A program made the translations under genes and the position numbers. 64,000 nt of DNA, from NCBI GenBank assembly GCA_963847705.1, contig CAWKBC010000030.1, positions 256,001 through 320,000 on the forward strand. The letters are read 5' to 3'. The notes below the pieces were generated by a model, which saw nothing but the letters and a program-made list of their open reading frames with translations, was not told where the DNA came from and searched no databases. Source of the stretch: an uncultured Pseudomonadota bacterium (GTDB lineage: Bacteria > Myxococcota_A > Polyangia > Fen-1088). This document shows, in pieces, positions 1 through 64,000 of the stretch. Positions within the stretch are counted from its first letter, which is position 1. Every line of letters starts with the position of its first letter.

Positions 1-274
1 GTTTCGGTCTGCGCCGGTGGCCGACGTCGATGGGCGGACCTTCCCGATGCGCTATTACGGCCCGCGGGATTTCGATCGGGCGCTCGGCACCGGATTCCGC
101 CGGGTCGAGACCAGGAGCCTGGGGCTCTGCTTGCCGCCGCTCAGCTTCGGTCCAGGTATGGCGCGGACGCCGAGGTTGCTCGACGCGCTGGCGGCCCTCG
201 AGGATCGTCTGGCGGGGTTGCCAGGCCTTTGCCACCTCGGCGATCACGTCATCGTCGTGTACGAGCGGGTCTGA
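1..274 (+). CDS. C-terminal fragment of a probable class I SAM-dependent methyltransferase (polysaccharide-locus type), truncated by the window edge
   Basis: Frame open from position 2. The RYYGP...GLCLPP...LEDRL...GDH C-terminus resembles methyltransferases in EPS loci. Its TGA overlaps the next ATG (TGATG, 272-276). Confidence 0.5.
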   Translation, partial: FRSAPVADVDGRTFPMRYYGPRDFDRALGTGFRRVETRSLGLCLPPLSFGPGMARTPRLLDALAALEDRLAGLPGLCHLGDHVIVVYERV

Positions 275-2073
275 TGTCAGGGGCGCCCGCCGTGGAGCGA
301 CTCCGGGCGTGCGGGCGCGCCGCGCTGATGCTTCTGGCGGCGCTGCTCCCCTTCGAGAAGCTCGAGCCGCTGGCGCGCATCGGGCCGCTGCAGCTCTCCA
401 GCGTCGAGCTGTTTCTCTATCTGGCGCTGGCGGTCTGGGGCCTCACGCTCGTCGCCGGCTGGTGGGCGGGCGACCGCGATGTGCTGGAGCGGCTGGAGCG
501 GGCGCCGCTGGCGCACTGGGCCGTCGCGCTGTTCGGCCTGGTGCTTCTGCTCTCGGCGGCGCTCGCGCCCGCCCTGCGTGGGACGGCGCTCAAGTTCGCG
601 CTCCGCAGCCTGGGGGGAATGTTGCTCTATGCGGCGGCCGCCGATCTGCTGCGCGCACCCGGGGCGACGGCGCGGGTGGCGAAGGCGCTGGTCGGCGGGG
701 CGCTGGTCGCCGCGCTGCTGGCCGTCGCAGAAGCGCGCTCGGCCCAGGTCGGGGCGCTGCTTCACGCGTTCCACCTCAAGACCTTCGAGGCGCTCGGCCG
801 CCCCCGCGCGAGCGGCCCGTTTCAATATCCCAACATCGCCGCCATGTACCTGGAGGCGGTGGCGCCGCTGGCCGCCGCGCTCGGCGCGGCGGCGTTCGCG
901 GCCCACCGATCCCGATCCCATTTGGGGCTGGTCGGCCTCATGCTGGTGCTGTCTCTGTTGCTCGACGGTGTTCTGGCCACCGCGTCGCGCGCCGGCCTGG
1001 TCGGCGGCCTGGCGGCCGTCGCCGCGCTGGCGGTTTTCTACGGCCGGCAGCGCGAGACCCGCGCGGTCGCGCCCGCGCTTCTGGCGACCATGGTTCTGAT
1101 GACGGCGCTCGCCTCGGGCTCGGCGCTGGGCGGGCGGTTTCGTTTTTGGCAGGACGAGGCCTGGTACCGCGCGGTCATCACGCCGGCGGCCGGGCAAAGC
1201 GGGCAAGTCGGGCGGCTGCCGCGGGAGCTCGCCCCCGGCGGCACGGCGACGGAGCTCCTGGAGGTCGAAAACCGCGGGGCGCTCCCCTGGCTGCGCGTAC
1301 CGCCGTGCCCGGTGGCGCTCTCGTACCACTGGCTCGATGCGGGAACGGGCGCCGTGGTGGTGCGCGACGGGCTGCGCACGGTCTTACCGAGCGATCTCAC
1401 CACCGGCGAGCGCGTCCAGGTCCGGGCCCGGCTCCGCGCGCCCTCTCAGCCGGGCCGCTACATCCTCTGGTGGGACCTGGTGCACGAGCACACCACCTGG
1501 TTCAGCGAACGGGGCAACCCCGGGCTGCGTGAGCCGATCGTCGTCAACGACCGGGGTGGCCTCGCAGCGATCGTGCCAGCGCGGCCCGCGGTCGTCTCCG
1601 GCCGGGACGTTCCGGCGAGAGCGGCGCAGTTTCCGATCGTTCAGCCGGGCACGCCCGACGAGAACTCGCGCAGAACGCTCTGGCGGGGCGCCATCGCCGC
1701 CTGGCGCGCGCATCCTCTCCTGGGGATCGGCCCCGACAACTTCCGGCACCTCTCGGGACAGTTCCTGGGGCGCGACCACACCGACGAGCGGATGCATGCC
1801 AACAGCCTCTACTTCGAGATCCTGGCCGACCTGGGGATGGCGGGCGTGCTGGCATTCTTGGCGATGGTCGCCGCGTTCGGGGGTGCTGCCCGCCGGGCGG
1901 TCGCGGCGCCGGTCAGTCGAATCCTGGCGCTCGGCGTGGCCGCCGGGCTGGCCACCTATCTCTTGCACGGCCTGCTCGACTACTTCCTGGACTTCACCCC
2001 GACCTACGCTCTGTTCTGGCTGCTGGCGGGGATGGTGGTGGCGATGGACAGGTCGCCGGAGACCGCCGCATGA
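274..2073 (+). CDS. O-antigen ligase/polymerase (WaaL/Wzy_C family) with an inserted periplasmic Ig-like domain
   Basis: Many TM segments. RASGPFQYPN, ASRAG, LLGIGPDNF and HANSLYFEILADLG motifs. Insert VENRG...WxD...PGRYxLxWDLV. Start placed at the TGATG overlap. Confidence 0.8.
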   Translation: MSGAPAVERLRACGRAALMLLAALLPFEKLEPLARIGPLQLSSVELFLYLALAVWGLTLVAGWWAGDRDVLERLERAPLAHWAVALFGLVLLLSAALAPALRGTALKFALRSLGGMLLYAAAADLLRAPGATARVAKALVGGALVAALLAVAEARSAQVGALLHAFHLKTFEALGRPRASGPFQYPNIAAMYLEAVAPLAAALGAAAFAAHRSRSHLGLVGLMLVLSLLLDGVLATASRAGLVGGLAAVAALAVFYGRQRETRAVAPALLATMVLMTALASGSALGGRFRFWQDEAWYRAVITPAAGQSGQVGRLPRELAPGGTATELLEVENRGALPWLRVPPCPVALSYHWLDAGTGAVVVRDGLRTVLPSDLTTGERVQVRARLRAPSQPGRYILWWDLVHEHTTWFSERGNPGLREPIVVNDRGGLAAIVPARPAVVSGRDVPARAAQFPIVQPGTPDENSRRTLWRGAIAAWRAHPLLGIGPDNFRHLSGQFLGRDHTDERMHANSLYFEILADLGMAGVLAFLAMVAAFGGAARRAVAAPVSRILALGVAAGLATYLLHGLLDYFLDFTPTYALFWLLAGMVVAMDRSPETAA

Positions 2074-3413
2074 CGCGCGACGAAGCGCTGGAGGCGTTGC
2101 TGCTCGTGCAGTACGTCGCGCTGATCATCGGAGCGCTCCTGCTGGCGCGGCTGGCCCACGTTGGTGCAGCGCACCTCTTGCGGTCGCTCAAGCCGCCGCT
2201 GGCGCCAGGTGAGTACGTCCATCTGCTGGTGGTCTTCCTGCCGATCTGGATGTTCGCCGCCGAGCGGCTGGGGATCCATCGCATCCACGTCGTCACCGGG
2301 CCGCGCACCGAGCTGGCGCGCCGGCTGATCCTCACCCAGGCCTGGGGGTTGGCGGCGGTCGCGTTGATCCTGGTGGCCGCGCAAACCTCGCTCAACCGCT
2401 CGCTGATCGGCATCTTCTTTCTTCTCTCCACGACGTTTCTCCTCGCCGCCAGCTCGCTCCAGCGTCGTTTCGTGGCCCGCCGCCGGGGCGATTCGCTGGT
2501 GCTGGTGATCGGCGAGGTGGCCGACGAGGCGCTCGGCGAGATCGAGCGGGCCCGCGGCCGGCGCGTGGCCCGCCGCCCGTTCTCGGGACCCGCGGAGCTG
2601 GAGGAGCGGCTGCGCCGGGATCCCGTCGACGAAGTCGTGCTGTCGGCGTCGCTGTCGGCGGACGACACGCGCGGCCTGGTCGAGCTGATGTCGGAGCACG
2701 GGATTCCGGCGCTGGTGCCGCTCACCCGCGGTGTCGACGGATTTCCGCCGCCGCAGGTGGAGCCGGTCGGCCTCGCGCAGTACCTCGTCTACCAGAGGCG
2801 CCGCCCGAGCGTGCCGTCGCTGGTCATCAAGGCGATCTGCGATCGGCTGCTCGCCGCGCTGCTGCTGGTGCTCCTCTTGCCTTTTCTGCTGCTGCTGGCC
2901 CTGGTCGTGCGGATCTTGGTGGGGAGCCCGCTGCTCTACGTCCAGCGGCGCGGCGGCCTCTACGGGCGCCCGTTTTCGATGCTGAAGTTCCGGACCATGC
3001 GCCTGGGCGCCGAGGCAGAGCGGGCGGCGCTGCTGCCGCAGAACGAGATGGACGGACCGGTCTTCAAGCTGACCAACGATCCGCGCGTCACCCCCTTCGG
3101 GCGGTTCCTGCGGCGCTTCAGCCTCGACGAGCTGCCGCAGCTCTTCAATGTGCTGGTGGGCCAGATGAGCCTGGTCGGCCCGCGCCCGCTGCCGGTCGAG
3201 GAGACCGCGGCGCTGGTCGGTGGACACCGGCGCCGCCTCTCGATGCGCCCGGGGCTGACCTGCTCCTGGCAGGTGGGGGGGCGGAGCGAGCTGCCGTTCA
3301 ACGAGTGGATGGCGCTCGATCTCGCTTACGTCGACCGCTGGAGCCTGGGGCTCGACCTGGCCATCCTGCTCCGGACGCTCCCGGCGATCGTCAGAGGGCG
3401 GGGGGCGCGCTGA
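2070..3413 (+). CDS. Polyprenyl glycosylphosphotransferase (WcaJ/WbaP-type priming sugar transferase)
   Basis: [42 protein letters not shown] and PGLT motifs; N-terminal TMs. Confidence 0.92.
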
Positions 3414-4566
3414 GCCGGGATTCCGCCAACGTCTCCAGGGAAGAGTCGACGAAGGCGCCGAAGCGCCGCTCGAAGCTGGTGCGATCGAAACGCTGGGCCG
3501 CGGCGCGCAGCCGCGCGGGCTCGAACGCCAGCCGTTCGAGCCGATCGAGGGCGGCGGCGAGCGCCTCCGGCGTCGGTTCGGCGAAGAGCACGCCGGTCTC
3601 CCCGTCGCGCACGGAGTCGAGCGAGCCGCCCGCGGCGAAGGCGACCACCGGCCGCCCGGCGGCCAGCGCCTCGACGGGAACGATGCCAAAGTCGTCGAGC
3701 GCCGGGTGGACGACCGCGCGGCAGGCGGCGTAGAGGCCGAGCAGCTCGTCGTCGTCGACGCGGCCGCGCAGCTCCACGTTCGGACCGGCCAGGCGGGTCA
3801 GCGCCGCGCGTTGGGGCCCGTCGCCCACGACGACCAGGCGCCTGCTCAGCCCGGGTCGCCCCGGTCGAGAAAAGGCGCGCACCGCCAGCTCGACCCGCTT
3901 GTAGGGGACCAGCGCCGAGACGCAGAGGTAAACGCCTTCGCCTGCCGGTGACGGCAGGGGGTCGGGGACCCGCGCGAACCGCACGGCGTCGACCGGCGGC
4001 TCGATCACCTGGGAGTCACGGCCATACACCCGGCGGATGCGCGCCTGCGTGTAGACGCTGTTGGCCGCCATCGCGTGCACCCGCGCGGTCGAGGCGACGT
4101 CCCACCGGCGCAGGCGCCGCGAGAGCGCCGCGAAGGCCGCGCGACCGAGGAGGCCGCCGGGCACCGCCGGCGCGTAGTCGTCCGCCGCCTCCCAGATGTA
4201 ACGCATCGGCGAGTGGACGTACGACAGGTGCAGGGCGCGGGGGGCGGCGATCGCCCCTTTGGCCACGGCGTGGCTGCTGGAGATGATCAGATCGAACTCG
4301 CCAAGCGGCAGCGATTCGATCGCCTTTGGAAAGAGCGGCAGCAACATCCGGAAGCCGGCGGCGCCGAGCGGGAGGTGTCGGGCGAGCAGATCGGTGAAGG
4401 CGGTGCGCACGTCGTGCGCGGCGATCGTGGCGGAGACGGCGCGCCGCTCGTAGCGCAGGGTGAACACGGGGGCGCGCGGGTAGAGGCGGCAGAGCGATTC
4501 GAGCACGCGCTCGCCCCCCCGCATGGAGACGATCCAGTCGTGCACGATTGCGATCCGCGGCGCCAT
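3391..4566 (-). CDS. Glycosyltransferase family 4
   Basis: IAIVHDW...GGERV N-terminus; YKR and [17 protein letters not shown] (E-x7-E-like) motifs. Confidence 0.9.
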
Positions 4567-4578
4567 GACGGAGGTAGG

Positions 4579-6543
4579 TTAGCGCGCGGGAGCGCCGAGG
4601 GTGGTCAGCAGCCGGCGTGCGTCGTCGTCGGTGACGGCCAGCGCGCTCAAGCGGGCGCGGGCGCCGTCGGCGGTCGCCGCGTCGCCGAGGCGTCCCGCCG
4701 CCTGCGCGCGGGTGGCGAGCGCGCCCGGATAGTCGTGCAGGATCCCCAGCGCACGTGCGGCCGCTGCCGCCGCGCCACGGGGGTCGTCAGCGGCGAGGCG
4801 CGCGCGCGCAAGCGCCTCCCAGGCGTTCGCAGAATAGAGCTCCACCGCGAGCGCCCGCTCGGCGGCGGCGCCGGCCTCGGGCGGGTGGCCGGCCTCGAGC
4901 TCGGCCGCCGAGGCGCGCAGCGCCACCTGAAAGCTCCCGGGCGTGGCGCGCTCGGCGCGCGCCAGGAACGGCAGCGCGCGCTCGGCGTCGGCGGGGGTGT
5001 TGCCGGCACGGAGGGCGGCGTCGAAACGCGCGATGAAGTACGACGCCTCGAGCTGGCGGGCCGACCACCAGGTGACGAAGATGATCAGACCGACGGCGAT
5101 CGGGGCGAGCACCAGCCGGCGCGCGCCGGCCCGTTTGATGGCGGTCGCCGTCGTCGCCACCGCGCGCTCGGGCTCGGTCGGCGCGCCGGCAGCGAGGAGT
5201 CCCACCGCGACGCCGAACAGAAAGACGGTGGCGGGCATGGCGAAGGGAAATCCGGTCAGGCCGCAGCCCACGAAGGCAGCCAGGCTGCCAGCACAGGCGG
5301 CGGCCGTGTCGCCTTCGCCGGGGAGGTCTGCGCGCCGTGCCGCGCGCACCCGGCGGACCGCGGCGGCGCCCAACGCGACGTAGAGGGCCAGCAGCGCGGC
5401 CAGACCGAACGGCCCCGTCTCGGCGAGCCGCTCCAGGAGATCGTTGTGGGCACGCCGCGGGACAGCCGTCGGTGACAGCACGCCGTCCTCGGTCGCGTTC
5501 GGCTCGGCGTAGAGGGGGAAGAGCACGGGAAAGTTCCCCGGGCCGATCCCCGTCAGCGGCTGCGAACGGTAGAGCGCCCAGGTCCGGCGCCAGAGCGCCA
5601 GGCGGGTGCGTGCGACCGGCGAGCTCGGATCGACGGCGTCGCGGACCACGCGCGTGGCGGGCTCGAACCGTTTGACGTCGAGCGCGTCGTGGGCGGTCCA
5701 GCGGCCGGGGATCGCCGCCCCGGCGAGGGCCAGCATCGCGACCGCGGCCACGGCGCCGACGGCCGCGCGTGACAGGCGAGGGCGGCGGAGCGCGAAGAAG
5801 ACGCCGATCCCGAGCGCCCCGCCCATCCAGGCCCCCCGCGCGCGGGCCACGGCCAGGTAGCCGATCTCCAGCACCAGAAACAGCGCCATCATCCGGCGAT
5901 GCCCCCGCGACGTCGCGGGGCCTCTCGTTTCGCCGAATCCGAGCAGACCAAAGCCGAACGGGATCGCCATCGCCACCGCCTCGGCGGCGACGTTGCGGTT
6001 GCCGAACGTCGAGCCGGGGACGCTGATCGACGGGATCGGCAGCGGCGAAAGACGGAGGTGCTGGGCGAGGCCGAGCAGCGCCACCAGGCCCGCGCTGGCG
6101 TGAATCGCCTCGCAGAGCCTGCGCGCGTTGCGGACCTCGGTGCGCGCCGCGTGGGCCGCGCCGACGGCCACCCCCAACATCGCCCCGATGCGGATGAGCT
6201 CGACAGGGGCGTACGGGGCGCCGGGCGCACCCCTGCCGGCCGCGCGCATCGCCGCGAGGACGGACAGAAGCCCGAACGCGGCGGCGGCGCCCAAGATCCT
6301 TCGGTCGCAGGCGCGGTCGCCTGGGACGCCCCCTCGGTCCTCGGGCGCCGCTCGCGGCGGCCACGATCCGGCGGCCCATCCCAAGAAGCCGCAGCCGCCG
6401 GCCAGCAAGAGAATGGCCAGCTTCGGGGCGACGAACGGCGAGTTGAGCGCCGGGAGGTACCCCAGCATGATCGCCACGGTTGCGACGGCCAGCGCGTTTC
6501 CGACCAAGGCGGCAGAGCGATCGCTGTCGCGGGCTGCGCTCAT
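4579..6543 (-). CDS. O-antigen ligase family protein with C-terminal TPRs
   Basis: STFGNRN, ARGAW, RLALW, GIGPGNF and AHNDLLERLAETG motifs; TPR-like helical tail. Confidence 0.82.
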   Translation of the reverse strand: MSAARDSDRSAALVGNALAVATVAIMLGYLPALNSPFVAPKLAILLLAGGCGFLGWAAGSWPPRAAPEDRGGVPGDRACDRRILGAAAAFGLLSVLAAMRAAGRGAPGAPYAPVELIRIGAMLGVAVGAAHAARTEVRNARRLCEAIHASAGLVALLGLAQHLRLSPLPIPSISVPGSTFGNRNVAAEAVAMAIPFGFGLLGFGETRGPATSRGHRRMMALFLVLEIGYLAVARARGAWMGGALGIGVFFALRRPRLSRAAVGAVAAVAMLALAGAAIPGRWTAHDALDVKRFEPATRVVRDAVDPSSPVARTRLALWRRTWALYRSQPLTGIGPGNFPVLFPLYAEPNATEDGVLSPTAVPRRAHNDLLERLAETGPFGLAALLALYVALGAAAVRRVRAARRADLPGEGDTAAACAGSLAAFVGCGLTGFPFAMPATVFLFGVAVGLLAAGAPTEPERAVATTATAIKRAGARRLVLAPIAVGLIIFVTWWSARQLEASYFIARFDAALRAGNTPADAERALPFLARAERATPGSFQVALRASAAELEAGHPPEAGAAAERALAVELYSANAWEALARARLAADDPRGAAAAAARALGILHDYPGALATRAQAAGRLGDAATADGARARLSALAVTDDDARRLLTTLGAPAR

Positions 6544-6554
6544 CCCAACCTACG

Positions 6555-8654
6555 CTACGCCGAGATGACGTCGGCCGTCGACCGGGGGCCCTGGGCGAGC
6601 CACTTCGCGCGCAGCTCGTCGAGCCGCGTCTCGAACCGCCGCAGCACCCGCCGGCGATGGTCGGAGAGGTGCAGCTTCAGAATCCCGCCCGACACCACCA
6701 CGTCGGCGCGCGGCGCCCGGGCGGCGCGCCGCCCGAGATGAAACCGCCAGGCGGTCCCCAGGAGCTGCTCGACGGCCGCCCCCCCGAAGGCGAGCGCGCG
6801 CTCCCCGAGGCGCTGGACGCCCGAGCTGTCGATGGCGTTGGTCGCGGGGCGCGGTTCGTAGGCAGGGTAGAAATCGCGCACCCAGTCGCGGTTGGCTTCG
6901 ACGAAGCGCTCGAAGGTGTCGAGCCCGGCGATGGGGACCAGCGACAGCGCCTGGTGGGCGGTGAAGAGATCGTGGTGATAGGCGATCTGCAGGTTGTTCT
7001 CGTCGACGAGGTAGTTCGGGCAGACCACGCCGCGCGTGCGGGTGAGGCGGCTGGCCAGGAAGAGCAGCGTGTAGGTGGTGAAGATCCTCCCCGCGGCGGT
7101 CACCACGAAGAGATCGATGTCGTCGCCGCCACGCGAGTTTCGGTGGGCGGTCCCGCCCGACAGCGCCAGCGAGCGAACGAACGGCAGCGCCGCCAGCGCC
7201 GCGATGACCCGCCGGTGACGCTCCAGGAGCTCGGCGGTCCGTCGGATCCCGTCGGTGCGCCGGACCACCAGCGCTTCTCGCCCGCGCAAGGTGAGATGAC
7301 CCTGGGGGTCGAGCGCCAGCAGGTCGCGGAGCGGGAGCGCGGCGGCGCGGCGCGCCACCTCGGCGGCATCGAGGCGCTCACCCAGACACGAGCGCGCCAG
7401 ATCGTCGACGGTGACGGCGGCGTCGAACAGATCGGCGTAGGCGACGGTGGCGGCGATGGCCCAGTCGCGCGCGTCGGCGCCGGCCGGCGGCGCGACCACC
7501 GCGCCCGCGCTGGCGGCGCGCCGCGGGGTCGTGCGGCGCGCCCGCGTCTCGTGGGCCAGCGCCCACAGACGCTCGGCCGCCGTCGACCAGGAGAACGTCG
7601 CCGCGCGCGCCAGTCCCCGCTCCCGCGCCGCCGCCCGGGCGATCGGGCTCTCCGCCAGCACCCTCAGCTCCGCGGCCAGCGCCGCGTCGTCGCCGGGGGG
7701 GACCAAGACGGCCGCGTCGCCGCTCACCTCTCGCAGCGCCGCGACGTCGGTCGCCACCACCGGCGTCCCGCAGGCCATCGCCTCCACCACCGGCAGCCCG
7801 AACCCCTCGAAGTGCGAGGGGTAAGCCATCGCCACCGCGCCGCCGTAGAGCGCCACCAGGTCGTCCTCCGGGACGTAGCCGAGCAGGTGCACGCGCCCCG
7901 TCCCGATGCGCAGCGCCAGCTCGGCGCGCAGCTCGCGGTCGCGCCAGCCCTTGGCTCCGACGGTCACCAGATCGAGCTCCGCGGCCGGCGAGCCGGCTGT
8001 CGCGCGCAGCCGGTCGAACGCCTTCAGCAAGAGCGGGAGGTTCTTGCGCGGCTCCAGCGTCCCGACGGTCAAGATGTAGGGGCGGGCGATCCCGTAGCGG
8101 GCGCGCACGCGCGCGATCGCCACGTCGTCGGGTGGACGGCAGGCGGGGTGGGGCGCGCCCGGCAACATCAAGATGCGCTCCTCCGGGACGCCGAGCAGCG
8201 TGACGACGTCGCGCCGCGAAGCCTCGGAGACGGTGCCGACCGCCACCGCGCCGCGCGCCACGACCGGAAGCAGGGGGCGCATGAGCGCGCGTTTGCGGGC
8301 GTTGAAGAACTGCGGCGTCCGGATCAGCGCCAGATCGTGCACGACGTTGACGTAGGGGCAGGGCGGAGCGAGCGGTGCCAGGTAGTTGGGGAAGAGCGCG
8401 AAGTCGGCGCCCGCCTCCTCGAGCATCCGGCCGGCGTCCCGTTGCATCCAGAGGTAGCGGAGCCGGACGCCGCCGGTGCGCAACCGACCGGCCCACTTGC
8501 GGGCGGCGGTCGGCGCCAGCTCGCGGTTGCCGATCAGCGTGACCTCGTCGCCGGGCGGCGCGCTGGCGATGAGCGCGTCGACCAGGTGCTCGGTGTAGTA
8601 GCCGACCCCGGTCCGTTCGGCGGTGCAGGTGGTGACCTCGACGGCGAGCTTCAT
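6555..8654 (-). CDS. GT4 glycosyltransferase fused to a pol-beta-type nucleotidyltransferase-fold domain
   Basis: GT4: GTLEPRKN, FEGFGLPVVEAMACG. C-terminal domain: ALSGG-x9-DDIDLFVV, CPNY, DLFTAHQ. Confidence 0.8.
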   Translation of the reverse strand: MKLAVEVTTCTAERTGVGYYTEHLVDALIASAPPGDEVTLIGNRELAPTAARKWAGRLRTGGVRLRYLWMQRDAGRMLEEAGADFALFPNYLAPLAPPCPYVNVVHDLALIRTPQFFNARKRALMRPLLPVVARGAVAVGTVSEASRRDVVTLLGVPEERILMLPGAPHPACRPPDDVAIARVRARYGIARPYILTVGTLEPRKNLPLLLKAFDRLRATAGSPAAELDLVTVGAKGWRDRELRAELALRIGTGRVHLLGYVPEDDLVALYGGAVAMAYPSHFEGFGLPVVEAMACGTPVVATDVAALREVSGDAAVLVPPGDDAALAAELRVLAESPIARAAARERGLARAATFSWSTAAERLWALAHETRARRTTPRRAASAGAVVAPPAGADARDWAIAATVAYADLFDAAVTVDDLARSCLGERLDAAEVARRAAALPLRDLLALDPQGHLTLRGREALVVRRTDGIRRTAELLERHRRVIAALAALPFVRSLALSGGTAHRNSRGGDDIDLFVVTAAGRIFTTYTLLFLASRLTRTRGVVCPNYLVDENNLQIAYHHDLFTAHQALSLVPIAGLDTFERFVEANRDWVRDFYPAYEPRPATNAIDSSGVQRLGERALAFGGAAVEQLLGTAWRFHLGRRAARAPRADVVVSGGILKLHLSDHRRRVLRRFETRLDELRAKWLAQGPRSTADVISA

Positions 8655-8765
8655 GCTGAAAAAGGCCTCGGTTGTCGCGTCGGATCGAGCATGTCAGAGT
8701 CCGCTGGCGGCCGCGTTGCCGACGGGGATCGGAAAAGAATGCTCTGCGCTCGGCCGTCTTTCCAT

Positions 8766-8793
8766 GCGCTTTTTTGCCGGGCGCTTTTTTGCC
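8766..8793. repeat. 13-bp direct repeat GCGCTTTTTTGCC x2 in a divergent promoter region
   Basis: Copies at 8766-8778 and 8781-8793. Confidence 0.7.
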
Positions 8794-8824
8794 TGCCCGG
8801 CCGGCGTTCGCGACGGACCGCCGC

Positions 8825-10087
8825 ATGACGGTGTCGCTCGGGCAGCTGGGCAAGCTGGGCAAGGACGGACGAACGGCGCTCGGCAACGTGGTCGTCAAGG
8901 CGCTCTCCGTCCCCGTCGAGAAGGCCTGCCGGCTGCTCCTCATGGTGGTGGCGGCACCGATCCTGGGCGCCGCGGCCTTCGGCAGCTACCAGTTCGCGTT
9001 TGCCACGACGACGATGCTGGCGCTCTGCACCGATCTGGGAATGGGCGTCTGGACCACGCGCGCGCTGGCCCGCGATCGGACGCGCGCCCCGGTCATCGTG
9101 GCCACCGCGCTCCGGCTGAGGTACCTGGCGTCGCTCCCCTACCTGGCGGTGGTGGCGCTCGTCGCTGCGCTGGCCGGGCCGGGCGACACCCGGTGGGCGC
9201 TGGCGCTGCTGGGGCTGGCGGCGCTGGTCAACGCCTTCGTCGATTACCTCCTCTCGATCTTCCGCGGGTTCGAGCGGCTCGTCGACGAGGCGCATCTGAA
9301 CGTGGCGCGCGCCCTGTTCATCGCGGCCGGCGGCCTGGCGGCGCTGGCGGTTCACCGCACCGTCGGCGCGCTCGCGGCTGGGCTGCTTGCCGGCGTGGTG
9401 GGGAGCGGCCTTTACGGCCGGCGCCTCTTGAGACGCGGCTACGGGCTCGACGCGAAAACCAGCAAGTTCGATGGCGAGCTCTGGCGCGCCGCCGCGCGGG
9501 AGGCGCTGCCGCTCTGGCTGGCGACGCTGTTCTCGCTGCTCTATTTCAAGGGCGACGTCGTCATCCTCAAGGCCTTCGCCGGCGACGCGGAGGTCGGCGC
9601 CTACAGCGCGGCCTACAAGATCTTCGAGGGCCTGATGATCGTCCCGTCGGTCGTGCTGGCGGCGACCTTTCCGCCGCTGGCGCGGGCCAAGGGCGATCCG
9701 CCGCGCCAGCGCCGCTGGGAGCTGGCGCTGGCGGCGCTGCTGCTGACGCTGGGCACCGCCCTCGCGCTGGGCCTCTATCTGGCGAGCGATCGGGTCGTCG
9801 CGCTGGTCTACGGCGCCGGGTTCGTGCGGGCCGCGCCGTCGCTGCGGGTGCTGGCGCTCGCGCTGCCGATCCTCTTCCTGAACTACGGCCTCACGCACTT
9901 TCTGATCGCGCGCGATCTGGAGCGGCGCAACCTGCTGTTCGCGGCGCTCATGCTGGTCGTCAACGTGAGCGCCAATCTCCTGTTGATTCCCCGGCTCGCC
10001 GGTCCGGGCGCCGCCTGCGCCACCCTCCTCACCGAGGTGGCGCTGACGCTCTGCTGCGCGATCGCGCTGCGGCTGCGCAGCGGCTAG
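8825..10087 (+). CDS. Wzx-type polysaccharide flippase (MOP superfamily)
   Basis: About 12 TMs; ILGAAAFGSY, DVVIL...EVGAYSAAYK and LIPRL..GAACAT motifs. Start moved to ATG 8825. Confidence 0.85.
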   Translation: MTVSLGQLGKLGKDGRTALGNVVVKALSVPVEKACRLLLMVVAAPILGAAAFGSYQFAFATTTMLALCTDLGMGVWTTRALARDRTRAPVIVATALRLRYLASLPYLAVVALVAALAGPGDTRWALALLGLAALVNAFVDYLLSIFRGFERLVDEAHLNVARALFIAAGGLAALAVHRTVGALAAGLLAGVVGSGLYGRRLLRRGYGLDAKTSKFDGELWRAAAREALPLWLATLFSLLYFKGDVVILKAFAGDAEVGAYSAAYKIFEGLMIVPSVVLAATFPPLARAKGDPPRQRRWELALAALLLTLGTALALGLYLASDRVVALVYGAGFVRAAPSLRVLALALPILFLNYGLTHFLIARDLERRNLLFAALMLVVNVSANLLLIPRLAGPGAACATLLTEVALTLCCAIALRLRSG

Positions 10088-11010
10088 AACCAGCCCCCGA
10101 GCGTGCTCTCCGCGCCCAGGTACGCCCGCCGGTTGTCGATGGTGTTGGCGGTGTGGACGATGTCGACGTAGCCGTCGGGGCCGAAGCCGACGAAGAAGTG
10201 CTGGGCCAGATGCAGCAGGACGGGGGCGTAGATCTGGACGAAGGCCGCGTTCTCGGTGATCACGGTGTCGGGGCCGATGGGGAAGGACGTCCCGTCGACG
10301 CTCACGGAGCCCCCCATGGGAGCCGACAGCGTCGTTCGGCTCTGCCAGACCCCCAGCGAGAGCTTGGGCCAGAACGAGACCCGGTCCCCCAGCCAAAAGT
10401 TGCCGCCCAGCGCGACGGTCGCCCCGAACGTGAGGGCCTTGTCCCCGATGTCGATGCCGGAGGTGCTGTCGGTGTAGCGAAAGAACGCCGAGACCCCTTC
10501 CGAGAAGCTCGGGGCCGAGAAGTAGTCGAACGCTGGCTGGATGCTCACCGAGGTGCTCGAGCTGCCGCCGGAGCTGTAACCGAGGTGGCCGAAGCTGGCG
10601 CTGAGGGCGCCCGTGAATGCCATTGCCCCCGCGTCGCCGAAGCGAACCGGTGGCTTGGACGCAGCTTCCTCGTCGGCGCTGGGAAGCTCCGGCGTGACGA
10701 CAGGCTTGCTCGCGCCGGTCGAAGTGGGCTCGAGGAGCAGCGGGGCCGGGGCAGCTGGCGGCGCGGGCGCTGCTGGAGCGGTCACCAGCGATGACGATGG
10801 GGGCGCCACCGGTTCGGCCGCCGGTTCGCCCGTGGGTGCGGCCGCCGGCCCGCCCGCGGGTGCGGCCGCCGGCTCGCCCGCAGGTGCGGTCGCCGGCCCG
10901 CCCGTGGGTGCGGTCGCCGGCCCGCCCGCAGGTGCGGTCGCCGCGACGCTGGCGCGAGGGTCACCGGCCAGGAACGCCGCGACCATCAGGGCTGTCAGCA
11001 AACCGCTCAT
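10084..11010 (-). CDS. Outer-membrane beta-barrel protein with a Pro/Ala-rich repetitive N-terminal linker
   Basis: Signal peptide, alternating amphipathic strands, C-terminal GGWF. Confidence 0.65.
   Translation of the reverse strand: MSGLLTALMVAAFLAGDPRASVAATAPAGGPATAPTGGPATAPAGEPAAAPAGGPAAAPTGEPAAEPVAPPSSSLVTAPAAPAPPAAPAPLLLEPTSTGASKPVVTPELPSADEEAASKPPVRFGDAGAMAFTGALSASFGHLGYSSGGSSSTSVSIQPAFDYFSAPSFSEGVSAFFRYTDSTSGIDIGDKALTFGATVALGGNFWLGDRVSFWPKLSLGVWQSRTTLSAPMGGSVSVDGTSFPIGPDTVITENAAFVQIYAPVLLHLAQHFFVGFGPDGYVDIVHTANTIDNRRAYLGAESTLGGWF
10811..10943. repeat. 24-bp coding tandem repeat (~5.5 copies) encoding AP(A/T)G(G/E)PA(A/T)
   Basis: Unit GGTGCGGYCGCCGGCYCGCCCGYR read directly from the sequence. 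Confidence 0.9.
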
Positions 11011-11046
11011 CGTCGAGTCTCTGTATCACGATCGCTGCCGCGAGAG

Positions 11047-11523
11047 CTATCGACGCTTTGTTGTCGGCGTGGCCCGCGGGACGCCCCTGAGGAGCGCCGC
11101 GATCTCGGCGATCCCCAGCCGGCTGCCGGCGACGGTGAGCGGGGCCAGCGTCCGGGCGAGGAAGGCCAGCTGCCCGGCGTCTTCGAGGTCCGCGAAGAGG
11201 ATGGCGGGGAGCGCGACGCCGGAGGCGCGAAGCCGTCGCAGGATCAGGATCCCCTGCGTCTCGGCCAGCCGCGTGCGTGTCCCGGCGTCCATCGCCGCGG
11301 GCGCCGGTCCCTGCTCGTCGACCAGCCGGTCAGCCGGCGTGCGGCGAAAATCGAGATCGAGCAGGAGCGCGTCGGCGTCCGCCGCGGCGTCGCGCGCTTC
11401 GCCGAAGTCCTGCGCCGGGAGAAAATCGAACGACTCGCCCAGGAAGCGCCGGAAGCGCTCCAGGTACTCGGCGCCGTCCTCGCAGACGACGAAGCGGAGG
11501 CGGGCCTCGGCCGGCGAGGTCAC
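11047..11523 (-). CDS. Stand-alone atypical response-regulator receiver protein (~158 aa)
   Basis: FVVCED acidic pocket, LLLDLDF phosphoacceptor strand, QGILILRRLR...LPAILF. GTG start overlaps the upstream TGA (GTGA). Confidence 0.72.
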   Translation of the reverse strand: MTSPAEARLRFVVCEDGAEYLERFRRFLGESFDFLPAQDFGEARDAAADADALLLDLDFRRTPADRLVDEQGPAPAAMDAGTRTRLAETQGILILRRLRASGVALPAILFADLEDAGQLAFLARTLAPLTVAGSRLGIAEIAALLRGVPRATPTTKRR

Positions 11524-14474
11524 AGCGGAAACGACGCCCCCACCAGCTTGACCAGCGGCGCCGGCTCGGGACGCACCACCAGATGCCCGCGCCAGGCGCG
11601 CACCAGATCGCGCACGATCGCCAGGCCCCGCCCGCTCTCGCGCGCCTCGATCGACTCCAGCGTCAACGCCGCGGGCGCCGAGTCGCCGACCAGCAGCGTG
11701 ACCCACTGGCGCCCGGTCACGTCGCGCTCGCGATCCGCGCGGATGACCACCCGAGCCTCGGGCCTGCCGTCGACGGCGGCCTGGGCGTTGCGCAGGAGGT
11801 TGCTGAAGACGGCTGCCAGCGCGTCGAGCTCGACGGGAAAGTCGAGATCGAGATCGGCCAGGGAGAGACCGGGGGCGGCCCACCCGTGTCCCCCCTGTCG
11901 CCGCTCGGCCTCGACGGCGCCGACCCAGCGCGAGAGCGCCCCGGCGTCGAGGCGGGTGCGTGGGCCCATCTTCAGCAGGGCGTCGAGCGCGTCGGCGTGC
12001 AGGCCGCGCAGGCGGCGATCGATCGCGGCGAGCTCGTCGCGGCCGTCGCGCGGCGCGCGCGTGGCCAGGAGCTCGGCGCGGGCCAGCTCGCGGGTGAGCG
12101 CGCCGAAGACCGGCTCGCGCGCCAGCGGCCGCAGCGGCGCCCCCGCACCGCGCGCCGCCCGCACCAGGCGCTCGTAGATTCCGGTCACCACCAGCGAGGT
12201 GGGGCGTGGCTCGGTCAGCGCGCGGGCGATCTCCTCGGGGGCCACCCGCGGATCGAGCGCGGCGCCGATCACCCCGGCCCGGTGCTTGAGGACGTCGTGG
12301 CGCAGCTCGGCGACGGCGCCCGCCACCTCGGGGAAGAGAGCGGGCCGCTTGCGCAGCGCCGCCTCGACGGTCCGACCGCCCCAGCGGCGTCGGGCCAGGA
12401 GCGCGAGCGCCGTCAGCGCCAGCGCGAAGGCGGCCAGCTCCATGCGCCGCCGCCGCGCGCGCCGGGTCTCCTCGGCGGCGTGCCACGACTGGGAGAGCTC
12501 CCGCTCGGCAGCCTCGGCCGCCGGAATCCAGCTGTCCGCCGGGACCGGAGCTCTCGCGGCGAGGGCGAGCGCCTTGCCCACCCGCGTCCGGGCCGCGGCG
12601 GCGTCGCCTGTCGCGCTCGCCGGGAGCTCCAGCCGGGCCAGCGCCCACCAGGCTGCGGCGACATCGAGATTGGCCGCCTGCTCGAGCCTCCGGCGATCGA
12701 CCAGACGCAGCTCGCTGTCGGGGAGCCTGGCCGCCAGGCGCGCCAGCCGGACCAGCGCGCCGCGGTCTCCGGCGGCGCCGGCCATCTCGTAGCAGTCGCG
12801 CGCCGCGGCTCGCTGATCGGCGTATTCGTAGACCATCCCGATCGCCACCAGCCGCTCGGTCGGCAGCTCGCGCGTGCAGGTCCCCCCGAGCGCGCGCAGC
12901 GCCGCGTCCGGTCGATCTTCGATCAATCGAATGCGGGCCAGCAGGCGAGGAGCGAGGTGCGCGTCGTCGCTGCGTCCGTCGCGTTCCGAGGGGTCGGTCT
13001 TCTCGCCGAGCCCGGCGCGGAGCGCGCGTGCCTCGGCCAGGTGCTCCGGGTTGGGCTCGCGCGCCACGTAGGCGACCAGATCCGCCAGCGCACCGGCGCG
13101 GTCGCCCGCCACGGCGCGGGTGGCCGCCCGCGCGAACCGCGCCTCCTGCACGTCGAGCGCCACGGCACGATCGATCCAGGGGGCCACCAGCGCGTCGCTG
13201 TCGGCCACCAGCGGGCCGGTTTTGTCGGCCTGGTCCGTCTTGTCGACCTTGCCCAGCTTGCGCACCCCGTCGGCCAGCATCCACAGCCCGGGGCCGTCGT
13301 CGTGGAGCGCATCGATCGTCGCCTGCGGCACGGTGCCGCCGAGCGCGTAGAGCGACACCGCGGCGGCGGCGAAGCCGGGCGAATCGGCCAGGGCCGCTTC
13401 GACCAGGTCGCGCCCCATGCCGATCGGATCGCCGACGTCGATCCACTCCTCGGCCTGCTGATAGAGGGCGCGCGCGTGCTCCGAGGGCGCGGCGCCTCGC
13501 GGCGCAGGCGCGCTGACCACGGCGCGCCGGCGGGCGATCTGGGCGCGCAGCTCGCGCAGATCCGACCAGGCCGGCTCGAGCGTGAGCGCCTGGCGCAGGG
13601 CCTCGTCGGCGCGATCGAGCTCCAGCGCCCCGCCGTGCGCGGCGAGCAGCCGCCCGAGCGCGCGCCAGGCCTCGGCGTTCGACGGCGCCAGGTTGACGGC
13701 GATCTCCAGATCTCGAATCGCGTCGTCGACCCGCTCGGCCGCCTCGAAGCGCTCCGCCTCCGCCGCCAGCCGCCGGGCCGTCGCGGGCGCGGGCGCCGGC
13801 CAGTCCTCGAGCGCGCGGGCCCGCTCGTCGAGGGCGATGGTGTCGAGCAGATCGAGCACCCGCTTGCGCTGCGCGCGCGACAGCGGCGGCGCCTCCGGGG
13901 CCAGCAGCGGTTGCAGCCGGGCCCGCGCCGCGGCCGTCCGCCCGACCGCCCGCTCGAACCCGGCCAGGCCGAGCAGCAGGTTGAAGCGCCCCTTGCGATC
14001 GTCCTTCAGCGCCTCCAGCCCCTTGTCGAGGAAGGCGACCACGGCGTCGCGCCGTTCCCAGCGCGCCGGATCCTCCGCCAGCAGGTCGGCCAGGTTCACG
14101 TAGGCGTAGTAGCGGCGCGGGTCTTTTTCGATCGCGCCGCGCAGGACCGCCTCCGCCTCGGCGCGGCGCCCCGCGCGCCCGAGCGCGAACCCCAGATCGG
14201 TCGCCAGCGCCGCGTTTCCCGGCTCGCGCGCGGCGGCCTTGGCGAAGAGCTCCGCCGCCTCGGCGTAGCTCCCCGCGCGCAGCCGCGCCATCGCCTGCGC
14301 GTGCTCGCCGCGCAGCGCCGCGCGCGCGTTGGCCGGCGCCAGCGACGGTGCGGCGGATTTGGAGGGAACCAGAGGTACGGGGGGCGCTTCCGTCGACGGC
14401 GGCGCGGTGCCGCCATCGAGCGCCCCGAGCGCCAGAACGACGGCCGTCGTCACCGCGCCGAGCGCCGCGATCAC
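11520..14474 (-). CDS. Membrane histidine kinase-like protein with a large extracytoplasmic TPR region
   Basis: N-terminal hydrophobic segment, many TPR helices, TM (LAAFALALTALALLA), H-box ELRHDVLKH, N-box VFSNLLRNA, G2 GRGLAIV. Start at the GTGA overlap. Confidence 0.75.
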   Translation of the reverse strand: MIAALGAVTTAVVLALGALDGGTAPPSTEAPPVPLVPSKSAAPSLAPANARAALRGEHAQAMARLRAGSYAEAAELFAKAAAREPGNAALATDLGFALGRAGRRAEAEAVLRGAIEKDPRRYYAYVNLADLLAEDPARWERRDAVVAFLDKGLEALKDDRKGRFNLLLGLAGFERAVGRTAAARARLQPLLAPEAPPLSRAQRKRVLDLLDTIALDERARALEDWPAPAPATARRLAAEAERFEAAERVDDAIRDLEIAVNLAPSNAEAWRALGRLLAAHGGALELDRADEALRQALTLEPAWSDLRELRAQIARRRAVVSAPAPRGAAPSEHARALYQQAEEWIDVGDPIGMGRDLVEAALADSPGFAAAAVSLYALGGTVPQATIDALHDDGPGLWMLADGVRKLGKVDKTDQADKTGPLVADSDALVAPWIDRAVALDVQEARFARAATRAVAGDRAGALADLVAYVAREPNPEHLAEARALRAGLGEKTDPSERDGRSDDAHLAPRLLARIRLIEDRPDAALRALGGTCTRELPTERLVAIGMVYEYADQRAAARDCYEMAGAAGDRGALVRLARLAARLPDSELRLVDRRRLEQAANLDVAAAWWALARLELPASATGDAAAARTRVGKALALAARAPVPADSWIPAAEAAERELSQSWHAAEETRRARRRRMELAAFALALTALALLARRRWGGRTVEAALRKRPALFPEVAGAVAELRHDVLKHRAGVIGAALDPRVAPEEIARALTEPRPTSLVVTGIYERLVRAARGAGAPLRPLAREPVFGALTRELARAELLATRAPRDGRDELAAIDRRLRGLHADALDALLKMGPRTRLDAGALSRWVGAVEAERRQGGHGWAAPGLSLADLDLDFPVELDALAAVFSNLLRNAQAAVDGRPEARVVIRADRERDVTGRQWVTLLVGDSAPAALTLESIEARESGRGLAIVRDLVRAWRGHLVVRPEPAPLVKLVGASFPL

Positions 14475-16189
14475 CCGCGGGCTCCGCGCAGATCGCGCAG
14501 CCGCAGACCGAGCTGGTTGAGACGCAGGTGGACCTGTCGGGCGGCGCCGCGCGGGCCCAGGAGCTCGCGCGCCATCCGCTCGAGATCGCCGTCGCAGGCG
14601 TCGAACATCGCGCGCAGGTACTGCCGCTCCACGTCGGCCGACAGGCGCGCGAAGCTGGCGGCGGCGCCGATCGCCACCTCGACCCGGCGGACGCCGCCGC
14701 GCTGCGCCGCCGCCGAGGCGCGTGCCCTGGGGGTGGTCACCGCGCCGAGCAGGCGCGCGATCAGCGGGTCGGGGACGTCGAGCACCGCCGGGCCGCGCGC
14801 GGCCGTGGCCGCCGGCCCGGCGTCGAGATGCTGGGTGAGCGCGAAGACCAGCGCGTTGGCGGCGAAGAGCCGCAGCTCGCGGTGATTGCCGGGCCATTCG
14901 TGCGCCACCAGGCGCTCCAGCGCCTCCCGGCTGATGAAGACCGAGAAGGCGTCGCGCCGGGCGGCGGTGGCGCGCGGACGGCCGAACACCACGACGTTCT
15001 CGCCGTCGGCGAAGTCGTCAGGCGTCGGGAACCGGGCCAGGTAGGCGCGGGCCAGCGGCCGCAGCGGCTCCGAGCGCAGCGCCTCGAGAAACGCGAAGCG
15101 GACCAGGTCGGGGAGATCCTCGCGCCGCTCGCGCAGCGCCGGCACCCGCAGCCGCGTGGCCGGGTTGAGCCGCATGTAGAGATCGGCCCGGAAGCGCCCG
15201 GCGTGCACCAGCGCCTCGACGTCCTCGTGCGTGGCGGCCACCAGCTTGGGGGCGGCCGGCCGGGCCCGCGTGTCGCCGAGCCGCGTGACCGTGCCCCGCT
15301 CCAGCACCAGCAGGAGCTGCCGCTGCAGATCGAGCTCCAGGTTGGCGATCTCGTCGAGGAACAGCGTCCCGCCGTGCGCCTGTTCGAACACGCCGGCGTG
15401 ATCCTCGACGGCGCCGGTGTAGGCGCCGCGCCGCGCCCCGAACAGGTGCGCCGCCAGCAGCGCGGGCGGCACCGTCGACAGATCGGTCACCACCAGCGGC
15501 CCCTTGGCGCCCGAGCGTGGGTGGATCACGTGCTCCGCCAGGAAGCTCTTGCCGGTGCCGGTCTCACCCTCGACCAGGAGCGGCAGCGGTGACCGGACCA
15601 GCGTCTCGATCTGGCGCCGCAAGTCGGTCATGGCGGGCGCGCGCCCCCAGAAGATCGGTCCCTCCTGCGCGCTGTGCGACAGGGCCAGCGCGCGCGAGAT
15701 CTCGGCGGCCAGGCTGCGGCTGTCGACCACCTCGTTCTCGCACAGGTAGACCAGGGGATCGGCCGGCCGCTCGGCGCCGAGGTCGGAGCCGGTGGTGGTC
15801 AGCATGACCACCGGCAGCGTCGGATAGGTGGCCCGCAGCTTCTCCAGAATGAGCAGGCCCTGCCGGCGCCGCAGCTGCTCCAGCGCCGCGCGCCGCAGCT
15901 TGGCTTCGACCGGCAGCTCGGACTTGTCCTCGGGGAGCAGCCGCTCCTCCGGCAGCGCGAAGTGCAGATCGAGCACCACCAGATCGGGCAGCGCCGGCTG
16001 CCGCCCCAGCGCCTCGGCCGCCTCGGCGTAGTCGTGCGCGCAGCGCAGCGGGCAGCCGCGCGTCCGCTCCTCGCAGACCTGGCAGGGGATGCGGCGGTCG
16101 CAGCGGGTGACGGTCTCGAACTGCGGCATCTGCCGGTGGACCATCTCCACCGTCTGGTCGCGATCGTCGATCACCAGGAGACGCGGCAT
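14471..16189 (-). CDS. Sigma-54 enhancer-binding protein (receiver-AAA+-Fis HTH) with a Cys-rich insert
   Basis: Walker A GETGTGKS, HLFGARRGAYTGA loop, Walker B TLFLDEI, FRADLYMRL, WPGNHREL; receiver LLVIDD. Confidence 0.9.
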   Translation of the reverse strand: MPRLLVIDDRDQTVEMVHRQMPQFETVTRCDRRIPCQVCEERTRGCPLRCAHDYAEAAEALGRQPALPDLVVLDLHFALPEERLLPEDKSELPVEAKLRRAALEQLRRRQGLLILEKLRATYPTLPVVMLTTTGSDLGAERPADPLVYLCENEVVDSRSLAAEISRALALSHSAQEGPIFWGRAPAMTDLRRQIETLVRSPLPLLVEGETGTGKSFLAEHVIHPRSGAKGPLVVTDLSTVPPALLAAHLFGARRGAYTGAVEDHAGVFEQAHGGTLFLDEIANLELDLQRQLLLVLERGTVTRLGDTRARPAAPKLVAATHEDVEALVHAGRFRADLYMRLNPATRLRVPALRERREDLPDLVRFAFLEALRSEPLRPLARAYLARFPTPDDFADGENVVVFGRPRATAARRDAFSVFISREALERLVAHEWPGNHRELRLFAANALVFALTQHLDAGPAATAARGPAVLDVPDPLIARLLGAVTTPRARASAAAQRGGVRRVEVAIGAAASFARLSADVERQYLRAMFDACDGDLERMARELLGPRGAARQVHLRLNQLGLRLRDLRGARG

Positions 16190-16191
16190 CG

Positions 16192-16542
16192 TTACTTCCC
16201 TTCTCCCTGTTTCTCTTCCAAGGAGCGCGCCAACGCGTCGAAGGCGGGCTCCAGCGCCAGGACGCCGTCGACGTCGCCCGCCGCGCCCGCCGAGACGGCG
16301 CGGGTCAGCGCCGCTTCGAAGCGCCCGAGCGCGCCGCCGCTGGCCGCGCCGTGCGGCCCGTCGGCGGCGAGCGCGCGCCACAGAGCGTGCGGGGTGGTGG
16401 GGGCGCCTTCATCGTCGACGAGATGGGCGACCAGCTCGCCCGGGGCTGGCACACCGCCCAGGTCGCGCCGATCGCGCGCCGGCCAGACCAGCCGCTTGAC
16501 CAGATCGTGCCGGACGCGGGCCAGCCAGCGGTCGTTCTCCAC
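16192..16542 (-). CDS. Small helical protein with an H-box-like motif (candidate histidine phosphotransferase)
   Basis: LARVRHDLVK resembles the kinase VAELRHDVLK. First gene of the operon. Confidence 0.55.
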   Translation of the reverse strand: MENDRWLARVRHDLVKRLVWPARDRRDLGGVPAPGELVAHLVDDEGAPTTPHALWRALAADGPHGAASGGALGRFEAALTRAVSAGAAGDVDGVLALEPAFDALARSLEEKQGEGK

Positions 16543-16549
16543 GCTCTCG

Positions 16550-16572
16550 ATTGTATAGAGTTAAATATTTAA
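16550..16572 (-). promoter_or_regulatory. Sigma-70-type -10 box (TACAAT) 7 nt before GTG 16542, plus the AT-rich palindrome TTAAATATTTAA
   Basis: TACAAT at 16555-16550 on the minus strand; perfect 12-bp palindrome at 16561-16572 in GC-rich DNA. Confidence 0.6.
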
Positions 16573-16630
16573 AAGGTAGAGCCACGGCTCGGGTGGGGCG
16601 CGGGGGGCTCGCTGGCGCGCGGGGCGGCCC

Positions 16631-16647
16631 CGGCACGGCGGCTGCAA
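16631..16647 (+). promoter_or_regulatory. Sigma-54 -24/-12 promoter
   Basis: CGGCACGGCGGCTGCA: GG(16632-33)-N10-GC(16644-45), close to TGGCACG-N4-[14 protein letters not shown] precedes ATG 16695. Confidence 0.75.
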
Positions 16648-16694
16648 TTCGGACAGGCGTCGCCTTCTGACGTCCGTCGAACAAGGAGCCCGCC

Positions 16695-17981
16695 ATGGAA
16701 CCGTTCAAGCACCGCTTCAAACAGCTCGTCTTCAAGAGCTACGTCTTCACCCGCGCCGCCGGCGCCGCCGTCGTGCTGGGCTGCATCGAGGTCTTCGGCA
16801 GCCCGCGCGGCCGCCGCTACCTGGGCGGCGCCGCGCTGGTCGGCTGCGCGCTGCTGCTGGTGTTTCGCCCGCCCGTGCAGGTGGTCGCGCCCGGCGAGAT
16901 CGGCGTGCGCCTCAACCGCCTCACCGGCGGCGTCAGCGTGGTCCCTTCCGGGCCGACCTTGATGGTGCCGCTCGTTCACGAGCTGCGGCGCTATGACCTT
17001 CGCGATCAGGTTTACCGCCCGCAAGAGAGCGCCACCGCGGAGGGGGCGGCGCCGTTCCAGTCGCTCGAGGGGCTGTCGGTCGGGGTGGCGGTGACCGTGC
17101 GCTACGCGCTCGATCCGGCCCGCGTCGGTGAGGTGGCCAAGCGCCTGCCGGCCAACGTCGGCGCCGATCTGATCGAGCCGGTCGTCGACGGCGTCCTTCA
17201 CCACGCGCTGTCGCGGCACACGGTGCGCGAGATCTTCAGCGACAAGCGGGTCGAGATTCAGGACGACATCCAGGCGGAGCTGCGCGAGCTGCTCGGCAAG
17301 GATGGGATCACGGTCCGCTCCCTCTACCTCGGCCACATCGATCTGCCGGCGCAGTACCGCGCCGGCCTGGAGGGGATGCTCGCCGAGGAGCTGGCCAGCG
17401 AGAAGATGCGCTACACGCTGCAGCTCAAAGAGAAGAAGGTGAAGGAGTCGGAGCTGGAGGGCGACGCCGCCAAGGTGACGCGCGAGAGGGCTGCCGAGGC
17501 CGCCGCCTCCGAGGAGATCATCGCCGCCAAGGCGCGCGAGGAGGCGATGAAGCACGTGCTGCCGCTCAAGGAGAAGGAGATCGAGCAGCGGCGCCTGGAG
17601 GCCGAGGCGCGCAAGGTGCAGCGGATGAAGGACGCCGAGGGTGAGGCGGAGGCGCGCAAGATCGAGACGGTCGCCGAGGCCGACTCGCGCCGCAAGCTCT
17701 CCGACGCCGACGCTTACCGCATCGAGGTGACCGGCAAGGCCAACAACGCGCAGATGGCGCGCGAGTCGGCGCTCATCGCCAGGAACCCGCTGCTGATTCA
17801 GAAGACGCTGGCCGACAAGCTCTCCGACAAGATCCAGGTCATCGTGGCGCCGCCGTCGGCGGGCGGCTTCTTCGCGGGCGGCCTGCTCGGGATGCAGAGC
17901 CACACCGCCGGCGCGGCCACCTCACCCCCGGTCGCCGCCAACGTCACCCCGGCCAACGACAACGCCGCGGAGGGGGAGTAA
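16695..17981 (+). CDS. SPFH/prohibitin-family membrane protein with a coiled-coil C-terminus
   Basis: TM followed by GEIGVR, QSLEGL.V.V.VTVRY and REIFS; long EA-rich coiled coil. Confidence 0.88.
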   Translation: MEPFKHRFKQLVFKSYVFTRAAGAAVVLGCIEVFGSPRGRRYLGGAALVGCALLLVFRPPVQVVAPGEIGVRLNRLTGGVSVVPSGPTLMVPLVHELRRYDLRDQVYRPQESATAEGAAPFQSLEGLSVGVAVTVRYALDPARVGEVAKRLPANVGADLIEPVVDGVLHHALSRHTVREIFSDKRVEIQDDIQAELRELLGKDGITVRSLYLGHIDLPAQYRAGLEGMLAEELASEKMRYTLQLKEKKVKESELEGDAAKVTRERAAEAAASEEIIAAKAREEAMKHVLPLKEKEIEQRRLEAEARKVQRMKDAEGEAEARKIETVAEADSRRKLSDADAYRIEVTGKANNAQMARESALIARNPLLIQKTLADKLSDKIQVIVAPPSAGGFFAGGLLGMQSHTAGAATSPPVAANVTPANDNAAEGE

Positions 17982-17983
17982 CC

Positions 17984-19432
17984 ATGACCCCCGCGGTCGT
18001 CTTGCTGGTCGCCCTGGTGGCGGAGGATCCGGCGGTCCTTCGCAACGCTCCCCGCGACAACGCCCCCGCGCAGGCCACCTTGTGGCGCGGGGACTGGCTG
18101 GAGGTGCGCGGCGAGAGCGCCGGGTTCCTCAAGGTCTACGACCACCGGCACGAGCGCCCCGGTTACCTGCGGCCCTCGCAGGTGCGGGAGTACCGGCTGG
18201 ATGAAAGCGCAGCGCCCGAGCTGGCCGCGGTCGTTCGCTTTCTGCGCGAGGCCAACGGCTCCGAGTCGCTGGGGATCGGGTATGCGGCGCTGGCGCTGCG
18301 GGCGGCGCCGGCCGGCACCGACACCAGCGAGCTCCTGGCCGCGATCGGCGGCATGGCCGACCGGCTGGCGCGGCGCGCTTCGGCGCGGCGGGCCGACGCC
18401 AGGGACGCCACGCTGGCGGCGCACGTCGCGGTCGCCGAGAGCTACGGCGTGAAGTTCGAGGTCACCGAACCGGAGGAGGTCGGCGGGCGCGCGCGGATCT
18501 GCTACGACGGCGAGGCCTGGGCGGCGGTGCTGGCGTCGCCCGTGGCGGCGCCGGCCGAGCGGGCCCGCGCGGCGCTGTTTCTCTCGGTGGACCCCTGCCG
18601 CGATCCGGTGCAACCGCCGGCCGAGGCACGGCTCTGGAACGATCGCCGCCTGCGGGCGCTGGAGACGGTCGACCTCGTGGCGGCGGGCGCGCTCCCCGCG
18701 TCGCTCGGGGGTCGGGTCCGGTTGCGCCACGCCGAGGCGCTGGCCTGGCGGGCGTTCGACGAGGCGAGGCAGGCCCACGCCGAGGCAGCATCGCGCGCCG
18801 AGGGGGCGGCGGTGCGGGAGCTGGCGCTCTGCGATCGCGGGGTGCTGGCGCCGGAGGATCTCGATCTCTACGACGAGACCGCGGTCCGCGTGGCTGCCTC
18901 GCGCTGGGCGGCCGAGACGCCACCCAAGGAGAAAGCGAGCCGCGCCCGCAAGACGGTCGTCTCCTTCGCGCCGCGCGCGCCCGGGGAGACCTGCGTCCGA
19001 CTGACCGACGGTGCGGCCGACAAGGCGCAGCTCCTGGGGGAGCGCTGCACGTTCGGCGTCGTCTGGCCGAGCGCGCTCCGCTGGGCCCCCTCGGGCGACC
19101 TCGCCACGCTGGCCGTTCAGCCGCTCCCTGCCTGGACGGAGCTCTGGGTCCTGCGCCGGGCCGCCGACGGCAGCTGGGGCTTCGACACCCTCACCGCCGC
19201 CGCGACCGATCCCGACGTCGGCTACGTCGAGTCAGCCGGGTTCTCACCCGACGGTGGCCGCCTGCTGGTCGTTCGCGAGGCCCGCGCCGCGGGCCACCTC
19301 TCCCGCCGGTTTCAGGTGCTGCTCACCGGGGCGCTCTCGGTCGAGACGTGGGCCAGCAGCGCCGACAAGCTGGTCGCCTTCAAGCGCTGGAGCGCCCCGT
19401 CCTGGCGGGCCGGCACGCTGGCGTTGAGGTAA
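17984..19432 (+). CDS. Hypothetical protein: SH3b-like N-terminus, helical middle, partial beta-propeller C-terminus
   Basis: LRNAP...LWRGDWLEVRGE...GFLKV...GYL (SH3b-like); WAPSG and FSPDG..LLV (TolB-like blades). Starts 2 nt after the SPFH stop. Confidence 0.6.
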   Translation: MTPAVVLLVALVAEDPAVLRNAPRDNAPAQATLWRGDWLEVRGESAGFLKVYDHRHERPGYLRPSQVREYRLDESAAPELAAVVRFLREANGSESLGIGYAALALRAAPAGTDTSELLAAIGGMADRLARRASARRADARDATLAAHVAVAESYGVKFEVTEPEEVGGRARICYDGEAWAAVLASPVAAPAERARAALFLSVDPCRDPVQPPAEARLWNDRRLRALETVDLVAAGALPASLGGRVRLRHAEALAWRAFDEARQAHAEAASRAEGAAVRELALCDRGVLAPEDLDLYDETAVRVAASRWAAETPPKEKASRARKTVVSFAPRAPGETCVRLTDGAADKAQLLGERCTFGVVWPSALRWAPSGDLATLAVQPLPAWTELWVLRRAADGSWGFDTLTAAATDPDVGYVESAGFSPDGGRLLVVREARAAGHLSRRFQVLLTGALSVETWASSADKLVAFKRWSAPSWRAGTLALR

Positions 19433-19556
19433 CGCCGTACGCACCGGCCTGGGTGAACGGCCGGGCGGACGATGAAGCCCGCCCCTCGCGCCGCTCGTGC
19501 GCGGTGACGACGCGGAAGATCTGGCCGGCGCCGTCGTTGACTCCAGCAGTCGCCAT
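19433..19556 (-). pseudogene. Truncated N-terminal remnant of a pirin-family gene
   Basis: GGGAGA RBS and ATG 19556. With one -1 and one +1 indel it reads RVVTAHERREGAGFIVRRPF, the typical pirin N-terminus; the rest of the gene is absent. Confidence 0.55.
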
Positions 19557-19704
19557 GTTTTCTCCCTAGGTATCGTTTCTGATGTGTGTGAAGCGCCCCT
19601 GGTTACACACCTGCTTTTTTCTGCGTCGAAAAACGAGACGGAAGAAGAGTCGGTCTTACAATGATTAAGTTCGAACGTGACTCAAGCGTGGTGAGGGACC
19701 GACG

Positions 19705-20208
19705 ATGCAATCAGTTATGAGCGACGTCGAAGCCTTGTTGAGCGTCGACGCCGGGCGCGTGCCGCCCGGGACGGTGGCATTTTTTGCGCGCGATCCGGAG
19801 CGGACCAAGCGGCGCGTCCTGGCGGTCTTTGCGGTGCTGGTGGGCAGCGCGGCGGTCGCCAGCCTGCTCGCCGGGCTGAGCCGGCCGCCGATCGCCCTCC
19901 TGGCGCTGGCGACCATTGGCCTGTTCGTCATGGCGCTGCCGCCCGAGCGCGATCCCGAGACGGCCGGACACAAGCGCGCGACGCTGGTGCTGACCCCGAA
20001 CGGAATGATCGTGCGCGACAACTCGGGCCTGCGGAGCTGGAGCTTCGACGACCTGGTCGACGTTCGGCCGTTTCTCCATCAGCAGCGGATCGGCCTGCTC
20101 ATCGCCCGGCGCGACGGCGGGCGGGAGTTCGTCGACACGCTGCTGTTCAAGCGGGGTGAGAAGGTCAACGAGCTGATCGGCCGCCGCCTCAAGCCGCGCG
20201 AGGCCTGA
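19705..20208 (+). CDS. Hypothetical two-TM membrane protein with a PH-like C-terminal domain
   Basis: Two hydrophobic helices, then LVLTPNGMIV...WSFDDL. TACAAT at 19657-19662 upstream. Confidence 0.6.
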   Translation: MQSVMSDVEALLSVDAGRVPPGTVAFFARDPERTKRRVLAVFAVLVGSAAVASLLAGLSRPPIALLALATIGLFVMALPPERDPETAGHKRATLVLTPNGMIVRDNSGLRSWSFDDLVDVRPFLHQQRIGLLIARRDGGREFVDTLLFKRGEKVNELIGRRLKPREA

Positions 20209-20227
20209 CCCCACGCGGCGTCGCCCG

Positions 20228-20887
20228 TCAGAACGGGATCGCCAGACCGAAATCGGCGCCGAGCGTGGTGTACTTCTGGTTGGCGCTCCCCGCCTTCCCG
20301 CTCAGGCCGACGTTGGCGACGGGCGCGAAGGTGATCGCGAGGTGGGGCGAAACGACGATCACCGCGGCGAGATCGATCGTCAAGCCGAGATAGCTATAGA
20401 TCGTCGAGTTGATGTAGGTGACGCCGGCTCGTGGCCAGACGCCCAGCCACGGGCCTATCATCGTCCCATATCCGACACGGGGGGCGACCTCGAAGGCGTT
20501 GGTGGAGCTGTCGCCGCCGGTGGTGCGAGAGAAGGCCAGAGCGGCGCCCGCGCTGACCGACTTCGTCACGAAGTAGTCGAACCCGAGCCGGGGCCAATCG
20601 TAGGGGTTGACCTGAACCCCCAGGAACGGACTGCCCAGGATGCTGAATGTGCTCTGGTTGGTGCCTGGTGACGGATGGTCCCAGGTGTAGCCGAACAAGC
20701 GCTCCACCGAGAGGACGAACTGGCCGCCGTCACCGAAGCCGGTCGGGACGGAGGGTGACGTCGTGGGGGCGGCCTCCGCCGCGGGCGAGCCTGGGGTCTC
20801 GAGCGTCTGTGCGCGCACCTCCGCCGCCGACAGTGCGACCGCCAGACTCAACGCGCCGTGCAACATCCATTTCTGGTTGCTGAGCAT
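20228..20887 (-). CDS. Outer-membrane beta-barrel protein (probable paralogue of 10084-11010)
   Basis: Signal peptide ending VRA; FGDGG, FDYF and VWPR motifs; terminal Phe. Confidence 0.65.
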   Translation of the reverse strand: MLSNQKWMLHGALSLAVALSAAEVRAQTLETPGSPAAEAAPTTSPSVPTGFGDGGQFVLSVERLFGYTWDHPSPGTNQSTFSILGSPFLGVQVNPYDWPRLGFDYFVTKSVSAGAALAFSRTTGGDSSTNAFEVAPRVGYGTMIGPWLGVWPRAGVTYINSTIYSYLGLTIDLAAVIVVSPHLAITFAPVANVGLSGKAGSANQKYTTLGADFGLAIPF

Positions 20888-21057
20888 TCTTGGGTCCTTT
20901 CTTGTTCCGGGTTTGGTCGGGTTAGAGCCGGACGCCCGGGCAAACCATCGCCGAAAGGGGAGGTTAGTCAACAGTTTGTCGACGGGGACGGGCCGGGGCG
21001 TCGGTTGTCGGCGACGTTGCTGTCGGCGAGCTTCGCGGTCAAGATCGCGCCCCCCAC

Positions 21058-23760
<2,703 letters not shown>

Positions 23761-23787
23761 CCGCGGGCGACGAGCTCGATCGAAGTT

Positions 23788-23808
23788 CGGGGCCCTCAAA
23801 GGGTCCCG
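23788..23808. repeat. REP-like hairpin CGGGGCCCT-CAA-AGGGTCCCG between convergent genes
   Basis: 9-bp stem with one G-T pair; related copies at 58762 and 60042. Confidence 0.55.
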
Positions 23809-23859
23809 TGCCTCGCGTGAGGTCGAGCCGGCGGAGCCGTCTCGAGCTCACGCGATTGG

Positions 23860-24777
23860 CTAGATGCGGGCGACGAGCGCTTCGGACTCTTGCCAGAGCC
23901 GCGCCGCCAGCGTCATGTCGCCCGCGATCGGCGTCGTCTCCGAGGGGTTGCAGTCGGCGTAGTAGGCGCCGGTGACCTTGGCGACCGCCGGGCTGGCGGC
24001 GAGGTAGCACTGGGTGGCGGCGCCCTGGGCGGGCGTCTTCAAGATGAGCGGGGAGGCCATCTTCATCGCCAGCTGCGCCACGGCCGGGATGGTGCGGGTG
24101 ATCCCGGTGGAGATGACGCCGGGGTGGAGCGTGTTGGCGGTCTGCGTTCCGTTGCCGAGGCGGCGCGCCAGCTCCCGGGTGAACAGGATGTTGGCCAGCT
24201 TCGAGGCGCCGTAGGCCTTCATCGGCTCGTACCCACGCTCACCCGAGAGGTTGTCGAACTCGATCCCGGCCGCGGGCGCGCGGCGGTGCGCGTTGCTGGC
24301 GGTGACGACCACGCGGCCGGCCGCGGCCAGCCGGTCGAGCAGGCCGGTGATCAAGATGAAGTGCCCGATGTGGTTGGTGAAGAGGTGCAGCTCCCAGCCG
24401 AACTTTTGCTGAGGCTTCGGGATCGCCATCACCCCCGCGTTGGCGATGATCGCGTCAAGCGGCGCCGCGCCGGCCTTCACGGCGGCGACGCAGGCGCGCA
24501 CCGACGCCGGGTCGGAGAGCTCGCAGGCGAGCGGCAGGAAGTCGCCCTTGAGCCCGAGGCAGGCGTCGCGCGCCTTTTCCACCGTGCGGGCGGTGGCCAG
24601 CACGCGGGCGCCGCGCAGGGCCAGCGCCCGGATCGTCTCCAGGCCCAGCCCCGAGTTGCAGCCGGTGACCAGCACCGTCTTGCCAGTGAGGTCGCACCCG
24701 GCGGTCGCCTCTTCGGCGGTCGTGCCGTAACCGAGCCCGTTCGCCCCTTTACCCTTCAGCGCCGCGACGATCGACAT
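23860..24777 (-). CDS. SDR family oxidoreductase (retinol dehydrogenase/WWOX-like)
   Basis: TGCNSGLG, NAG, NHIGHF, YGASK and HPG motifs. Confidence 0.92.
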   Translation of the reverse strand: MSIVAALKGKGANGLGYGTTAEEATAGCDLTGKTVLVTGCNSGLGLETIRALALRGARVLATARTVEKARDACLGLKGDFLPLACELSDPASVRACVAAVKAGAAPLDAIIANAGVMAIPKPQQKFGWELHLFTNHIGHFILITGLLDRLAAAGRVVVTASNAHRRAPAAGIEFDNLSGERGYEPMKAYGASKLANILFTRELARRLGNGTQTANTLHPGVISTGITRTIPAVAQLAMKMASPLILKTPAQGAATQCYLAASPAVAKVTGAYYADCNPSETTPIAGDMTLAARLWQESEALVARI

Positions 24778-24795
24778 GCGCCGTCAGATACCACA

Positions 24796-25851
24796 TCAGA
24801 AGAAGGTTCGGCGACCGAAGGATCGACGGGCCGCCAGCGGCCGGCGCGGCGGCGGAGCACTGTGGACGAGATTTCCCTCCACCATCACCGGCCCGAGATC
24901 GCCCAGCAATTCCAGACCACCCGTGTTGGCTCCCCCGGTTCCCTCGACCACCACGCTGAACTGGCTTCCGCGCCCGTCGTTGAAGGTGACGACCGTGTTG
25001 CGCGCCCCCGGCGTGATCTCGGGCTCGTCGCAGCAGACGTTGGAGACCAGCACGCCGTCGCCGGTCGCGTCGGCGGCGGGGTTGTCGGGGATGGTGACGC
25101 GGTTGCGCTCCACCAGCGTGTCGTCGGCGGCGAAGACGAAGATGCCGGCCATCGAGAAGGCGTCGAAGGCGTCCGGGATCGCGCCGGTCACCTCGTTGCC
25201 GACCACCACGTTCCGCTGGGGGCGGTTGATCGCCGCGCCCGGCCCCCCGGGCGCCGCCACGTCGTCGCGCGCGATCTGGATGACGATGCCGTCTCCGCCG
25301 GCGCACAGATCGCCGGTGCAATCGAACAGCGCCAGCCCCTCGATGCGGTTGCGGGCGATCAACCACCCGTCGCCGGCGGTGTTGGTGATCGCCTGGACGG
25401 TGCCGAGGAAGAGATTGTCGGTGACCCGCACGTCGTCGGCGAAGCGGGCGAAGACCCCCACCGCCAGGGGCTCGAGGTTGCTCTCGCTGATCCCGCTGCC
25501 GTCGAAGGTGAAGCCTTCGATGCGGGTGCCGCTGGCGGCGTTCGCGCCGTCCGTGCCCGGAAGGTAGAAGCCGGCCCGCAGCTCGTCGCCGATCGTCGGG
25601 CCCTCCGGGCATCCGACGATCGTCGGGCTCCCCTGGCCGATCAGCGTCAGTCTGGTGGTGATGGTGGCGCCGCAGTGGCTGCCCGGCGCCACCTCGATGA
25701 TGTCGCCGGCGTTCGAGGCGTCGACCGCGGCTTGAATCGTCCGGTAGCGCTCGGGGACGCGCCTGACCCGCGCGTACGAGGCCGAGGCGGCCGAGGTCAA
25801 CAAGCTGCACACCACCACGACGCCGATCCCGATCACCCGCGCTTGGACCAT
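24796..25851 (-). CDS. Secreted right-handed parallel beta-helix protein
   Basis: Signal peptide; VPERYRTIQAAVDA...GD.I.V.PG start; repeated N-x-V/I strands. Confidence 0.7.
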   Translation of the reverse strand: MVQARVIGIGVVVVCSLLTSAASASYARVRRVPERYRTIQAAVDASNAGDIIEVAPGSHCGATITTRLTLIGQGSPTIVGCPEGPTIGDELRAGFYLPGTDGANAASGTRIEGFTFDGSGISESNLEPLAVGVFARFADDVRVTDNLFLGTVQAITNTAGDGWLIARNRIEGLALFDCTGDLCAGGDGIVIQIARDDVAAPGGPGAAINRPQRNVVVGNEVTGAIPDAFDAFSMAGIFVFAADDTLVERNRVTIPDNPAADATGDGVLVSNVCCDEPEITPGARNTVVTFNDGRGSQFSVVVEGTGGANTGGLELLGDLGPVMVEGNLVHSAPPPRRPLAARRSFGRRTFF

Positions 25852-25911
25852 CTTGCCCTCCAGATGTTGTGGCGGGCCTCGAAGCCCGACCGAGCGCCAA
25901 TATAGCGCCGA

Positions 25912-27309
25912 TTACCCCGCGCGGCGTTTGAGCGCGTTTCCGGTGAACGTCGCCGCGAGATCCCAGATGGCGCTGGGGAAGCGGTGGGCGTCGGCGAGGA
26001 CGTCGTCGACGGCACGGAAGATCCAGTCCTCGTCGCGCTCGCTGAGGCAGAGCGGCGGCAACAGCTTGATGACGTACATGTCGTGCCCCGCGACCTGGCT
26101 CAAGATGCGGTGGCGGCTGAAGAGCGGCAGCACCACCATCTGGCAGTAGAGACCCTTGGTGGCCTTGTCGACCAGCGCCCAGGCGGCCCGCAGCTTGAGC
26201 GACTTCGGCGGCCCGAGCTCGAGCGCGATCATCATGCCGCGCCCGCGCACCTCGGCGAGCAGCTCGTAGCGGCCGCAGAGCTCCTTCAGGCGGCGGATCA
26301 GGCTTTCACCGCGGCGGGCGGCGTTCTCGATCAGCTTCTCGTCGTCGAGCACCTGCAGCGTGGCCAGGCCGGCGGCCATGGCCAGGTTGTTCTTCCCGAA
26401 CGTCGAGCCGTGCACCACCGCGCGATCCATCCGGTCGAAGGTCCTGTCGAAGATCCACCTCTTGCCGGCGACCGCGCCGACGGGCACGTAGCCGCCCGAG
26501 AGCGCCTTGGCGATCAGCACCAGATCGGGATCGACGCCCTCGCCCTGCGTGGCCAGGAACGTCCCGGTGCGGCCCAGCCCCGTCTGCACCTCGTCGGCCA
26601 CGAACAGGGTCCCGTGCCGGCGACAGAGGCGCGCCGCCTCGGCGAGATAACCGGGCGCCGGCAGGTTGACCCCCTTGCCCTGGATCGGCTCGACGATGAA
26701 CGCGGCCACGTCGCCCCGGCCAAGCGCCGCTTCGAGCGCCGGCAGATCGTTCCAGGGGACGCGCACGGCGTCGGCCAGCAGGGGCCCGAACCCTTCGCGG
26801 AAGATCGCGTCGCCGTTGAGCGACAGCGCGCCCATGGTCAGACCGTGGAAGGCGTGGTCGCAGAAGATCAGCTTGGCGCGTCGGGTCGCCTGGCGTGACA
26901 GCTTGATCGCCGCCTCGACCGCCTCGGTCCCCGAGTTGCAGAAGAAGACGCGCTCCTGGCCCGGCATGCGGGCGATGAGCTTCTCCGCCAGCATGCCGGC
27001 CAGCGGCGAGACGTCCATCTGCACCAGATCGGCCAGATCGCCGGCCAGCACCTCGGCGAGCGCGCGCTTCACCGTCGGATGATTGCGCCCGATGGCGAAC
27101 ACGCCGAAGCCGGAGAGGAGATCCAGATAGCGTTGCCCCTCCTTGTCATAGAGGTAGGCCCCCTCTGCGCGCACGTAGTGGCGATCGAACCCGATCGTCT
27201 TCAGCACCTGCACCATCTTGGGGTTCAGGTACTTCTCGTGGAGCGTGAACTTCTCTCCCGCGCGCGCCTCCAGCGCGTCGAGGATTCCGTCCTTGTCGTG
27301 GTCGCTCAC
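25912..27309 (-). CDS. hpnO: Class III PLP aminotransferase, aminobacteriohopanetriol synthase
   Basis: FFCNSGTEA, FHG, EPIQG, DEVQTG and AKALSGG motifs; coupled to hpnG; GTG start at the GTGA overlap. Confidence 0.82.
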   Translation of the reverse strand: MSDHDKDGILDALEARAGEKFTLHEKYLNPKMVQVLKTIGFDRHYVRAEGAYLYDKEGQRYLDLLSGFGVFAIGRNHPTVKRALAEVLAGDLADLVQMDVSPLAGMLAEKLIARMPGQERVFFCNSGTEAVEAAIKLSRQATRRAKLIFCDHAFHGLTMGALSLNGDAIFREGFGPLLADAVRVPWNDLPALEAALGRGDVAAFIVEPIQGKGVNLPAPGYLAEAARLCRRHGTLFVADEVQTGLGRTGTFLATQGEGVDPDLVLIAKALSGGYVPVGAVAGKRWIFDRTFDRMDRAVVHGSTFGKNNLAMAAGLATLQVLDDEKLIENAARRGESLIRRLKELCGRYELLAEVRGRGMMIALELGPPKSLKLRAAWALVDKATKGLYCQMVVLPLFSRHRILSQVAGHDMYVIKLLPPLCLSERDEDWIFRAVDDVLADAHRFPSAIWDLAATFTGNALKRRAG

Positions 27310-28061
27310 GCGGCCCCTCGCGCGGCCAGGCAGGCGGGCAGCGCCGCTTCGGCCGCGCGCGCCAACACCAGGGCGCACTCGGTGACGCGCTTGCGCAGCG
27401 CCAGCAGGACCGGCAAGGCGCCGGGATCGCCGAGGAGGCCCCGCAGCACCCGGCCGCGGCTGACCGCGCCGCCCGCGTCGAGGCTGCGGTTGAGCAGCGC
27501 CGGGAGCGCCTCGCCGGCGGTGTCACTCACCGCCCGCAGGACGATCCAGGGGATCCCCGCCCCGACGGCCCCGGCGACGTAGCTGGCGGACTCCAGGTCG
27601 ACCACCGCCAGACCCACGCCCGCCTGCCGCGCCAGCCGCCGCTTCTCGTCGACGCTGTCGGCGATCCGCCGCGCGCTCACGATCACCGCCGCGCGACCGC
27701 CGGTGGCCCGCGCCGTCGCCGCCACCGATTCGACGTCCGCCTCGCGCACGCGCCCCTCCTCGTCGGTCACACGGCTGGCGACGATCAGATCCGCGGTGGC
27801 CAGCTCGGGGCTGAGCGCCCCGGAGACGCCGATGACGACCAGCGCCCGCGCGCCCGAGGCCCCCAGCAAGGCGGCGACCCCCTCGCGGGCGTTGCGGGCG
27901 CCGTCGCCGGTGGTGGCCAGCGCCACCTCGTGCCCGCCCAATCGCCCGCGCTCGACGACCACCGAGCGGAGCGACGTGGGCTGCGCGCGCAGCGGCCCCG
28001 AGAGCCGCGCCCGCAGGGGCGCAAGCTCTTCCGGCATCGCCGCCACGATGGCGATCGTCAT
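27306..28061 (-). CDS. hpnG: Hopanoid-associated nucleoside phosphorylase
   Basis: PNP/MTA-nucleosidase fold (AAMPEE, GVSGAL, VDLES, RAVSD); lies between hpnH and hpnO. Confidence 0.78.
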   Translation of the reverse strand: MTIAIVAAMPEELAPLRARLSGPLRAQPTSLRSVVVERGRLGGHEVALATTGDGARNAREGVAALLGASGARALVVIGVSGALSPELATADLIVASRVTDEEGRVREADVESVAATARATGGRAAVIVSARRIADSVDEKRRLARQAGVGLAVVDLESASYVAGAVGAGIPWIVLRAVSDTAGEALPALLNRSLDAGGAVSRGRVLRGLLGDPGALPVLLALRKRVTECALVLARAAEAALPACLAARGAA

Positions 28062-28070
28062 CCCCTGCGT

Positions 28071-29072
28071 CTACCCCAGGAAGTTCCAGGCCGCCATACG
28101 CAGCATGTCCTTCGGGCTCTTGCGCAGGCCTCGCACGGCCGAGGCCTCGAACCCGCTGTGCATCGCGCAGTTCTGACACTTCTCGTCCTGGCGCGACTCC
28201 CAGTAGGCCCAGTCGGTCTTGGTCCAGAACTCGGTCCAGTCCTGCACGTACTCGTCGCCGATGAGATAGCAGGGCTTCTTCCACCCCTTGGGCGTGAAGG
28301 TCACCGTGCTCCAGGGGGAGCAGTCGTACTCGCGCATGCCGGCCGCGAACTCCAGGTACATCGGCGTCGACTGCATCCGGTACTGCTTGGAGAGCTCCAG
28401 CACGCGCCGGAACTTCCGCTGGATCTCCTGCTTGGTCAGGAAGATGTCGGCCTTCACCGATTCGTAGTGGTAGCCGGGCGAGACCAGCAGCCCGTCGACG
28501 CCCAGGCTCTTGACCAGCTTGCAGAGCTCCTCGATCTCCTCGACCGACGTCTCCTTGAAGACGGTGGTGTTGGTGGTGACGTGGTAGCCGCGCCGCTTGG
28601 CCTCCTTGATCATCGCGATCGCCTTGTCGAACACGCCCTCGCGCGCGCAGACCTTGTCGTGGGTCTCCCGCATCCCGTCGAGGTGGACGTTGATGGTGAG
28701 CCGCTTGTGCGGCGCGATCTTGCCGAACACCTTGGTGTCCAGCACCAGCCCGTTGGTGCACAGGTAGATGTGCTTCTTGCGCTCGATGATCCCGGCCAGC
28801 AGCTCGGCCAGCTCCGGATAGAGCGTCGGCTCGCCGCCGCAGATCGACACCGTGGGGGCGCCGCACTCGTCGAGCGCGCGCAGGCAGGTCTCGACCGGGA
28901 GGCGATCCGACAGCTTGCCGGTGTGCCGCTCAGTCGAGCAGCCCACGCAGGCGAGGTTGCAGGTATAAAGCGGCTCCAGCATCAGAACCAGCGGGTAGCG
29001 CGTCTCGCCCGCCGCCGCCTTCCGGAGCTGGTAGCCGACCTGGTCTGTCGTTATATGAATCGGAAACCGCAT
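28071..29072 (-). CDS. hpnH: Adenosylhopane-forming radical SAM enzyme
   Basis: LVLMLEPLYTCNLACVGC, GGEP and CQNCAMHSGFE motifs; adjacent to shc. Confidence 0.88.
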   Translation of the reverse strand: MRFPIHITTDQVGYQLRKAAAGETRYPLVLMLEPLYTCNLACVGCSTERHTGKLSDRLPVETCLRALDECGAPTVSICGGEPTLYPELAELLAGIIERKKHIYLCTNGLVLDTKVFGKIAPHKRLTINVHLDGMRETHDKVCAREGVFDKAIAMIKEAKRRGYHVTTNTTVFKETSVEEIEELCKLVKSLGVDGLLVSPGYHYESVKADIFLTKQEIQRKFRRVLELSKQYRMQSTPMYLEFAAGMREYDCSPWSTVTFTPKGWKKPCYLIGDEYVQDWTEFWTKTDWAYWESRQDEKCQNCAMHSGFEASAVRGLRKSPKDMLRMAAWNFLG

Positions 29073-29086
29073 GGCTCTCTCCTTAG

Positions 29087-31069
29087 ATGACTGACACTGT
29101 CGTTACAACGGGACCCGGACCAAAAGGACCAATCGGACAAAGTCTGCTGGTGCCCGCGCCGCCGCGCGCGCGCCTCGACGCCGCCGTGGCCGCCGCGCGC
29201 GACTGGCTCTGCGCGCGGCAGACCCCGGAGGGGTTCTGGCAGGGGGAGCTGGAAGGGGACACCACCCTGGAAAGCTACCTCATCTTGCTGGAAGCGTTCT
29301 TCAATCGACGCGAGACCGACAAGGTGCGCGATCTGGCCCGGGTCATCCGCGCCGAGGCGCTGCCGGGCGGCGGCTGGAGCCAGTATCAAGGAGGTCCGCC
29401 CGAGCTGTCGGTGTCGTGCCTCAGCTACTTCGCGCTGAAGGTGGCGGGCGAGTCGCCGGAGGCGCCGCACATGCGCGCCGCGCGCGCCGCCATCCGCGCG
29501 CTGGGTGGCGTCGGGCGCGCCAACACCTACACGCGCCACCACCTGGCGATGTTCGGGCAAGTCTCCTGGGAGAGCGTCCCGGCGATCCCGCCCGAGATGC
29601 TCTTCTTCCCGCGGCAGGCGCCGTTCTCCGTCTATGACCTGTCGGCCTGGTCGCGCACTATCTTCGTTCCACTCTCCATCATCTGGGCCGAAAAGCCGGT
29701 GATCGCGCTCCCCGCGTCCTGCGGCGTCCCGGAGCTCCTCGACGATGCGCGCGAGCTCGGCCGGGTCGATCCTCCGCCGGCCGCCGACTGGAAGACCGTC
29801 TTCCACGGCATCGACAAGCTGCTCAAGGTCGGCGAGCGGGTTCCCGGCGCCGGCCTGTTGCGCCGGCGGGCGGTCAAGGGCGCGGGCGCCTGGATGATCG
29901 AGCGGCTGGCCGAGTCCGACGGCCTCTCCGCCATCCTGCCGGCGATGGCCAACAGCGCGCTGGCGCTCAGCCTGCTCGGCTACAGCGAGAAGCATCCGCT
30001 GCTGGCCGAGGCGCTCGGCCACCTCGACGGGCTCTTGCTTCGGGACGAGGACGGCCTGCGCGTGCAGCCTTGCCTCTCGCCCGTCTGGGACACCGTGCTG
30101 GCGACGCATGCGCTCCTGCAAGGGTCGGTCGCGCCCGACGATCCCGCCGTCGCCCGCGCCGTGACCTGGCTGCTCGGCAAACAGACGCGGCGCCCGGGCG
30201 ACTGGGCCGTGCGCAACCCGGCGCCGCCCGGCGGCTGGTACTTCGAAGGGCGGAACGAGTTCTATCCCGACGTCGACGACACCTGCATGGCGCTCATGGT
30301 GCTGGCGCAGGCGCACGCCGGCGGCACGCCGGAGGCGCGCGCCGAGGCGATGCGGCGGGGCCTGGCCTGGATGATGGGGATGCAGAACGACGACGGCGGC
30401 TGGGCCAGCTTCGACCGCGGCAACGACAAGCACTGGCTGACGGCCGTGCCGTTCGCCGACCACAACGCCATGATCGATCCCAGCACCGCCGACATCACGG
30501 CGCGCGTGCTGGAGAGCCTCAGCCACTTCCCCGGGTACCTGTCCAACCTGGGCGTCGCCCATCCGGCCGTCACCCGCGCGCTCGGGTTCCTGCGTCGCGA
30601 TCAGACCACCGAGGGGTGCTGGTACGGCCGCTGGGGGGTCAACTACCTCTACGGCACCTGGCAGGTGTTGCGCGGCCTCGCCGCGATCGGCGAGGACCTG
30701 GAGGCGCCTTACGTGCGGCGGGCCGTTCGCTGGTTGCTCGGACGGCAGAACGACGACGGTGGCTGGGGCGAGAGCATCGCCAGCTACGACCAGCCGGGGC
30801 AAAAGGGGGTCGGCCCCTCGACGCCCAGCCAGACCGCCTGGGCGCTCATGGGGCTCATCGCGGCCGGCGAGACGGCCAGCGCAGCGGTGAAGCGCGGCGT
30901 CCTCCACCTCCTCGATCGGCAAACCTCGGACGGCACCTGGGAGCAGCTCCACTGGACCGGGACCGGCTTCCCCAAGGTTTTCTACCTGAACTACCATCAT
31001 TACCGGCACTACTTCCCGCTGATGGCGCTCTCGCAGTACCGCGCGGGCGTGACGGCCCCGGCCCCCTAG
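29087..31069 (+). CDS. shc: Squalene-hopene cyclase (start may be ~29149)
   Basis: Catalytic DVDDT (DXDD), QW repeats (QNDDGGW), SPVWDT, WYGRWGVNY, GTGFPKVFYL. Confidence 0.95.
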   Translation: MTDTVVTTGPGPKGPIGQSLLVPAPPRARLDAAVAAARDWLCARQTPEGFWQGELEGDTTLESYLILLEAFFNRRETDKVRDLARVIRAEALPGGGWSQYQGGPPELSVSCLSYFALKVAGESPEAPHMRAARAAIRALGGVGRANTYTRHHLAMFGQVSWESVPAIPPEMLFFPRQAPFSVYDLSAWSRTIFVPLSIIWAEKPVIALPASCGVPELLDDARELGRVDPPPAADWKTVFHGIDKLLKVGERVPGAGLLRRRAVKGAGAWMIERLAESDGLSAILPAMANSALALSLLGYSEKHPLLAEALGHLDGLLLRDEDGLRVQPCLSPVWDTVLATHALLQGSVAPDDPAVARAVTWLLGKQTRRPGDWAVRNPAPPGGWYFEGRNEFYPDVDDTCMALMVLAQAHAGGTPEARAEAMRRGLAWMMGMQNDDGGWASFDRGNDKHWLTAVPFADHNAMIDPSTADITARVLESLSHFPGYLSNLGVAHPAVTRALGFLRRDQTTEGCWYGRWGVNYLYGTWQVLRGLAAIGEDLEAPYVRRAVRWLLGRQNDDGGWGESIASYDQPGQKGVGPSTPSQTAWALMGLIAAGETASAAVKRGVLHLLDRQTSDGTWEQLHWTGTGFPKVFYLNYHHYRHYFPLMALSQYRAGVTAPAP

Positions 31070-31161
31070 GAGGACGTCGCTGCAAGGCGACGGGGAGCGG
31101 AGCGAACGCGGTCGACCACTCGGCCCGACGACCTGCCGCCCGATAGGCGGCCGCGCGCCGC

Positions 31162-32064
31162 TCACGCCTCCACGGGGAGCGGGCGCACGTTCGTCATTCC
31201 GCTGGCGATCTCGGCGGCGATCTTCACCACCGTCGTGCGCGTCAGCTTGGCGCCCAGCCCCTGGTCGCGAAGGATCTGCAGGTTGGCCGAGGCCAGCTTG
31301 CAGATGAACGCGTTGAAGGCGACCAGCCCCGCCTCCGCGCCGCCGTCGCGCAGGAGATCGACGTACGTGACAGCGGCGGCGAGATCTTTGCGTGCCAGCA
31401 CGAACACCTCGGCCAGCGGTGCCTGGCGCGGAAGGAACGTGCGCCCCTCGGCGGCGTCCGGGCGCGCGTCCTTCAAGATGTTCACCAGCTGCAGACCCTC
31501 GCCGAACTCGGCCGCGTGGCTTCGCAGCTCGGCCGCCACGCGGGCCAGCGAGGGCCTTCCGATCAGGAACAGCTCGGTCAGCATCTCGCCGACGATGCCC
31601 GCCACGGCGTAGCAATAGGATTTGAGATCCTGGATGGTGTCGAGCTGCAGCGTGCCGGCCGGCTCGATCCGGGCGACGAAGGCCGCCATCCCCTCGGCGC
31701 TGCGCGCGACGTGCGTCCGCAGGACGGCCTGCGCCTCCGGGCGAAGCGCCTGGTACTGCGCCAGCACGTACGGGGTGCGGGCCAGCAGCTCCTGATAGCC
31801 CGCGTGCTCGAGCGGCGGCTCGCGCGTCCAGCTCTCCGCCAGGGCTTGCGACTCGGCGGCCGGGCGGTCGAGGAGCGCGGCGAACTCTCGGAGCGCCTTC
31901 TGGCGCACCGCCGGGGTCCAGAGGACGGCATCCTCGAAGGTGTCGATGATGCGGAAAAGCAGATAGGCGATTCCGACCTCGTCGCGGGTCGGCTGCGGCA
32001 GGCAGGGGATCGTGAGCGCGAACGTCCGGCTCGTTTTCTGTAAGAGATCTTCGATGTCCGTCAA
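31162..32064 (-). CDS. Single-subunit squalene synthase (SQS/FDFT1-like)
   Basis: SRTFAL, YLLFRIIDTFED, YCYAVAGIVG and LQLVNILKD motifs; TTG start 32064 behind a GAGG RBS; next to shc. Confidence 0.8.
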   Translation of the reverse strand: MTDIEDLLQKTSRTFALTIPCLPQPTRDEVGIAYLLFRIIDTFEDAVLWTPAVRQKALREFAALLDRPAAESQALAESWTREPPLEHAGYQELLARTPYVLAQYQALRPEAQAVLRTHVARSAEGMAAFVARIEPAGTLQLDTIQDLKSYCYAVAGIVGEMLTELFLIGRPSLARVAAELRSHAAEFGEGLQLVNILKDARPDAAEGRTFLPRQAPLAEVFVLARKDLAAAVTYVDLLRDGGAEAGLVAFNAFICKLASANLQILRDQGLGAKLTRTTVVKIAAEIASGMTNVRPLPVEA

Positions 32065-32130
32065 GCCCTCATCCTCGCGAATCCCAAAGGAATAAGGCCG
32101 CGCGAAGATAAAAGCAATGCGAACCAAAAC

Positions 32131-33663
32131 TCATGCAGCGCGCGAACGGACCTCGAAGACGTTGGTACCCCAAGCGGGGAGATCGAGATAGAGCCCCTCG
32201 CGCGCCAGGGTCCGGCCTTCGCGCTCGTAGCGCGCGTCGCCGATGAGGTCCGTGAGGACCAGCACGCCCTCTTCGAGGTTGTCGAGCGCGACCTCCGCGT
32301 AGCACTGGGCGCGCGTCGGACCGTAGTTGATCGCCACCAGCAGCTGGCCGTCGTCTTCGGTGCCCGAGCCCTGCCAGGTGAAGGCGATGAAATTGTCCCA
32401 GCTGGGGTTGCCGCTCCAGGCGGCGCGGCAGGCGCAGAGGCGCCAGACGCCGTCGTGGGTCTCCGGGCGGCGCAGACAGGCCAGCAGCCGCTCGTAGAAC
32501 GCGCCCAGCGCTTCGTCTGGTTTCTCCGCCATCCGTCGGGCGAGGTGGATCGCCGCGTGCGCCTGGCGTCCTTCGAGCTCCCCCTCCTGAAAAAGACGCA
32601 GGCCGGGGACCAGAAAGGACGTCACGGCGGCGGCCCGGTGCATGTCGGGTGGGAAGAGGGCGGCGGCCCGCGGCTCGTCGTGGTTCTCCAGGAAGTGCAG
32701 CGTTCGATCGCGGAAGGCCGGCGCCGCCTGGAGGTGCTGGCGCACCGGCCGCGCCTGGCCCGCGCGCAGGCGGTCGTAGAGCCGCTTGTCATAGGTGAAG
32801 TCGAAACCCTCTTCTTGCAGCGTCCACTCGAGGTCCCAGTAGGCTTCGGCGACGAAGAGGAACTGCGGGTGCCGCGACCGAATCCGCGCGATGGCCTCGG
32901 GCCAGAACGACCGGTCGATGGCCGGTGTGCCGTCGCGCGGGCGCGCGCGCTCGCCCCAGGTGCGGGCGATGACCTCCGGCTCCAGCAACATCGCCATGTC
33001 GCAGCGGACGCCGTCCGCGCGCGCAGCGACACTCTCCAGCTCGGCGAGCATCGCGTCACGGAGACCGCCGTGGCGGAAGTTGAGCTGGAGCGTGTCGTTC
33101 CAGCCCGGAAAGTTCGGATCGCGGCCGTGCGCGAAGATCCTTCGTCCCTGCGCCGTCTGCAGCGCGACGTAGTTCCTGGGCTCGCGGCGGAGATCGTCCT
33201 CGTCCCCCTCCATGAGGAACTCCGGATGCGCGTCGACCCAGGGGTGATCGAGCGCGACGTGGTTGGGGACGAAGTCCACCAGCAGGCGCAGCTCCCGGCG
33301 GTGCAGGCGCTCGCGCAACCGGGCCAGCGCCGGATCGCCGCCGAAGTCGCGGTGCACCTGATAGCCGACGATGGCGAACGGTGAGCCGACGATGTCGGCC
33401 TCGCCCAGGTCGGGCAGGGACTTTTGCAGGTCGGCGCGGCTCGCCGGCGCGCGCGCGCCCTGCTGGCCGGCCAGGCCCGTCTGCCAGACGCCCAGCATCC
33501 AGATCCAGCGGAACCCCCGCGCGGCGGCCCGATCGAACAGCTCGTCCGGCAGCGCGTCGAGCGTGGCCTGGCGCGCGCCCGCAGCCGCCGTCTCGCCGAC
33601 GAGCATCCGCGGGTTGACCTGATAGAGCAGCGGGAACCTGGACCCCGGCGCGCGCGTCGTCAT
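32131..33663 (-). CDS. GH13 alpha-amylase family glycosidase
   Basis: DFVPNH, DGVRCDMA, AEAYW and FLENHDE catalytic regions; ATG 33663. Confidence 0.88.
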   Translation of the reverse strand: MTTRAPGSRFPLLYQVNPRMLVGETAAAGARQATLDALPDELFDRAAARGFRWIWMLGVWQTGLAGQQGARAPASRADLQKSLPDLGEADIVGSPFAIVGYQVHRDFGGDPALARLRERLHRRELRLLVDFVPNHVALDHPWVDAHPEFLMEGDEDDLRREPRNYVALQTAQGRRIFAHGRDPNFPGWNDTLQLNFRHGGLRDAMLAELESVAARADGVRCDMAMLLEPEVIARTWGERARPRDGTPAIDRSFWPEAIARIRSRHPQFLFVAEAYWDLEWTLQEEGFDFTYDKRLYDRLRAGQARPVRQHLQAAPAFRDRTLHFLENHDEPRAAALFPPDMHRAAAVTSFLVPGLRLFQEGELEGRQAHAAIHLARRMAEKPDEALGAFYERLLACLRRPETHDGVWRLCACRAAWSGNPSWDNFIAFTWQGSGTEDDGQLLVAINYGPTRAQCYAEVALDNLEEGVLVLTDLIGDARYEREGRTLAREGLYLDLPAWGTNVFEVRSRAA

Positions 33664-33710
33664 CAGGCCCTGATCGTCGGTGGGGGGGCGAACGCCGCCC
33701 AAGGTCGGCA

Positions 33711-35327
33711 CTACTTGCTGGCGGCGTGCGCGGGCGGATTGGCCAGCCAGGCGCCGAACGCGTCGATCAACACCTCCGGCGGCAGCCGATCGAACGAGCT
33801 GACCAGCCAGTCCATCGCCTCGGCGTGGCGCTGGGCGCGCAGCAGCGCCTTGAAGCCTTGCAACCCGAGCGCCGGGTCCTTCATCAAGGGGATCAGCTCC
33901 TTGACGTCGGCGCTGGCGTAGACGATCCGGCGCGACTCGGGCGAAGCGTAGGGGTCCTTCTTCACCGCCGCGGCCAGCGGCTGATAGATCGCGCGTCCCG
34001 CCCCGTCGGTGCGCTCGGAGAGCGCGGCCAGCACCGGCACACGCAGCATGGGATCGTTGCGCTTCTGCATCTTCATCAGCAGGTCGAGCGTGGCCGCCGA
34101 CGTCTGCTTGCCGAGCTCGGGCGCCATCGCCACCAGCGGCTCCGGCTCGCGCGACTTCATCAAGGGCATCACGTAGTCGATGGCCAGATCCCCGCACGCA
34201 CGGATGAGGCCGGCAGCCACCGTCGTCCGCACCTCGAGCGAGGGATCCTTCACCAGCGGCTGCAGCCGATACAGCGTCGGCCGTCCGCCGCCCGGTCGGG
34301 CAAAGACCGTGGCGGCGGTGGCGCGCATCTGGGCGTCGCTGTCGCCGAGCGCGTTGAGAGCGGGACGGCGCGCGCTCGCCGGGCTGACGATCGCCAGCGC
34401 CTTCAGGACCTCGGCGCGCAGCGGGGCCGGCAGCGCGTCCATCTTCAACAGGTCGCCGAGCGTCGCCACACAGGGCGAGCCCGCGGGCAGCTCGGCGCCC
34501 GCCACCTGCAGCACGCGGGTGGCGAACCAGATGCCGTCAGGATCGGTCGGCTTGAGACGGGAGCGCACCTGCGCGCAGAGATCGACCTTGATCGCCGCCA
34601 GCGCCGGGGCGGCGATCGGCAGCGTGTCGGGGCGATTGAGCGCGGGGCGCAGGCGGTCGGCCTGGCGCGCGTCGCCGACATGGGCCAGCGCCGCGGCGGC
34701 GCGCGCATCCAGGGCGGGGTCGGTTTGCGGCCGCACCAGCCAGGCGCGCGCGAAGGTGGACATCGCACCGGCGTCCCCGTTGCGCGTGTAGCGGGCCACG
34801 CGCAGGAGCGCTTCCTTGATCCGCCCTTGGTAGAAGAGGCGTGGCAGGGCCTCGGCCAGCGGCGCCTCGACCCGGCGCACCTCGCCTCCCGAGTCGAGGC
34901 GGGCGTCGCGGGCGAAGATCCAGCGGAAGTGGGCCACGCCGTCATCGCCGTAAACGTCGATCGGAGGGACGGGGAACGGGCGATCGCCCTTCACCGCGTG
35001 GACCGCGGCCTGATCGAAGGCGGCCACCCCCGAGCCGCTGATCACGGTCACTTCGGCCGGGCTGCCGTCCCAGCGAACCGTGAAGAGGATCTCCGTCTCC
35101 AGCGACATCTTGTTCAACGGATCGGTCGGGGGGCGCTTGGCCGCCACGTCCTCGATGAATAGGTTCGCCCAGCGAAAATGGATCGCCCGGTGGAGCGCCC
35201 GCAGGTAGTCCCCCTCGGCACCTGTCGCGGTGATGGGCGGCTCCGGCGCCGGCGCGCTGGCCTGGGCGGCGCCCGCCAGGGCACACATCGCCAGGAGACC
35301 CAGCGCAAGAGGACGAAAACGGAGCAT
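33711..35327 (-). CDS. Secreted TonB/TolA C-terminal-like domain plus HEAT-repeat protein
   Basis: Signal peptide; FTVRWDG...SGSG..FDQAAV.AV...PFP.PP; HEAT-like D.D..(M/V)R repeats. Confidence 0.65.
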   Translation of the reverse strand: MLRFRPLALGLLAMCALAGAAQASAPAPEPPITATGAEGDYLRALHRAIHFRWANLFIEDVAAKRPPTDPLNKMSLETEILFTVRWDGSPAEVTVISGSGVAAFDQAAVHAVKGDRPFPVPPIDVYGDDGVAHFRWIFARDARLDSGGEVRRVEAPLAEALPRLFYQGRIKEALLRVARYTRNGDAGAMSTFARAWLVRPQTDPALDARAAAALAHVGDARQADRLRPALNRPDTLPIAAPALAAIKVDLCAQVRSRLKPTDPDGIWFATRVLQVAGAELPAGSPCVATLGDLLKMDALPAPLRAEVLKALAIVSPASARRPALNALGDSDAQMRATAATVFARPGGGRPTLYRLQPLVKDPSLEVRTTVAAGLIRACGDLAIDYVMPLMKSREPEPLVAMAPELGKQTSAATLDLLMKMQKRNDPMLRVPVLAALSERTDGAGRAIYQPLAAAVKKDPYASPESRRIVYASADVKELIPLMKDPALGLQGFKALLRAQRHAEAMDWLVSSFDRLPPEVLIDAFGAWLANPPAHAASK

Positions 35328-35339
35328 ATTGACGTCGCT

Positions 35340-36713
35340 GTGTCGGGACATCGAAAGCGGTCGCCCAGAGGTTACTCCCTATCGCTGCGCGCCGTCCACG
35401 CGATCTGCCTCGGCGCGGCCGTCGCCGCCCTCGGAATCGGCCCGGCGGCCGCACAGAAACCTGACGCGCCGGGGCCCTTCTCCGACTATCGCCTCGAACG
35501 GCCGGGCGCCTCGCACAAGATCACCGTCGCGGATCTCCCGCCGCCCCGCGCGGCCGAGTCGGTCGACAATGGGCCGTTCCTGGTGCCGCGCCCGAAGAAC
35601 GCCGTTCCGGTGGCCCCGCCGGGGTTCAAGGTCGACCTCTACGCCGACGGGCTCTCCAACCCGCGTCTCGTCCGCACGGCGCCGAATGGCGATCTGTTCC
35701 TCGCCGAGAGCGGCGTGGGCGAGATCAAGGTCGTTCGCGGCGTTCGCGCCGACGGCCGCGCCGCGCAGGTGGAACGATTCGCCGCCGGTCTGAACAAGCC
35801 GTTCGGGATCGCCTTCTACCCGGCGGGCGACGCCCCCCAGTGGGTTTACGTGGCGAACACCGACTCCGTCGTCCGCTTCCCTTACGTGAGCGGCGATCTG
35901 CGGGCGCGCGGCCCGGCCGAGACGGTGGTTCCCGACCTCCCCGGCGGCGGCCACCTCCGCGGCGGCGGGCACTGGACCCGGGACCTCGCCTTCTCTCGCG
36001 ACGGGAAGACCATGTTCGTGTCGGTCGGGTCGCACTCGAACGTCGACGACACCGACGGCAACGCCGCCGAGTTTCACCGGGCCGACGTGCTGGCTTTCGA
36101 TGTCGACTTGCTCGACGGGAAGTTGCCCGCCGCGAGGAACCCGCGCGTCTACGCCTCCGGGATCCGGAACGCGGTCGGGATCGCCGTCCATCCGCAGAGC
36201 GGCGAGCTCTGGGTCTCGGTCAACGAGCGCGATCTCCTGGGCGACAACCTGGTTCCCGACTACATCACCCACATCGAGCAAGGCGGCTTCTACGGCTGGC
36301 CCTGGTACTACATCGGCGGGCACCAGGACCCGCGGCACGCCGGCAAGCACCCCGAGCTCGCGGCCAAGGTCATCGTCCCCGATGTGCTGCTGCAGCCGCA
36401 CGACGCCTCGCTGGAGATGACCTTCTACGACGGCGGGCAGTTTCCCGCCGAATACCGGGGCGACATCTTCGCCGCCGAGCACGGGTCGTGGAACCGCAAG
36501 GTCCGCAGCGGGTACGAGTTGGTCCGGGTGCCGATGCACGGCCGCACCCGGGCGAGCGGCGACTACCAGGACTTCCTGACCGGCTTCGTGAGCCCCTCGG
36601 GCGACGTCTGGGGACGGCCGGTCGGTGTGGCGGTGGCCAAGGACGGCGCCTTGATGGTGACCGACGACGGCTCGAATGCGATCTGGCGCGTCAGCTACGT
36701 CGGCAAGAAGTAG
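35340..36713 (+). CDS. Sorbosone dehydrogenase / PQQ-dependent sugar dehydrogenase family (start uncertain)
   Basis: GHWTR, YASGIRN, NERD.LGDNLVPDY, FYGWP, HGSWNR and WGRPVGV motifs. Confidence 0.88.
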   Translation: MSGHRKRSPRGYSLSLRAVHAICLGAAVAALGIGPAAAQKPDAPGPFSDYRLERPGASHKITVADLPPPRAAESVDNGPFLVPRPKNAVPVAPPGFKVDLYADGLSNPRLVRTAPNGDLFLAESGVGEIKVVRGVRADGRAAQVERFAAGLNKPFGIAFYPAGDAPQWVYVANTDSVVRFPYVSGDLRARGPAETVVPDLPGGGHLRGGGHWTRDLAFSRDGKTMFVSVGSHSNVDDTDGNAAEFHRADVLAFDVDLLDGKLPAARNPRVYASGIRNAVGIAVHPQSGELWVSVNERDLLGDNLVPDYITHIEQGGFYGWPWYYIGGHQDPRHAGKHPELAAKVIVPDVLLQPHDASLEMTFYDGGQFPAEYRGDIFAAEHGSWNRKVRSGYELVRVPMHGRTRASGDYQDFLTGFVSPSGDVWGRPVGVAVAKDGALMVTDDGSNAIWRVSYVGKK

Positions 36714-36776
36714 CCAGCTGCTCCGGCAGATCCGCTACGGCAAGGCAAGGAGCAGGGGACCGCTCAGGGCCGCTCG

Positions 36777-38093
36777 TCAGGGGCTCTTCGCCTCATTCCG
36801 GAAGCGCGCCACGGTCGTGGCCGGCGGGTTGATCCGGACGACGCCCGCGTCGGCGTCGACCACCAGGAGGTCCTCCGGGCGCAGCCAGGCGTAGAGGCCG
36901 CGGACCGACGCCAGCAGCGGCAGGCCGGCCGCGCGCACCAGGGCCGCCGGGCCGCTGTCGGCGGCGACATCGCCGTCGACCACGAACGCCGAAGCGCCGG
37001 CGGCGATCGCGTAGGCGGTCGAGAAGAGCCCGAGCCGCTCGCTGGCCAGGATGGCGCCCGAACGGATGAGCGGTCGCCCGTTCGCGCTGGTCATGACGCT
37101 GGCGCCCGCGTGGACCAGCACGCAGAGATCTTCGATCTCGGCGGCGCGCGCGCCCAGCCACTCCGCGGTCGCGGTGTCACCGGCCGGGGCGCTGAAGGGG
37201 ACGCGGGCGTAGGCGCGCGCCAGCTCGGAGAGCGCCTTCAGCGGGGTGGGGGTGGCGCAGGCCTCGGCCAGGCGGCCACGGAAGCGCTCGTCCTCCAGGA
37301 TCACCGCCAGCGAGGCGATCTCGCGCGCCGCGACCCCGGTCACCACGCCGGCCAGCCCACCGCGGAGGCGGTTCCAGATCGCCTCCAGATTGGGCGCCGC
37401 GGGCTCGGCAGGCTTGGCAGGCGTGCCGCCGCTCCTCGCCAGCGCGGCCAGGGTCGGCAGCGCCTCGGCGCGCCCCATCGCCGTCCCGCCGACGATCGTC
37501 ACGCCGGTCAGGCGGACCGTCCGCCGGTCGGCGTCGGCCGCGCGTTGACGCTCGCGCCCTTCGCCGCGCTCGAGCGCATGGTTGAGCACGGCGGCCAGCG
37601 CGGTCGCCAGCACCACCTCTTCCGCGGTGAACGCGGTCGAGGCCCGACGCTGCAGGACCAGCACGCCGGCGGCCGCACCCGCCCGAAGCACCGGGACCGC
37701 CAGCAGCGCCGGGAATTGCTCCTCACCGAGGCCCGGGATGTACTTGAAGCGCGCGTCGCGATCGGCGTCGGCCACCGAGACCGGCCGCAGCCGATCGGCG
37801 GCAAATCCGGTGATCCCCTCGCCACGCCCGAGGTGCACCCGCCCGAGCGCCTCAGGCGGGAAGCCGACGTTGCCGCGCATGGTGAACCGCTCGCCGTCGG
37901 GACCCTCCTCACGCACGTAGACGCTGGCCACGTCCGCGCTGGCGATCGTGGCGATGTCGCCGCACATGGCGGTCAGCACGTCCTCGAGCGGCTCTTCACG
38001 CTCGCCGAGCGAGATCAGACGAAAGATTCCGTCCAGCGTCGTGTGGTCACCGCTGTCGTGAACCTGGTAGCCAGGATTCTTAGCGCGTGCCAT
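36777..38093 (-). CDS. GAF domain plus degenerate PTS enzyme I N-terminal/swivel domain (truncated PtsP-like)
   Basis: PtsP-type GAF (GEGITG, RFKYIPGLGEE). Swivel end LVVDADAGVVRINP. His motif replaced by SGPAA; no PEP-binding barrel. Confidence 0.75.
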   Translation of the reverse strand: MARAKNPGYQVHDSGDHTTLDGIFRLISLGEREEPLEDVLTAMCGDIATIASADVASVYVREEGPDGERFTMRGNVGFPPEALGRVHLGRGEGITGFAADRLRPVSVADADRDARFKYIPGLGEEQFPALLAVPVLRAGAAAGVLVLQRRASTAFTAEEVVLATALAAVLNHALERGEGRERQRAADADRRTVRLTGVTIVGGTAMGRAEALPTLAALARSGGTPAKPAEPAAPNLEAIWNRLRGGLAGVVTGVAAREIASLAVILEDERFRGRLAEACATPTPLKALSELARAYARVPFSAPAGDTATAEWLGARAAEIEDLCVLVHAGASVMTSANGRPLIRSGAILASERLGLFSTAYAIAAGASAFVVDGDVAADSGPAALVRAAGLPLLASVRGLYAWLRPEDLLVVDADAGVVRINPPATTVARFRNEAKSP

Positions 38094-38183
38094 TTGTCGC
38101 CTCGACTTCCAAGATAAGTCGCCGAGTGTTTCCGGCAGCTTTCCAATCGGCAAATTCGCGGTAAGGAACCTACGCCGGACGAC

Positions 38184-38231
38184 GCCTCAGTTGCGGCCTC
38201 AGCTCGGGCCTCGGTTCGGGCCTCAGTTCGG
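38184..38231. repeat. 12-bp tandem repeat x4 (GCCTCAGTTCGG-like) overlapping the pectate-lyase stop codon
   Basis: Units start at 38184, 38196, 38208 and 38220. Confidence 0.8.
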
Positions 38232-39429
38232 GATCGGTACGTTGTCCCCCGTACCGGCACAGTTCGTCACCAGGGGCGGGACGCTCCCGGCCGAGTCGAG
38301 CGCGACCGTGTATGCGTAGGGCGGGAGCCAGGGCACGATTTGCGTCGAGGGAACGACGTTCTGGCCATTCCCGTCGGAGGCGTTGATCGCGTTGTTGACG
38401 AGATCGACGTACCCGGCCGTCGCCGGAGAATCGAGAATCGTCGTCACGGGGCCGAAATTCGGGTCCGTCTGTCCGGCCGGCGAGACGTCGCGGAAGGCGC
38501 TCGCCTCGATCCGCACGTTGGCGCCGTCGGTGGAGGCGACGCCGTAGCTGGCGACCATGTCGAAGTAGCTGTTGAGGACGTGGACGGTCCCGAAGCGCAC
38601 CCGGGGTCCCGTCTTCACGTTGGTGAACAGGTCGTGGTCGTAGGTGACGTGCTCCTTGCCGGCGTCCTCGGCGGCCGCGGCGCTGCTGTCGGAGCGGCCC
38701 ACCAGGCCGCTGTCCTGGTGGTCGTGATAGTGCGTCCAGGAGACGGTGACGAAGTCGCTCTGGTCCGAGATGTCGACCAGTCCGTCATAGGTCCCGGTCC
38801 CGTTGTTGCTCGAGGAGATCGCAGTGGTCAATCCGAATCTGATGCGACCCCTCGATGTGAATGGCGTCGATGTCCCCGTCGGTGTTCGGCCGCGCGATCA
38901 CCAGATTCCGCACGATCACGTTCGAGACCCGGGTCATCGCCAGTCCGCCGCCGAAGAGCCCGGAGTTGGCGTTGGCACCGACGACGGTCTTGTTGGACGA
39001 GACCCGGATCGATTCGCCGCCGGTATCGCCTCCGTCGGGCGTGGCCGGGACGGTGAGCATCCCCTTGACCACGATGGTCAGCGGTCCCGGCATCTTGTCG
39101 CTGGCGTACATCTTGAACTGGTCGAGCGCGTCGGCCTCCGCCGCGTCGACGACCAGGGGCGTGCTCGCACCGCCGCCGCTCACGCCCCCATCCAGGAGCA
39201 ACGTCGGTGCGGCGTCGCTCCCGCCATCGGGCTCGCCGCCGAGATCGCTCATCGTGGCGAAGCCGATCAGACGGTAGGGGCAATCCTGCGGGACCGATGA
39301 ATCGGAGCCGGGCGCAGCATCGCTGCCGGTGGTGGGGCGGGCGCGAATCGGATGGAGGTCACCGCCGCAGCCGGCAGCGAGCAGCGCCAGGAAAATGACC
39401 GTTCGGTCGGCGAGGGGGCCGCGCGCCAC
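38223..39429 (-). CDS. PL1 pectate lyase-like lipoprotein; frameshifted at ~38814 and with catalytic residues substituted
   Basis: Lipobox LAAGC; SNKTVVG, NVIVRNL, DAI, IDH, DGLVD and PRVRFG motifs. ORFs 38785-39492 and 38223-38831 join if one G at 38814-15 is removed. TACTAT 6 nt before GTG 39429. Confidence 0.8.
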
Positions 39430-39465
39430 CTCCACATAGTACATAGGCCCGCGTCCTTCCGGGGG

Positions 39466-39493
39466 TGAACCGCGCCGGGGGGGCCGGGACACT
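39466..39493 (+). promoter_or_regulatory. ECF-type promoter TGAACC-N16-GACACT (putative autoregulation)
   Basis: One of seven similar sites; ends 19 nt before ATG 39513. Confidence 0.7.
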
Positions 39494-39512
39494 CACGGAA
39501 CAGGTACGAACA

Positions 39513-40334
39513 ATGTCGCTGCAACCTGGAAGCGGTCGGTCGGAACGTGTTTCACGCGATCCGGCGGCCGTGCGTCCGACGCAGCGCGCCTACCGGCGTC
39601 CCGTCGATCCGGCGGGGACAAGAAGTGGAGGCCCAGGTAAACTCGTGAATGTGCCGTCCCCCACCGGCCTTCGCGCGGACGGCCCAGAGCGCCCGCCTGC
39701 TCCGGTCGCGCCCCAGACGCCGAAGCCGACGCCTCCGGTCGCGGCGCCGCTCTACGCCGACGACGCCGAGCTGGTGGCGGCGCTCCGGCGCGGTGAGGCG
39801 CGCGCGCAGAGCATCCTGGTCGAGCGGTACGAGCCGCTGGTCGAGCGGCTGGTCGCCGGGGCGCTGGGGATCGACGCCGAGATCGCGGACGTCGTTCAGG
39901 ACGTCTTCGTGGCGGTCCTCGAGGGGGTCCACAACCTGAAGGACGCCTCCGCGCTGCGGAGCTGGATCGCCACGCTGACCGTGTTCACCGCGCGCGGCCG
40001 GATCCGGCGGCGGCGGCGCTGGCGCTGGATCCGGTTCGTGGCGCCCGAGGAGGTCCCCGAGGTGCCGGTGGCCGCCCCCCAGGGGGAGACCCACGAGGCG
40101 GTGCGCGCCACCTACGCGATCCTCTCCGACTTTCCGGCTGACGAGCGGCTGGCCTTCACGCTCCGCTTCGTGTCGGAGATGCAGCTCACCGAGGTGGCCG
40201 CGGCCTGCCGGGTGTCGCTGGCGACGGTCAAGCGGCGGCTGGCACGTGCCGAGAAGCGGTTCGTGGAGGCGGCACGTTCGAATCCTGCGCTGACGGAACG
40301 GATGGTACGCGGAGGGCGGTGGACTGAATCATGA
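39513..40334 (+). CDS. ECF RNA polymerase sigma factor
   Basis: Region 2 ADVVQDVF...LRSWI; region 4 EVAAACRVSLATVKRRLARA. Alternative start at 39645. Confidence 0.9.
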   Translation: MSLQPGSGRSERVSRDPAAVRPTQRAYRRPVDPAGTRSGGPGKLVNVPSPTGLRADGPERPPAPVAPQTPKPTPPVAAPLYADDAELVAALRRGEARAQSILVERYEPLVERLVAGALGIDAEIADVVQDVFVAVLEGVHNLKDASALRSWIATLTVFTARGRIRRRRRWRWIRFVAPEEVPEVPVAAPQGETHEAVRATYAILSDFPADERLAFTLRFVSEMQLTEVAAACRVSLATVKRRLARAEKRFVEAARSNPALTERMVRGGRWTES

Positions 40335-41644
40335 ACCGGGAGCTGAATCGGATGAACGGGGAGCTGGAATCGTTGATGCGCGACGTGGGTCGCGTCGTCG
40401 AGGGCGAGGCCCAGCGCCAAAATATTCTGCCGCAGGTCCAGGCGCGACTGGCGGCGCGGGAGAGCCTGCGGGCACGACCTGCGCGTGCTGCGAATGGTCG
40501 CTGGAGCGTGGCGCTCGCCTTCGGGACGCTGGCGGCGGGAGCGGCGGCCGCCTTCATCTATCTTCATCCGCGCGCGATCTCGTACGCAGTGGCGGGCGTG
40601 GGCGAAGGGGAGGTCGGGGCGGCGCTGGTGGCGCCGGCGGCGGCGCCGCTGGAGCTGCAGTTCTCCGATGGCTCGGCCGTCACGCTGCCGCCCCGCGCGG
40701 CCGCCCACGTGGAGGCGCTCGATCGCAACGGGGCGACGGTGGCGATCGAGGAGGGGACGCTCGAGGTCTCGGTCATCCACCGCAGCCACACCCGCTGGCA
40801 GGTTCAGGCGGGCGGCTACCGCATCCAGGTGACGGGCACCCGCTTCGCCGCCGGCTGGGATCGGTCAAGCCGGGCGCTCACCGTGACGATGCACGAGGGC
40901 TCGGTGTTGGTCAGCGGCCCCGGGCTGGAGGAGCCTGTTCGCGTGGTGACGGGCCAGCGCCTGCGCGCCAGCGCCAGCGGCGCCGATCTGGGGCTCGAGA
41001 ACGCACCGGCGCCGAGCGCCGAGCTCGAAGCGCCCCCGCCGGGGCTGCCGCCGTCCGCGACGGCTTCGCATGGTTCCGAGCCGGCGCTGGCGCCGCCTCC
41101 CACCGAGATCGCGCCCCCCACGGAACGCCCGTCGGCGCCCCGGGCCCGGCGCGTCGAGGCGGTGGCGGCCCACGCCGGGACGCCGGTCAACGGCGACTGG
41201 CGCGTCCAGGCGGCGCGGGCGGAGTATCACGAAGCTCTGGCCGCCGCCGTGCTGGAAGGATGGCGGGCGGAGTGCGCGCGGCTCGGCGCGGATGATCTGG
41301 TGTTGCTCGGCGACGTGGCCCGGCTGGCGGGCGATCTCGATCGCGCGGAAGAGGCCTATCGCTCGGCGCGCCGGCGCTTCCCCGAGGCCGACCGTCCGAT
41401 CTACGCGCTCGGTCTCATCGCCTTCGAGGGGCGGCACAACTACAAGCTGGCGGGCGATCTGTTCGGCAGCTATCTGCGCTCGTTCCCCCGCGGCCCGCTG
41501 GCGCGCGAGGCGGCAGGCCGCCTGATCGAGTCTCGGCTGAAGGCCGGCGATGACCTGGAGGCGCGTCGCGCGGCGACCTCGTACCTGCACGACTTCCCTG
41601 GTGGACCGTACGCCGCACTGGCCAGACGCACGGTCGGTCCGTGA
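40331..41644 (+). CDS. FecR-like transmembrane anti-sigma factor with C-terminal TPRs
   Basis: Single TM; FSDGS and VTGTRF...V.MHEGSV FecR motifs; Pro-rich linker; TPR tail YLRSFPRGP. ATGA overlap with the sigma gene. Confidence 0.85.
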   Translation: MNRELNRMNGELESLMRDVGRVVEGEAQRQNILPQVQARLAARESLRARPARAANGRWSVALAFGTLAAGAAAAFIYLHPRAISYAVAGVGEGEVGAALVAPAAAPLELQFSDGSAVTLPPRAAAHVEALDRNGATVAIEEGTLEVSVIHRSHTRWQVQAGGYRIQVTGTRFAAGWDRSSRALTVTMHEGSVLVSGPGLEEPVRVVTGQRLRASASGADLGLENAPAPSAELEAPPPGLPPSATASHGSEPALAPPPTEIAPPTERPSAPRARRVEAVAAHAGTPVNGDWRVQAARAEYHEALAAAVLEGWRAECARLGADDLVLLGDVARLAGDLDRAEEAYRSARRRFPEADRPIYALGLIAFEGRHNYKLAGDLFGSYLRSFPRGPLAREAAGRLIESRLKAGDDLEARRAATSYLHDFPGGPYAALARRTVGP

Positions 41645-42669
41645 TCTGCGGCCGCGGCGGCATTCGAGCCGCCGTCGCCTTTGCTCTGCTCGCTGCCGCT
41701 GCTGCGGCCCGCGCCAGCTCCGATCTGCCCGAGGTGCCCGATCGTACGCCGCGGGTGGCGCTCCTCTCCACCGTTCCCGACGATCCGCTGGCCGGGCGGA
41801 TCGACGCCGAGCTCCACGCGGTCGGTGTCGGGGTCACGCGGGGAGCCATCACGCCCGGGATGGGGATCGAGGAGCAGGTGCGCGCCGCGCTCGGCGCGGG
41901 CGCGCGCGCCGTGGTGGTCGCGGACGGGCACCGCACCGACGTCTGGATCGCGCAGGTGGGCTCGGATCGGATCGGGCTCCGGCAGGAGCTGGAGGTCGAC
42001 GAGGCCTCCGGGCTGCAGGCGGTGCTGGCGCTGAGGACCGTCGAGTTCCTGCGGATCAGCCTGGGACTGGTGGCCGAGCCCAACATAATGCCGCTGCCGG
42101 CGGCCCGACCGGCCGTGGCCAGCACCGCGCCCGTCGCGCCGGAGCCGAAACGCTGGCTGGCCGTCGACGCGTCGTCCGGTGTGCTCGCCAGCGCGGGCGG
42201 CGGGGGAGCGATCGCCATCGCCGGCATCAGCCTGCGCGGGCAGCTCCTGGGCATCGTGGGCGCCGAGCTCTGCTTCTACGCGCCGCTCAGCGAAGCGACG
42301 CTGACGAACGGGGATGGAGCGTCGCGGACGTCGGCGTGGCTGGCCGGCGGCGGGTTGGTGATTGCGCCACGACCGGACAACCGCGCCTCGATCGAGGTGG
42401 CGGGGGGGACGCTGGCGACGTTGATCCGTTCTGACGGAACCCCCTCCAACCCCGGGATATCCGTGGGCGCGAATGACCGGGTGCTCCACGCCGCCCTGTA
42501 CGGGCGGGGCGCCGCGCGGCTGCGTCTGGCGCCGAGGGTTTCGCTGCGGCTCGATCTGATCGCGGGTACGGTCATCAATCCGCCTGCCATCAAGACGGCC
42601 TCCATGCAGGTGGCCACCTGGGGCGCGGCCTTCGCGGCCGGTCTGGGTGGCGCCGAGCTGCGGTTCTAG
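41641..42669 (+). CDS. Exported protein with a periplasmic domain and a C-terminal outer-membrane beta-barrel
   Basis: Signal peptide, LALRTVEFLR helix, amphipathic strands ending GAELRF; GTGA coupling. Confidence 0.6.
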   Translation: MICGRGGIRAAVAFALLAAAAAARASSDLPEVPDRTPRVALLSTVPDDPLAGRIDAELHAVGVGVTRGAITPGMGIEEQVRAALGAGARAVVVADGHRTDVWIAQVGSDRIGLRQELEVDEASGLQAVLALRTVEFLRISLGLVAEPNIMPLPAARPAVASTAPVAPEPKRWLAVDASSGVLASAGGGGAIAIAGISLRGQLLGIVGAELCFYAPLSEATLTNGDGASRTSAWLAGGGLVIAPRPDNRASIEVAGGTLATLIRSDGTPSNPGISVGANDRVLHAALYGRGAARLRLAPRVSLRLDLIAGTVINPPAIKTASMQVATWGAAFAAGLGGAELRF

Positions 42670-42700
42670 CGCGCCGGAGCCCTGGCGCCGTCGCGGGCCC

Positions 42701-42728
42701 TGAGCCGCCCGACACCGACGGGAACACT
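42701..42728 (+). promoter_or_regulatory. ECF-type promoter TGAGCC-N16-AACACT
   Basis: Ends 11 nt before ATG 42740. Confidence 0.7.
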
Positions 42729-42739
42729 GATTCGACGCA

Positions 42740-44227
42740 ATGTCGGGTGTTCGGTTTCTGGTTGGCATCGGCGCGCTGCTTCTGCTTGGCCAGAGGGTGG
42801 CGGCGGCCTCGCCGCGGCGCATCGCCGAGGCGCACGATCCAGCGGCGCGGGTGACGCAGCTGAACCGCGAAGCGCTGGCGGCGATCGACAAGCGCGAGTT
42901 CGAGAAGGCGCGCGAGATCTTGAAGAAGGCGCTGGAGCTTTGCGGGACGGCGGGGCTCGACCGTCACCCGGTCGCGGCGCGCACCCACGTGCACATGGGC
43001 GTGGTGATCATCGCCGGGTTCAAGAACCGGGAGCTCGGCGAGAAGCAGTTTTCCCAGGCGCTGGCCATCGAGCCGGCGATCGCGATGACCCCGGCGCTGG
43101 TGACGCCCGAGATCAGCGAGGCGTTCGACGAGGCGAAGCAGCAGAGCAAGGGCGGCGCGGCCTCCTCGGCAAGCTCGTCGGACGGAGACGAGGCGGAGCC
43201 GCCGGCGACGGTCGCGCGCGATTCGGCGGTGCGCCGGACGTCCTCTTCGTCGTCGGGCGGCTTCACCTACCACACCGTCAGTGAGGTGAAGCAGGGGAAC
43301 GCCATCCGCGTGACGGTCAACGTCGACGAGACGCTCAAGTTTCGCAAGGTGGTGCTCGCCTACCGTCCGCAGGGGACCTCCGAGTTCCTGGGGCGCGAGA
43401 TGGACCCGGTCGGGCCGGGCGCCTACAGCGCCGAGATCCCCGATCACGCGACCACCGGAGCGTCGGTGGCCTACTACATCGAGGCGCAGGACGACGACGG
43501 ACAGCCGGTCGCCAACCGCGGCACGGAGTCACGGCCGCTGGTGATTCAGCTCGCCGGCGAGGCGCGCGAGGGCGAGCGCGGGCACGCCTCCGAGGGGACC
43601 GAGCGAAACGACAGCGACGACACCACCACCGTTCGTGAGGAGGGGGAGCGCGAGGATGAAAATGGCGCGCGCTGGTTCGTCAGCGTCGCCGTGGGGAGCG
43701 GCGCCGGCTACGCGACGGGCACCGGGGAGACCAACGCCAACCTGCCGGTCTCGGGCTCGTTCGCCAGCACCTCGCTCGGTCAGATTTCACCCGAGGTCGG
43801 CTACTGGCTCGCCCCCGACCTCCTGCTCTCGGCGCAGGGGCGAATCCAGGTGGTGACCGGCCCGACGGAGCTGGTCGACGCCACGGGCCGCGTCTATCAG
43901 CCCGCCGATCTGGCACTGGCGCTGTTTCTCAAGGCGTCGCTGTTCTTCGGCTCGGAGGGCTTGCGCCCGTTCCTCTCGGGCGGGCTCGGCGGCGGGCAGA
44001 TCCGCCACGTGATCACCTTCGGCGCCTACCACGACTGCGGCGCGAGCCGCAGCCAGACCTGCGTCGACTCGGTCGTGGCGGGGCCTGCGCTCGCCCAGGT
44101 GGGCGCCGGCTTTCTCTACGAGCTGACCTCGACGTTCGGGCTCGAGGCCTCCAGCAACGTCCAGATCGCCGAGCCCAAGTTCACCTTCAACGTCGATCTC
44201 AACGCCGGCGTCGCCTTCGACTTTTGA
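42740..44227 (+). CDS. TPR + Ig-like + outer-membrane beta-barrel protein
   Basis: Signal peptide; TPR helices; YSAEIP...VAYYIEAQD Ig-like domain; barrel ending VAFDF. Confidence 0.68.
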   Translation: MSGVRFLVGIGALLLLGQRVAAASPRRIAEAHDPAARVTQLNREALAAIDKREFEKAREILKKALELCGTAGLDRHPVAARTHVHMGVVIIAGFKNRELGEKQFSQALAIEPAIAMTPALVTPEISEAFDEAKQQSKGGAASSASSSDGDEAEPPATVARDSAVRRTSSSSSGGFTYHTVSEVKQGNAIRVTVNVDETLKFRKVVLAYRPQGTSEFLGREMDPVGPGAYSAEIPDHATTGASVAYYIEAQDDDGQPVANRGTESRPLVIQLAGEAREGERGHASEGTERNDSDDTTTVREEGEREDENGARWFVSVAVGSGAGYATGTGETNANLPVSGSFASTSLGQISPEVGYWLAPDLLLSAQGRIQVVTGPTELVDATGRVYQPADLALALFLKASLFFGSEGLRPFLSGGLGGGQIRHVITFGAYHDCGASRSQTCVDSVVAGPALAQVGAGFLYELTSTFGLEASSNVQIAEPKFTFNVDLNAGVAFDF

Positions 44228-44229
44228 AG

Positions 44230-45117
44230 ATGAGGCCGTTGCGATTCGTCTTGGGCTGCTCTCTGGTGACGCTGGTGGCCGGTTGTCTCACGCCCGCCGG
44301 CTACGACCGCGGTCCGGACGGGGGCGCGAGCGCCACCGGTGGCGCGTCGACGCCGGGTGGCCAAGGAGGTCAAGCGGGGAAAGGCGGATCCTCGGGATCG
44401 TCCGGGTTTTCGGGCACCGGCGGAGCGACGGTCGCGACCGGCGGCGTCCCGGGCAGCGGCGGGGCGACCGGGCGCGGCGGGACCGGCGGCACCGTCGTGT
44501 CGGGCACCGGCGGAAGGGCGTCGAGCGGCCCCGACGGTGGGACCGTGCTTTACAGTGACGACTTCTCGGGCGACACGCCCGGCGCGATGGCCACCGGGTG
44601 GATCGCCGACACCATCGACTCCGATCCCACCGACGGCACCTGGAGCGTGGTGAGCGACAACGGGAATCTGGCGCTGCAAGGGGCGGCCAGCGGCAGTGAC
44701 TTCATCATGGACATCGGCGGCGACCAGAGCTGGACCGACTACACCTTCCAGGTCGACATCAAGATGATCTCCGGCTCGAGCTTCGAATTCGGCGTGTTCG
44801 GTCGGTTCGCCCTGGGCTCCGACAAGGGGAACTACTACGAGGCCTACATGGACGACAGCGGCGCCGTGCAGCTGCGCGTGAAGCTCAACGGCAGCACGAC
44901 GACGCTGGGGAGCAAGAGCAAGTCGACCACCGGCGACGCCCAGCTGAACACCGTCTACACCTTCAAGCTCGACATGCACGGCGGCCTGATCAGCGTGTCG
45001 GTCAACGGCGTCGCCCGCGTCAGCATGGTGATGGACACGACGCTCTCGACGGGCGGGATCGGTCTCATCGTGAACGGCGGGACGGCCGAGTTTGACAACG
45101 TCTATGTCACCCAATGA
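44230..45117 (+). CDS. Lipoprotein with a Gly/Thr/Ser linker and a concanavalin-like (DUF1080/CBM66-like) beta-sandwich
   Basis: Lipobox VAGC; YSDDF, WTDYTF, GGIGL and FDNV motifs. Confidence 0.7.
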   Translation: MRPLRFVLGCSLVTLVAGCLTPAGYDRGPDGGASATGGASTPGGQGGQAGKGGSSGSSGFSGTGGATVATGGVPGSGGATGRGGTGGTVVSGTGGRASSGPDGGTVLYSDDFSGDTPGAMATGWIADTIDSDPTDGTWSVVSDNGNLALQGAASGSDFIMDIGGDQSWTDYTFQVDIKMISGSSFEFGVFGRFALGSDKGNYYEAYMDDSGAVQLRVKLNGSTTTLGSKSKSTTGDAQLNTVYTFKLDMHGGLISVSVNGVARVSMVMDTTLSTGGIGLIVNGGTAEFDNVYVTQ

Positions 45118-45130
45118 CGATCGTGCCTTC

Positions 45131-46543
45131 GTGAAACCGTTCCTCGACGAAGACTTCCTGCTCGACTCGCCGACCGCGGCCGAGCTCTATCACGGGGTCG
45201 CCGCCCAGCAGCCGATCCTCGACTACCACTGTCACCTCTCGCCGCAGCAGGTGGCCGACGATCACCGGTTCCGGTCGCTGACCGAGATCTGGCTCGACGG
45301 CGACCACTACAAGTGGCGGGCGATGCGGGCCGACGGCGTCCCCGAACGGGCCATCACCGGCCAGGCGACCGACTGGGAGAAGTTCGAGGCCTGGGCCAAG
45401 ACGGTCCCGCGCACGCTGCGCAATCCGCTCTACCACTGGACGCACCTCGAGCTCCGCTTTCCGTTCGGGCTCCCCGGCAAGCTGCTGGGGCCCGAGACGG
45501 CGCGCGAGATCTTCGACCACTGCAACGCCAAGCTGGCGACCGACGGCTTCACCACGCAGGGGCTCCTGCGCCAGTTCAACGTGCGCGTCATCTGCAGCAC
45601 CGACGATCCGGTCGACAATCTCGAGCCGCACCGACGCCACGCGCGGCGTGCGGGCGCCTTCACCAAGCTCTATCCGACCTGGCGGCCCGACCGGGCGCTG
45701 GCCCTGCAGGATCTGGCCGGCTGGAACGGTTGGCTCGACGCGCTGGGGACCGCCGTGAACGGCACCGTGGGGACGCTCGACGAGCTGCGCGATGCGCTCG
45801 CCAAGCGGCACGACGCCTTCCACGCGGCCGGCTGTCGGGCCTCGGACCATGGCCTGGAACGGCTCTACGTCGCCGACCACACCGAGCGCGAGGTCGCCGC
45901 CATCTTCGCCAGGGCCCGTGGCGGGCAGGCGCCGACGCCCGAGGAGATCGAGAAGCTGCGTTCGGCGCTGCTCTTCGATCTGGCGGTGCTCGATCACCGG
46001 CGCGGCTGGGCGCAGCAGTTCCACCTGGGCGCGCTGCGGGACACCAGCACCCGCGGGATGGCTGCCCTCGGCCCCAACACCGGCTACGACGCCATCGCCG
46101 ACTTCCCGCAGGCGGTCGCGCTGGCGCGTTTTCTCGACCGGCTGGACGCGGGCGGAACGCTGGCCAAGACCATCGTCTACAACCTCAACCCGGCCGACAA
46201 CGAGGCGTTCGCCACCGTCATCGGCAGCTTTCAGGACGGGTCGCAACCCGGGAAGATGCAGCTCGGCAGCGCCTGGTGGTTCCTCGATCAGCTCGACGGC
46301 ATGCGCAAGCAGCTCGACGCGCTCTCCAGCCTGGGCCTGCTCTCCCGCTTCGTTGGGATGCTCACCGACTCGCGCAGCTTCCTGTCGTTCTCGCGCCACG
46401 AGTACTTCCGGCGCCTGCTCTGCAACCTGCTGGGGCAGGACGTCGAGCGCGGCCTCTTGCCCAACGATCGCTCGCTGCTGGGAGCGCTGGTCGAGGACGT
46501 CTGCTTCCGGAACGCGCGCGACTACTTCCGGTTCGAGCTCTAG
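45131..46543 (+). CDS. uxaC: Uronate (glucuronate/galacturonate) isomerase
   Basis: DYHCHL, GDHYKWRAMR, GSAWWF and GMLTDSRSFLS motifs. Confidence 0.95.
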   Translation: MKPFLDEDFLLDSPTAAELYHGVAAQQPILDYHCHLSPQQVADDHRFRSLTEIWLDGDHYKWRAMRADGVPERAITGQATDWEKFEAWAKTVPRTLRNPLYHWTHLELRFPFGLPGKLLGPETAREIFDHCNAKLATDGFTTQGLLRQFNVRVICSTDDPVDNLEPHRRHARRAGAFTKLYPTWRPDRALALQDLAGWNGWLDALGTAVNGTVGTLDELRDALAKRHDAFHAAGCRASDHGLERLYVADHTEREVAAIFARARGGQAPTPEEIEKLRSALLFDLAVLDHRRGWAQQFHLGALRDTSTRGMAALGPNTGYDAIADFPQAVALARFLDRLDAGGTLAKTIVYNLNPADNEAFATVIGSFQDGSQPGKMQLGSAWWFLDQLDGMRKQLDALSSLGLLSRFVGMLTDSRSFLSFSRHEYFRRLLCNLLGQDVERGLLPNDRSLLGALVEDVCFRNARDYFRFEL

Positions 46544-46588
46544 TCAGGGCGGCGCGGCGGCCGCCCCTCCTCCCTCACCCGGGGCTCC

Positions 46589-47782
46589 TTACCCGGGGGG
46601 GTTGATGCTGGGGCAGCCGAAGATGATCTGCACCGCGCCGGCGCCCGCCGCCTGGATCATGTTGCACCAGGAGCCATGGACCTCGACGGCTGTGTCGTTG
46701 AGGTCCGTGTAGGTCCAGCCGTTGGTCGCGTCGTAGGGGATGCGGGTCATGCCGGTGCCGACGTAAACGCCCAGCTTGGTCGGATCGTTGCGCACGGGCG
46801 GCGCCGGCGAGAGGGGAAACAGACAGGTCGAGATCTGGCCAGTGATCGCCTCCATCGCGGCGACCAGGGTGTTGGCGTCGTCGGCGATGTAATAGTTGTA
46901 GGCGAGGGGGTTCGTGACGGGGATCGGCTCGCCGCCGGCCTTCGACATCGCAGTCAGCTCGGTGTTGTCACTGGCCTTGCTGGTGGCGATGCCGACCACG
47001 AAGGTGGGAAACCCAGCCGTCAGCGCGTTGGCGATGGCGGTGACCGCGGCGGGGCCGGCGCTGTCGGAGTTCTTGCTGGTCCCAACGCAGGTCGGCTCGC
47101 CGTCGGTGGCCAGCAGCAGGTACTTGGGGTTCGTGTCGGTCAGCGTCGCCAGGTAGCTGGCGCCCTGGGTGATGGCGTCGGCGGTGGGTGTCCCCTTGCC
47201 GGCGGGCGTGAGCGCGGTGATGGCGCTGTTCATCTGGGTTCCGTCCATGGCCGCGACCTTGACGTCGATGGCGCTGGTGACGCCGCCCTGGCAGTCGTCC
47301 ATCGAGTCGGTGTACGCCTCGGGGAACGACTTCATCCCCCAGGAGATCGAGCTCTGCGTGGCGCTGACCACCGCCTCCAGCGACGGAACCACAATCTGCC
47401 ACTTGGTGGTGGTGCTGCCGGACGGCGCACCGTCGGGGATGTCGATCATCGAGCCCGACCGATCGAGCACCATCAGGATGTCCGCCGCTTTGGGAGTCGG
47501 TTTGAACTGCTGGAGGCCGCAGTTCGCTTCGCCGGCGTCGCTCGGGCTGACGTCGCCCCCGCCGCCGCCGTCGCCGGTCGTGGTGAGGCCACCGCCGGCG
47601 CCCGTGCCGGTGGTGCCGCCGGAGCCGAGGTTGCCGCCTTTCCCGACGTTGCCACCTTGGCCGCTGCCGGTGGCGCCGCTGCCCCCTTCGCCCGCGGCGC
47701 TCTGGATCGGCTTCGTCCCCGCGCAGCCCCAGGCGGTGGGGAGAGCGGCCAGCAACGGGATCAACGCGCAAAGCTTCTTCAT
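46589..47782 (-). CDS. vWA-domain lipoprotein (myxobacterial type)
   Basis: Lipobox-like AWGC; Gly-rich linker; MIDAS DRSGS, TPT and TDG; ATG 47782 with GGAGG RBS. Confidence 0.82.
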   Translation of the reverse strand: MKKLCALIPLLAALPTAWGCAGTKPIQSAAGEGGSGATGSGQGGNVGKGGNLGSGGTTGTGAGGGLTTTGDGGGGGDVSPSDAGEANCGLQQFKPTPKAADILMVLDRSGSMIDIPDGAPSGSTTTKWQIVVPSLEAVVSATQSSISWGMKSFPEAYTDSMDDCQGGVTSAIDVKVAAMDGTQMNSAITALTPAGKGTPTADAITQGASYLATLTDTNPKYLLLATDGEPTCVGTSKNSDSAGPAAVTAIANALTAGFPTFVVGIATSKASDNTELTAMSKAGGEPIPVTNPLAYNYYIADDANTLVAAMEAITGQISTCLFPLSPAPPVRNDPTKLGVYVGTGMTRIPYDATNGWTYTDLNDTAVEVHGSWCNMIQAAGAGAVQIIFGCPSINPPG

Positions 47783-47915
47783 CGAGACCTCCCACGGGCC
47801 CGCGCCGGCACCCCCAGGCAACCAGCGCGGCCCCGCAGATTGGTGAGGCTCTGGGCAGAGCCAAATTTGGGCCGCCGGAGCGAGATCATCCGCGCGGCGA
47901 ATCCTTTGGGGTTTG

Positions 47916-47943
47916 AGTGTCCGCATCTCTTCGGCGCAGCTCA
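47916..47943 (-). promoter_or_regulatory. ECF-type promoter TGAGCT-N16-GACACT facing the vWA gene
   Basis: Read on the minus strand; 16-nt spacer. Confidence 0.7.
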
Positions 47944-47975
47944 GGTCGCGTCGGGTGGGCGATCTCTTCGAGAAA

Positions 47976-48003
47976 TGAGCCGCATTTCGCCGCAGCGGAC
48001 ACT
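47976..48003 (+). promoter_or_regulatory. ECF-type promoter TGAGCC-N16-GACACT with no downstream gene
   Basis: Exact match to the consensus; back-to-back with the 47916 site. Confidence 0.65.
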
Positions 48004-48107
48004 TCTGCCCCGGGGGATGTCCACGGTGACGACGATCCGGATCGCCCGCCGGAGACTTACCTGCCGAGCAGGATCTGGGCCCGGCTCTCGTCGGGTTGGG
48101 GTGGGCC

Positions 48108-48134
48108 GGTGGGAGGGGCGAAGCCCCTCCCACC
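48108..48134. terminator. Perfect 12-bp hairpin GGTGGGAGGGGC-GAA-GCCCCTCCCACC (terminator or REP-like)
   Basis: Inverted repeat just after the porin stop; no U-tract. Confidence 0.6.
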
Positions 48135-48146
48135 TCAGCGAAGCGC

Positions 48147-49802
48147 CTAAAAGACGTAAACGGCTTGACCCATGCCCCGGATGTTGTGGGGCTGGTTGCC
48201 GTCGAGGTAGTGGACCTGGGTGTACTGACCGGAGATGCCGAAGCGGATCGCCGGCGTCGCGTCGAAGAAGAGGTTGCCGTCGGCGTACCTGGAGGTGTCG
48301 GCGACCCGGTCGATGAGCTCGATCTCGGCGCCGAGCATGGGGAAGAGCTTGACCATGTTGTTCGAGTGCGACTGGGTGTAGTTCGCCGCGAGGATCAGCC
48401 GCCCGTCGAGAACCGGGAGGTAGTACTGCAGGCCGACCTTGAAGGCCTGCCAGTTGATGGTGTGGAGAATTCCGGTGCGCACGTCGAACGTCACCAGGCC
48501 GTTGTCGACATCGGGCGCGTACTCGGGCGGCGGTGAGGCCTGCGCGGGGTTGAGGAGCGTGGGGAAGGCTGCTCCGCCGCCCGTGGTCAACAGATCGGCG
48601 ATGCCGGTGCCAGTCACGAACGATCCGGTCAGCGTCAGCCGGTTCTTGCGATCGTTGGCGTCGCTGGCCGGGATGATCGGGAGGAGCGCGTCGACCGAGA
48701 GGCCCCAGCCCGAGACGCTGTTCGAGCTCTGCGTGGGCGGCGGCAAGAAGGCGTCGACCTTGAACTGACGCGCGATGCCCGACACGCCGATCGACAGCGG
48801 CGCGGCGACCGTTCGAACGTTGCCCGGCGTGGTGATCCCCTTCCATCCGTTGACGCTGAGGCGCAGGCCGGCCTCGAAGTCGGGGACCTGCGAATCGCGC
48901 TGGGCCGGGCGTCCGGCGGAGACCGCGACGTCGACGCTGATCGGGCCGTCGGCGCCGAAGGTGCGCGACAGCCGGACCTGGGTGTTGCGCGAGAAGACCT
49001 GATTCGGCAGCCCCAGGAACTCGGCGGAGCAGGGGAAGAAGTAGTTCTGCCAGCCGAACACGTCATAGGTCTGTCCGGCCAGGAGGTCGACGAAGCCGCC
49101 GTCGAGCTTGAGGTAGGCGTGGCGGATCCGGAAGGTGGGGCTGTCGAAGTAGGTGGTCTCCGAGACCCCGGTCGGCGGGCTCGGCTGGTCGCCGAAGAAG
49201 TCGCCTTCGATCAACGCCGAGGGGCGCAGGTTGCCGAGCTGCGGGGACTGAAAGGCCAGGCCGATGCGCGTGTTCCGCATCGAGAACTGGGAGCGGCCGA
49301 CCGTCCCCTCATAGGTGTCCGAGCGCGCCACCAGCGAGCTGCCGATCGCGTCGCCGTAGCTGCGGGTGCTGTCGCCGATGTAGTCCGCCTCGACGAAGCC
49401 GTAGAACGTCACCGACCACTTCTGGCTGCCTTGCGGGATGGTCAGCGTCAGGGCAGGGCGATCGAACCAGGAGCCGCTCGGCGTGTTGGCGCCCGGCGCT
49501 GGCCCGGCCTCCGACGGAACGTTCGGAAGGGAGGGCGGCTGCGCGTCGGCGGGCGTTGGCGGCGGTGGGGCCGGTGGCGGCGCGGGCGGAGACTCGACGG
49601 GCGCCGTTTCGGGGGCGGGGGGCGGCGGGGCCGGTTCGTCGGCGCGTGCGGGGCGAACGATCGCCACCAAGGCAACGGTGAAGGCGAGCGCGGCGCTCAC
49701 GACCGCGGCCGTCGTCATTCTCACGTTCCGCGCCTGGCGCCGTCTTCGGGCCAGTCGATTGTCGTCCGGGGTGATTCGTTCGATCATTGGTGAGGACCTC
49801 AT
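48147..49802 (-). CDS. Outer-membrane porin (DcaP-like)
   Basis: Signal peptide, Pro linker, FYGFVEAD, IEGDF, RIRHAY and LAGQT motifs, terminal Phe. ATGA coupled to exuT (alternative start 49787). Confidence 0.72.
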   Translation of the reverse strand: MRSSPMIERITPDDNRLARRRRQARNVRMTTAAVVSAALAFTVALVAIVRPARADEPAPPPPAPETAPVESPPAPPPAPPPPTPADAQPPSLPNVPSEAGPAPGANTPSGSWFDRPALTLTIPQGSQKWSVTFYGFVEADYIGDSTRSYGDAIGSSLVARSDTYEGTVGRSQFSMRNTRIGLAFQSPQLGNLRPSALIEGDFFGDQPSPPTGVSETTYFDSPTFRIRHAYLKLDGGFVDLLAGQTYDVFGWQNYFFPCSAEFLGLPNQVFSRNTQVRLSRTFGADGPISVDVAVSAGRPAQRDSQVPDFEAGLRLSVNGWKGITTPGNVRTVAAPLSIGVSGIARQFKVDAFLPPPTQSSNSVSGWGLSVDALLPIIPASDANDRKNRLTLTGSFVTGTGIADLLTTGGGAAFPTLLNPAQASPPPEYAPDVDNGLVTFDVRTGILHTINWQAFKVGLQYYLPVLDGRLILAANYTQSHSNNMVKLFPMLGAEIELIDRVADTSRYADGNLFFDATPAIRFGISGQYTQVHYLDGNQPHNIRGMGQAVYVF

Positions 49803-51190
49803 GCGGGTGTCTGGATGGGCGCGAAGGTGGGCGCGAGCAGGTGATTGAGGGCGAAGGCGACGAGGTAGGCCGAGCCGCAGATCCCGAACAGGACCGCGTA
49901 GCCCGAGGTGACGTCGCCGGCGGCGGCGAAGCGGTCGAGCAGCTTCCCCGAGAAGATCGGGAACAGGATCCCGCCCAGCGAGCCGGCCATGCTGCCGATG
50001 CCGACCACCGACGCCACGGCGCGCTTGGGGAACATGTCGGAGGCGCTGGTGAACAGGTTCGCCGACCAGGCCTGGTGTGAGGCGCCGGCGATCCCGATCA
50101 GGATCACCGCCGGCCAGTTGCCGACGTGGGTGACGGCCAGGATCGGCAAGACCGAGCAGGCGAAGGTGAAGAGCGCGATCTTGCGCGCGCGGGTCACGGT
50201 CATGCCGCGGGCGGCCAGGAAGCCGGAGAGCCAGCCGCCGAAGATGCTGAGCACCGTGACGATCGAATAGATCGTCACCAGGTAGACCCAGCTGTCCTTG
50301 ATGGCGAGCCCGCGCGTCTTCTTGAAGTAGTCGGGCAGCCAGATGAGAAAGAACCACCAGACCGGATCGGTCAGGAACTTGGCGACGATGAACGCCCAGG
50401 CCTGCCGGTGGCGCAGGAGCTCCGCCCAGGAGATGCGCGCCTCACCGGCGGACGCCGCGGCCCCGTCCTGGCTTCTGATGTGGGCCAGCTCGGCGGCGCT
50501 CAGCTTGGCGACGCGCTCCGGGACCTCGTACCAGGGGAGCCAGAACGCCAGCCAGACCAGCCCCGCGATCCCGGCCGCCACGAACGCCGAGCGCCAGCCG
50601 AATGAGAGAGCCATCCAGGGGACGACCGCCGGCGCGATGATGGCGCCGACGTTGCTCCCGCTGTTGAAGAGCGCGGTCGCGTAGGCCCGCTCGCGCGGCG
50701 GGAACCAGATGGCGACCGCCTTGATGGCCGAGGGGAAGTTGCCTCCCTCCCCGAGGCCAAGCGCGATGCGCGCGGCGAAGAAGCCGTTCACGCTCCCCAC
50801 CAGGGCGTGCCCCATGGCGGCCACGCTCCAGGCCGCGATGGAGACGGCGTACCCGATCTTGGTGCCGACGCGATCGATGAGGGCGCCAAACGAGAGCAGG
50901 CCCACCGCGTACGCCGCCTGAAAGGCCGCGTTGACCATCCCGAACTGGGCGTTGGTCCACCTGAGCTCGTTGTCCAGGATCGGCTTCAACAGCGAGAGGA
51001 TCTGACGGTCCATGTAATTGACCGTCGTCGCGAAGAACAGCAGCGCGCAGACCAGCCAGCGATACCGGCCGACGGCACCGGCGGCGCCGCCGGTGGCCGG
51101 GCCGCCGGTCGTCTCGGGCGTCGGGCCCGAGGCGCGACCTTCCCGCGAAACGAGCACGGGGACCGAGGATGGCAAGGGTTCTCGACGCAC
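49799..51190 (-). CDS. exuT: MFS hexuronate transporter (ExuT-like)
   Basis: NYMDRQ, GEGGNFP, WFPPRERA, TDPVWWFFLIWLP and HQAWSANL motifs; near uxaC and GH28. Confidence 0.85.
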   Translation of the reverse strand: MRREPLPSSVPVLVSREGRASGPTPETTGGPATGGAAGAVGRYRWLVCALLFFATTVNYMDRQILSLLKPILDNELRWTNAQFGMVNAAFQAAYAVGLLSFGALIDRVGTKIGYAVSIAAWSVAAMGHALVGSVNGFFAARIALGLGEGGNFPSAIKAVAIWFPPRERAYATALFNSGSNVGAIIAPAVVPWMALSFGWRSAFVAAGIAGLVWLAFWLPWYEVPERVAKLSAAELAHIRSQDGAAASAGEARISWAELLRHRQAWAFIVAKFLTDPVWWFFLIWLPDYFKKTRGLAIKDSWVYLVTIYSIVTVLSIFGGWLSGFLAARGMTVTRARKIALFTFACSVLPILAVTHVGNWPAVILIGIAGASHQAWSANLFTSASDMFPKRAVASVVGIGSMAGSLGGILFPIFSGKLLDRFAAAGDVTSGYAVLFGICGSAYLVAFALNHLLAPTFAPIQTPA

Positions 51191-51207
51191 AGGGAGACGA
51201 CGTCATG

Positions 51208-51235
51208 GGTTGCCTGATGTCAGCCAAACGGCTCG
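51208..51235 (-). promoter_or_regulatory. ECF-type promoter variant CGAGCC-N16-GCAACC facing exuT-porin
   Basis: Same 16-nt spacing; degenerate -10 element. Confidence 0.5.
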
Positions 51236-51270
51236 GCCGATCGGATCGGGTTCCCAAGGTTGTTCTCGCG

Positions 51271-51298
51271 TGAGCCATCCCTCGAAGGTGCGGACACC
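51271..51298 (+). promoter_or_regulatory. ECF-type promoter TGAGCC-N16-GACACC
   Basis: Upstream of ATG 51348. Confidence 0.7.
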
Positions 51299-51347
51299 CA
51301 GCTCTTCGAAGCTCCAGATTTCAAATGCACCAAACAGCGAGGGATCG

Positions 51348-52037
51348 ATGACGACGATGACGAAACGAATGGCGCCGTTCTGCGGGACCGTCGCGCTCCT
51401 GGCGCAGGTCTTGGTGTTCCAGGGTTGCGGCAGCAACAGCAACAACGGGATCACCGGCACGGGCGGCACGCCTGCCACCGGGACGGGCGGCGAAGCGACC
51501 TCCACGGGCGGCACCCCTGGCACCGGCGGCACGACCACCGCGGGCACGGGCGGCATCACCACCTCCACGGGCGGCACCCCCGGTACGGCCGGTGCGAGCG
51601 GCTTCGGTCAGCCGGCCTGCGGCAACACCGCCGCCGGGACGGCGATCGCCAAGGGCGTCACCTGCACCGCGACCGACACGGCGCTCTGCTACAAGACCTG
51701 CGGGCCGGAGAAGGCCGGCGTCAAGTCCGAGACCTGTCCGGCCGGCGGCGGAACCTACGCCGAGATGACCGGTTGCAGCTTCGATCCGACGCGGGACTTC
51801 AGCTGCTACAAGATCCTGACCCCGCAGGACGCCACCTGTCCGACGACGGTGATCGCGGCGGGCTCGGCCTGCACGATCGCGGACTGCGTCGTCTGCGGCG
51901 GGACGACCGGCTACACCGATTCGACGGGCGCCATGAAGACCGGCTACTGCGTCTGCCAGGCCGGCGCGACGTCACCGACCTGGAGCTGCGCCAGCTCCAC
52001 CGCTTGGCCCTGCCCCACGGGCATTGGCTGCTCCTGA
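51348..52037 (+). CDS. Cys-rich lipoprotein (16 Cys in the C-terminal domain) with a TGG-repeat linker
   Basis: Lipobox-like FQGC; GAGG RBS. Confidence 0.75.
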   Translation: MTTMTKRMAPFCGTVALLAQVLVFQGCGSNSNNGITGTGGTPATGTGGEATSTGGTPGTGGTTTAGTGGITTSTGGTPGTAGASGFGQPACGNTAAGTAIAKGVTCTATDTALCYKTCGPEKAGVKSETCPAGGGTYAEMTGCSFDPTRDFSCYKILTPQDATCPTTVIAAGSACTIADCVVCGGTTGYTDSTGAMKTGYCVCQAGATSPTWSCASSTAWPCPTGIGCS

Positions 52038-52117
52038 TCGCCGGGTGACCGATCGACAACGCGCCGCGCGCCGCCGGGTTCTCTCCGGCGCGCGCGCGGC
52101 AAAACGATGAGACCACG

Positions 52118-53815
52118 TTGACGTCCCCCAACTTGCATCCACAGTCACCCGCCGCGCGGCGGCCCGTCATCAGCTGGGTCGCCCCGCTGCTGACCTGGCT
52201 GATCGCCTGCGTCCTCGCCTGCCTGGCCGTCGGCTGCCACACCGGCGGCGACCTCGCGCCCATCGCCTACACCTGCGGCACCAGCGACCCCTCGGTCGCG
52301 GTCGCCGGCGACCCGATCAACGGATGCGCGGATTACGACACCATGTACCTGCCGCTCGAACCGACGCTGCCGCCAACCCCGACCGATCCGACCTGCATCC
52401 TCAAAGCGACGCATCAGACCACCGACAGCAACTGGCTGCCGGACGAGACCACCCTCGACACCGGCAACATCACCACGGCGCTCGGCCACTGCAAGGTGGT
52501 CCAGCTGGTGACCGACGGCGCCAACAACGCCTTCGTCTCGGGGCCGCTTGGCATCACGGCGCAGACGCTCTGGGTCGACGCCGGCGTCACGCTGTACGCC
52601 TCCCGCGATCCGAGCCTGTATTCGACCCAGCCGGCCGGCACGCCCAGCGATTGCGGTCAGCCCGGCGTCAACGATTCGGCGGCCTGCAAGAACTTCATCA
52701 CGGTGAACAGCGGCGCCAGCCCGGCCATCGTCGGCGACGGGATCATCGACGGTCAGGGGGGCGAGCCGCTCATCGGGCACGACTACTCCTGGTGGCAGCT
52801 CTCCTCGGCGCTGGCGATGATCGACGGCAGCATCGGCAACCCGACGCTCATCAACCTGGCGTCGGGCGTGACCGGGTTCTTGATGTACCGGATCACGCTG
52901 CACAACTCGCCCAAGTTCCACGTGAAGATCACCTCCACACCGGCCGGCGGACCGACCGCCGCCTGCACGCCGGGCGCCGGCTTCATCGTCTGGGGGGTGA
53001 CCATCTTGACGCCGTCCCGCTGGCTCAACAGCCAGGGCCTCCTGATGTCGCCGCACCTGTCCCGCAACACCGACGGCATCGACCCCGGAGAGACCAGCTT
53101 CGCCACCTGCGGCGTGCTCGCCCACAACACCATCAGCACCGGCGACGACCACATCGCCATCAAGGGCGGTCACGGTGTGTCGAACATCTATGTCGCGCAC
53201 AACCACTTCGGCACCGGTCACGGAATGTCGATCGGCAGCGAGACCTACGGCGGCGTGAACGGCCTGACGGTCTGCGATCTCACCATCGACGCCGACTCGC
53301 GGCCGGTGGGCGACGGGGCCAGCCCCGGCGACTTCAACGGGATCCGCGTGAAGTCGGACTCCAGCCGCGGCGGCCTGGTCGACAACGTCGTCTTCCGCAA
53401 CGTCTGCATGCGCGACGTCAACAACGCGATCCTGGTCTCCACCGCGTACAACCCGCTCTTCTCCGGATCGCTGATCCCCGACTTCAAGTCGCTCACCTTT
53501 CGGAACATCCACGACGTCACCTGCCTGGGCTCGCAGCCGGGGGTGGTGACCCTGAACGGCTTTTCGGTGCTCTATCCCGCCGGGCCGATCACGCTCGACA
53601 ACGTCATCGTCGACAACATCGGACCGACGGCCGTGGAGGCCGAGTTCTCCAACATCGTCTACGGCCCCGGCCCGGTGAACTTCACCGGCTACATCTCGGG
53701 CCAGGACGTCACGGTGACCCCCAGCTCGGAGCCAGCCGACACCAGCGTGGCGCCCATCAACTGCGTCTTTCCCACCTTGCCGGCCCCACAGCCGCCGCCG
53801 GGCTGGCTCCGATGA
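52118..53815 (+). CDS. GH28 polygalacturonase lipoprotein
   Basis: Intact NTD, GDD, GHG and RVK motifs; lipobox AVGC. Confidence 0.9.
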   Translation: MTSPNLHPQSPAARRPVISWVAPLLTWLIACVLACLAVGCHTGGDLAPIAYTCGTSDPSVAVAGDPINGCADYDTMYLPLEPTLPPTPTDPTCILKATHQTTDSNWLPDETTLDTGNITTALGHCKVVQLVTDGANNAFVSGPLGITAQTLWVDAGVTLYASRDPSLYSTQPAGTPSDCGQPGVNDSAACKNFITVNSGASPAIVGDGIIDGQGGEPLIGHDYSWWQLSSALAMIDGSIGNPTLINLASGVTGFLMYRITLHNSPKFHVKITSTPAGGPTAACTPGAGFIVWGVTILTPSRWLNSQGLLMSPHLSRNTDGIDPGETSFATCGVLAHNTISTGDDHIAIKGGHGVSNIYVAHNHFGTGHGMSIGSETYGGVNGLTVCDLTIDADSRPVGDGASPGDFNGIRVKSDSSRGGLVDNVVFRNVCMRDVNNAILVSTAYNPLFSGSLIPDFKSLTFRNIHDVTCLGSQPGVVTLNGFSVLYPAGPITLDNVIVDNIGPTAVEAEFSNIVYGPGPVNFTGYISGQDVTVTPSSEPADTSVAPINCVFPTLPAPQPPPGWLR

Positions 53816-54741
53816 CGGCTGCGAGGACGGTTTCGATGACAGCTCGACGAATCGCGCTGCTGGTCGTCCCCTGTGGCCTGCTGTTCGCGGCCTGCTCCAC
53901 GACCGGCGAGCCCAGCGAGTCGCCGAACGGCAGCTGCACCATCGACCAGACGATCACCGCCAGCTGCAATCAGGCCGACGGCGGCGCGCCCCAGAACACG
54001 GGCCTCACCGGCTACAACTGTACGGGAACGGCACGCCCCGACCAGACCGCGTCCTACGCCGGCGGCGTTCCGCAGGGGATGATCTGCGCCAACCAGATCC
54101 CACCCGCAGACGGCGGTGCGCCCGCCAGCCCGCAGAATTATTGTTGCACCAACGCCGACACCACCTGCGCCTACGATCCGGTCGCCGTGTGCGATCCGGG
54201 GACCTACGCGTACCAGTGCCAGGACATCAACCGGCCCGAGAGCTACAACCCGCAGATCAAATGCGGCCAGGGGGTGCGCGGGACCGAGCTCGTCGATTAT
54301 TGCTGCTCGGGAACCGGGCTGCCGCAGGGCTGCGGCGAGCAGGACGGCCTGGCGGGCTGCTCGGCGGGCCTCGTCGGCTGGCAATGCCCCATCAAGGGGA
54401 GCATGCACACGCTTCCGAAGGGCCAGGACCTGATGTCCAACAAGAGCCGGGCCGACCAGTACTATCTCCTCTGCTCGATCCCCAAGGTGGCCCCCTCGGG
54501 CTCGGTCGACACCTTCTGCTGCTACCCGCCCGCGCAAATTCCCCCCGGCGGCTCCTGCACCGAGGACGTCTACGTCTCGAACTGCAACCCGCTCACCCAG
54601 TTCGGCTTCGCCTGCACCGGCATCGACACGCCGGCCGACGACTACCCGCCCATCGTCTGCCCGAGCGCCGGAACGCCCGGCACCAGCATGGAGGGCTACC
54701 CGGCGACGCTCTACTGCTGCAACTTCGTCAACGGCGACTGA
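53812..54741 (+). CDS. Lipoprotein with four 6-Cys repeats ending in [YF]CC
   Basis: ATGA overlap with GH28; lipobox FAAC; 4 x 6 Cys. Confidence 0.78.
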   Translation: MTAARTVSMTARRIALLVVPCGLLFAACSTTGEPSESPNGSCTIDQTITASCNQADGGAPQNTGLTGYNCTGTARPDQTASYAGGVPQGMICANQIPPADGGAPASPQNYCCTNADTTCAYDPVAVCDPGTYAYQCQDINRPESYNPQIKCGQGVRGTELVDYCCSGTGLPQGCGEQDGLAGCSAGLVGWQCPIKGSMHTLPKGQDLMSNKSRADQYYLLCSIPKVAPSGSVDTFCCYPPAQIPPGGSCTEDVYVSNCNPLTQFGFACTGIDTPADDYPPIVCPSAGTPGTSMEGYPATLYCCNFVNGD

Positions 54742-54783
54742 GTGCCGAACGGCGACTGAGAGCCGAAGGGCGACCGAGAGCCG
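54730..54783. repeat. 18-bp tandem repeat x3 (AACGGCGACTGAGAGCCG-like) spanning the stop codon
   Basis: Units start at 54730, 54748 and 54766. Confidence 0.8.
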
Positions 54784-54849
54784 CTTCCGCGGCGCGGCCC
54801 GTCGCCGGTCCCGAAGCCCTCGCTCCCGGGACGTCCGGGCGGCGGCCGT

Positions 54850-55959
54850 TCAGCGTCGCTCCAGGTACTCCTCGGGCGCGTCGACGAAGCCCCAGGCCCG
54901 CAGCTGGCGGACCCAGGCGCCGAGGTTGTCGCGCGTCACCCGCACCAGCTCCATCGGGATCCGCTCCGGGACCGCGCTCTTGCGGAGCAGCTTGTCCACG
55001 ATCGTGTCGACGCCGACCTCGCCCCAAAGATAGGTCGGCTGCGCCAGCAGCACCGGCGCCAGCCCCTTCTCGACGTAGAGCAGCTGCGGCGGGATGGCGT
55101 TGATCGAGACGATGGTGGGCACCATCAGCTTGGGTGTCCCCGATTCGATCTCGTGCAACAGCGTCTGGGTGTAGAGCGGCCAGCCGCCGACCATCGCCCA
55201 CCCGGTGATGTCCGGGTGCGCCGCCTCGGCGCGCATGACGGCGGCCGTCGCCTCCTGCGGCGTCTCGACGTGGAAGAACGGCCCCAGCATCGTGAGGCCC
55301 GGGTGGTGCGCCGCTTCGCTCATCACCCCCTCGACGCGGCGGCGCAGGTTGGGGGCGTCGGGGTTCCCTGCCAGCACGGCCACCTTGCCCCGGCGTGGGA
55401 TCAGCTGGGCCAGCTCCTTCATCACCGCCTGGCCAGCCTTGAAGTCGTCGACGCCGCAGGTGGCGAAGCGGCGCGAGTCGGGCGCGTCGCTGTCGAAGGT
55501 CATGACGGGGACGCCGTGCGCGACGGCGTCGTCGATCGCCGGGGTCACCGTCTTGACGTCCGAGCAGGAGAGCAGCACGGCGCCGACCTTCTCGGCCACC
55601 GCCTGCTGGATGCGCTGCACCTGCAGCGCGGCGTCCTCGCGCGGCGGCGTCAGCCACTCGAGCTCGATCGGACGTCCCAGCTCGGCGCTGAGCGCCCGGG
55701 CGCGGTTCTCCGCGCCGAGGCGCGAGGCGAGAAACGACGGATTGCTCGCGCTCTTGGCGATCATCGCGATCCGGAAGGGAGCGACGGGCGGAAGCGGTTC
55801 GACGACGCCGGCGTCGGGGCGAGCGCGGCAGGCGGCCGCCGGCGCCGCCACGACCAGCGCCGCGATGACCAGACAGGCACGGGCAGGGTGCGCCGGTCGG
55901 CGACCGCCGGTTTCGGGCTCACTGAGGGTGAGTTGACCCACCCCGGCTGGATGGCTCAA
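54850..55959 (-). CDS. Sugar-binding periplasmic protein (RbsB/Peripla_BP_4-like); 5' end uncertain
   Basis: IAMIAKSASNP, VMTFDSD, GVDDFKAG and LAQP motifs; possible lipobox AAAC. Confidence 0.85.
   Translation of the reverse strand: MSHPAGVGQLTLSEPETGGRRPAHPARACLVIAALVVAAPAAACRARPDAGVVEPLPPVAPFRIAMIAKSASNPSFLASRLGAENRARALSAELGRPIELEWLTPPREDAALQVQRIQQAVAEKVGAVLLSCSDVKTVTPAIDDAVAHGVPVMTFDSDAPDSRRFATCGVDDFKAGQAVMKELAQLIPRRGKVAVLAGNPDAPNLRRRVEGVMSEAAHHPGLTMLGPFFHVETPQEATAAVMRAEAAHPDITGWAMVGGWPLYTQTLLHEIESGTPKLMVPTIVSINAIPPQLLYVEKGLAPVLLAQPTYLWGEVGVDTIVDKLLRKSAVPERIPMELVRVTRDNLGAWVRQLRAWGFVDAPEEYLERR
55931..55958 (-). promoter_or_regulatory. ECF-type promoter TGAGCC-N16-TCAACT facing the sugar-binding protein
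   Basis: 16-nt spacer; overlaps the computed ORF start, implying a later true start. Confidence 0.55.
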
Positions 55960-56000
55960 GACACCGAGCCTCTGGCGCGCAAGGAACAGTTCGTGTCACC

Positions 56001-57209
56001 GTGGAGGCAGTGACCCCTGCCGGCATCGGGCTTTGGGCGCTGGTCGCGCTCGCGCAGACCGGTCTCGCGGTCTCGGTGCCCGTTCGCGTCGCGTTCGACG
56101 CGCCGACTGGATGCTCGGACGCCGAGGCGTTCTTTGCCGGCGTGCTCGCGCGCACGCGCCACGTCCACCGCGCGCGCCCCGGCGAGACCGCCGTGCGCCT
56201 CACGGTTCAAGTGACCCGCGTGGGCCCGAGGGTTCACGGCGAGCTGCGGGTCAACGAGGCTGGCGGCGAAGCGGAGACCCGGCGGGTCGACGGCACGACC
56301 TGCACCGAAGTGGTCCAGGTTCTGTCGCTGACGGCCGCGCTGGCGATCGATCCCGCCGCCGACCTCCTGCCGCCGGCTGGGCCTGACAAACCGCCGGCCA
56401 CACCGTCTCCCGTCCGCGCTCCGCCATCGGCCGCCGCCGCGCCGCCGCGCGACGCTCCGGCCGCCTCGGCCGCGCCGGTGGTTCCGCCCCAGTCGCCGCC
56501 GGCGGCATCCCCGTCTCCGGTGGCTCCCTCGGCCGCGCCCACGGTTCAGTCGACTGTGCCTCCGACCTCGGCGCCGCCTCTCGCGACGGCGCCCGCCGCC
56601 CCCGCTTCCGAACCGCCGCCCTCGGTCGCGCTTGCGCCAGCCCCGGGGGCCATGGTCCCCGCGGAGCCGCGGCGCGAACGGCCACGCCCGAGCGGCCCGC
56701 GATTCGGTGCATCGATGGTCGGGGCGCGCGTCCTCACCTCATCGGTGGGCCTCGGCGCGTCGCTCTGGGGCCGCCTCGGGACCACCACCCGGGAGGGCTT
56801 GACGCCATCGGCCACCCTGGCCGCGCTCTATCTGCCCGGTGATTTCTTCGGATCGGGGGACAATCTGGGGATCGGCTGGATGGCGCTCGCCGCCACGGGC
56901 TGCCCGGGCTGGGCGCCCGGCGGCCGCGCCCGAGTCGAGCCCTGCGCCCGGCTCACCCTCGGCGCCCTCTCGGCGACCGATCATTCCGTCAACACCCCGC
57001 GCTCCGTGACCCGCTGGTGGGGAAGCGCCGGTGCGGTGGTTCGCCTGACGGCGCCCGTGGGCGGGGGCCTGATGCTCGATCTCGACGCGGGGGTCGACTT
57101 TCCGTTCGTCACGCGCCGCTTCACCGTCACCACCATGACAAATCAACCAGTTGGCGCGACGGCCGCGGTTTCTCCGACGCTGTCGGTCGGACTTTCCCAC
57201 GGTCTATAA
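56001..57209 (+). CDS. Exported protein with a two-Cys N-terminal domain, Pro-rich linker and C-terminal beta-barrel
   Basis: GCSDAEAF...GTTCTEVVQVLSLTAALAID; amphipathic strands at the C-terminus. Confidence 0.6.
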   Translation: MEAVTPAGIGLWALVALAQTGLAVSVPVRVAFDAPTGCSDAEAFFAGVLARTRHVHRARPGETAVRLTVQVTRVGPRVHGELRVNEAGGEAETRRVDGTTCTEVVQVLSLTAALAIDPAADLLPPAGPDKPPATPSPVRAPPSAAAAPPRDAPAASAAPVVPPQSPPAASPSPVAPSAAPTVQSTVPPTSAPPLATAPAAPASEPPPSVALAPAPGAMVPAEPRRERPRPSGPRFGASMVGARVLTSSVGLGASLWGRLGTTTREGLTPSATLAALYLPGDFFGSGDNLGIGWMALAATGCPGWAPGGRARVEPCARLTLGALSATDHSVNTPRSVTRWWGSAGAVVRLTAPVGGGLMLDLDAGVDFPFVTRRFTVTTMTNQPVGATAAVSPTLSVGLSHGL

Positions 57210-57254
57210 AATGCGCGCTGGTCGCTGTATGATCAGGTTCGGCGGGAGCGGGAA

Positions 57255-57959
57255 TTGAGACCCCGGACGATCATGACCACCGCAGCGGTCTTCGACACGC
57301 ACGATCTCGAGCGCGCGATACCGGTCGTTCACGTCCCGGCGCCGGGGCGCGAGCGCCAGATCCCGGCGGAGGTCCCACCGCAGGATCTGCTCGGGCCTTC
57401 GAAGGAGCTGCCCGGGACCCGCGCCGCTCGCGATGCCCGGCTGCGCGGCCTGGTCGATCTGCACATCGACTTCGTCGCCCGCGTGCTGCGGAATTCCGGG
57501 ACGCCCCACGCCGAGATCGACGACGAGGTGCAACGGACGTTCATCGTCGCTGCGCGCCGGCTGGATGACATCCGTCCGGGGGCCGAGAAGAGCTTCCTGT
57601 TCCGGATCGCCTTCAACCTGGCCGCACATGCCCGTCGGACGGCGGCGCGCCGGCGTGAGGTCTCCGCCGATCAAGCGCCCGAACAAGTTGAAAGAGTTGC
57701 CACGCCCGAGGCACTGACAGATCAGAAGCGGATGCGAGAGCTGCTCGACAGCGTGCTGGAGACGATGGAGGAGCCGCTGCGCGCCGCCTTCGTCCTGCAC
57801 GAGTTCGAGGAGATGAGCACGGCGGAGATCGCGGACGCTCTGGGGATCCCGCGGGGCACCGTCGCCTCGCGGCTGCGCCGGGCGCGCGCCGAATTTCGAG
57901 AGCGCGTGGCGGCCATCGGCGGCTTCGCCGGATACGTCAATCGGGAAGGTCAGGGGTGA
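57255..57959 (+). CDS. ECF RNA polymerase sigma factor
   Basis: DDEVQRTF, SFLFRIA and EIADALGIPRGTVASRLRRAR motifs. Confidence 0.92.
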   Translation: MRPRTIMTTAAVFDTHDLERAIPVVHVPAPGRERQIPAEVPPQDLLGPSKELPGTRAARDARLRGLVDLHIDFVARVLRNSGTPHAEIDDEVQRTFIVAARRLDDIRPGAEKSFLFRIAFNLAAHARRTAARRREVSADQAPEQVERVATPEALTDQKRMRELLDSVLETMEEPLRAAFVLHEFEEMSTAEIADALGIPRGTVASRLRRARAEFRERVAAIGGFAGYVNREGQG

Positions 57960-57963
57960 CGGG

Positions 57964-58695
57964 ATGTCGGAGATGAGGGAGCCGACGCGTCTGCGCGACG
58001 AGGGCGCCAGCGCTCTCGAACGCGCCCTCCTGGACGCGGGGAGGTCCTATCGCAGCAGCGGGACGGCCCGGGCCAAGACGCTGGCCGCGCTCGGCGTGGC
58101 CGGGTCGGCGACGCTGCTGGCGGGGACCGCGCAGGCTGTGCCGCTCGGCACGGTGGCCAAGGTGGCGGGCAAGCTGACCTGGGGCAAGCTGCTGGCGGCC
58201 ATCTCGATCGTCGGGGCGGCCGCCGCGGTTCCGGTCGGCTACTTTGCCTGGCAGCGCCACCATCCGGCGAACCATGCCGGGTCGGTGCCTGCCGTCATCG
58301 TGGCCAGGCCGATCGAGCCCGAGCCGCCGCAGGTGGCGCCGGCGCTGACCGGCCACGCGCTGGAAGCGCAGGGCATGGAAAACGGCCCGGCGGGCGCGGC
58401 AGGCGCTGCGCATCTGGCGCGACCGGCGGTGACGCTGGCGCACGAGCTGTCGTCGCTCGACGCCGCGCGTGGTTCGCTGGCGCGGGGCGACGCCACCGGC
58501 GCGCTGGCGCGGCTCGATGCCTACGGGCGCGCCTATCCCCACGGCCGGCTGGGGCTCGAGGCGGAGGTGCTGCGCATCGACGCCCTCGACCAGAGCGGAC
58601 GCAGCGACGCCGCGCGCGCGCGCGCCGAGGCGTTCCTTCAGCACCACCCGCACAGCGTGCTCGCGGCGCGCGTGCGCACGCGGCTCGGCGACTAG
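57964..58695 (+). CDS. Putative transmembrane anti-sigma factor with a C-terminal TPR
   Basis: Directly downstream of the sigma gene; TM segment; YGRAYPHGRL...FLQHHPHS TPR tail similar to 40331-41644. Confidence 0.7.
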   Translation: MSEMREPTRLRDEGASALERALLDAGRSYRSSGTARAKTLAALGVAGSATLLAGTAQAVPLGTVAKVAGKLTWGKLLAAISIVGAAAAVPVGYFAWQRHHPANHAGSVPAVIVARPIEPEPPQVAPALTGHALEAQGMENGPAGAAGAAHLARPAVTLAHELSSLDAARGSLARGDATGALARLDAYGRAYPHGRLGLEAEVLRIDALDQSGRSDAARARAEAFLQHHPHSVLAARVRTRLGD

Positions 58696-58761
58696 GCGAG
58701 GCGATGCTGGCGCGTGGACGCAGCCGGGCGACGCCCGGCGGAGTCCATCGCGGGAGGGCGC

Positions 58762-58782
58762 GGGGACCCTCCCAGGGTCCCC
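58762..58782. repeat. Hairpin GGGGACCCT-CCC-AGGGTCCCC directly before the GH8 start
   Basis: Perfect 9-bp stem. Confidence 0.65.
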
Positions 58783-58783
58783 G

Positions 58784-60040
58784 ATGTTGATGTCAGCCCG
58801 CTCGGTTCGGGGGCTCGCCTGCCTGGCGGCGCTGGCCGGCGCCGTGGGGGCCTGCGGCGCGACCACCGACTCGCTCGGGTACGACGACACCGAGAGCAAG
58901 ACGCTCTTGCCGCTCACGCCGCCGGCTTCGTACCCGAACCCGTTTCGCGATCTGCTCGGCCAGACCGACGCGGCGATCAGCGCCAAGCTCAACAACGCGT
59001 TCAACACCATCTTCCACGGATCGTCCGCCTACGCGATCTACGTCAATCCCGCCGGCACCGATCAGGCGTACATCATCGACACGTATCACGACGACGAGAT
59101 CCGCACCGAGGGGATCGGCCTGGGGATGATGATCTGCGTGGAGTTCAACAAGCAGGACGAATTCGACAAGCTCTGGACCTACGCCAAGGAGGTGGTGGAG
59201 ACCAAGAGCGGCCCCGACGCCGGCTATTTCCCCTCCTTCTGCGACGCCGCCGGGGGGACCGCCACCGGCTGCCTCGACCCCTACGGCTTCGAGCAGTTCG
59301 TCACCGCGCTCATCTTCGCCAACGATCGCTGGGGGAGCACGGGAACGATCGACTACGCGACCGACGCGCTGGCGCTGTTCCACACCCTGCGCCACAAGGA
59401 GGACGACAACGGCGGCGTCGTCGACGGCGTCACCAACATGTTCGACGCCAGCAGCAATCTCCCGCTCGACGTCCCCAACATCGCGGCGGCGGGGGTGACC
59501 CGTCCGTCGCTGATCATGCCGGGCTACTACGCGCTCTGGGCCGAGGCCGACGCGGATCCGCTCTGGACCGCGGCGGCAGAGCGCGGTCGATCGTTCTGGC
59601 AGAGCGACGCCAACGCCACCACCGGGTTCATGCCGGTGCGGGCCGACCTCGACGGGACGCCGCTGGCCGGCTGGGCCAGCTTCCTGTCCGAATGCTACCG
59701 CGCCCAGATCAACGTGGTGATCGACCAGATCTGGTCAGGTGCCGACCCCTGGAACGTCACGGAGAGCAACCAGCTGCTGGCGTTCTTCACCGGCCAGGGG
59801 ATCAACACCTACGGCCGGACGTTCAGCCTGGACGGGACGATGGTCCTCGACCCCAGCCACGATCCTGCGCTGGTCGCCGCCAACGGCATCGCGGCCCTGG
59901 CCTCGACCAACAGCGACCGCACCAGCTACGTGAACACAGTCTGGAACATGGACCCGCCGACGGGCGACGCCCGCTACTACTCCGGCCTTCTGCAGATGGT
60001 CGCCCTGTTGATCTTGAGCGGCCAGTTTCAGGTCTATTGA
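58784..60040 (+). CDS. GH8 (Rex/xylanase-like) lipoprotein with an altered active site
   Basis: YPNPF.DL, IRTEG, FDKLW, A.DRWG and RYYSG.L motifs; lipobox VGAC. Confidence 0.85.
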   Translation: MLMSARSVRGLACLAALAGAVGACGATTDSLGYDDTESKTLLPLTPPASYPNPFRDLLGQTDAAISAKLNNAFNTIFHGSSAYAIYVNPAGTDQAYIIDTYHDDEIRTEGIGLGMMICVEFNKQDEFDKLWTYAKEVVETKSGPDAGYFPSFCDAAGGTATGCLDPYGFEQFVTALIFANDRWGSTGTIDYATDALALFHTLRHKEDDNGGVVDGVTNMFDASSNLPLDVPNIAAAGVTRPSLIMPGYYALWAEADADPLWTAAAERGRSFWQSDANATTGFMPVRADLDGTPLAGWASFLSECYRAQINVVIDQIWSGADPWNVTESNQLLAFFTGQGINTYGRTFSLDGTMVLDPSHDPALVAANGIAALASTNSDRTSYVNTVWNMDPPTGDARYYSGLLQMVALLILSGQFQVY

Positions 60041-60041
60041 G

Positions 60042-60066
60042 TCAAGGACCCTGAAGGGTCCCTTGA
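60042..60066. repeat. REP-like hairpin TCAAGGACCCT-GA-AGGGTCCCTTGA between convergent genes
   Basis: 11-bp stem with a one-base bulge. Confidence 0.6.
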
Positions 60067-60127
60067 ATCCCCCCGCGGGCGAGCGTCGCGGGGCGAAGCC
60101 CATTCGCCGCTCACGCGACGCGAGCGC

Positions 60128-63100
60128 TCAGTCGGGGGCGATCCCCGGGGCCAGCATTCGGGCCAGCGAGCGCGGCGCCCTGGCGCCGCTGTCGCGCATC
60201 CAGGTCTCACTGGCCCCGGCCACGGCCGGGTCGCCGTCGCGCGCGCCGGCAGCCATCTGCGCCGCGGCCTTGAACAGCGCCAGCTCGTGCGCGCCGGTCT
60301 CGTCGATCGCGCGCCGGAGCCAGGCTGCTGTCTCGGCGTGATGGCCTTCGGACCGCTCGATGCCCGCAAAGAGGAGCGCCGCCATCGCGCCACCCCAGCC
60401 GGTGCCCCGGCGCAATTGATTCGCGCACCGCCGGGCCAGGAGAAGCCGCGCGGTGCGCTCGCTCCCCGTCGCGCAGAGGCCGCCGGCCAGCGCGGCGCGC
60501 CCGCGCAGGTGGACCGCCACGATCCGGGTGTGCTGCATCTGGAGCAGCAGCGAGCGGCGGAGCGCTGGCCATCCGGCGACGCAACGCTGGTAGGCCCTCT
60601 CGCCGTCGCCTTGATAGAGGTCGATCTGTGTCTCCGCGATCAGCTGGTACCAGTGCTGGATGTGATAGCCGTGCGCCGACCAGGCGGCCATCGCCTCGCG
60701 CGTCTCCTGCTGCGCGCGCGCCGGATCGTCGGCCAGCAGCCAGACGGTGTTGGCCAGGCCGATCCGCAAGGTCGTCGCGGCGTAGACCGAGCCGCGATCG
60801 TGCGCCTCCTTCAGACCCTCGGCCGCCTCGGCGCGGAACCGCTCCAGGGCGCCGAGGTAATAGAAACACTCGAGCGTGAAGTGCCGGACGGCGTTCAGCT
60901 CCCAGGCGGCGCCGACGCAGCGGTCGCGAAAGATCCGCTCCGCCGTGGCGAGGTGCTCGACCGCGGAGGCGAACCGTCCCCCGAGGTGCGCGGCCAGACC
61001 GCTCATCAGGGAAACGATGCCGGCGGCGTGCGGGTGATCGAGCTGGGCCGCGATGGCCGCCGCCTCGCCGAGGAGCTGCTGCGCCCGTGTTCGGTTCCCC
61101 TGCGCGGCGGCGTAGGCCGCCTCGCCGGCGATGCCGCGCGACACGCGGTAGGGCTCGCCGGCCGAGAGCGCCAGCCGCAAGCTGCGCGCCTGGAAGTGGG
61201 CGCCCTGCGCGGGATCCATCAGGGCCAGGCCCGAGGAGATCGACCAGCAGAGATCCGCGCGCGCCAGCTCGCGGGGGGCGATCTCCTCCGCGCTGCGGCG
61301 CCTGAACCGCCGGCCGCGCAAGAACAGCGCCGCCCGCTCGGCGATGAGCGCGCGCACCGGTGATTTGGCGAAGCTCATCCCGGCGTCCGCCAGCGCCTCG
61401 TCGGCCACCGTGCGCCCCTCGTCGAGGTGCCCGCTGCGGATGAGCTCCTCGGCCCCGCGCCGCCGCAGATCCATCGCCTGGGCCGGGCCGGCGCTGCGCG
61501 CGGCGGCCAGGTAGTTGGCGGCGGCCTCGGCGCCGCGTCCCACGTTGGAGAGCGCGTCGCCGAGACCGACCAGCATCTCGCGCCGCTGCTCGTCCGACCA
61601 GTTGCCGAGCGCCAGGGCGTCGGTGTAGCTGTCGATGGCCCGATCGAACGCCAGCGCCTCCGCCGCGCGCCGGGCCGCCGACGAGAAGTGCACGGCCGCG
61701 CGATCGGGGTGTCCGGCCTCGCGCCAGTGGCTGCCGGCGCGCAGCGAGTTGCTGGCATCCTCGAACGCCTCGGCCAGCTTCTCGTGCAGGTCGCGCGCGA
61801 CGGCGCTGGAGGTCGACTGGCGCGCCACCTGGCGGATGCGATCGTGCGAAAAATCGAGCAGCTCGTCGCCCCGCTCGGTCACCGAGTAGACGAGGCGCGC
61901 CGAGCGAAGCTCGTCGAAGAGCCGCACCGCCGTGGGGCCGTCGAGGTCGCACAGGCGCCGCAACATCCGCACCGGCGTGGGCGCGCCCGAGATCGCCAGC
62001 GTGCGCAGCACCCGCACCGTCGCCTCGGGGAACGACTCGAGCTGGGCGCGCAGCACGCTGTCGAGGGTCAGGTGGGCGCCGTTGCCGCGCCGCAGGTGCG
62101 CCGTGCGGGCCAGCTCCAGGAGAAACAGCGGGTGACCGGACGATTCGCGGGCCAGCACGTCGGCGCCGCGGTCGGGATCGCTGGCGCCGCCCGAAAGCAA
62201 GAGCTCGCGGGCCAGCCTCCGGGCGGCGTCCCCGTCCAGGTTGGAGAGCATCAGCTCCTCTTCGGGGACGTCGGCCGCCAGGAACCGCCCGGCGGGCTCT
62301 CCGGCGGCCTGCGTCCGCAGCGTCCCCAGCAAGAGGAGGCGCGGCGCGTCTGGCGGGCGCAGCACCTCCGACAGCAGCGCCACCGAGTCGGCGTCGGCCC
62401 ACTGCAGATCGTCGACGTAGGCGACGATGGTCGCCCGCTCCCCGAGCGCACGCAGAAGCTGACGAAAGACCACGAACATCGAGGCGCGGACCTCGCGCGG
62501 GTCGGGGCCCACGTGCTGGTGGGGCGCGTGGGCGATGAGCGGGACGCGCCCCAGGACCGGAAAGGCCTGCAGGAGGACCGCCGCCCGATCGGGGACGATG
62601 CGCCCGATCGTGTCGGGGTCGAGCTGCCGGAGAAGGCCGGTCAGGACGTCGACCAGGCCGTCGAGCGCCTTGAACGGCACCAGCTCCCGTTCGTAGCAGC
62701 GGGCGGTCAGGAGGATCGGCGGCGCATGCTCGTTCGTCTCCAGCCGGGTTTCGAGGAAGGCCCGCACCAGCGCCGATTTCCCCACGCCCGACTCGCCGCG
62801 CACGATGAGCACGCGCGCCCCCTCCCCCTGCCGGACGGCGTCGAGCGCCGCCTCCATCGCGGCGAGCTCGCTCTCGCGGCCGACGAAATGGACGGCGTCG
62901 TCGCGCGGGGCGGGGGGGGATCGACCGCGCGCCCGATCGGGGCCGGCGCCAGCGCCGCCAGCACCTCGGGCCCCGAGGCGCGCAGCTCGGGATCCGCCTC
63001 CAGCAGGCGATCGCACAGCGCCGCCAGATCGGCCGGGACGCCGGGCGCCAGCGCGGCGAGGCGGGGCGCCCGCCCGTGCTGCTTCCGGTAGAGGATCTCG

Positions 63101-63865
63101 TGCGGCAGCCCCTCGAACGGCAGCCGCCCCGAGAGCAGCTCGAACAGGATGACGCCGAAGGCATACCAGTCGGCGGCGCCGCTCACCGGCTGCATCGCCA
63201 CCTGCTCGGGCGCCATGTACTCGGGCGTCCCGGCGCCCGATTGCGTGGTCTCGATCGAGGCCGCGCTGACCAGCCCGAAGTCGAGCAGGACGGCGCGCCC
63301 CTCGGGCGTCACCAGCACGTTCGACGGTTTGACGTCGCGGTGGACGGCCCCGGCGGCGTGCAGCGCCGCCAGCGCGCGCGCCAGCTGCGCCAGCGCCGGC
63401 CGCAGCCGCTCCTCGCGGTAGTGGCCGCCGGGCGGGGCGCCGAGAGGGAGGCCGGACGAGGGATCGTACCGGCGAATCGCCTCGCCCGGCAGCACGATCG
63501 GCGTCGGGGCGTCGGAGGCCAGCAGCGGGGAGAGCGAGGTGCGGGCCGGTGGCTCGACCCCCCGCACGTAGCTCATCAGAATCGACCCCCTGCACCAGCT
63601 CCATGGTGAAGAACCACTGCGAGCCCTCGGAGACCAGCTCGCCGAGGCGCACCAGGTTGGGGTGGCGGACGTCGGCGACGGTCCGGAACTCGCGCTTGAA
63701 GCGCAGCAGCATGTCGGGGCTGACCACCGGCAAGAGCTTCAGCGCGACGGGGACGGCGTTGGTCTCGTCGAACGCCTCGTAGACGACCCCCATCCCGCCC
63801 CGGCCCAGGAAGCGAACGAGCCGGAAACGCGTGGTCCCTCGAAACGCGACAGCGCCCAGGTCCAT
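60128..63865 (-). CDS. Hanks-type Ser/Thr kinase + AAA ATPase + helical/TPR protein, with two compensating frameshifts
   Basis: GRGGMG, VALK and HPNLV in one frame; HRDVKPSN, DFG and GTPEYMAPE in the 62707-63576 frame; GESGVGKS, DDLQWAD and GHPLFL back in the first frame. Confidence 0.88.
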   Translation of the reverse strand: MDLGAVAFRGTTRFRLVRFLGRGGMGVVYEAFDETNAVPVALKLLPVVSPDMLLRFKREFRTVADVRHPNLVRLGELVSEGSQWFFTMELVQGVDSDELRAGGRATGPHLALPAAGLRRPDADRAAGRGDSPVRSLVRPPSRRPARRPLPRGAAAAGAGAAGARAGGAARRRGRPPRRQTVERAGDARGARRPARLRAGQRGLDRDHAIGRRDARVHGARAGGDAAGERRRRLVCLRRHPVRAALGAAAVRGAAARDPLPEAARAGAPPRRAGARRPGRSGGAVRSPAGGGSRAARLGARGAGGAGAGPDRARGRSPPAPRDDAVHFVGRESELAAMEAALDAVRQGEGARVLIVRGESGVGKSALVRAFLETRLETNEHAPPILLTARCYERELVPFKALDGLVDVLTGLLRQLDPDTIGRIVPDRAAVLLQAFPVLGRVPLIAHAPHQHVGPDPREVRASMFVVFRQLLRALGERATIVAYVDDLQWADADSVALLSEVLRPPDAPRLLLLGTLRTQAAGEPAGRFLAADVPEEELMLSNLDGDAARRLARELLLSGGASDPDRGADVLARESSGHPLFLLELARTAHLRRGNGAHLTLDSVLRAQLESFPEATVRVLRTLAISGAPTPVRMLRRLCDLDGPTAVRLFDELRSARLVYSVTERGDELLDFSHDRIRQVARQSTSSAVARDLHEKLAEAFEDASNSLRAGSHWREAGHPDRAAVHFSSAARRAAEALAFDRAIDSYTDALALGNWSDEQRREMLVGLGDALSNVGRGAEAAANYLAAARSAGPAQAMDLRRRGAEELIRSGHLDEGRTVADEALADAGMSFAKSPVRALIAERAALFLRGRRFRRRSAEEIAPRELARADLCWSISSGLALMDPAQGAHFQARSLRLALSAGEPYRVSRGIAGEAAYAAAQGNRTRAQQLLGEAAAIAAQLDHPHAAGIVSLMSGLAAHLGGRFASAVEHLATAERIFRDRCVGAAWELNAVRHFTLECFYYLGALERFRAEAAEGLKEAHDRGSVYAATTLRIGLANTVWLLADDPARAQQETREAMAAWSAHGYHIQHWYQLIAETQIDLYQGDGERAYQRCVAGWPALRRSLLLQMQHTRIVAVHLRGRAALAGGLCATGSERTARLLLARRCANQLRRGTGWGGAMAALLFAGIERSEGHHAETAAWLRRAIDETGAHELALFKAAAQMAAGARDGDPAVAGASETWMRDSGARAPRSLARMLAPGIAPD

Positions 63866-64000
63866 CGTCACCTTCCGGGCGCTTGCACGCTGCGTTTTTA
63901 TCGCGAAATACGTGCAGGCGTCCAGCCGGTGTACGCTGCCGACCCGCTGAGACGGCTGCGGAAACTATGAGGTCCGACGGACGTTCCCCTTCGGGAGGGT

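Follow-up and report, generated by a model that had tools for sequence, protein, structure and literature searches.

Several described signalling systems share parts with the locus analysed here. The LuxN/LuxQ-LuxU-LuxO relay of Vibrio (PMC12471899, PMC10162802) displays His-Asp-His-Asp parts, a small stand-alone His protein, a receiver-bEBP at its end and a sigma-54 promoter. The KinA-Spo0F-Spo0B-Spo0A relay of Bacillus includes a lone intermediate receiver and a separate His phosphotransferase. In NtrB-NtrC-type systems and in the myxobacterial NmpRSTU system (PMC6211767), a kinase is associated with a REC-AAA+ activator, and extra receivers are found in one locus. Lastly, pseudo-receivers, or atypical response regulators, are defined by the lack of at least one of five catalytic residues (PMC12632262), a lack displayed by both receivers of the present locus.

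This locus lies in a window of 64,000 nucleotides, which is the whole stretch of DNA that was analysed, and comprises four genes, G1 to G4 (Table 1). These genes are a conserved signalling unit across myxobacteria-type bacteria; a literature search that covered few subscription journals found no description of this four-gene cassette. We lean slightly towards reading it, from its sequences, as an insulated kinase-REC-His-bEBP relay that would work like LuxQ-LuxU-LuxO, with a lysine possibly provided in trans.

Table 1. Features of the locus and of the adjoining divergent operon (positions in the window)
Feature	Position	Strand	Remarks
G1, small His protein	16192-16542	minus	116 aa
G2, receiver-AAA+ sigma-54 activator (receiver-bEBP)	14471-16189	minus	572 aa
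G3, TPR kinase	11520-14474	minus	984 aa
G4, lone receiver	11047-11523	minus	158 aa
Kinase H-box H726-H731	12282..12299	minus	H+4 Lys and invariant second His at H+5
Cys-rich insert of G2 receiver	16034..16102	minus	C30-x5-C36-x2-C39-x6-C46-x3-C50-x-H52
-10-like TACAAT	16550-16555	minus	7 nt before G1 start
AT-rich element TCTAY-N18/19-RTAGA	16552..16580		TGTAT...GTAGA here
Sigma-54 -24/-12 box CGGCACGGCGGCTGCA of divergent operon	16631..16646	plus	
SPFH/Band 7 membrane protein	16695..17981	plus	Band_7 E 1e-21; linked to cassette in relatives
482-aa exported protein	17984..19432	plus	coupled to SPFH; follows SPFH in relatives

Organization and conservation of the four genes

The initial annotation had described the four genes as tightly coupled, and they are indeed separated by a 2-nt gap and then two GTGA overlaps; junctions in relatives are mostly 0 to -4 nt. 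The deviant motifs that it had listed are also present as described: H-boxes without N/T-P (RHDLVK in G1, RHDVLKH in G3), a kinase G1 box (a motif, not the gene G1) that reads DSA (D931-S-A in G3), no F box in G3, and no Lys-Pro in either receiver.

All four genes are found in order at 38 of the 39 related loci with room on both sides, which indicates that their coupling exceeds chance. Among 401 genomes of the phylum, G1 is present in 87 and G4 in 86; both are held by 84 genomes and neither by 312, so that 84 of the 89 genomes carrying either gene share both. The genes are conserved together and not scattered, which leaves the relay interpretation standing. One genome (G152) has a single weak kinase match with neither G1 nor G4, and its row was dropped. 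Where copies are split (genomes G188, G332 and G337), two pairs are retained, G1-G2 and G3-G4; in G188, they occupy positions 3.30 and 0.93 Mb of a single 9.4-Mb contig. The order G3-G4-G1-G2 occurs naturally in loci L104 and L148, and also in L149 and L130, there with 1.4-3 kb following G3. Other orders are G3-G2-G4 with a convergent G1 (L145) and G1-G2-G4-G3 (L146).

The phospho-sites H12 (G1), H726 (G3), D56 (G4) and D74 (G2) are invariant in 62/62 aligned orthologues, as are the acidic pairs of both receivers, although the orthologues are as little as about 15-40% identical. Of the 63 loci, two (Planctomycetes bEBPs) were left out; the kinase counts exclude the frameshifted locus L050, and the receiver alignment excludes L060. 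The pathway thus has a pair of His sites and a pair of Asp sites that are inherited together, as defines a His-Asp-His-Asp phosphorelay.

In the relay that we favour, a phosphate from the membrane kinase G3 would go first to the lone receiver G4, then to the small His bundle G1 and from there to the G2 receiver. Phosphorylated G2, acting by binding an upstream element, would likely open the divergent sigma-54 promoter of a (DUF2914)-SPFH operon. The H+4 Lys of G3 and G1 would replace the receiver Lys and thereby confine transfer to the four proteins, and the Cys insert of G2 may bring metal or redox input in the lineages retaining it. We infer the phosphoryl steps, the direction of flow, the binding of G2 to the element and the role of the Lys. 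The relay proposed in the initial annotation is partly supported. Synteny, co-occurrence, pair splitting, the order G3-G4-G1-G2 and the invariant His and Asp fit this flow, and the Thr used for output switching, missing from G4 and present in G2, was also counted in its favour, as were the invariant N-box, the basic H+4 of both His proteins, the paralogy of the two receivers and the promoter with its upstream element. The pseudo-receiver character of G2 and G4, the Asp at T+1 of G4, the loss of the kinase G1-box glycines and F box, a G1 without Hpt/Spo0B match, the other gene orders (L145, L146) and a lineage-limited SPFH target were counted against it.

The same arrangement could be produced by a branched two-component system, which we consider unlikely, in which G2 receives its phosphate straight from G3, G4 serves as a phosphate sink or exerts feedback on the kinase, and G1, a DHp-like phosphatase or drain, binds G2 and resets it. 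The pairs G1-G2 and G3-G4 also suit regulator-target pairs, and NmpRSTU provides a myxobacterial precedent with a sink (PMC6211767). However, if the sink were dispensable, more frequent losses would be expected than the co-occurrence of G1 and G4 shows, and in the split genomes G3 stays beside G4, not G2.

The histidine proteins G1 and G3

The G1 model is a predicted monomeric four-helix bundle (AF2 pLDDT 93), with H12-D13-x-x-K16 predicted on helix 1. H12 and D13 are found in 62/62 members, and H+4 is Lys in 59 and Arg in 3. Among 1.84 billion representatives, 112 matched G1. Standard annotation misses the unit, as neither the G1 nor the G4 of the window matches any Pfam family; no family matches more than 1/62 G1 members, and none of the 62 matches the Hpt or Spo0B families of Pfam at E 0.05. 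A PDB sequence search with G1 gave no Hpt/Spo0B match, Foldseek with the G1 model gave no match at E 0.001 and generic helical bundles only, and no match in the ESM Atlas reached 0.9. The best structural match in a VIA search (Z 8.8, rmsd 3.4, 105 aligned) has values typical of generic bundles. With deep alignments, G1 and the kinase His domain align collinearly and weakly (87 columns, probability 34%, E 4e-4), a homology not found with shallow alignments; this alignment also speaks for the branched system. Natural G1 fusions were rejected within a search that scored 7,999 candidates, the long G1 matches examined looking like frameshifted read-throughs. G1 can be regarded as a candidate phosphotransfer protein of no known family.

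G3 carries an N-terminal hydrophobic segment, predicted extracytoplasmic TPRs and a hydrophobic helix (about residues 679-695), followed by the H-box H726-D-V-L-K730-H731 within a long helical domain and then by a GHKL domain. The hydrophobic segment preceding the H-box is detected in 25/34 orthologues and is below threshold in the G3 of the window. The signal is likely extracytoplasmic, as the TPRs suggest. The conserved phospho-His and GHKL ATP-binding domain are those of a sensor kinase, N892, R895, N896, D931 and G950 being invariant (H726, N892, N896, D931 and G950 in 62/62). Profile searches matched TPR and, weakly, HATPase_c, the latter in 53/62 members. The G3 model (pLDDT 92) resembles DHp-CA kinases, CpxA among them (E 3e-8); of the solved structures, the catalytic domain of NtrB comes closest to the kinase profile (E 9e-7).

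G3 is not a canonical class I HisKA kinase: no HisKA match was obtained in 62 members, H+4 is Lys/Arg, and DxGxG and the F box are missing. The G1 box of its orthologues reads D-S/R/N-A/S, with both glycines lost. In the H-box, His is found in 62/62, an acidic H+1 in 62/62, H+4 is Lys in 61 and Arg in 1, and H+5 is His in 62/62. The RHD start of the cassette H-box presumably resembles Spo0B/AgrC-type boxes.

The receivers and the missing lysine

Canonical receivers hold the phosphoryl group with a lysine. With the Lys-site register taken from a HMMER alignment to DrrD 3NNN for G4 and inferred from the beta5 pattern for G2, a Lys is found within a 13-residue span after beta5 in 1/62 G2 and 0/62 G4. 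The site is mostly Glu/Asp in G2 (E151 here) and Ser/Asp in G4 (S134 here, Asp in the majority of distant members). The G2 receiver retains D8, D9, D74 and T131, a Thr found at the end of beta4 in 62/62, and has a mostly aromatic residue at K-3. G4 retains E15, D16 and D56; its Thr site is A111, followed by D112. Small residues are normally found at T+1 of receivers, allowing access; G4 carries Asp there. The lack of Thr or Ser at its beta4 end (0/62; Ala, or Tyr/His in distant members) had been overlooked initially. The five longer G4 matches also look like frameshift read-throughs, and natural G4 fusions were likewise rejected within that search of 7,999 scored candidates.

G4 and the G2 receiver are paralogues, as judged from hhalign (99.5%, E 1e-22), so that one kinase could serve both, as the branched system would have it. 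Against this, their alpha1 surfaces (EDGxEY..R in G4) differ and each is conserved.

Lacking one or two of the five catalytic residues, both receivers are pseudo-receivers by the published definition (PMC12632262), which leaves room for a non-catalytic reading. G3 would then be a pseudokinase and G1 an anti-activator of G2, and G4, freed from G3 on signal, would titrate G1 without any phosphorylation. The receivers without Lys, the G4 without Thr and with Asp at T+1, and the degenerate G1 and F boxes agree with such partner switching, as does the view that pseudo-receivers rely less on phosphorylation (PMC12632262). We nevertheless find it quite improbable, as the four phospho-sites, both metal-binding acidic pairs, the acidic H+1 and the N-box are invariant in 62/62, in contrast with the non-acidic DD2 of about 80% of the pseudo-receivers surveyed in that report. 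Intermediate receivers have been reported to work without need for allosteric output; known ones such as CckA-Rec retain Ser/Thr and Lys (PMC9981736).

Both His proteins carry a conserved H+4 Lys that had also escaped notice: H+4 is basic (Lys/Arg) in 62/62 G1 and 62/62 G3, versus 0/69 ordinary kinases of this genome. This Lys possibly stands in, in trans, for that missing from the receivers. Against this, the G2 of locus L136 has a Lys at the site, yet H+4 Lys is retained in its G1 and G3. Invariant arginines, R61 in G4 and R108 in G2, could instead replace the Lys in cis; in surveyed pseudo-receivers, it is commonly replaced by Arg and not by acidic residues (PMC12632262). A bolder reading, possible and in our opinion doubtful, is that the active site has been redistributed, the Lys having moved to H+4 of both His donors, so that each site would be completed only when the cognate partners are bound to each other. 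Such a relay would derive from internal duplication, G4 arising from the G2 receiver and G1 possibly from the kinase His bundle, and G1 would found a new His phosphotransfer family.

The activator G2 and its target operon

G2 matches Sigma54_activat (E 1.6e-50) and carries Walker A GETGTGKS, a GAYTGA loop, Walker B DE and RADLYMRL, i.e. the Walker A/B, Arg finger and GAFTGA-type loop of the AAA+ domain of group I sigma-54 bEBPs. Near members read G[AS]YTG[AS] at this loop in 29/29 cases; in HrpS, a GAYTGA loop is functional (PMC3105312). The C-terminal segment is conserved; a Fis-type HTH was sought and gave no Pfam HTH match.

The G2 receiver has a long beta3-alpha3 insert. A Cys cluster, missed by the initial annotation, forms a candidate Zn or Fe-S site: C30, C36, C39 and C46 are present in 30/30 near orthologues, and the Cys-rich insert is also found in deep lineages (L099, L104, L130, L145-L149) and is missing from the majority of distant members. 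A known Fe-S family was rejected, Pfam giving no significant match (only LRV_FeS, E 0.07, in 1/8); nor was a resemblance to the endonuclease III Fe-S loop supported.

These features also bear on an inverted logic, in which G2 is active when unphosphorylated or under Cys/metal input and the relay inhibits it, or in which G3 mainly drains phosphate via G1 and G4. The acidic Lys site and long beta3-alpha3 insert of G2 may alter its switch, and relays are reversible (PMC12632262). Against this logic, the invariant Thr131 and mostly aromatic K-3 are as in activating receivers, and we consider it very unlikely.

The adjoining divergent sigma-54 promoter was likewise overlooked at first. Its box scores at least 9/12 at 32/35 divergent-SPFH loci, versus 2/35 when the opposite strand is scored and 4.4% of shuffled sequences. 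Of the 39 loci that have a sigma-54 box, 33 carry the AT-rich element, at 53-57 bp from the box in 27/33 and at 63-67 bp in 4/33 (helical phasing); its mean pairwise identity is 0.70, versus 0.35 for the spacer. With rpoN present in the genome, box and phased element correspond to the sigma-54 promoter with upstream enhancer of group I bEBPs, and the element is a candidate G2 enhancer. It overlaps the -10-like sequence preceding G1. A mere G1 promoter was rejected, because element and box recur once elsewhere in the genome (C32:166120-166222), before a DUF2914 gene with no G1 beside it, and because loci without the divergent operon retain only the first half of the element. It might also be an IHF site.

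The SPFH operon is, as judged from this arrangement, likely the target of the cassette, and the 482-aa gene likely a second target gene; the 482-aa protein has no Pfam match, and its Atlas matches are hypothetical proteins. The SPFH target is lineage-limited: neither SPFH, DUF2914 nor the 482-aa gene is found at 42 distant loci, and SPFH is present in only 3/10 unlinked genomes, so that a phylum-wide SPFH regulon is not supported.

Implications

If the relay works as proposed, His phosphotransfer proteins would gain a new family, and the lineage a signalling unit of its own that roughly one fifth of the genomes sampled in the phylum contain. How pseudo-receivers are switched becomes directly testable, as those of the cassette may use a lysine lent by the partner. 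The Lys swap, if true, would be a new way of insulating a signalling pathway; an active site split in this manner would by nature be orthogonal to canonical systems, which would be of use in synthetic signalling. Should one of the rivals apply instead, the cassette would still represent a four-part regulatory system, previously undescribed, for an envelope (SPFH) operon.

Comparison with known systems

The initial annotation had likened the cassette to the Spo0 relay; the common parts list stands, but LuxQ-LuxU-LuxO is the closer analogue, since its last component is a sigma-54 bEBP. The output of the cassette is likewise a sigma-54 AAA+ activator, unlike that of the Spo0 relay. In the latter, moreover, Spo0F is a canonical receiver; G1, for its part, is predicted to be a monomeric bundle of 116 aa and does not match Spo0B. 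Compared with the Lux relay, the first receiver is here a protein in its own right, coupled translationally, no Hpt family matches G1 and both receivers are devoid of Lys. As to NtrB-NtrC-type systems, all NCBIfam scores fell far below the cut-off. NmpRSTU has two kinases and no small His protein (PMC6211767), and G3 differs from both NtrB-NtrC and NmpRSTU by the ~155 residues between its His and catalytic domain. Finally, unlike the pseudo-receivers described in PMC12632262, those of G2 and G4 have an invariant DD and D and are no orphans, their partners being His proteins with an H+4 Lys.

Organization and identity of the four genes

As proposed in the initial annotation, four tightly coupled genes follow one another (see table): a 2-nt gap separates G1 (small His protein) from G2 (receiver-bEBP), and GTGA overlaps join G2 to G3 (TPR sensor kinase) and G3 to G4 (lone receiver). 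This four-gene cassette is real, and each gene is present in one copy in the genome of the window. Its parts fall outside the HisKA, Hpt/Spo0B and canonical receiver families; G2 is a bEBP. The sigma-54 loop of G2 reads G[AS]YTG[AS], and a GAYTGA loop is functional in HrpS (PMC3105312). Searches of an open-access library listed no description of the cassette.

Downstream, on the same strand, lie genes encoding a flippase-like membrane protein (judged from sequence reading), a GT4 glycosyltransferase bearing a long C-terminal extension and an O-antigen ligase. Their linkage to the cassette is restricted to close relatives.

Features of the cassette and its surroundings (window coordinates unless a contig is named)
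Feature	Coordinates	Strand	Characteristics
G1	16192-16542	minus	no Pfam match
G2	14471-16189	minus	Pfam sigma-54 activator, E 1.6e-50
G3	11520-14474	minus	Pfam TPRs and weak HATPase_c
G3 H731 codon	12282-12284	minus	second His
G4	11047-11523	minus	no Pfam match
Sigma-54 box	16631-16646	plus	precedes SPFH gene and 482-aa exported protein
482-aa exported protein	17984-19432		
Surface-polysaccharide genes	4579-10087	minus	downstream of cassette
Second element and sigma-54 box	G000:C32:166120-166222 (L064 ~5120-5623)		ahead of relocated DUF2914 gene

Joint conservation of the four genes

A scan with G2 returned 63 loci, i.e. 61 orthologues and two unrelated bEBPs that were dropped; G2 occurs in 23 of 24 same-genus genomes. 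The genes are conserved together, as the phosphorelay proposal implied: all four are found in order at 38 of the 39 loci whose flanks are long enough on either side, the single exception (L046) having no G1 upstream. The near-clade kinase profile matched 62 of 401 genomes of the phylum. Among 42 distant loci (40 from these matches and two from a G2 genome search), 41 carry G4, 37 carry G2 and 34 carry the G1 motif, the set being complete in 34. Deeper profiles detected G1 in 87 of the 401 genomes, G4 (at E of 1e-30 or lower) in 86, both in 84 and neither in 312, a co-occurrence that is a description and not a statistic since these genomes are related and kin are not independent.

Five genomes with non-adjacent parts all retain G1, G2 and G4. 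Three of them display a clean split into G1-G2 and G3-G4 pairs (one on a single 9.4-Mb contig), another keeps G1 next to G2 while its G3 and G4 sit on different contigs, and the last has the order G3-G4-G1-G2. L148 shows the latter order too, as do L149 and L130, where an insert follows G3; L145 and L146 differ from both arrangements. Twelve genomes carry a lone, more distant G4-like receiver that has the insert of G4, without a G1 match; the other three genes were not nearby at the six loci inspected (L139-L144, mostly family f63).

Conserved residues

For each of the four proteins, sequences from the same 62 loci (30 near members, window included, and 32 distant ones) were aligned. In G1, H12 and D13 are invariant and H+4, counted from this His, is Lys (59) or Arg (3). 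In G3, H726, N892, R895, N896, D931 and G950 are invariant, H+1 is always acidic and H+4 is Lys (61) or Arg (1); H731, a further His at H+5, is present in all 62 kinases and may be a metal ligand or a second site. The receivers do lack the beta5 Lys-Pro, as initially noticed: Lys occupies this site in only 1 of 62 G2 and 0 of 62 G4, with the register set by alignment to DrrD for G4 and inferred for G2. The G2 receiver has invariant D8, D9, D74 and T131, and mostly Glu/Asp at the Lys site; G4 has invariant E15, D16 and D56, Ala/Tyr/His at the Thr site and Asp at the next position in 60 of 62. Controls from the same genome, chosen by sequence patterns that are biased to canonical proteins, comprise 69 ordinary kinases with Asn/Thr/Ser/Gln/Ala/Gly at H+4 (Lys/Arg in none) and 56 receivers, of which 51 have Lys-Pro or Lys-Asp and the remaining 5 a Lys in that region.

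The receivers have thus lost their Lys and the donors have gained one at H+4, where it shares a helix face with the His; this correspondence suggests that the donor Lys may serve the receivers in trans, filling the vacant position. Overall, we regard this as a rather doubtful possibility. Invariant receiver arginines offer an alternative, and L136 carries both receiver and donor lysines.

Structure and origin

G1 is predicted to be a monomeric four-helix bundle with its His on helix 1 (pLDDT 93), and structure searches with this model gave no specific neighbour. The family is small and closed (112 matches among 1.84 billion representatives, a few of the weakest being unrelated), and its alignment with the kinase His domain is weak (probability 34%). 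The G3 core model (pLDDT 92) matches DHp-CA kinases, but additional helices separate its His from the catalytic domain. The receivers of G2 and G4 are paralogous (99.5% in a profile comparison) and share a long beta3-alpha3 insert. An insert carrying four to five Cys, a candidate metal site, is found in G2 of 30/30 near members and several deep lineages, with only 2/37 in the first distant set. Kinases of one deep lineage (L104, L130, L148, L149) are far shorter and have an extracytoplasmic region of ~200 aa, indicating a variable sensor region and a fixed core.

Candidate output promoter and proposed target operon

The proposed target is the SPFH operon divergent from G1. Sigma-54 boxes scoring at least 9 of 12 precede it at 32 of the 35 loci that have this divergent operon, versus 2/35 for the reverse strand and 4.4% of shuffled sequences; rpoN is present in the genome. 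Twenty other loci include 7 with a box, 6 of which have DUF2914, the first SPFH-operon gene in many relatives, as first divergent gene. Upstream of the box, 33 of 39 loci carry the element TCTAY-N18/19-RTAGA; its distance from the box is 53-57 bp in 27 of them and 63-67 bp in 4, and the intervening sequence is poorly conserved. A site matrix trained on relatives picked two of the 106 sigma-54-like sites of the window's genome, the window site and a second on contig C32, which score 37.4 and 36.7 against 7.3 for the next best. The C32 copy has a 64-bp spacing, about one helical turn longer, and could come from a related strain, given genome contamination of 6%. Four SPFH operons not divergent from G1 all have a sigma-54-like box, three with upstream TCTAC/GTAGA half-sites. 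A -10-like box found 7 nt before G1 overlaps with the element, an arrangement suggesting that the G1 transcript is leaderless and autoregulated. The target is not universal, as none of the 42 distant loci has SPFH/DUF2914 neighbours and only 3/10 unlinked genomes carry SPFH.

Upstream of G1, L044, L053, L057 and L058 display divergent promoters GGCACG-N4-[AG]TGAA, with GA replacing GC at -12, possibly a variant sigma-54 box. In L111 and L113, a strong sigma-54 box upstream of G1 lies on the strand that encodes the cassette and is itself preceded by RTAGA half-sites, which points to positive autoregulation in this lineage. Close Atlas look-alikes of the 482-aa exported protein are mostly labelled Pseudomonadota; it was found in 0/400 other sampled genomes of the phylum.

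Proposed mechanism and known systems

We favour, with modest confidence, a phosphate flow from G3 through G4 and G1 to G2; the gene pairs, their order and the invariance of the sites are observed, whereas each transfer is inferred. Most likely, G3 would detect an extracytoplasmic cue via its TPRs and autophosphorylate H726; phosphate would pass to D56 of G4, H12 of G1 and D74 of G2, which, acting from the phased element, would switch on the SPFH operon. A branched system with a sink and a phosphatase, for which NmpRSTU (PMC6211767) provides a comparison, appears unlikely. Phosphorylation-independent partner switching is rated as quite improbable, and inverted logic as slightly more so. Both receivers are pseudo-receivers under the definition in PMC12632262; unlike most of those described there, they retain the metal-binding pair and come with kinase partners. 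Under the favoured phosphate flow, the cassette would work like LuxQ-LuxU-LuxO (PMC12471899 and PMC10162802) more than like the Spo0 relay.
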